Virus record (IMG/VR): IMGVR_UViG_3300028595_000007
Span: 1-36,206 of that record
Length of the DNA: 36,206 nucleotides
Direction: 5' to 3' (one strand)
DNA from: a virus
Shown here: in pieces, positions 1 to 36,206 of the stretch
Numbering within the stretch: the first letter of the stretch is position 1
Layout of the letters: every line of letters begins with the position of its first letter
Notes under the pieces: model-generated
The model's input: only the letters and a program-made list of their open reading frames with translations
The model's database searches: none
What the model was told of the DNA's origin: nothing
Program-made: the position numbers and the translations under genes

Positions 1-8820: not shown

Positions 8821-9030
8821 TTATTTAGTAATAGTAATTGCTTTTAATGGTCTATCACCTTTGGCAGTGCATACTAGCCTAAATCCTTTACCAGTGCAAA
8901 TAGCAGTGTATTCTTCATTTCTGATCTTTTTATTGAGATTTTTTCGATCAGATGGAGTAATTCTTTCTATTTTACCGATAGACAGATTCCTTTCTTTAGA
9001 CCGCTGTTTGAAATGTTTTGTCAGTTCCAT
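8821..9030 (-). CDS. Hypothetical 69-aa protein (weak DUF4258/toxin-like pattern)
   Basis: MELTKHFKQRSKERNLSIGKIERI...GFRLVC...RPLKAITITK loosely resembles the H-x3-R-x2-eR-x-iS ... vvTv pattern. Unverified. Confidence 0.5.
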   Translation of the reverse strand: MELTKHFKQRSKERNLSIGKIERITPSDRKNLNKKIRNEEYTAICTGKGFRLVCTAKGDRPLKAITITK

Positions 9031-9151
9031 TTTTTATAGAAACAATTTGTTTGTTAAATTCCCTTACTGAGACATGATGACCTCTTTCTGTCTCTTTGTC
9101 TCTTTCTGCCTCTAGCATGAGAATCAGTTGATCTTTTGAGTAACTTTTCAT
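8996..9151 (-). CDS. Possible 51-aa ORF overlapping the start of 8821..9030
   Basis: Hand translation: MKSYSKDQLILMLEAERDKETERGHHVSVREFNKQIVSIKNGTDKTFQTAV. It overlaps the next gene by 35 nt and is below the track cut-off. Confidence 0.35.
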   Translation of the reverse strand: MKSYSKDQLILMLEAERDKETERGHHVSVREFNKQIVSIKNGTDKTFQTAV

Positions 9152-9247
9152 AGTAGTAAAAAAAAGTTTTAATTTATTTAATTCTAATCTTTGTGTGCTC
9201 GTGATTGTTTTAATTATTAGAGCTTTCCGATTAGTTTTAAATCAATA

Positions 9248-9430
9248 TTAACGTGAAAAGTATAATTCAATATCACCATCAGAATCTTTTAATATTTCTA
9301 CTCTATTATGTCCTTTACTTTCTACTAACTCTATTATTCCTTTTAATTCATCTATTTTTAGTGGTTTATTCTCTCTTACTTTAGTTATAACATTATGCTT
9401 ATTAATTACTGTGTTAATTATTGTTTTCAT
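9248..9430 (-). CDS. First gene of the leftward operon, hypothetical (60 aa from ATG 9430; alternative ATG at 9448)
   Basis: The track ORF starts at 9448, but the predicted -10 box (9453..9458) lies only 4 nt upstream of that ATG. The second Met (MKTIINTV...) is therefore the likelier start. Confidence 0.55.
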   Translation of the reverse strand: MKTIINTVINKHNVITKVRENKPLKIDELKGIIELVESKGHNRVEILKDSDGDIELYFSR

Positions 9431-9452
9431 ATTTAAAATAAAAATCATCTAT

Positions 9453-9481
9453 ATATTATCACTAGAAAAAATAAAAGTCAA
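9453..9481 (-). promoter_or_regulatory. Leftward early promoter (sigma70-type with extended -10)
   Basis: The minus strand reads TTGACTTTTATTTTTTCTAGTGATAATAT: a TTGACT -35, a 17-nt spacer, a TGn extended element and a TAATAT -10. Confidence 0.6.
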
Positions 9482-9510
9482 TACTTTTTTTTACATTAAT
9501 TATTTTATTA

Positions 9511-9549
9511 AAATCTTACCGGTATCTTACCGGTAAGAATGTAAGATTT
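9511..9549. promoter_or_regulatory. Operator-like palindrome/direct-repeat cluster between the divergent promoters
   Basis: AAATCTTACCGGTATCTTACCGGTAAGAATGTAAGATTT. TCTTACCGGTA occurs twice in tandem (9514..9524 and 9525..9535). CTTACCGGTAAG (9526..9537) is a perfect palindrome. The outer arms AAATCTTAC / GTAAGATTT are inverted. Confidence 0.5.
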
Positions 9550-9578
9550 ATTTAACATAAAAAAAAGTAAAAAAACAT

Positions 9579-9608
9579 TTGACTTTTATTGGTGAGGTGT
9601 GATTAAAT
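9579..9608 (+). promoter_or_regulatory. Rightward promoter driving the small structured RNA
   Basis: TTGACTTTTATTGGTGAGGTGTGATTAAAT: -35 TTGACT, TGa extended element, -10 TTAAAT (18-nt spacer). It shares the 11-mer TTGACTTTTAT with two other promoters in this region. Confidence 0.55.
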
Positions 9609-9614
9609 TTTAAT

Positions 9615-9720
9615 AAGCATAAAGATAAAAAGATTGAGTCTTCTACTGGGGATGAGATCATTACTGAGAAAATAGTAATAATCTTTATGCCCGATCTTAT
9701 CTCCAGTAGAGGGCTTTTTT
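9615..9720 (+). ncRNA. Candidate ~105-nt structured small RNA ending in an intrinsic terminator
   Basis: A 23-bp helix pairs 9637..9659 with 9693..9715 (4 G-U pairs) and is followed by a T-run to 9720. A 10-bp helix pairs 9617..9626 (gcataaagat) with 9681..9690 (atctttatgc) and is interleaved with the first. An apical hairpin attact/agtaat lies at 9660..9679. No plausible ORF. The 5' end is inferred from the promoter. Confidence 0.5.
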
Positions 9721-9822
9721 ACATTTTACAAACAAATAGTCTTAAAATAATTTTTAATACCTTTGTCTGTAAAAGACACGTTAGGAGGAGATTATACTTC
9801 TCGATGACAAGTGTAATAACAA

Positions 9823-9849
9823 ATACTCACTCCACTGCTATATAAAAAG
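9823..9849 (+). repeat. Degenerate third copy of the ATACTCACT module
   Basis: ATACTCACTccactgcTATATAAAAAG shares ATACTCACT and TATAAAAG with the 9904..9931 copy. Confidence 0.3.
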
Positions 9850-9898
9850 CGACTATGACGTTACAATAGTTGATAGCAGCCACCAGTCATCAGCGATA

Positions 9899-9921
9899 TA
9901 CGGATACTCACTAAAGAGAGA
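9899..9921 (+). promoter_or_regulatory. T3/T7-class single-subunit RNAP promoter-like module A
   Basis: tatacggATACTCACTAAAGAGAGA. The 15-mer CTCACTAAAGAGAGA (9907..9921) differs at one position from the T3 promoter core CTCACTAAAGGGAGA (T7 has CTCACTATAGGGAGA). The implied +1 is G9916. Confidence 0.4.
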
Positions 9922-10099
9922 TGTATAAAAGTTAATATTAACTCTGATCCTTAACAATTATTCTTACAACTTGCCAGAGAACTAAAAACTCTGATTGCCA
10001 ACAGTAAGAGCATAAAAAATAGGCTAAATCGCATAGTCAGTTTAAGTGTACGTTAATTTTAAAAAAATGTGTGGAAATCACAAGCCCACCACTCTGCGA

Positions 10100-10122
10100 T
10101 AGCCGTATTCTTTAAAGAGAGA
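10100..10122 (+). promoter_or_regulatory. T3/T7-class promoter-like module B (paralogue of module A)
   Basis: tagccgtaTTCTTTAAAGAGAGA shares TAAAGAGAGAT and about 50 nt of flanking similarity with module A (GCCACCAG..CAGCGATA versus GCCCACCAC..TGCGATA). The implied +1 is G10117, 201 nt after A. Confidence 0.3.
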
Positions 10123-10235
10123 TATTATACACCATGATTAAATATGTATTTTTATTCTATGTTTATACTTAATTAAAACTTATTAATTAAATACAATATG
10201 GAATAAAAAAACTTTAATTTTAAGTAATTTATCTA

Positions 10236-10264
10236 TTGACTTATTATTTTGTATATGATAGCAT
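10236..10264 (+). promoter_or_regulatory. Promoter of the XRE gene / rightward operon
   Basis: TTGACTTATTATTTTGTATATGATAGCAT: -35 TTGACT, 17-nt spacer, TGa extended element, -10 TAGCAT. Confidence 0.55.
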
Positions 10265-10281
10265 ATAAGTGAATCCGATAT

Positions 10282-10309
10282 GTGGGAGGTTCAGGGGGGT
10301 TCCTCCCAC
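10282..10309 (+). promoter_or_regulatory. GC-rich 5'-UTR hairpin upstream of the XRE gene
   Basis: GTGGGAGG (10282..10289) pairs with CCTCCCAC (10302..10309) around the loop ttcaggggggtt. It is conspicuous in an AT-rich spacer. Confidence 0.45.
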
Positions 10310-10326
10310 TTACCTTTTAAATCAAT

Positions 10327-10614
10327 ATGAATCTAACAGAAAAAAGAAAGACATTCGGAGAGCGTTTGAATCTTCTAAGAAGATCTAAAAACATCTCTAA
10401 AGATAAATTAATACAAGATTTAAATGCTCTTTTAATAGAAGAATATCAAGAAAATTACATTAGACCTCATATAATAACTAGAAATGAATATGATAGATAT
10501 GAGAATGGTGAATTATTACCAAATCAAGAGAATCTTATGAATATATGTAAGATATTAAAGAAACCTTTAGATTGGTTTTTCTCACCAATGGTAAAGACTA
10601 AAAAAATGTTTTAA
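10327..10614 (+). CDS. XRE-family helix-turn-helix transcriptional regulator (Cro/CI-like)
   Basis: 95 aa. FGERLNLLRRSKNISKDKLIQDLN fits the XRE HTH. It is the first gene right of the divergent control region. Confidence 0.65.
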   Translation: MNLTEKRKTFGERLNLLRRSKNISKDKLIQDLNALLIEEYQENYIRPHIITRNEYDRYENGELLPNQENLMNICKILKKPLDWFFSPMVKTKKMF

Positions 10615-10621
10615 TAATAAT

Positions 10622-10756
10622 ATGAAATATATATCAATAATCTCATTTATGATTATTATATGTTTAATAATATCATACTCTACAGATATTGATTTATATG
10701 TAATATTACAGTTAGCAGTTTTCTTTTATATTATGGGATTTGTTTTTTCAAATTGA
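10622..10756 (+). CDS. Possible 44-aa hydrophobic mini-protein
   Basis: Hand translation: MKYISIISFMIIICLIISYSTDIDLYVILQLAVFFYIMGFVFSN. ATG lies 5 nt after the XRE stop. Its TGA lies inside the next -35 box. Confidence 0.35.
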   Translation: MKYISIISFMIIICLIISYSTDIDLYVILQLAVFFYIMGFVFSN

Positions 10757-10781
10757 CTTTTATATTTTTATTTGATATGCT
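10753..10781 (+). promoter_or_regulatory. Promoter upstream of the uORF / T5orf172 gene
   Basis: TTGACTTTTATATTTTTATTTGATATGCT: -35 TTGACT, 17-nt spacer, TGa extended element, -10 TATGCT. Confidence 0.55.
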
Positions 10782-10802
10782 AGATATAGATTTAAAAAAA
10801 TT

Positions 10803-10904
10803 ATGCCAAACAAGGAGTCTTTTATAGGTAGAAATGACGAAAAGAGTAGATTTATAAAAATCTTCTTGTTTGGCGACAACTCTTTTCGTCTTTTTTATTT
10901 ATAA
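10803..10904 (+). CDS. Candidate 33-aa leader peptide (uORF) coupled by TAATG to the T5orf172 gene
   Basis: Hand translation: MPNKESFIGRNDEKSRFIKIFLFGDNSFRLFYL. It spans the whole structured leader, and its stop shares one base with ATG 10904. Confidence 0.35.
   Translation: MPNKESFIGRNDEKSRFIKIFLFGDNSFRLFYL
10836..10896 (+). terminator. Intrinsic terminator-like hairpin inside the leader
   Basis: gacgaaaagagt (10836..10847) pairs perfectly with actcttttcgtc (10879..10890) and is followed by TTTTTT (10891..10896). The loop contains the 3' arm of a second helix (10805..10817 with 10862..10874). Confidence 0.5.
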
Positions 10905-11554
10905 TGAAAGAAATATTATTTTATGAAAAAAACAAAAATATAACAAAAAATTTTATGTGTTCTTTAATAAAGAATGATTCTGAATATTATTTCTTTAGAT
11001 ATGGTAAAAATATGTATCTAAGATTAGGAATGTTTGCTTTTATGCTTCCTGATATTTTTTGCGATACATTTAATGAAATGAAAAGTAAAGATAATATTTA
11101 TAGAATAATAGAGTTTAGTAAAGATAAAAGATTACATTTATTACAAGATATAGTATTTGAATTAAATATTCCTAGAGATAAAGGTTATATATATGTATAT
11201 GAGACTCAAAGATTATTTAAAATAGGATATACATTAAATATAGAGAATAGATATAAAAAATATGTAACAGAAAATCCTTATAAAATAGAAAAAATAATTG
11301 AAACAAAAGTAAATAATGCTTTTAAAGTAGAGCAATTACTTCATAAATTATTTAAAGACAAAAGACATAGAGGAGAATGGTTTAAGTTAAATTTTGATGA
11401 TGTAGGATTTATAGAATCTTTAATTGATTACAATGATATAAGAAGTGAACTAAACTTTAATGATTATAGTTTTGATTATATGAATATTAAAACAAGACTT
11501 GCTAGATATAAAAAATTTAAAAGTGAGAATAAAGGATTAGATTTTTTTATTTAA
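10904..11554 (+). CDS. T5orf172 (GIY-YIG superfamily) domain protein
   Basis: GYIYVYETQRLFKIGYTLNIENRYKKY...VEQLLHKLFKDKRHRGEWFKL matches the T5orf172/MUG113 pattern (YIY..KIG.T.n...R ... E..lH..f...r..gEWF). Confidence 0.65.
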   Translation: MKEILFYEKNKNITKNFMCSLIKNDSEYYFFRYGKNMYLRLGMFAFMLPDIFCDTFNEMKSKDNIYRIIEFSKDKRLHLLQDIVFELNIPRDKGYIYVYETQRLFKIGYTLNIENRYKKYVTENPYKIEKIIETKVNNAFKVEQLLHKLFKDKRHRGEWFKLNFDDVGFIESLIDYNDIRSELNFNDYSFDYMNIKTRLARYKKFKSENKGLDFFI

Positions 11555-11563
11555 TTTAAAATT

Positions 11564-12289
11564 ATGAAAAAACAAACAATAATGTTATGGCAAGATACAT
11601 TAGTGTCTATACCAGAAATGAAAGATGAAGAAGCTGGAAAAATATTTAAAGCTATTATTCAATATGACAAGACTGGAAAATATAAATTAGATGATAGATT
11701 TTTAAATCTTTTGTTTTTACCAATCAAAGAGCAGATAGATAAAGACAAAGAGAAATACGAAAAAATATTAAAAAGAAATAGCATAAATGGTGCTAAAGGA
11801 GGTAGACCTAATAAAGAAAACCCAGATAAACCCAAAAAACCCAGTGGGTTATTTAAAAACCCAGATAAACCCAAAGAAACCCAAAAAAGCCCTATACCTA
11901 TACCTATTCCTATACCAACTCCAAATCCTATTCCTATTCAAAAAAAAGATATTACTAACGTAATACAACCTCCGGTTGAAATTCCTATAAAAGAAAAAAA
12001 AGAATATGGCAATAAAGATATAAACTCCATGCTAGCAAGTTTATATAAAGCTATAGATATTGATTCCTTTAAAGAATCAAGAAAACTAGAGAGACAATAT
12101 GCTATGCACATGGTTAATTTAGGAAAGAAGATAGGTAGAGAAAAATTCCTCGAGCGACTTCATGGAATACTTGAAGATGATTTTAAAGTTAAGAATTGCA
12201 ATTCAATTAAATATCTCTATGGTCAAATGAAGTCATTTATTGGAAATCCTAAAGTTGAGAAAAAACAAATGGGAGTAATTGTTCGTTAA
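11564..12289 (+). CDS. Replication-module protein (DnaD/replisome-organiser-like N-terminal domain, Pro-rich linker)
   Basis: The N-terminus WQDTLVSIPEMKDEEAGKIFKAIIQYDKTG...KYEKILKRNSINGAKGGRP resembles a domain common in phage replication regions (recalled, unverified). The linker reads NPDKPKKPSGLFKNPDKPKETQKSPIPIPIPIPTPNPIPI. Confidence 0.4.
   Translation: MKKQTIMLWQDTLVSIPEMKDEEAGKIFKAIIQYDKTGKYKLDDRFLNLLFLPIKEQIDKDKEKYEKILKRNSINGAKGGRPNKENPDKPKKPSGLFKNPDKPKETQKSPIPIPIPIPTPNPIPIQKKDITNVIQPPVEIPIKEKKEYGNKDINSMLASLYKAIDIDSFKESRKLERQYAMHMVNLGKKIGREKFLERLHGILEDDFKVKNCNSIKYLYGQMKSFIGNPKVEKKQMGVIVR
11817..11883. repeat. Iteron-like array of six AACCCA motifs (candidate in-gene origin)
   Basis: AACCCA occurs at 11819, 11829, 11838, 11858, 11868 and 11878 (spacings 10, 9, 20, 10, 10 nt). 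AAAACCCAGATAAACCCAAA is repeated twice. AACCCAGTGGGTT (11838..11850) is palindromic. Confidence 0.4.
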
Positions 12290-12310
12290 TTTTAACTTTC
12301 TTTTAATAAT

Positions 12311-14524
12311 ATGAAATATAATGATTTTTTAAAGAAAAAAGTTTCACAAAATCATGAATATGGTTTTGATATTTCTATTGATAAATTAAATAATAAATTA
12401 TTTGATTTTCAAAAACAAATAGTACAATGGGGGCTAAAGAAAGGTAAAGCTGCTATCTTTGCAGATTGTGGGCTTGGTAAAACAGCCATGCAATTAGAAT
12501 GGGCAAATCAAGTAACAGAAAAAACAGGAAAACCAGTTTTAATACTTGCGCCTTTATCTGTAAGTCAACAAACAATTAATGAAGGTAAAAAATTTAATAT
12601 TCATGTTTCATTATTGCATGATAATATTGAATTAGATTATGCACATAAAGGGATATATATTATCAATTATGAGAAATTACATAAATTTAAAACTAATATT
12701 TTTTCAGGTATAGTTCTTGATGAAAGTTCAATACTTAAATCATTTATGGGAAAAGTAAGAACTGAAATTATATATAGATTTAAAAATACTCCTTATAAAT
12801 TAGCATGTACAGCAACACCAAGCCCAAATGATTTTACAGAAATAGGTAATCATGCAGAATTTCTAAATGTGTGTTCTATGCAAGAAATGCTTAGTATGTA
12901 TTTTATTAATGATTGCATGGGCAGTAAAGGTAATGGGATAGGATGGAGATTAAAAGGTCATGCAGAAGATAATTTCTTTCAATTCATAGGCTCATGGGCA
13001 GTAATGATAAAAACACCAAAGGATCTTGGATTTGATGACAAAGGTTATATATTACCTAAATTAAATATTAAAAATGAAATTCTTAAATTAAATAATAAAT
13101 CTAATGATAATCTTTTTCACATGCCAGCACAAACTTTAACAGAAAGAAGGGAATCAAGAAAAAATAGCTTAGAAGAAAGAGTAAATAAAGCATTTGAAAT
13201 ATCAAAAAATAGTGATGAACAATTTATTATTTGGTGTGATTTTAATAACGAACAAGATGAATTAGAAAATAAATTTAAAGATGAGTGTGTTTCTATTTAT
13301 GGTAGTTTAAAGCCAGAAGAAAAAGTCAAAAGAATGGATTTATGGCTAAAAGGAAAAAAAAGAATACTTATTACTAAGCCGTCAATAGCTGGATTTGGAA
13401 TAAATATGCAGAATTGCCATAATATGATATTTTGCGGACTTTCAGATTCTTATGAGCAGTTTTATCAAGCAACAAGAAGGTGCTGGCGTTTTGGTCAAGA
13501 TAAAGATGTAAATGTTTATATAATTATATCTGAAAAAGAAATAACAATTTTAGAAAACATAAAAAGAAAAGAATCAGATTTTAATAAAATGTCTAATTCA
13601 GTTGTAAATAATGTTTCAAAATATTTTTTTAATTTTAATTTTAAAATGAAATATAATAAAAAAGAAATCACAGGCGAAAATTATACTGCTAAACTTGGTG
13701 ATTGTGTAGAATTAATAAAAGATCAGCCAGATGAAAGTATTGATTATTCAGTATTTAGCCCTCCTTTTTCATCACTTTATACTTATTCAAATTCTGAAAG
13801 GGATATGGGAAATTGTAAAAATGATGATGAGTTTTATAAGCATTTTTTATTTTTAAGTAAAGAATTATTTAGAGTAATAAAACAAGGAAGGCTATTAAGT
13901 TTTCATTGTATGAATTTACCGACAAGTAAATCTAGAGATGGTTTTATTGGTATTAAAGATTTTAGAGGCGATTTAATAAAAATATTTCAAGACGCTGGTT
14001 TTATATTTCATAGTGAAGTTTGCATTTGGAAAGATCCAGTTGTGGCAATGCAAAGAACAAAAGCATTAGGGCTATTGCATAAGCAAATAAAAAAAGATAG
14101 CTCAATGAGTAGGCAGGGAATTGCTGATTATGTAGTTACTATGAGAAAACCTGGAGAAAATAAAAATCCTATTTCTCATACAGCCGAACAATTTCCAGTT
14201 GATGAATGGCAAAAAATTGCTAGTCCAGTTTGGACTGATATAAATCAATCAAACACTTTACAAAAACAAAGTGCAAGGGAAGATAAAGACGAAAAACATA
14301 TATGCCCTTTACAACTTGATGTAATAGAAAGATGTTTATATCTATGGACAAATCCTGATGATTTAGTTTTATCGCCTTTTATGGGCATAGGATCAGAAGG
14401 ATACTGCAGCTTAAAACTTGGTAGAAAATTTATAGGTTTTGAACTTAAAGAAAGTTATTTTAATCAAGCAGTAAATAACTTAAATAATGCAAATAATTTA
14501 AAAAAACAAATTACTTTATTTTAA
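12311..14524 (+). CDS. SNF2-family helicase fused to a beta-class N6A/N4C DNA methyltransferase
   Basis: The N-terminal half carries CGLGKT (motif I), VLDESS (II), CTATPSPND (III) and GFGINMQ...QATRRCWRFGQ (V/VI). The C-terminal half carries FSPPF (MTase motif IV) followed later by LSPFMGIGSEG...GRKFIGFELKESY (motif I). That order is typical of the N6_N4 MTase family. Confidence 0.8.
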   Translation: MKYNDFLKKKVSQNHEYGFDISIDKLNNKLFDFQKQIVQWGLKKGKAAIFADCGLGKTAMQLEWANQVTEKTGKPVLILAPLSVSQQTINEGKKFNIHVSLLHDNIELDYAHKGIYIINYEKLHKFKTNIFSGIVLDESSILKSFMGKVRTEIIYRFKNTPYKLACTATPSPNDFTEIGNHAEFLNVCSMQEMLSMYFINDCMGSKGNGIGWRLKGHAEDNFFQFIGSWAVMIKTPKDLGFDDKGYILPKLNIKNEILKLNNKSNDNLFHMPAQTLTERRESRKNSLEERVNKAFEISKNSDEQFIIWCDFNNEQDELENKFKDECVSIYGSLKPEEKVKRMDLWLKGKKRILITKPSIAGFGINMQNCHNMIFCGLSDSYEQFYQATRRCWRFGQDKDVNVYIIISEKEITILENIKRKESDFNKMSNSVVNNVSKYFFNFNFKMKYNKKEITGENYTAKLGDCVELIKDQPDESIDYSVFSPPFSSLYTYSNSERDMGNCKNDDEFYKHFLFLSKELFRVIKQGRLLSFHCMNLPTSKSRDGFIGIKDFRGDLIKIFQDAGFIFHSEVCIWKDPVVAMQRTKALGLLHKQIKKDSSMSRQGIADYVVTMRKPGENKNPISHTAEQFPVDEWQKIASPVWTDINQSNTLQKQSAREDKDEKHICPLQLDVIERCLYLWTNPDDLVLSPFMGIGSEGYCSLKLGRKFIGFELKESYFNQAVNNLNNANNLKKQITLF

Positions 14525-14530
14525 ATAATT

Positions 14531-14926
14531 ATGAAATTATCAACAGAATTAAAAACTCATCGGCTAATATTTAAAGATAAAGATGAGCCTTCAATTTTAT
14601 TAACATCTATCGAAAGAGATATAGTAGAAAAAGCATGGAGAAATAAAGAACATTTTATTAAAATTGGGGATTCTCCTTTTTCTTGGCAAGATATAAAAAC
14701 AATAAAACAAATAACTAAGGAAGAAAGGAAAAAGCTAGATGATCATTCTAGTAAATATTATATTATTGATAAATATATAGGTAAAAAAGATAATAAACAT
14801 TATTTTGAATTTACTAAAATTAGATTAATTGATGGTAAAATTATAAGTAAATGGAAATCATATAAAAATCCTGATTATAAAGGATACCCATATCCAAATG
14901 ATAATAAAGTTTGGGTTAATATTTAA
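14531..14926 (+). CDS. Hypothetical protein (131 aa)
   Basis: Track ORF. No motif recognised. Confidence 0.6.
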   Translation: MKLSTELKTHRLIFKDKDEPSILLTSIERDIVEKAWRNKEHFIKIGDSPFSWQDIKTIKQITKEERKKLDDHSSKYYIIDKYIGKKDNKHYFEFTKIRLIDGKIISKWKSYKNPDYKGYPYPNDNKVWVNI

Positions 14927-14941
14927 ATTTTTTTAATAAAT

Positions 14942-15067
14942 ATGAATAACTTAAAAGAAGAACTCAAAAACATTAAGCAAGATATGAAGAATCCAAATAG
15001 TTGGTTTCATCTTATGGTTGTTATCTTGTTTATCCTGTTAGTTTTAAAAATTTTTCTAGAACTATGA
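14942..15067 (+). CDS. 41-aa single-pass membrane mini-protein
   Basis: Hand translation: MNNLKEELKNIKQDMKNPNSWFHLMVVILFILLVLKIFLEL. It has an ATGA overlap with the next ORF. Confidence 0.45.
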   Translation: MNNLKEELKNIKQDMKNPNSWFHLMVVILFILLVLKIFLEL

Positions 15068-15231
15068 AAAAATATCTCTTACTTATCGGAGCAGTAATTC
15101 TATCATCTCTTTACGCTATGAGAGATATTACTCAAATTGAGAGCATAGTCCTTTGGATCATTTATCCAATGATGATAATTTTGCTATTGACTTTCTTTTT
15201 TCTTTGTATTAAGATTGATAAAGAAATTTAG
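15064..15231 (+). CDS. 55-aa two-pass membrane protein
   Basis: ATG at 15064 (MKKYLLLIGAVILSSLYAM...). The track start at 15001 is an upstream TTG that overlaps the preceding mini-ORF. Confidence 0.5.
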   Translation: MKKYLLLIGAVILSSLYAMRDITQIESIVLWIIYPMMIILLLTFFFLCIKIDKEI

Positions 15232-15254
15232 TTTTTAACTTTTTTTAATCAACC

Positions 15255-15650
15255 ATGAAAAAACTAATTGAAAAAATTATACTAAGCAAACACTTTAATA
15301 AAATATTGTACATTGTTTTCGGCTCAATGGTATTTTATGCTTTTTACAGTACAACTTTGCCAACCAAGTCTTTTGACTACAAATTGCTCAACAGATTAAC
15401 TCAACGTGGAGAAGACTTAAAAGAATCTTGGCAATCTACAGCAGTATTAAGAGATGAATATCAAGAAAAAGTAATAAATTTAGATGAGCAATTAATTTTA
15501 ATACAAAAACAAGCTGATGATAATTGTAAAAAAATGCGTTCAGAATTTAATAAGATCAACGTTCCGTCAATTTGGGTACAAAGATGCTATGAAAAAAAAA
15601 ACTCTTCATCTGGAAGCAAAATAAGACTAATTATAAAAACGAACGATTAA
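15255..15650 (+). CDS. N-terminally membrane-anchored protein (zero-frame product, 131 aa)
   Basis: TM segment ILYIVFGSMVFYAFYSTTL followed by a coiled-coil-like region. It contains the A10 run 49 nt before its stop. Confidence 0.6.
   Translation: MKKLIEKIILSKHFNKILYIVFGSMVFYAFYSTTLPTKSFDYKLLNRLTQRGEDLKESWQSTAVLRDEYQEKVINLDEQLILIQKQADDNCKKMRSEFNKINVPSIWVQRCYEKKNSSSGSKIRLIIKTND
15592..15601 (+). other. A10 homopolymer / A_AAA_AAA slippery site
   Basis: The zero frame reads gaa aaa aaa aac. A -1 slip enters a frame that is open from 15593 to 15988. Confidence 0.45.
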
Positions 15651-15988
15651 TTGACTTACAAAATACAGCTAGAGAAAAAAACATAGAAGATTGGAAGATA
15701 AAGACATTATTGGCTTGGTTAATACAAGAAAATGGTGCTTTATCAGAAACAAGAAGAGGAGATTATGGCGAATCAGTAGGACTATGTATGTGTCATACAA
15801 GATATAGAAAATGTGAATTTACCTACGAAGGGCAAAAAGATCAATGTTTAGATTGGTTCAAAGGTTATACCGAAAAATCTACTAAAGATACAATATATAA
15901 AGATATAAGGCATGGTCATAATAGGCAAGCTGGTGCATGGTACACAAATGGAATAAGAAGCAAAGAAAAGCTTTTAACCTATAAATGA
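15593..15988 (+). CDS. -1 frame extension encoding a lysozyme-like/SLT-like domain (no ATG of its own)
   Basis: The frame is open for 39 codons upstream of the track's TTG start (15710) without any ATG or GTG. NIEDWKIKTLLAWLIQENGALSETRRGDYGESVGLCMCH...HGHNRQAGAWY loosely fits the transglycosylase motifs (E-S/N, GLMQ, AYNxG). Confidence 0.4.
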   Translation, partial: KKKLFIWKQNKTNYKNERLIDLQNTAREKNIEDWKIKTLLAWLIQENGALSETRRGDYGESVGLCMCHTRYRKCEFTYEGQKDQCLDWFKGYTEKSTKDTIYKDIRHGHNRQAGAWYTNGIRSKEKLLTYK

Positions 15989-16116
15989 TGGTTCTCTAAG
16001 CTTACAAGCCATTAATGCAGTTTAAGTAAAAAAGCAAAAAATATATATTTCATTTTGTATAAAAAAAAGTTTGTATCAGCAAGTCAGTAGAATAAGAGCT
16101 AAGTTGTAAGATTCTA

Positions 16117-16146
16117 TTGACAAAAAACATTTACTTATATTATTAT
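16117..16146 (+). promoter_or_regulatory. Sigma70-type promoter immediately upstream of ATG 16154
   Basis: TTGACA (16117..16122), an 18-nt spacer and TATTAT (16141..16146). The ATG lies 8 nt after the -10, which suggests a leaderless or near-leaderless mRNA. Confidence 0.4.
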
Positions 16147-16153
16147 TAAGACA

Positions 16154-16372
16154 ATGAAAAAAGAAAATTATTGTGCATTAACTAGGGAAGAATGGGTTAA
16201 AGACCTTGTTCAGCATACAAGAGAAATAAGAAAACTAGAGAAGAAATTAAGTTCAAAAAATAGACCTTATGACATCATAGAAGATCTAATGATACTCAAG
16301 ATGGAAAAAGCAGATCTATTTATTAATGGTTACTTGCAACATGTAGAAAAAGCAAACGAAAGAGAAATTTAA
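16154..16372 (+). CDS. Hypothetical protein (72 aa)
   Basis: Track ORF. Charged and helical-looking. Confidence 0.55.
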   Translation: MKKENYCALTREEWVKDLVQHTREIRKLEKKLSSKNRPYDIIEDLMILKMEKADLFINGYLQHVEKANEREI

Positions 16373-16378
16373 TTAAAA

Positions 16379-16498
16379 ATGAAACTAAAAGAATGCCCTA
16401 AATGCAAAGGCAAAGAATTCAAACTTAAAATAACAGAAGTAGGCGATGCTTATACTTGTAATAAATGTAATTATCTTTTTGTAGAAAACAATGACTAA
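16379..16498 (+). CDS. 39-aa Zn-ribbon mini-protein
   Basis: Hand translation: MKLKECPKCKGKEFKLKITEVGDAYTCNKCNYLFVENND (CxxC...CxxC). Below the track cut-off. Confidence 0.5.
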   Translation: MKLKECPKCKGKEFKLKITEVGDAYTCNKCNYLFVENND

Positions 16499-16649
16499 AA
16501 AAGAAGACAATACAACTAAGGCAATAAAAGAAATCGAAGCAGTACTGGCAAAGTACAATGTAGCCTTTGAAGTAAAAACTGTGCCAAGAATAAACGTAGT
16601 ACAAAAGCCAGAAGTCCCTAAGCAAAAAACTATTAAAAAAAATAAATGA
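16491..16649 (+). CDS. 52-aa hypothetical mini-protein
   Basis: Hand translation: MTKKEDNTTKAIKEIEAVLAKYNVAFEVKTVPRINVVQKPEVPKQKTIKKNK. It overlaps both neighbours (8 nt and ATGA). Confidence 0.45.
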   Translation: MTKKEDNTTKAIKEIEAVLAKYNVAFEVKTVPRINVVQKPEVPKQKTIKKNK

Positions 16650-16792
16650 AAGCAACTTGCATACAATGCAGCAGACAAATGAAAAAGAAGATAAGAAAAG
16701 ATCTTTACATTTGCCTACAAGAAGACTGCCCAAACTTCTGTATAGCTGCTATAAGTGAAGAAGATTACGATAAAATAAAGAAAGCTAAATAA
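16646..16792 (+). CDS. 48-aa Cys-rich (Zn-ribbon-like) mini-protein
   Basis: Hand translation: MKATCIQCSRQMKKKIRKDLYICLQEDCPNFCIAAISEEDYDKIKKAK. Confidence 0.45.
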   Translation: MKATCIQCSRQMKKKIRKDLYICLQEDCPNFCIAAISEEDYDKIKKAK

Positions 16793-16805
16793 TTTTTAAA
16801 CTAAC

Positions 16806-17372
16806 ATGACTAAAAGAGCTGACAAAAAACGTAACATAGATAAAGTAGCGGCAGAGTTAGTTAAGAATCCTTTGCAAACTCAAAGAGAAATAGCAAAGAA
16901 TGCAGATTTAGGTTTAGGAACAGTAAATAGAGCTACAAAAGAAGTGGAACAACAACAATGGTACAAAGAATTAATAAGATCATTTGAGGAAGAAAGAAAG
17001 AATAGTATAGAGATTGATGGAAAAACATTAGATATAGATGAAGATATAGCATCTGATTTCGTTAATTATATTGGCAGTTATAAAAAGGCAGTTAAAGAAA
17101 TAGAATATTTTATGCTAAAGTCTATGCAAGGATATAATAGAAAAAGAAGATCAATAAATCAGAATACAAGATATTCAATATTAGAAAGAGCGGGCTTTAA
17201 GTGTCAAGCATGTGGTGCTAAGCCAAGTAAGGATAATGACGTTGAATTACATATAGATCATATAATACCAGTAGCAAGAGGTGGATTAAATATTGAGAGT
17301 AATTATCAAGTATTGTGTAAAATTTGTAATACCAGCAAAGGAGGTAATCATTTTTATAATCACAATGATTAA
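16806..17372 (+). CDS. HNH endonuclease with an N-terminal TerS-like HTH domain
   Basis: The C-terminus CQACGAKPSKDNDVELHIDHIIPVARGGLNIESNYQVLCKICNTSKG is a classic HNH. The N-terminus DKVAAELVKNPLQTQREIAKN...VNRA is paralogous to the next protein. It sits directly upstream of the terminase genes. Confidence 0.8.
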   Translation: MTKRADKKRNIDKVAAELVKNPLQTQREIAKNADLGLGTVNRATKEVEQQQWYKELIRSFEEERKNSIEIDGKTLDIDEDIASDFVNYIGSYKKAVKEIEYFMLKSMQGYNRKRRSINQNTRYSILERAGFKCQACGAKPSKDNDVELHIDHIIPVARGGLNIESNYQVLCKICNTSKGGNHFYNHND

Positions 17373-17775
17373 GGAGAGAAAAGACAAGGTAGCAGCAGCA
17401 ATGGCAAAGAACCCTCTAGCTAGTGTGAGAGAGGTAGCAAAAGAGACTGGAATACCTAAATCTGCAGTACACAGAGCTGTCAATAGTTTGGTACAAGATG
17501 GGACATTGCAAAAAGACTCTAGAATAGTAGCTTTAACGGATCAAGACTTCAATATTATGCTATTAGCAGGTAGAGAAATATCAAGAAGAATAGAAGAAGA
17601 ACCGAAGAAATTAAAAGTAAGAGATCTTAATGAATCAGCTAGAGAATCAGCTAAGAGATATCAGATATTTAGAGGAGAAGTAACAGATAAGAAAGGAGGC
17701 TTAAAAACAACTGGATTAAATTCAAATCAATTAGATACTGCTTTGAAAGATATTTTAAAAGATGATATATCCTAA
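17365..17775 (+). CDS. terS: Terminase small subunit (HTH)
   Basis: ATG 17365 overlaps the HNH stop; the track start at 17293 is a TTG inside the HNH gene. MIKERKDKVAAAMAKNPLASVREVAKETGIPKSAVHRAV is an HTH. It lies just upstream of, and overlaps, terL. Confidence 0.5.
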   Translation: MIKERKDKVAAAMAKNPLASVREVAKETGIPKSAVHRAVNSLVQDGTLQKDSRIVALTDQDFNIMLLAGREISRRIEEEPKKLKVRDLNESARESAKRYQIFRGEVTDKKGGLKTTGLNSNQLDTALKDILKDDIS

Positions 17776-19336
17776 AGACATTGAAGAAAATAAAAGATAC
17801 AGGCTTAACTTATTAAAAAAAGCCAGATCAGATAATCATGTAAAAAACTTAATCAATGATAAATGCAAAGAAGATCCTTTGTTCTTCTTTAACACTCTAG
17901 GATGGACTTATAATCCAAAGAAAGAACCTTTTGACTTTCCTTTTATAACTTATCCTTTCCAAGATAAGTTTATTTTAGATGTAATTAAGAATATAGAATA
18001 TGGAGAAGATAATATCACAGAAAAATCAAGGGAAATGGGATTTTCTTGGATGTTAGCAGGTATTCAACTGTGGGCATTCTTGTTTAAGGGTTATTCTTCT
18101 CTTTATGGCTCATATAAAGAAACTTATGTTGATGATAGTGGAAATTTAGATTCTCATTTTGAAAGAATAAGATATATTAAATCATTCTTACCTAAATGGA
18201 TCATTCCAAAAGACATTCAAGACAAATACATGAGCATATCTAGTAAAACATTAGGGGCTGAAATAGGTGGAGATTCAGGTCAGAACTTTGGCACAGGAGG
18301 GAGAAGAAAGTTTATAATCATGGATGAGTTTGCTTTATGGCAATTTGCTGACAAAGCATTTAGAAAAACTAGGGATATTTCAGGCTGTAGAATACTAGGA
18401 GGGACACCAGAAGGAAGATTTAATCTGTATGGTAAGATAATGACAGATCATAAAGACTACAAGCACTTAAACATAAATAAATATAGACTTCATTGGAAAC
18501 TACACCCAGACAAGACAGAAGAATGGTATGAGAATGAGAAGAAAAACAGAACATCTTTAGATATAGCCAAGGAGTTAGATATATCATATGATGATTCAGT
18601 CACTGGTGCAGTTTATAAGGATTATTCTAATGTAGTTCAGTTTGGCAATTATGAATACAATCCAAATTATAAGCTTTATACTGCATGGGACTTTGGCAGA
18701 GACATGACAGCTGTTATATGGGCGTTACACAATTTAGATGATGATTACTGTGAAATAATAGATGCTTATCAAAAATCAGCTTATGATTATCAAGGATCAC
18801 TTTATATTGATTTCTTTAGGGCATTTATAACTGGCGAAGTAGAGCAAGGCTACATATACACAAAGGAAGAGCTAGAAATGATAGATAGGCACAGAGCATG
18901 GCAAAACAAATATTCAGGTCACTTTGGAGATCCTTATAATACAGATTCTAAAACAATAAATGCAAAGTCATCTATCCATGATTCCTTTAATGCAAAAGGC
19001 ATATATATCACAACCAATAGATTATCAAAACTGGATGAAAGAATTAATTGCACTAAATTGTTTTTTAGAAAGCTTAGAGTTAATGAAAACTTATCTTCAT
19101 TTAATCAAGCTATAATTCAATCTAGGTATCCATCAGTAAGAGAAGGGTCAGAAAGGACAACAGAGACTTTAAAGCCAATACATGATGATAACTCACACTT
19201 TAGAACAGCACTTGAGTATTTAGCTGATAATTTCCCTAAACTAGAGCATAAACCACAATTCCAAAGACCTGTTAATACCCCAAGTAGAGGAGCATTTTTA
19301 AAGAACACTAATAAATTGACAAGAGGTATACTGTAG
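17762..19336 (+). CDS. terL: Terminase large subunit
   Basis: 524 aa. ITEKSREMGFSWM (Walker A-like), RRKFIIMDEFALW (Walker B) and WDFGRDMTAVIW (nuclease Asp motif). It precedes the portal gene. Confidence 0.85.
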   Translation: MIYPKDIEENKRYRLNLLKKARSDNHVKNLINDKCKEDPLFFFNTLGWTYNPKKEPFDFPFITYPFQDKFILDVIKNIEYGEDNITEKSREMGFSWMLAGIQLWAFLFKGYSSLYGSYKETYVDDSGNLDSHFERIRYIKSFLPKWIIPKDIQDKYMSISSKTLGAEIGGDSGQNFGTGGRRKFIIMDEFALWQFADKAFRKTRDISGCRILGGTPEGRFNLYGKIMTDHKDYKHLNINKYRLHWKLHPDKTEEWYENEKKNRTSLDIAKELDISYDDSVTGAVYKDYSNVVQFGNYEYNPNYKLYTAWDFGRDMTAVIWALHNLDDDYCEIIDAYQKSAYDYQGSLYIDFFRAFITGEVEQGYIYTKEELEMIDRHRAWQNKYSGHFGDPYNTDSKTINAKSSIHDSFNAKGIYITTNRLSKLDERINCTKLFFRKLRVNENLSSFNQAIIQSRYPSVREGSERTTETLKPIHDDNSHFRTALEYLADNFPKLEHKPQFQRPVNTPSRGAFLKNTNKLTRGIL

Positions 19337-19365
19337 ATTAAAATTTAACTAATTAATCTTAAACT

Positions 19366-21234
19366 ATGGAAGAAACTAAGTACATTTATGAGTTACCAAC
19401 AAACACTGTTCAAGGTGACACCGACAAGGGAATAGTCAAAAGAATGTTGGAAACTATTGAGTATGGGAAAAGAATTAATGATGACAGAAAAGAAGAACTA
19501 CAAGAAATCCAAAACGCTTATGAGAATGCCTTTGCAGTGGAAGAGCAAGAAGGGAGTAGGTTCATGTACTCCACCCTCTTAATGACCATGTGCAAAAAGG
19601 TATACGAGAGATTAGATTTGCTTAACTGGGATATAAACTTTTACGCTAAAGATCCTATTGATGAGGATGAGATCAGGAAAAAAGTAATTTCAGGACTAAA
19701 AAGAAGAGGATTAAACGACGAAGAAGCTGAAAGACAATACTTATTAGACTTAGAAACAAGACTAGAGAGAGAAGATGAAGAAGGAAAGATCATGCCAGCA
19801 ATAGCAAAGGCTGCAATTCAAGAAGTAATGCAAAAAGGAGGTTTTAGTTCAGTAATTAAAGAATCTAAAGATTCAGCTTATTCTAGATCAGTATCAATTG
19901 GTGATTCATTTATACAAATTAACCCACAAGAAGGCGATTATCCTATTGAGTACGAAATAGTATCACAAGAAAACGTATTAATTGATCCACAAGCTATTCA
20001 AATAAGAGGTGCAGCATCAGGAAGAAATTTAGAGCGTGTAGCTTTGATATATAACTATACTTATGACAACTATGTAGATAAAGTAGTTAATAAACTAGAA
20101 GGTAAAGCCAAACAAAGAGCTTTAAATGTTCAATGGGGAGAATTACCCATTACTGTTGATAAAGATGAAAAATTTAATGAAAGAGATAATGAAATAGAAG
20201 ATGATAGAATTGGGCAAGTATGTATGTATGTTGATATTCCAGCTAGAGAGGTAGTTTGGGCAGCAGGAAGTGCAGCAACAATTATTAAAAGAGAAAAAGG
20301 AGATGATTTCCCATTCATAAAAGACAAAAAACCTTATATCCCACTAGCACACTTTATGGCTATGCCTTCAACTAAAGGCTTCCACAACAAAGGAGTTGGG
20401 CATTACATGTATCAAAAGAATTATATCGATGAGTTAGTAAAGAATAAAACAATATCATCAGTTCTTAAAAGAATAGATCCTTACTGGATAATAGACACTA
20501 CACCAGAAAACAGTTCTAATTTAATCTCTCAGTTCTATGCAGCAGATGAAGCAGCATCAAAAGGAGAACCTGCTATTATTATTAATGAAGTAAGACCAGG
20601 GCAACAAGGGATAGGAAATGTACAATCATTATCAGGAGAAGCCCCAAGTGATATTGGTGCAGTAGTAGAAAATATTTTAACTAAAGACATCGTAGAGTTT
20701 GGTATTTCACCATCAGAAACTCAAACACAATCAACCAAAACAGCTACAGCAATATTGAGTGAACAAGAAAATGCAAATACTCTAGTTAGGGAGATAGCAA
20801 AGAGAATAGCTCCTGAATATAGATTTTTAATTGAAATAACTATCGAATACATGAAAAAACTTATCTCAACACGAAGTAAAGTAAGATTTGATACCTCTAA
20901 CATAGAGCCTGCTAATTTGGCACAAAGATTATTATTAAGATCTGTAACTTTAGGTAGAGTTGTAGAGTTCTTAAAAAAACATAATTATAGAATTAAAATG
21001 GACTCTTTAAGTGGTATAATTCCTACTAATGCAGTTGAGGCAGCAAGATTAATGGAAGCATACCAATTAGCAGCTGCAACACCAGCTGGGGCAAGAATAC
21101 TTCAAAAGATGTTAGCTTTAAGAAATATTAACTATGATGTTTCTGACTTAACAATTCAACAACAAGAGCCAGAACAGCCTGGAATGCCAGGAGAAGGTCA
21201 AGAATTAATTCAACAAGAAAATCAATTTGTTTAA
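19366..21234 (+). CDS. Portal protein
   Basis: 622 aa, immediately after terL and before scaffold and capsid. It has an acidic Q/E-rich C-terminus. The call is positional and by size. Confidence 0.65.
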   Translation: MEETKYIYELPTNTVQGDTDKGIVKRMLETIEYGKRINDDRKEELQEIQNAYENAFAVEEQEGSRFMYSTLLMTMCKKVYERLDLLNWDINFYAKDPIDEDEIRKKVISGLKRRGLNDEEAERQYLLDLETRLEREDEEGKIMPAIAKAAIQEVMQKGGFSSVIKESKDSAYSRSVSIGDSFIQINPQEGDYPIEYEIVSQENVLIDPQAIQIRGAASGRNLERVALIYNYTYDNYVDKVVNKLEGKAKQRALNVQWGELPITVDKDEKFNERDNEIEDDRIGQVCMYVDIPAREVVWAAGSAATIIKREKGDDFPFIKDKKPYIPLAHFMAMPSTKGFHNKGVGHYMYQKNYIDELVKNKTISSVLKRIDPYWIIDTTPENSSNLISQFYAADEAASKGEPAIIINEVRPGQQGIGNVQSLSGEAPSDIGAVVENILTKDIVEFGISPSETQTQSTKTATAILSEQENANTLVREIAKRIAPEYRFLIEITIEYMKKLISTRSKVRFDTSNIEPANLAQRLLLRSVTLGRVVEFLKKHNYRIKMDSLSGIIPTNAVEAARLMEAYQLAAATPAGARILQKMLALRNINYDVSDLTIQQQEPEQPGMPGEGQELIQQENQFV

Positions 21235-21235
21235 T

Positions 21236-21562
21236 ATGAATAAAATACTTAAAAAACTTAGGGACTTTAAATTACTTCTTAAAAGGTTATTTACTAGACC
21301 TAATTTCACCAAAATAAGAAAATACACTCAAGCATCTAATAAAAAGTATTTATGCGAAAGAGTATTAAACGATAGAACAGTTGTGGCTGATTTTGGATTA
21401 TTCTATCGTACACACAAAGAAAATTTAGACACAGTACTATTTTACCTAAATTATACTTATCGTGGCACAGCGGACAATCTCGTATCATTTTTAGCTAGTT
21501 GCGACCAAGAAAGTAAGATATATCAAAGAGAAGTTCCAAATAAAAAGAAGTCTATTCTTTAA
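21236..21562 (+). CDS. Hypothetical basic protein (108 aa from ATG 21236)
   Basis: The track ORF starts at TTG 21227 inside the portal gene. The first ATG is at 21236, just after the portal stop. Confidence 0.5.
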   Translation: MNKILKKLRDFKLLLKRLFTRPNFTKIRKYTQASNKKYLCERVLNDRTVVADFGLFYRTHKENLDTVLFYLNYTYRGTADNLVSFLASCDQESKIYQREVPNKKKSIL

Positions 21563-21564
21563 AT

Positions 21565-21594
21565 TTGACAAAAGTATCTAACTAAGCATAAAAT
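21565..21594 (+). promoter_or_regulatory. Sigma70-type promoter upstream of the capsid-gene leader
   Basis: TTGACA (21565..21570), an 18-nt spacer and TAAAAT (21589..21594). Confidence 0.4.
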
Positions 21595-21618
21595 ATTAAT
21601 AGATCTTTAAAAGCCTTA

Positions 21619-21702
21619 TCAACCACATGATTGAGACGCTCAGTTAGCGTCAAAGTTTGTGGTTGAGCTTTGGCGTTGACTGAGATTTTCAATCTCATTT
21701 TT
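21619..21702 (+). promoter_or_regulatory. Structured leader with alternative helices and a terminator hairpin upstream of the scaffold/capsid genes
   Basis: Four helices are possible. A 9-bp helix pairs 21619..21627 with 21658..21666. A 5-bp hairpin pairs 21635..21639 with 21647..21651. A 15-bp helix pairs 21639..21653 with 21670..21684 (3 G-U pairs). A terminator hairpin tgagatt/aatctca at 21681..21697 is followed by TTTTT. Confidence 0.45.
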
Positions 21703-21721
21703 GATCTTTTACTACAATAAA

Positions 21722-22363
21722 ATGACATCAAAAGATGAGCTAAATGACATCGGAAACGATGAGCAGGAAGACATCAGTACTGATGAGCAACCTGCAAACT
21801 CAAGCGACTCTCATAAAGAGAAAGTTGCTATGGGGATTGCTAGATCTGAGGCTAAAAAGTTTCTCCAAGGTGAAAAGAAAGAATCTGAAATTCCTAGTTG
21901 GGTTCGTGAAGATGCTATGCAAATTGCTAACGAAATCCAAGGCAAAGATAGTAAGTATGAACAACTAGAAAAGAAGATTAAGGAACTGGAAGAGAAAGCT
22001 AATAGCACAGAAAAAGCAATTAACGAGAAGGAATCTAAAAAGGTTCTTAATAACTTTCTTAAAGATTATGGAATCGAAGAAAACGAATTTAGAAAGAATC
22101 ATGAAGAAGACTTCTTATCTGGAATTAAAAAATTCGAGAAGGCAGGGTTCAGTAGAGCTGAGGCTACAGAGTATATACTTGCTCGCATAGCCAAAGGGTA
22201 CTCTAAAGAAAAGAGAGATATAGTTAAAAACTCTTCAAAGCTAAGTTTACCTTCTTCTAGTGAAGAAAATAAGAACTTAGACATTAAAGAGGTAACTGAA
22301 AGCAATATCGATCGTCTTTCTGCGGAAGATCTCTTCAAAATAGCTCAAGGTGGTAGAAGATAA
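21722..22363 (+). CDS. Scaffolding protein (213 aa from ATG 21722)
   Basis: Acidic, K/E-rich and coiled-coil-like, located between portal and major capsid. The track start at 21701 is a TTG inside the terminator T-run. Confidence 0.55.
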   Translation: MTSKDELNDIGNDEQEDISTDEQPANSSDSHKEKVAMGIARSEAKKFLQGEKKESEIPSWVREDAMQIANEIQGKDSKYEQLEKKIKELEEKANSTEKAINEKESKKVLNNFLKDYGIEENEFRKNHEEDFLSGIKKFEKAGFSRAEATEYILARIAKGYSKEKRDIVKNSSKLSLPSSSEENKNLDIKEVTESNIDRLSAEDLFKIAQGGRR

Positions 22364-22392
22364 ATTAATTTTTATCTTTTATTTAAAAAAAA

Positions 22393-23616
22393 ATGGCTAA
22401 TACAACTTCTGGAGGATATGAAACACTTATGTCAAAAATGGTGCAAAAATTCCTCTACAAAAGACCTGTTTTCTCAAAACTAGCTTCTTTTGCTGAAAAC
22501 AACACTTTAACTAAAGGTGTCTCTGTAAATCGACCTTACAGAAATAATTTAGTTGGTTTTACTTCTGATTACACTGCTAATACAGACGTAACAGCAACAG
22601 ATTGGAGTTTAACTCAATCTACTTTATCTATTAGCGAATCTAAAGCTGTATCAATTCAAGTTGATCCAGTTGAAGATAAGCAATTAATAACTACCCCTGG
22701 TAATGCTCAAGCTTTATGGGCTTCAAACATTACTGACGCTTTATCTGAAGATATGGATAGAGACTTCTTAGATGAAGTAACTAATGCTGGCTTAGATATT
22801 GATAATGGTGACTTTGGTGGAACTGCTTCAACTCCTATTTCTCTTTCAGATCAAAATGCTGAAAAAGTATGGGGTCAAGCTCAAGCAGAACTTCAAGCTA
22901 ATGCAATCGGAAGCGGAGGACTTTACACAGTAATTGATCCTTATATGGCTAACGAAATTGCTCAACGTGGTATTGCTACTACTTTCACTCAATCTGATCG
23001 TATGTTTAATAATGGTTTTGCAGGTGGAGGATTACTAGGAATTGACACTTATATTTCTAATAACTTACCTTCAACAGTAACTTACACTTTAGCAACTGCT
23101 ATACCAGCTGCTGCTGATACTGTTACTATTAATGGTGTTACTTTCACATGGCAGACAACTCTAGGTTCAACAGCTGGTAATGTTCTTTCAGAAACTTCTG
23201 TTACTCAGTCAGCTGCTAACTTAGTTGTAGCTATCAATGCAGGCACAGGTGCAGGTTCAAAATATGTTGAACTTTCAGCTGCTAATCGTGCTAAATTAAA
23301 ATTCGCAGGTGTTTCAGCTACTAGCGCTGCTGGTGTTGTAACTATCACTGCTTACGGACGCATGAGCTTAGCTAAATCTCACGCTACTGCTGCTAACGCT
23401 GTATTTTCAGCTCAAACAGTTTATTCTATGGTTGCTCAATATGGATGTATCGATATGGTGGCTCAAATGCAACCAAATATTCAGATTAATAAAGCTACTA
23501 ATAACTTAGGTAGCACAATTCTAGGACACGCTCTATGGGGGACTAAAACTTTTGAAGATGGTGCACAACGTTTATTGAAACTATCTATTCAAGGTAGTGC
23601 AGCTATCACAGCCTAA
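22393..23616 (+). CDS. Major capsid protein
   Basis: 407 aa, after the scaffold, A/T/S/G-rich, followed by the strongest terminator in the genome. The call is positional. Confidence 0.7.
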   Translation: MANTTSGGYETLMSKMVQKFLYKRPVFSKLASFAENNTLTKGVSVNRPYRNNLVGFTSDYTANTDVTATDWSLTQSTLSISESKAVSIQVDPVEDKQLITTPGNAQALWASNITDALSEDMDRDFLDEVTNAGLDIDNGDFGGTASTPISLSDQNAEKVWGQAQAELQANAIGSGGLYTVIDPYMANEIAQRGIATTFTQSDRMFNNGFAGGGLLGIDTYISNNLPSTVTYTLATAIPAAADTVTINGVTFTWQTTLGSTAGNVLSETSVTQSAANLVVAINAGTGAGSKYVELSAANRAKLKFAGVSATSAAGVVTITAYGRMSLAKSHATAANAVFSAQTVYSMVAQYGCIDMVAQMQPNIQINKATNNLGSTILGHALWGTKTFEDGAQRLLKLSIQGSAAITA

Positions 23617-23626
23617 TAGTTAACAT

Positions 23627-23662
23627 AAGGGGGGAATATTCCCCCCTTCTTTTATATTTTTT
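23627..23662 (+). terminator. Strong intrinsic terminator after the capsid gene
   Basis: AAGGGGGG (23627..23634) pairs with CCCCCCTT (23641..23648) around the loop aatatt, followed by cttttatatttttt. Confidence 0.8.
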
Positions 23663-23671
23663 AAAAATAAC

Positions 23672-24022
23672 ATGGCACAAACAATAGGAAGCCCAATAGA
23701 AGTTATTCAAATGAAATCAGTAAAAGCTACTGCTGCAAGTGGTGCTGCTACTGCTAATGGTTATCTTTGCAGAATTACTAGTGAATCACTAACAACAGCC
23801 GCAGCTGCTGAATATACACTTACATTAACTAATGATAAGATTACAGCTGATTCTATTTTATTTGTAAGTACTCACTTAGGAACATCAACGCAAGGAACTT
23901 TAGCAACTGGTGAAGCTAAGCCATCAGCAGGGTCAGCTACTATTACAGTAACTAATACTCATGCCTCAAGTGCATTAAACGGAACTATCGTAATTGATGT
24001 TTTAGTAATTAAACCTTCTTAA
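23672..24022 (+). CDS. Small A/T/S-rich virion protein (possible capsid decoration protein)
   Basis: 116 aa with a beta-rich composition, immediately after the capsid gene. Confidence 0.4.
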   Translation: MAQTIGSPIEVIQMKSVKATAASGAATANGYLCRITSESLTTAAAAEYTLTLTNDKITADSILFVSTHLGTSTQGTLATGEAKPSAGSATITVTNTHASSALNGTIVIDVLVIKPS

Positions 24023-24032
24023 AAGGCTTATA

Positions 24033-24050
24033 CAGCTCCTTTTGGGGCTG
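24033..24050 (+). terminator. Weak hairpin after 23672..24022
   Basis: cagctcc tttt ggggctg forms 7 bp including one G-U. The T-run is displaced by aattaatc. Confidence 0.3.
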
Positions 24051-24080
24051 AATTAATCTTTTTAATTTTTTTAGATAACT

Positions 24081-24362
24081 ATGAAAGTAAGAAATAAATA
24101 CGGTATTGTCTCTATCGTTTCAGAAAAAAGAGCAAAGGAAATGATCGCTGAAGGTGGAGTATTAATCCAAGAAGTTGGGGGAACTCCTGAGAAAAAGGCT
24201 AGTAAGAAAGCTAGTAAAAAATCTGAGGGAACTCCTCAGCCTAAAGAAGATAGTAAATTTGAAGATAAAACAGACGAAGAGCTAAAAGAAATTGCAAAAG
24301 AAAAAGGAGTTAAAGGATATGCAGTTATGAAAAGAGAAACATTAATCAAAAAACTTTCTTAA
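24081..24362 (+). CDS. Small protein with a Rho-N/SAP-like C-terminal motif
   Basis: TDEELKEIAKEKGVKGYAVMKRETLIKKL resembles the Rho termination factor N-terminal (SAP-like) motif. The central linker is lysine-rich. Confidence 0.4.
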   Translation: MKVRNKYGIVSIVSEKRAKEMIAEGGVLIQEVGGTPEKKASKKASKKSEGTPQPKEDSKFEDKTDEELKEIAKEKGVKGYAVMKRETLIKKLS

Positions 24363-24376
24363 TTTTTTAAACAACA

Positions 24377-24640
24377 ATGTCAGAAATTAGAAATGACAAA
24401 AAAGTACAATTAGAAGGATGCTATCATTATGAGAACATTACACCACATGACACCAACGAGCTTGGTAATATGACTCGTGGTATCTTATTGGAATCAGATG
24501 GTGCAATTGCAGTAAGATGTCCTAAAACTGGAGAAACTGTAGTTATACCTAATCTTGCAGGTGGTATTTTACATCCAATTCAAACAAATCTTATTTTAGA
24601 CACTGGTACAACAGCAACTAGTGTTTTTGTTACTTATTAA
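24377..24640 (+). CDS. Hypothetical small structural-module protein (87 aa)
   Basis: Track ORF, tightly coupled to the next gene. Confidence 0.55.
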   Translation: MSEIRNDKKVQLEGCYHYENITPHDTNELGNMTRGILLESDGAIAVRCPKTGETVVIPNLAGGILHPIQTNLILDTGTTATSVFVTY

Positions 24641-24642
24641 TT

Positions 24643-27600
24643 ATGAGTTCAGCTCTTGGTTTAGGTATCGGCACGCCATTTATCCAATATGCAGGAGGTC
24701 TACCACAAGAAGATCTTATACAATGGTTGCTTAGCTCTGACGGAGCTACAACTACTTTAGACGGAGAAACTGTTTTATTAGACAAAAAAGGAGACCAGAC
24801 TCGTACTCTTCAACAAGGACGTGCATATCTCTTTGATGGGACCAATGATTATATAGAACTTGGATCAGGCGGAGGAATAGGAAGCACTGTAATAATGTCT
24901 GCTTGGTTTAATAGCTCAAGCGTTGCAACAGAACAAAGTATTATAAGTTTTAGACCAGCATCTGGAGACGCCAATGAGATTAGACTAAAATTAGTTAGTT
25001 CAAAAATAGAGGTAACTTTAATTGATCAAGGAGGTAGTGTTAAATATAAGAAATACTTAGGCAACACAACTCTATCAAATGATACTTGGTATAAAGTAGT
25101 TGCAGCTTTTGATGGTACTAATTTAGATATTTACCTTCAAACAGGTTTCAGCGGTACGATTGCAAAAGATACTCCTTACACTAAAACAAAAGACGATACA
25201 TTCACAATGACCGATACTACGAGAAACAGGCAAATAGGTAAATGGACTAATGGTGGTTTTTATTTTAATGGCTCAATATTTGGTGTTCAGATTGGAGATT
25301 ATTCGTTAGATAATTTAACTTCAATATTAGAAGGGGAAACTCTTGATAATTCTACTTTTAACTTCAAATGCGATGAACAAGCAGGGGCAGTATCCTACGA
25401 TTCAAGTGGAAACGAAAACCACGGAACAATAACCAATGCTACTCTTTCAACTTTCCACGCCAATCAGAATGTTTATTCTTGGCAGAATGAGGTTGGATAT
25501 AACAAGATAGAACCATTTTTCAATGGCTCAAACTCATATTTGTCTATTCCTGACTCAGACGACTGGCTTAGTGGCGGAAGTTTGTTCTCGGTCAAAGCTG
25601 ACGTAATATTTACAGGAAGTCCAACCGCTGATCAGATTTGCGGACAATACATTAGTAGCGCCTCTATTTGGTCATTTGAATTTTCACAAGATCTTAGCAG
25701 GATAAGATGTTTGGCTAAATCAGGTGGCTCTACTTATGCTAATTTTCAAGCCGTAGGTCTAAACTTACAGTTATACACTCAGTATTCAATTGAGCTTAGA
25801 ATAAATGGCACTAATTGGGGTCTTTATGTAGACGGAGATTTAAAGGCAAGTACTACCGCAACTACCAATACCCTCCCTAATTTATCTAGCAACTTTGAAA
25901 TAGGACGGAGAGGGTCTAATTCTCACTATCATGATGGCGAGATTACAAATTTGGTAGTTGAAAAAGGAGGAACAGAAGTTTTACATTTAACAACTATTAA
26001 TGGAGAAATCGTAGATCTCACTGGGAGACATACTATAACAAACAATAATGTCAGTACTTTATATCTTCCACGAGACGAATCAAGCACAGACAATGACGTA
26101 ACGGGAACAGCTCTAACTTACTCAGGCAGAGTAAAATACAACGCTGCCTTAGTAAATTCTAATGCTGCTACTTTTGATGGGACTAATGATTACATAACTA
26201 TTGGAAATCCTTCAGAATTACAAATTACAGGACAGATGACAATAGCAGGGAGAATAAATACTACGTCAACAGCAAGCCGCAGAACTGTAAGCAAAGATGA
26301 CGCTTCTTCTAATAGAAGCTACTTAGTTCAAATCACATCAACTGGAACTGTAAAGTTTGGAATATTTAGAAGCGGCTCTTTCTATAGTGTAGAAAGTACT
26401 GGGACAGTGAATGATGGAGCAGATCATCATTATGCTTGTGTGAATGATGGATCAGATTTAAAGGTTTATATTGATGGAGTTTTAGATAACACTACAGTTG
26501 GTGATGGTGGTGCTGTTGATAATGATCCAGCTGATTTTGAGATAGGGAGAGCAGGAAATGGCACAGAGTACTTATTAGGAACTGTAAGTGATATTAGGGT
26601 TTATAATACAGGATTGAGCGCAGCATCTATTTCGTCTATAAATAACAATACCTTCACAGGCAGTACTGATTTAGTTGCTTATTTCCCTCTCTCAGAAGGA
26701 GCAGGAGCAATCGCTTACGATGTTTCAGGAAACGACAATCACGGAACAATCACAAATGCTACCCTCGCTACTTTCTGGGGAACAACTCAAGACAACTTTC
26801 ATTATAATCTTTTAGAGGGACATTCTAAGTTGATGTATTTTGATGGATCAAACGACCACATAACAGTAACAGCTACATCAGATTTCCAAATGGGAAGCGG
26901 AGATTTCTCTTATAGTGTAGATGTTTATTTAGAATCTTTACCTGCTTCAAACAATTACAAGATTTTAGCTCAGCAAAGTTCAACGCAGAGAGCATTGAAC
27001 CTTGCTATTGAGACAACTGGTAAGATAAATTTTGGTATAGCATCTAATGGGTCGTCTGGTGCATCTTGGAATTTTCAACAAAGCACATCAGCTCTTGTCC
27101 CGAAAACTCATTACAGAATTACATGTATGAGAGTTGGAACAGACTTGAGATTTTATATTAATGGAGTCCTTGATAGAACTGTATCTAGTTATAGCCTTAC
27201 ACAACATGCAGCTACAAAAGACCTTGATATTGGTTATATGAACTTTGATGGAACTCCTTATTATCACTTTCCAGGATCAATTTGGAATGTAAAAATAACT
27301 AAAGGAACTTTGAGTTCAGCAGATGAAGCTTTAATAATAGCTGGAGGAGTACCGACTGGGTCTCAATTAAAAATGTATCTTCAAGGTTATGGAAATACAG
27401 ATGCTTTTTGGGTAGATCAAACAACAAATTCAAATGATGGTACTGTATCTGGTTCACCAACTTTAATACGCATTCCAGCCCTTTCAGACGGCACAGCAGA
27501 TGCGGCAGACGGAACTATATTAAATCCAGCAGGTAACTACCACAACAACGCAGAAACAGAAATAAATCAGCCTTTAGCACCAGCTTTAATCCAAGCAGAC

Positions 27601-27879
27601 ATAACTTGCAATAAAGACTTCTGGTTTAATTCTGACCAAACCGCAGCGAATGATGTTGGATATGCTGACATAGTGGCTGATGTAGCAACAGGAGATGAGC
27701 AACATGTAATATTCGCTGATGTAACTACAACTAACGAGAAGAAAAATATTGTAACTTACTTAATAGCGCAAGCAGGATCAGCACTGGCTAAGATTCAAAA
27801 GTATTTAGGAATTGTGCCAGTATTTGCACTTATATTCTCAAATTCAAATAATTCAATGTATATCCCTTTAATATTTTAA
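24643..27879 (+). CDS. Large fibre/receptor-binding-like protein with four LamG (concanavalin-A-like lectin) repeats
   Basis: Four repeats are marked by FDGTNDYIELG, FNGSNSYLSIPD, FDGTNDYITIGN and FDGSNDHITVTA. The linker D(S/V)SGN(E/D)NHGTITNATL(S/A)TF occurs twice, and (L/F)(K/R)(V/F)YI(D/N)GVLD occurs twice. Confidence 0.7.
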   Translation: MSSALGLGIGTPFIQYAGGLPQEDLIQWLLSSDGATTTLDGETVLLDKKGDQTRTLQQGRAYLFDGTNDYIELGSGGGIGSTVIMSAWFNSSSVATEQSIISFRPASGDANEIRLKLVSSKIEVTLIDQGGSVKYKKYLGNTTLSNDTWYKVVAAFDGTNLDIYLQTGFSGTIAKDTPYTKTKDDTFTMTDTTRNRQIGKWTNGGFYFNGSIFGVQIGDYSLDNLTSILEGETLDNSTFNFKCDEQAGAVSYDSSGNENHGTITNATLSTFHANQNVYSWQNEVGYNKIEPFFNGSNSYLSIPDSDDWLSGGSLFSVKADVIFTGSPTADQICGQYISSASIWSFEFSQDLSRIRCLAKSGGSTYANFQAVGLNLQLYTQYSIELRINGTNWGLYVDGDLKASTTATTNTLPNLSSNFEIGRRGSNSHYHDGEITNLVVEKGGTEVLHLTTINGEIVDLTGRHTITNNNVSTLYLPRDESSTDNDVTGTALTYSGRVKYNAALVNSNAATFDGTNDYITIGNPSELQITGQMTIAGRINTTSTASRRTVSKDDASSNRSYLVQITSTGTVKFGIFRSGSFYSVESTGTVNDGADHHYACVNDGSDLKVYIDGVLDNTTVGDGGAVDNDPADFEIGRAGNGTEYLLGTVSDIRVYNTGLSAASISSINNNTFTGSTDLVAYFPLSEGAGAIAYDVSGNDNHGTITNATLATFWGTTQDNFHYNLLEGHSKLMYFDGSNDHITVTATSDFQMGSGDFSYSVDVYLESLPASNNYKILAQQSSTQRALNLAIETTGKINFGIASNGSSGASWNFQQSTSALVPKTHYRITCMRVGTDLRFYINGVLDRTVSSYSLTQHAATKDLDIGYMNFDGTPYYHFPGSIWNVKITKGTLSSADEALIIAGGVPTGSQLKMYLQGYGNTDAFWVDQTTNSNDGTVSGSPTLIRIPALSDGTADAADGTILNPAGNYHNNAETEINQPLAPALIQADITCNKDFWFNSDQTAANDVGYADIVADVATGDEQHVIFADVTTTNEKKNIVTYLIAQAGSALAKIQKYLGIVPVFALIFSNSNNSMYIPLIF

Positions 27880-27880
27880 A

Positions 27881-28492
27881 ATGACTAATAATTTAACAAT
27901 CAAAGACGGCAATTCGGTAAGTCAAGTAATGCAAACTACTGATAACGCAGGAGTTCACTCACCTGCTCATTACTTAGTTACATCAGGTGGTGCATCAGTA
28001 GAGGTTGAACCAACTTCTAATTGTTTATGCACAATAGATATTCAGCACGCTCAGGTTCATAAAGGCAATCACTTCTTTGTTAAAAGTTTCGCCGAAATAA
28101 CAGGTGCTTCAACAACAGCTGAATTTCTAATCAAGACTGGTGCTAAGTTCCCTCACGCAAGAGTTATTGCTACTTCAAATGCTGAATTTATCATTGACAT
28201 CTACGAGGGAACAACAGTCTCAGCTGACGGAACACCCGTTACAGTATTTAATAATGACCGCAATTCAGCTACAACAGCAACAGTAAGCTTATTCACATCT
28301 CCAACAATAACAGGAGACGGAACTTTATTATGGAGATCTAAATTGGGAGATTCAGGAAATCCAGCAGGAAGTCTCCAAACAAGCCAAGAACTTATCGCAA
28401 AGGATAACGAAAACTACCTTTTAAGAATAACAAAAGTAACCTCAGGAACTCATTACATAGACTATGATTTCTTTTGGTATGAAGTAAGTTAA
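27881..28492 (+). CDS. Hypothetical virion-module protein (203 aa, beta-rich)
   Basis: Track ORF, start 1 nt after the previous stop. Confidence 0.6.
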   Translation: MTNNLTIKDGNSVSQVMQTTDNAGVHSPAHYLVTSGGASVEVEPTSNCLCTIDIQHAQVHKGNHFFVKSFAEITGASTTAEFLIKTGAKFPHARVIATSNAEFIIDIYEGTTVSADGTPVTVFNNDRNSATTATVSLFTSPTITGDGTLLWRSKLGDSGNPAGSLQTSQELIAKDNENYLLRITKVTSGTHYIDYDFFWYEVS

Positions 28493-28508
28493 TTTTTTAA
28501 TTAAAAAT

Positions 28509-28979
28509 ATGAAAGCAATTTTAAAAACAGCCGGGAAAAAAGACGATCCAATAGTCAAGGAATTGGCTGGGAACGTAGTTATTCCTGATAAACTAAAAAC
28601 AGGATTCACAAAGGAGCAATTTATCTCTCTCGTGGAAAAAGGAATCGAAATTGATAACTTTATCGGTGGAGTAGAGAAAGATGTTTCCTTCCTAGAGGAA
28701 GATGTACCAAACGTTTTTCAAAACTCAACCATCGCAGACGAGGAAACAGAAACACAGAGAAAGTGGAAAAACTATTGTGTCTATCATAAAAGTATTGATA
28801 ATAGTAAAGTCCTAATATTCATAGGGGAAAGAGATTCAAATGGTAATAGGCAAGACGTAGTACCTAATAATGAACTTCTTATCTGGATTGATCACTTTGG
28901 CATAGAGAACATAATGACTAAGCACGAATGTCAGGCTTTACTTAATAGTGATAAGTATAGCCAAGAAGAAACTATTTAA
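28509..28979 (+). CDS. Hypothetical protein (156 aa)
   Basis: Track ORF. Confidence 0.6.
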   Translation: MKAILKTAGKKDDPIVKELAGNVVIPDKLKTGFTKEQFISLVEKGIEIDNFIGGVEKDVSFLEEDVPNVFQNSTIADEETETQRKWKNYCVYHKSIDNSKVLIFIGERDSNGNRQDVVPNNELLIWIDHFGIENIMTKHECQALLNSDKYSQEETI

Positions 28980-28992
28980 TTTTTTAATTAAT

Positions 28993-29208
28993 ATGTCTAA
29001 AAAAATAACACCAACTGGCAAAATATCTAAAGAAGAACTTATAAAAAGTTCACGTGATGCTGTTTTAACAGCTTTAGCAGGTTTAGTCCCTGCATTACTA
29101 ACATTAGTAGAATCAACTGATTTCGGTGAGTATAACTTTATAATTGCTGGAATACTTGCAATGATTGCTCCTTTTGTTAATAGATTACTTAATTTAATGA
29201 GAGTCTAA
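28993..29208 (+). CDS. Holin-like small membrane protein (71 aa, 2 TM)
   Basis: ATG 28993 (MSKKITPTGK...). TM segments are AVLTALAGLVPALLTLV and FIIAGILAMIAPFV. The track start at 28948 is a TTG in the previous gene. Confidence 0.5.
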   Translation: MSKKITPTGKISKEELIKSSRDAVLTALAGLVPALLTLVESTDFGEYNFIIAGILAMIAPFVNRLLNLMRV

Positions 29209-29510
29209 TGTATCAATACATAATTGACATATTTAACTCAGGTGAAACATTCCTATCAATATTGTTACTGACGCTATCAGTATCATGCCTAAGAAGAACG
29301 TTAAAAATGAAGCATTATTATAGAAAAAAGTTTACTTCTATATTGACACTATCAATATTCACATCGTCACTACTGATAATAGGAAGCATAAGATGGGTAC
29401 AAGGATATGAAGATGATATATTATGGTTAATGATAGAGTATGGATATATAATAACTTCAATAATGGGAATATTATTAATTAATAAATCTTTAATAAAAAA
29501 TGGCAAATAA
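29208..29510 (+). CDS. Membrane protein, holin-like (100 aa, 3 TM)
   Basis: TAATG junction. There are three hydrophobic segments. Confidence 0.5.
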   Translation: MYQYIIDIFNSGETFLSILLLTLSVSCLRRTLKMKHYYRKKFTSILTLSIFTSSLLIIGSIRWVQGYEDDILWLMIEYGYIITSIMGILLINKSLIKNGK

Positions 29511-29775
29511 AGATTGTGTTTCTCACGAACACTGTAAAGAAAGGCAACATACCATTAGAAATTCTATTACTCTAATTAGTAATAGATTAGAAGAAATAGA
29601 GAAAAGTTATGTAAAAAGTGCATTATTTAAAATAGTTTTAGCAATAGGTGTTACAGTAATAGGTTCACTATTTGCAATCTCACTGGCGAACTTAAAAGCT
29701 GCAATAGAGATTAAGACTATACTTAAATATTCAAATATAGAATTCCCTAATAAACATTCAATACTTGGAGATTAA
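29500..29775 (+). CDS. Single-pass membrane protein in the lysis cassette (91 aa)
   Basis: TM segment LFKIVLAIGVTVIGSLFAISLANL. It overlaps the previous gene by 11 nt. Confidence 0.5.
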   Translation: MANKDCVSHEHCKERQHTIRNSITLISNRLEEIEKSYVKSALFKIVLAIGVTVIGSLFAISLANLKAAIEIKTILKYSNIEFPNKHSILGD

Positions 29776-29789
29776 TTTTTTAAAAAACT

Positions 29790-29939
29790 ATGAGAAAAAG
29801 ACAAGACAAAAGGCAATCAGTAATATTAAGTCCAAAACTTAGAATTACATTACCTCGTAAGATTAAATCAACTTGTAATGGTTGTCAGGTTTTAAAGACA
29901 TACCATAGAAAAAGATCTTACAAAAATAAATTAGTTTAA
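29790..29939 (+). CDS. 49-aa highly basic mini-protein
   Basis: Hand translation: MRKRQDKRQSVILSPKLRITLPRKIKSTCNGCQVLKTYHRKRSYKNKLV. It has the standard TAATTTTTTAAAAAACT spacer before its ATG. Confidence 0.4.
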   Translation: MRKRQDKRQSVILSPKLRITLPRKIKSTCNGCQVLKTYHRKRSYKNKLV

Positions 29940-29952
29940 TTTTTACTTAATT

Positions 29953-30453
29953 ATGAAAAGAATAGATGACATAAACGAGCTAAATCCTCAAATGAAGGAA
30001 AAGGTAGAAAAGCTTTTACAATTAGCCAAAGAAAATGGTTTAAATGTAAAGGTTTTTGAGACTTATCGTTCACAAGAAAGGCAAGATGAACTTTATGCTC
30101 AAGGCAGAACAAAACCAGGACGTAAGGTTACATGGACACGTAACTCAAGGCATAAAAAAAGAGAAGCTGTAGATATGGTCTTTATAGATAAAAATGGCAA
30201 TTATACTTGGAGCGGAGACTGGAATAAATTAATAGACCTTGGAAAAGAATGCAAGCTATACAGCCTAGCACCACTCGAAAAAGCTCATTTTCAGGACAAT
30301 GGTGAAGCTTTATATCCTATACCTGACTGGGCAGAGCCTACAGTTCAAAAAATGAAAGAGAAGGGCATTAAAACAGATCCTTCCGAGGAAGTAGGAAGAC
30401 TTCCATTGTACCAACTTTTAATGATTATTGATAAATACAATGACAATAAGTGA
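29953..30453 (+). CDS. Endolysin, peptidase M15 family (Zn D-Ala-D-Ala carboxypeptidase/L-Ala-D-Glu peptidase type)
   Basis: FETYRSQERQDELYAQGRTKPGRKVTWTRNSRHKKREAVD ... AHFQ matches the M15 pattern (Rs.eeQ..ly.qGrt ... S.H..g.AvD ... pHf). Confidence 0.75.
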   Translation: MKRIDDINELNPQMKEKVEKLLQLAKENGLNVKVFETYRSQERQDELYAQGRTKPGRKVTWTRNSRHKKREAVDMVFIDKNGNYTWSGDWNKLIDLGKECKLYSLAPLEKAHFQDNGEALYPIPDWAEPTVQKMKEKGIKTDPSEEVGRLPLYQLLMIIDKYNDNK

Positions 30454-31042
30454 ATTCAAAACATTATGGGCTGAATATGAACAAAAATCTATCCCTAGTG
30501 ATACGATTACTTATCTATTCTTAAATGAGATAGATCAAACTATTTATGATTCTATCTTAAAGATCTATCCTGAGAAATTTATGAGTTCCACTACAGTTAG
30601 CGTAACTAGTGGTACAAGTACTTATTCTTTACCAGCTGATTTTCAATCAATAGTCCCAAAAAGAAGTGGATTATTTCAATTAGATGACAATGGCGGAGTA
30701 TCATATACATATAATCAAACAGAATTCGGTTCTTTAAAGAAAGGTTTTTACTTAGATGGTACAAATATAGTAATTACCCCAGAGCCTACAGCAGATGTAA
30801 GCTTAACATTTAGATATATACCAGATAGAGATTTATATACTACTGACACAGATACATTAATCCTTGAAGATAAATATAAGAAATTTTATTTAGATTGGTT
30901 TTCATTCTTATATAACGTAAGAGTAGAAAATTATGGTTCTGCTAACGTAAGGAGAGACTTTGCAAAAGAAGCAGAAGGGATTGTAAGCAAAGAATACAGC
31001 CCAAATATAAGACTTTTAAAAACTAATGCTTTTTCATTATGA
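30440..31042 (+). CDS. Putative head-tail adaptor / tail tubular A-like protein (200 aa)
   Basis: ATG 30440 overlaps the endolysin 3' end. It pairs with the following 613-aa gene in size and order, as in podovirus adaptor/nozzle gene pairs. Positional call only. Confidence 0.3.
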   Translation: MTISEFKTLWAEYEQKSIPSDTITYLFLNEIDQTIYDSILKIYPEKFMSSTTVSVTSGTSTYSLPADFQSIVPKRSGLFQLDDNGGVSYTYNQTEFGSLKKGFYLDGTNIVITPEPTADVSLTFRYIPDRDLYTTDTDTLILEDKYKKFYLDWFSFLYNVRVENYGSANVRRDFAKEAEGIVSKEYSPNIRLLKTNAFSL

Positions 31043-32880
31043 GCCTAGATGTAACATTACCAACCCCAGGCGATGTAAAAGTAGGTATCAACTATGGTAC
31101 TACTGGTGGACAAAACCAAAGAGATTTGGCTACACGTCTTGCTGCCAATCAGGCTGTTAAAATACAGAATTATTTTGTTAAAGGTGATGGTAGAATGGTA
31201 ACTAGAGAAGGTATTTTAAAAATAGAAGAAATAGCTGATGAGATAGGGGAAAGAATAGTGACAATGGATTCAGATAATTTAGCTTATTGTTATTATAATG
31301 GCACTTCATTTAAGTTTGCTATATACAACATATCTAGTAATACATCTACAGTAATACAAACAGAAGAACCATCAGGGATTAATGCTAATAGATTAAAACC
31401 AGCGATGAAAAGATATGGTAAATATTTAATATATTCAGTAGGTGGGTTAAAAGTTATGTTGCATTATCTCAATGGTAAATTTTTAAAATATGATTCACAA
31501 AGCACAAACTTCACTATTGGCGAAACTGTAACAGGTGCTACGAGTGGTGCTACTGGTGTTGTTACTGCTGACACTGATGACGGCTCTAGTGGAGCTCTTG
31601 TTCTCACTAGTAGGAATGGAACTGCATTTCAAAATAATGAACAACTTAATGGAAGTGTAGGAGGGAATAATATGGCTTTAGCAGATGGTGCTGATAGATA
31701 TTGGTTTCAATTAAGTGAATCACCAAAAGCTAGTGTATTAGAAATATATAACTCATATAATGGAGCTTTTTTAATGGCTGGTGATACAGATACTAACGAA
31801 TCTCAAGTTAGATGGGCTGAGGCTATCACAGATCCTACTGTAATTCCTTTTACTAATTGGACTGCATCAGATGATCCAGCCGGATCTGGTGTAAATTTGA
31901 CTGAATCAGGAGGAAAAGTTAATTCAATTGTTTCTCATAGGAATTTAACAGTTGTATTTTATGATGATGCAACAAAGGCATTCAAATTAGACGTAATAGA
32001 TGACGCTACAGCGGGGTTAAAACAATTTCAGGTAACACAACACCAAGAATTTAATTTCGGCGGTTACAACTCAATATCAACGCCTATGGGTATATTTTAC
32101 ACCAATGAGAATGGAGTTTATCAAATGGAATTTTCAGGAGAGGATAAATTAGAATCAGAAATATCAAATATCTTGGGAGAAGATCAAATTGAAAATTATA
32201 ATTTTGAAAATTCAACTCTACTTTGGGATGGCAAAGAGAGAATTTATGTTCAATTAGGAGAAAATAGTACAACTAATAACTTTTGCTTAGTATATAACGT
32301 TAAATTAAAAATATGGACTGAAATAACAGGATGGAATATCCAAGAATTATGTAAAGTGTCTTTCAATAATGTAAATAAAATATATGGTATAAGCAGCTCA
32401 GGTTGTAAAATATATGAAGTATTTAGTGGTTATCAGGACGATGGTACTGATATAGATGGCAAGATACTTTATAAGCAAGAAGATGGTGGCGATCCTGTTA
32501 TGTTAAAGGATGTAAAAAGCATTTGGATGCAAGGGAAATTATCTGCTAGTTCAGTAATAAGAGTAGATATTAATTCATGGGATGAAGACAACTCAGTCAC
32601 AGAATCAGCTAAAACTTATTGGTGGGCTGGATCTGACGCTAATTTAGAACCTTATGGCTTTGGTGTAACTTCATACGCTAAAGGAATACAAAAAGGAGAC
32701 ATAGTAATATCAGAGGACTTTGTGCATGATGGTTTTACTCCAATACAAAACGCTTTAAAGTATCAATTTCAAATAAGCTCTTCTTATAATTTACCTCATG
32801 AGATACATTTCATAGAGACTGAGGTCGAGTTTAAACGTAGGGCAATAAGGAACAACTTTTTGACTAGTAAACCTTCTTAA
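31039..32880 (+). CDS. Putative tail (nozzle / tubular B-like) protein (613 aa)
   Basis: ATGA overlap with the previous gene. Beta-rich. Positional call only. Confidence 0.3.
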   Translation: MSLDVTLPTPGDVKVGINYGTTGGQNQRDLATRLAANQAVKIQNYFVKGDGRMVTREGILKIEEIADEIGERIVTMDSDNLAYCYYNGTSFKFAIYNISSNTSTVIQTEEPSGINANRLKPAMKRYGKYLIYSVGGLKVMLHYLNGKFLKYDSQSTNFTIGETVTGATSGATGVVTADTDDGSSGALVLTSRNGTAFQNNEQLNGSVGGNNMALADGADRYWFQLSESPKASVLEIYNSYNGAFLMAGDTDTNESQVRWAEAITDPTVIPFTNWTASDDPAGSGVNLTESGGKVNSIVSHRNLTVVFYDDATKAFKLDVIDDATAGLKQFQVTQHQEFNFGGYNSISTPMGIFYTNENGVYQMEFSGEDKLESEISNILGEDQIENYNFENSTLLWDGKERIYVQLGENSTTNNFCLVYNVKLKIWTEITGWNIQELCKVSFNNVNKIYGISSSGCKIYEVFSGYQDDGTDIDGKILYKQEDGGDPVMLKDVKSIWMQGKLSASSVIRVDINSWDEDNSVTESAKTYWWAGSDANLEPYGFGVTSYAKGIQKGDIVISEDFVHDGFTPIQNALKYQFQISSSYNLPHEIHFIETEVEFKRRAIRNNFLTSKPS

Positions 32881-32894
32881 TTTATAATAAAAAT

Positions 32895-33821
32895 ATGGCA
32901 AATCCAACAAGTTTAGTAAACTTAACACCGGCAAAACTAGGAGAGCCAGACAACCCTATTGTAAAGGTTGCAACTCCTATGAGTGCTACTGCAACAACTC
33001 TAGTAGCAACAAGCCCAGGCTTTGTAGATGAGGATGGCACAGCTTTGGCAACTCCTTTTCAAATATCAGTAAGAATAACAAGTGGTGATTATAAAAACTA
33101 CGTTGAACAAATGGAAGTAACAGCTGTTGCAGCTGATGACGTTACTGCTACAGTAGTTAGAGGCACATCAGACGCTAGAGACTACACCGCAGGAAATGCA
33201 GACTTCGCAAAAGCTATCCCAAGAGATTCAATCGTTGAAATAGCACCTACTCCACAAATGCAAAATATGATCGTAGATGCAATCCAAGGATCAATAGCTA
33301 CTGGTGGAAACATATTTCAAATAGGAGATGGCACAGAAACAGATAATGTTATTGCAGTATTAGATGACACAGGATCACGCTCAATCTTAAGAAGAGACGA
33401 TTCAACTGATAAAGTTCAATATGCTCATGATGGATCAGATTGGACAGATATAGATAAGTCAGATAAATCAATGACAATTATAGTTAATGATGTTGCCGAA
33501 GATGCAACTGTAAGTGATGGACAAGTATATTTTAGAATACCTACAACATTAACAGGAATGAAACTAAGTGAAGCTCATGGAAATGTAGTAACAGCAGGAA
33601 CAACAGGAAACACAACTATTCAGATAAATAACACCACAACAACTAACGACATGCTTTCAAGCCTTATTACTATAGCAAGTGCAGCGACAAGTGGGAGCGG
33701 GACAGTAAGCGCAACTTATGCACCAGTAACAGCAGCAGATGTTCTTAGAATAGATGTAGACACTGTTTCTACTACAGCCCCTAAAGGTTTATTTTTAACT
33801 TTAGTTTTTACACAAGTTTAA
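32895..33821 (+). CDS. Putative tail fibre/spike protein (308 aa)
   Basis: T/A/S/G-rich, beta-rich sequence in the tail module. Confidence 0.4.
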   Translation: MANPTSLVNLTPAKLGEPDNPIVKVATPMSATATTLVATSPGFVDEDGTALATPFQISVRITSGDYKNYVEQMEVTAVAADDVTATVVRGTSDARDYTAGNADFAKAIPRDSIVEIAPTPQMQNMIVDAIQGSIATGGNIFQIGDGTETDNVIAVLDDTGSRSILRRDDSTDKVQYAHDGSDWTDIDKSDKSMTIIVNDVAEDATVSDGQVYFRIPTTLTGMKLSEAHGNVVTAGTTGNTTIQINNTTTTNDMLSSLITIASAATSGSGTVSATYAPVTAADVLRIDVDTVSTTAPKGLFLTLVFTQV

Positions 33822-33822
33822 T

Positions 33823-34785
33823 ATGTCTAAAACTGTATTAGTTTATTCAGCGGCAGGATCAGGGGGCGGTAGTGTCGATGGTGCTTTATATGTTACTACT
33901 CCTCAATCTAATTTTAGTAATTTATTAAATAAAACCACTTCTGACGTTGCTGACACAACTACTACGGCTCAAGGTTTACAATGGATAGGGACTAGTGCTG
34001 GCAACTTTCCGCTAGGAATGGCAAGATTTGTAATGACTTTTGATACTTCTACATTAGGAAGCACAGCTGTTGTTGATTCTGCTTTTATAAGATTTTTAAT
34101 TGCAGGTGCTGCACCAGATACAGGTCAAGGTCAACCAGATATTCATATAACAGCAGCTCCAGCATCAATAACAGATACTTTATCAACATCAGATTTTGAT
34201 AGAAGCAATTTTGGTTCAACATCTTTCGGAAGTATTTCATACCCTTTAACTAGTGTAAGTAAAAGTATAAATTTCAATGCTAGTGGTAAGGCGGCTATAA
34301 ATACAACTGGATTAAGTAAATTTGCATTACGTTCTGATTTTGACGTTAGCGGCTCTTGGACATCAACTGGTGCAAGTAATTCAACAGCATTTTCTATATA
34401 CACAAGGGATTATTCAATATTAGCAGATCGACCTTATTTATCAGTAACTTATTCAGCTGCTCCAATAGTAACAACTAGTGCAGCAATTAACATAGGAGGC
34501 ACAGCAGCAACAGGAGTTGGCGAAGTTGCAAGTGATGAAGGCGAAACAATAACAGAAAGAGGATTTTGTTGGTCAACAAGTCCTAATCCGACTACAGCAG
34601 ACGATAAAGTAATAGTATCTGGGACAACAGGAGCTTACGAAGGATCAATAACTGGCTTATCAGCTAGTACAGGATACCATTACAGAGCTTATGCAATAAA
34701 TTCAATTGGTACAGCTTATGGTAGTGATACTGAATTTACTACTAAATCAGGAGATTTTAAGCCTAAAACTTTTATTCTTACTTGA
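33823..34785 (+). CDS. Putative tail fibre protein with a C-terminal FN3/Ig-like domain (320 aa)
   Basis: ITERGFCWSTSPNPTTADDKVIVSGTTGAYEGSITGLSASTGYHYRAYAINSIGTAYGSDTEFTT is a typical FN3-like repeat. Confidence 0.45.
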   Translation: MSKTVLVYSAAGSGGGSVDGALYVTTPQSNFSNLLNKTTSDVADTTTTAQGLQWIGTSAGNFPLGMARFVMTFDTSTLGSTAVVDSAFIRFLIAGAAPDTGQGQPDIHITAAPASITDTLSTSDFDRSNFGSTSFGSISYPLTSVSKSINFNASGKAAINTTGLSKFALRSDFDVSGSWTSTGASNSTAFSIYTRDYSILADRPYLSVTYSAAPIVTTSAAINIGGTAATGVGEVASDEGETITERGFCWSTSPNPTTADDKVIVSGTTGAYEGSITGLSASTGYHYRAYAINSIGTAYGSDTEFTTKSGDFKPKTFILT

Positions 34786-34809
34786 TAGAAAATAATATTT
34801 TAAATAATT

Positions 34810-36206
34810 ATGGCTACTCAATTTTTTACAAGAGAAAAAGGCAGAACAACTTTAATAGATCCACTTACTGGTGAAACTAGAACTTTTGCTGAAAGTGAAG
34901 AAACTTATAATAAGCTTCAAGATACACGCAGAAGAAAAGCTCAAGCCAAGCTTAGAGGTGCATTAACTCAAGTTGGAATTAAGCCGACTATAGATGTAAT
35001 GAAAGAATTACAAGGTATTGAAGATGAGCCAACTCAATCTCAAATAGATAAAACTTTAGATGCTTATACTAAAGATCAAAAAATAACATCAGGGCAAGCT
35101 AGATCTGGTATTCAAAGAGCATTAGAAGGTAAACCACTAGGACAAACATTGTCATCAGGAGTGCAAAAGTATTTATCAACACCAAGCCCTAAAAGTTCAG
35201 TTGAAAAGAAAAAGACAACTGCTGATAAACTAAGAGAAAAAGCTACAGGAATATCAACAGCTTTTGATATAACTAAATTCCAGAAAGAAGATCCAGAAAC
35301 AGGCGAGACTACTACCGACCTACAATCAGCTTTAAATTCAGCTTTAAATTTACTTAAAGGCAAACAAAAAACAGAAGAAGATATATTAATGTTAGAAAGT
35401 ATGGCAAGCACTGAAGAAGCTAGAGAAAAAACAGATGAGGAGCTTAGAAGAGAGTTTTTTGGTAGTGATGAAGCTAAGGCTATTGAAGAAAAAAGAAGCC
35501 TCTTAGAAGAAGAATACAAAGCAGCTAGAGAAACACAAAGAGTAATAAATAACGAGAGAATGTCACGTGAGAAAGATAAAGCAAGAAGACAGGCTCAATT
35601 AGTAAGAGCTAGAGTTGGGGGGTTAGAAGGAGATATATCAAACGTTGCTTTTGCTGAAGGAGTAGTAGCAGAAGGTGCAGATTATCTAAGAAGATTAGAA
35701 AGAGATCAAAATATGAGTTTAAATTCTATGGAAAGAACTTATAAAGAAGAAAAGTTCAATCTTGATGAAGCAGAAAGAAGATCAGTTGAAAATTATATTA
35801 AGGAAAGAAGAGCTGAAATTGGCGAGAAAAAAGATGATGCGATTAAATATATTAATACTCTTATTAGTAGTAAAGCTATAGATAATGTCTCAGATCAAGC
35901 ATTAAGAGAACTTGAAAAACAAGCAGGAATGCCTAGCGGAATAGTTTTAGCTATGAAAGAACAAGCCAAACAAGTGGAAGAAGCTCAAAAAGAAGCTCAA
36001 AAAATGAAAGATGCTACTAGTATTCTTAATTTACAAAAAGCACAAATAGAGCTTCAAAAACTACAAAAAGAAGCTGAAAAAGGAGATACACCAGAAATAA
36101 CAGCAGCACAAAGTGATTTCTTGTTTTATTCACAGCTTAAAAAGACTAACCCAGAAATGGCAGAGAAATTTGCACAACAAAGAGGATTTACAACAGAAGA
36201 AATTGA
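34810..36206 (+). CDS. 5' part of a wrap-around gene: large K/E-rich coiled-coil virion/ejection-type protein (about 952 aa in total, continues at 128..1589)
   Basis: ATG at 34810 follows the TGA of the previous gene. Hand translation (MATQFFTREKGRTTLIDPLTGE...) reaches the window end with no stop. It is absent from the ORF track only because no stop lies inside the window. The reading phase matches track ORF 42..1589 once the 36079-nt offset is removed. The product call is positional and compositional only. Confidence 0.75.
   Translation, partial: MATQFFTREKGRTTLIDPLTGETRTFAESEETYNKLQDTRRRKAQAKLRGALTQVGIKPTIDVMKELQGIEDEPTQSQIDKTLDAYTKDQKITSGQARSGIQRALEGKPLGQTLSSGVQKYLSTPSPKSSVEKKKTTADKLREKATGISTAFDITKFQKEDPETGETTTDLQSALNSALNLLKGKQKTEEDILMLESMASTEEAREKTDEELRREFFGSDEAKAIEEKRSLLEEEYKAARETQRVINNERMSREKDKARRQAQLVRARVGGLEGDISNVAFAEGVVAEGADYLRRLERDQNMSLNSMERTYKEEKFNLDEAERRSVENYIKERRAEIGEKKDDAIKYINTLISSKAIDNVSDQALRELEKQAGMPSGIVLAMKEQAKQVEEAQKEAQKMKDATSILNLQKAQIELQKLQKEAEKGDTPEITAAQSDFLFYSQLKKTNPEMAEKFAQQRGFTTEEI
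36080..36206. repeat. Terminal overlap, copy 2 (identical to 1..127)
   Basis: Same comparison as copy 1. It lies inside an open reading frame that continues in phase at position 128. Confidence 0.95.

Follow-up and report, generated by a model that had tools for sequence, protein, structure and literature searches.

A 16-nucleotide identity to a T7 promoter in the early control spacer of a 36-kb phage: probably a chance look-alike

A short sequence resembling the promoters of T7-class, single-subunit RNA polymerases, here called M1, lies in a non-coding spacer of a phage genome, and it is probably a chance look-alike in ordinary spacer DNA of the early control region. The DNA analysed, referred to below as the window, is the whole stretch of 36,206 nucleotides; it represents a closed phage genome of 36 kb with a 127-nt terminal repeat and 31.7% G+C. 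A previous sequence-only reading of the window had proposed that the look-alike may serve transcriptional parasitism, sensing of a co-infecting phage or a decoy, and had kept chance resemblance as a fallback. This fallback is the reading that fits the evidence presented here. The spacer, the elements under discussion and the neighbouring genes are as follows.

9449-10326, no strand: non-coding spacer of 878 nt between divergent early operons
9823-9831, plus strand: M0, the 9-mer ATACTCACT common to M1, 81 nt upstream of M1
9899-9921, plus strand: M1, the T7-class promoter look-alike, TACGGATACTCACTAAAGAGAGA, with its nominal +1 at G9916
10100-10122, plus strand: M2, a partial repeat of M1, TAGCCGTATTCTTTAAAGAGAGA, with TAAAGAGAGAT in common with M1
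10327-10614, plus strand: gene for an XRE-family helix-turn-helix regulator, the first gene downstream of the look-alikes
11564-12289: gene for a DUF6291 protein

To the left of the spacer lies a block of small genes, the last one ending at 9448. The rightward block continues after the XRE gene with a T5orf172/MUG113 gene, a DUF6291/Lin1244_N-like gene and a gene encoding an SNF2 helicase-methylase fusion, the replication genes starting about 1.3 kb downstream of the repeats. Between 9720 and 10240, stop codons of mixed type crowd all six frames (code 11) and, because they are of mixed type, recoding of a single stop codon rescues no gene in this interval. No tRNA was found in the spacer. A known structured RNA family was also rejected as an identity for it, since over the window every Rfam family stays below its gathering score, and M0 to M2 are free of matches at E values up to 10.

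Several features of the wider genome were recorded along the way. The helicase fusion (12311-14524, plus strand) joins an SNF2-type helicase to an N6/N4 DNA methylase in one protein of 737 amino acids; its family is very large, at least 8000 matches at E <= 1e-20 being found in phages and prophages of many phyla. None of the 36 gene starts in the whole window is preceded by a Shine-Dalgarno sequence; A/T-rich leaders such as ttttttaaaataaaATG precede them, and the host probably initiates translation without Shine-Dalgarno pairing. Stop codon usage over the window is 37 TAA, 4 TGA and 1 TAG. The lack of Shine-Dalgarno sites together with the 32% G+C of the phage argues that the host is not an enterobacterium. 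Two other large stretches are poor in ORFs, with no convincing one in either: 34786-36206 (about 1.4 kb) and 15989-16805 (817 nt), the latter lying upstream of the terminase region, where it could hold the packaging site.

The resemblance of M1 to a T7-group promoter is better than had been claimed. The 15-mer CTCACTAAAGAGAGA at 9907-9921 (plus strand), described in the sequence-only reading as one mismatch away from the T3 core, indeed has a single mismatch, and in a scan of both strands it is the sole site in the window within three mismatches of that core. Moreover, from 9906 to 9921 M1 is identical to the T7 class II promoter phi4c at 16 of 16 positions, covering -10 to +6 (ACTCACTAAAGAGAGA). 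The complete phi4c promoter (V01146, +1 = 12671) reads CAATCCGACTCACTAAAGAGAGA; 17 of the 23 positions are alike, and M1 departs from it at -17 and at -15 to -11. In this last interval M1 carries C, G, G, A and T, and at none of these positions does one of the 17 natural T7 promoters share the base of M1. Compared with the T3 promoter consensus, which we take to be AATTAACCCTCACTAAAGGGAGA, M1 agrees at 14 of 15 positions in the -9 to +6 core and at 16 of 23 overall; at -11 and -10, positions read by the specificity loop, M1 has T and A whereas the consensus has C and C. M1 thus carries the initiation half of a T7-class promoter, namely CTC at -9 to -7, C at -5, the TAAA melting box at -4 to -1, where the class has TA(A/T)A, and the +1 G, and is oriented toward the early operon. 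Its upstream binding half, which should be A/T-rich from -17 to -13 and polymerase-specific from -12 to -10, fits neither T7 nor T3. The specificity loop of the polymerase reads -11 to -7, with N748 contacting -10 and -11; mutations in the CTC at -9 to -7 cut activity to less than 5% and position -5 is also critical (PMC5937735).

The site is also alone in its genome. While phi4c is one of 17 sites in T7, with the polymerase encoded in the same genome, M1 is a single site in 36 kb and no polymerase was found with it. T7-type systems use many promoter sites. The absence of a single-subunit RNA polymerase, already noted from the open reading frames, held on closer inspection: none of the ten large ORFs tested matched an RNA polymerase family in Pfam or PHROGs, and the 907-aa ORF, the only one of polymerase size, had no sequence match in the PDB. 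This ORF (1608-4331, plus strand) follows a tape-measure-like gene, and the whole protein is without Pfam, PHROG or PDB match. Its C-terminus contains two repeated domains of the form AKKYK(S/T)ADxF(I/V)xAQG.P..HGT..., which weakly resemble ART-PolyVal (E = 2.7e-6, below the cut-off) and PARP, and the protein may be an injected ADP-ribosyltransferase of polyvalent type.

A phage owning the cognate polymerase was searched for in public collections. Matches to TACTCACTAAAGNNAGA in IMG/VR and to the 18-mer ATACTCACTAAAGNGAGA in metagenomes were singletons only, and none of the matches listed for ATACTCACTAAAGG and ATACTCACTAAAGA in IMG/VR (at least 120 for each) was a contig with multiple promoter copies. 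The one two-copy locus, on the IMG/VR contig L380, was considered as a cognate promoter and rejected, as it is a 3.2-kb coding unit present twice in tandem; the unit encodes PDGYSLKKV, the codons of which agree with M1 over 16 nt by coincidence. Over positions 1-6565 this contig repeats in tandem its gene set of about 3.2 kb, the paired ORFs being about 90-100% alike, a pattern as expected for a concatemer or for a very small viral genome present in two copies that have diverged. The promoters of K1F were likewise rejected as relatives of M1, as K1F uses CTATCACTATAGG.

Only distant relatives were available for comparison. The window has no nucleotide match in the phage collection, no close relative in IMG/VR and no record with an exactly matching protein. 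Among contigs of sufficient length to display the neighbouring region, the closest helicase relative is 66% identical, and one that is 73% identical lies on a contig of only 2.4 kb. In the 77.6 kb of distant relatives that were fetched, neither the module nor a T3-like core was found, the neighbourhoods being different and not alignable. The helicase was also of no use for identifying the host, its matches in genomes and cultured phages being about 50% identical and spread across phyla. In one distant relative (contig L008) the equivalent large non-coding gap contains a tRNA-like gene at 6700-6770 (minus strand), which scores 52.7 bits in Rfam and to which ARAGORN gives a two-base anticodon (aa) and no amino-acid assignment.

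How often such a match arises by chance depends on what is counted. A site within one mismatch of the T3 15-mer occurred in 1 of 100 dinucleotide shuffles and in 0.5% of Markov-1 genomes, a composition-aware value close to the 3e-3 first estimated under uniform base composition; allowing any T7, T3, SP6 or K11 core raises the latter figure to 1.4%. Among random genomes of this composition, only about 0.07% are expected to contain an exact 16-mer of a natural T7 promoter, whichever of the 17 is taken, and this counts against the chance reading, as does the presence of ATACTCACT only twice in 36 kb, both copies in this spacer. On the other hand, a 23-mer match as good as the one observed (16/23) is reached in 76% of random genomes. 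Because the full 23-mer is no better than chance, the likeness of M1 is confined to the initiation half, -10 to +6. The 16-nt identity is rare taken alone, and it is unremarkable only once it is weighed against how many iconic motifs there are and in how many windows one could have been seen. That the word does arise by chance is evident from public data. In IMG/VR the 15-mer was found in 41 stretches, 15 of them the same phi4c site in T7-like genomes of about 39 kb and the other 26 unrelated occurrences in non-T7 contexts. The 18-mer ATACTCACTAAAGNGAGA gave 39 singleton matches in metagenomes, with flanks unlike the window and several in evident coding sequence.

The repeats around M1 add little promoter character. 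A paralogous copy had been described 201 nt downstream, and TAAAGAGAGAT is indeed repeated exactly at 9912 and 10113, 201 nt apart; however, the M2 core at 10108-10122, TTCTTTAAAGAGAGA, has four mismatches to the T3 core (-9, -6, -5 and +2), and M2 is not promoter-like because it has T at -9, -6 and -5. Of the two copies that had been called good, M1 alone is therefore promoter-like, M2 being altered at essential positions. The degenerate third copy, M0, has the 9-mer ATACTCACT in common with M1, at 9823 and 9904, and nothing more: it is followed by CCACTG, not AAAGAG, and the TAAAG start region is lost. The 50 nt of flanking similarity once ascribed to M1 and M2 was not confirmed by alignment. 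Their best local alignment is a gapped one of 43 nt with five gap positions and a score of 27, which 19 of 500 shuffles reached (P ~0.04). Within 9720-10140, an 11-mer repeated exactly has P ~0.06, and pairs of 9-mers are weakly enriched in number (P ~0.035). With such borderline P values, the relation between M1 and M2 is borderline and not a robust 50-nt paralogy. M2 contains a perfect 10-bp palindrome, TCTTTAAAGA, and both M1 and M2 show partial dyad symmetry. Two further readings were examined by eye and rejected: insertion of a mobile element with an 11-bp target duplication, as no terminal inverted repeats were seen at 9923 and 10112, and a host-type promoter overlapping M1, as neither strand offers an acceptable -10.

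What the spacer does contain is a clear family of sigma70-type, extended -10 promoters, TTGACTTTTAT...TGATAnnAT, of the form TTGAC(T/A)TTTAT...TGATAnnAT. Its six copies lie at 8540 (minus), 9481 (minus), 9579 (plus), 10236 (plus), 10753 (plus) and 15187 (plus), clustered round the divergent early region, and their sequence suggests that they would be used by the sigma70-type polymerase of the host. The promoters and other elements of the control region are listed below.

9453-9481, minus strand: leftward sigma70-type promoter, TTGACT...TGATAATAT
9579-9609, plus strand: rightward sigma70-type promoter, TTGACT...TGATTAAAT, ahead of the hairpin RNA
9637-9721, plus strand: near-perfect hairpin of about 80 nt followed by a T run (-40.4 kcal/mol, z = -6.4)
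10140-10235, no strand: A/T-rich tract of about 12-18% G+C, just downstream of M2
10236-10264, plus strand: sigma70-type, extended -10 promoter directly ahead of the XRE gene
10753-10781, plus strand: sigma70-type, extended -10 promoter ahead of the T5orf172, DUF6291 and helicase-methylase genes

The interval 9579-9721 (plus strand) forms a self-contained unit of promoter, hairpin and T run, a candidate terminator or attenuator, or a candidate small RNA of about 110 nt (approximately 9613-9721); its sole likeness in Rfam is to rli60, at E = 2, far below threshold. Between the divergent promoters at 9481 (minus) and 9579 (plus), the word ATCTTACCGGT is found twice in tandem and once inverted at 9513-9538, an arrangement unique in the genome, and 9525-9538 is a perfect 14-bp palindrome, TCTTACCGGTAAGA; this element looks like an operator or a bidirectional terminator. 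Just upstream of M1, a nested set of hairpins at 9775-9900 (plus strand) folds better than 200 of 200 shuffles (z = -2.7). Between promoter and start codon, the XRE 5' leader contains the G+C-rich hairpin GTGGGAGG...CCTCCCAC (10282-10309, plus strand), which may be an attenuator or stabiliser and whose energy is ordinary for its composition (z = -0.1). The lowest G+C of any 100 nt in the genome, 12%, is found at 10151, tied with two other windows of that size. The cumulative skew has its minima at 9434-9531 and follows gene orientation, and the gap contains no DnaA boxes and no DnaA-box cluster. A spacer for early control or for an origin would fit these features, which prove no role for M1 or M2.

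We propose that M1 would match the initiation half of a T7-group promoter by chance and be used by no single-subunit RNA polymerase, and that the rightward early genes would be transcribed by the sigma70-type polymerase of the host from 9579, 10236 and 10753. The similarity among M0, M1 and M2 would then be a short, borderline repeat, most simply the relic of a local duplication or a repeated word.

Other explanations attribute a function to the repeats themselves. M1, M2 and perhaps M0 could be binding sites of a phage DNA-binding protein, their promoter likeness being incidental, and we consider this unlikely. The protein would be the adjacent XRE regulator or a putative replisome organiser of the DUF6291/Lin1244_N type, acting at an iteron-plus-unwinding-element origin beside the A/T-rich tract or at an upstream set of operators. 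Their placement directly upstream of this tract with its tied genome minimum, at the strand switch and skew minimum and about 1.3 kb ahead of the replication genes, agrees with such a role, as do the dyad symmetry of both modules, the palindrome in M2 and the confinement of the exact words TAAAGAGAGAT and ATACTCACT to the region. Yet an iteron-type origin has three or more direct repeats at regular spacing, and the copies here number two or three, at irregular distances of 81 and 201 nt and with P values of about 0.04-0.06; the gap lacks a DnaA-box cluster, the skew minimum simply tracks gene orientation, and nothing comparable was found in the 77.6 kb of the distant relatives. Nor are the repeats placed like classical operators, because the nearest promoter is 115-330 nt away. 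It is rather improbable, too, that each repeat encodes the C-terminus of a small protein, the two coding sequences being paralogous, live or decayed, and in one frame (...AIYGYSLKRDV* at 9785-9928 and ...PYSLKRDIIHHD* ending at 10141), the T7-like word then being the codons TAC TCA CTA AAG AGA GAT. The three differences between the 18-mers TACTCACTAAAGAGAGAT and TATTCTTTAAAGAGAGAT would all be synonymous (Y, S and L) and the offsets of 81 and 201 nt are both multiples of 3, a consistency with a reading frame that hints at some past or present constraint; in addition, the ATG at 10067 is preceded by an A/T-rich leader of the kind usual for the genes of this phage, and of the three frames of 9785-9925 this one has the best codon score (-0.03 vs -0.75 and -1.31). 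That score nevertheless lies 2.7 sd below that of real genes (0.42 +/- 0.17; off-frames -1.06 +/- 0.44), the first frame has no ATG, GTG or TTG start, and a TAG cuts the second after 11 codons. An exhaustive HMMER search of 1.84 billion representatives with the 47-aa frame returned three spurious repetitive proteins only, back-translated scans of viral and metagenome contigs returned nothing, and tblastx found no paralogue or pseudogene in the genome or its relatives. As a protein-coding small ORF, neither frame therefore qualifies, the synonymous pattern between M1 and M2 being the only positive sign.

A role at the RNA level appears very improbable. The stretch would be part of a non-coding RNA, either read-through from 9579 or an antisense transcript from about 10083 (minus strand), in which M1 and M2 act, for example, as boxA-like antitermination elements ahead of hairpins. 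The strong promoter-hairpin-T-run unit just upstream, the nested hairpins of 9775-9900, which fold better than all 200 shuffles, and the second hairpin in the XRE leader are in keeping with this, and M2 agrees at 9 of 13 positions with what we take to be the rrn boxA of E. coli. However, this last likeness is at chance level in A/T-rich DNA, Rfam offers no match even at E = 10, the windows of M1 and M2 are unstructured (z = -0.7 and +0.7), and the whole 411-nt stretch has z = -1.4 on the plus strand and -0.8 on the minus strand. Finally, M1 could be a working orphan promoter, or a decoy, bound by the single-subunit RNA polymerase that a co-infecting T7-like phage supplies, so that a polymerase-less phage would fire its XRE/replication operon only on co-infection or would titrate the enzyme of a competitor. 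The cognate phage would be T7-like, would infect the same host and would so far have escaped sampling, its promoters reading ...GGATACTCACTAAAG. The identity with phi4c from -10 to +6, which includes all initiation elements and is rare by chance (0.07%), and the direction of M1 toward the early operon speak for this possibility, which we nonetheless hold to be extremely unlikely. M1 stands alone in the genome, neither M2 nor M0 is promoter-like, and the recognition positions -15 to -11 fit neither T7 nor T3; the sequence-only reading had taken the divergent upstream half as that of a polymerase with a different specificity, and an unknown enzyme of this kind would possibly account for it, but no phage with multiple copies of TACTCACTAAAG.. 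was found among the matches listed for IMG/VR and the metagenome collection. Enterobacterial phages are known to use the CTCACTAAAG core, K1F, the only further T7-group genome compared, uses a different one, and the host is not an enterobacterium as judged by Shine-Dalgarno sites and G+C. The operon is, moreover, already served by host-type promoters. Parasitism, sensing and a decoy sink, as originally suggested for M1, thus find no support, given the single site, the wrong recognition half, the absence of the module from the 77.6 kb of distant relatives, the lack of a cognate phage in the searches and the presence of host-type promoters.

If M1 did work, it would be the first natural case of a phage borrowing the private transcription machinery of another phage, and a new kind of phage-phage parasitism or sensing. 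With M1 read as a chance look-alike, the lesson is that 16/16 identity to a famous motif can arise by chance once in a genome, and that such an identity carries meaning only when backed by copy number, by the recognition half, by a cognate enzyme or by conservation. What the region really offers is an early-control spacer, ordinary yet neatly arranged, in which a clear family of host-type promoters is accompanied by a strong hairpin RNA unit. The non-coding ori regions of lactococcal phages are an example of spacers for early control or origins at divergent early operons. The present spacer, in which an origin function is putative, differs from such phage origins in its few, irregular and borderline repeats and in its lack of DnaA boxes. 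It resembles such phage spacers in forming a large gap at a point of divergent transcription, in carrying host-type promoters, hairpins and short direct repeats, and in having an A/T-rich tract that adjoins the replication genes.
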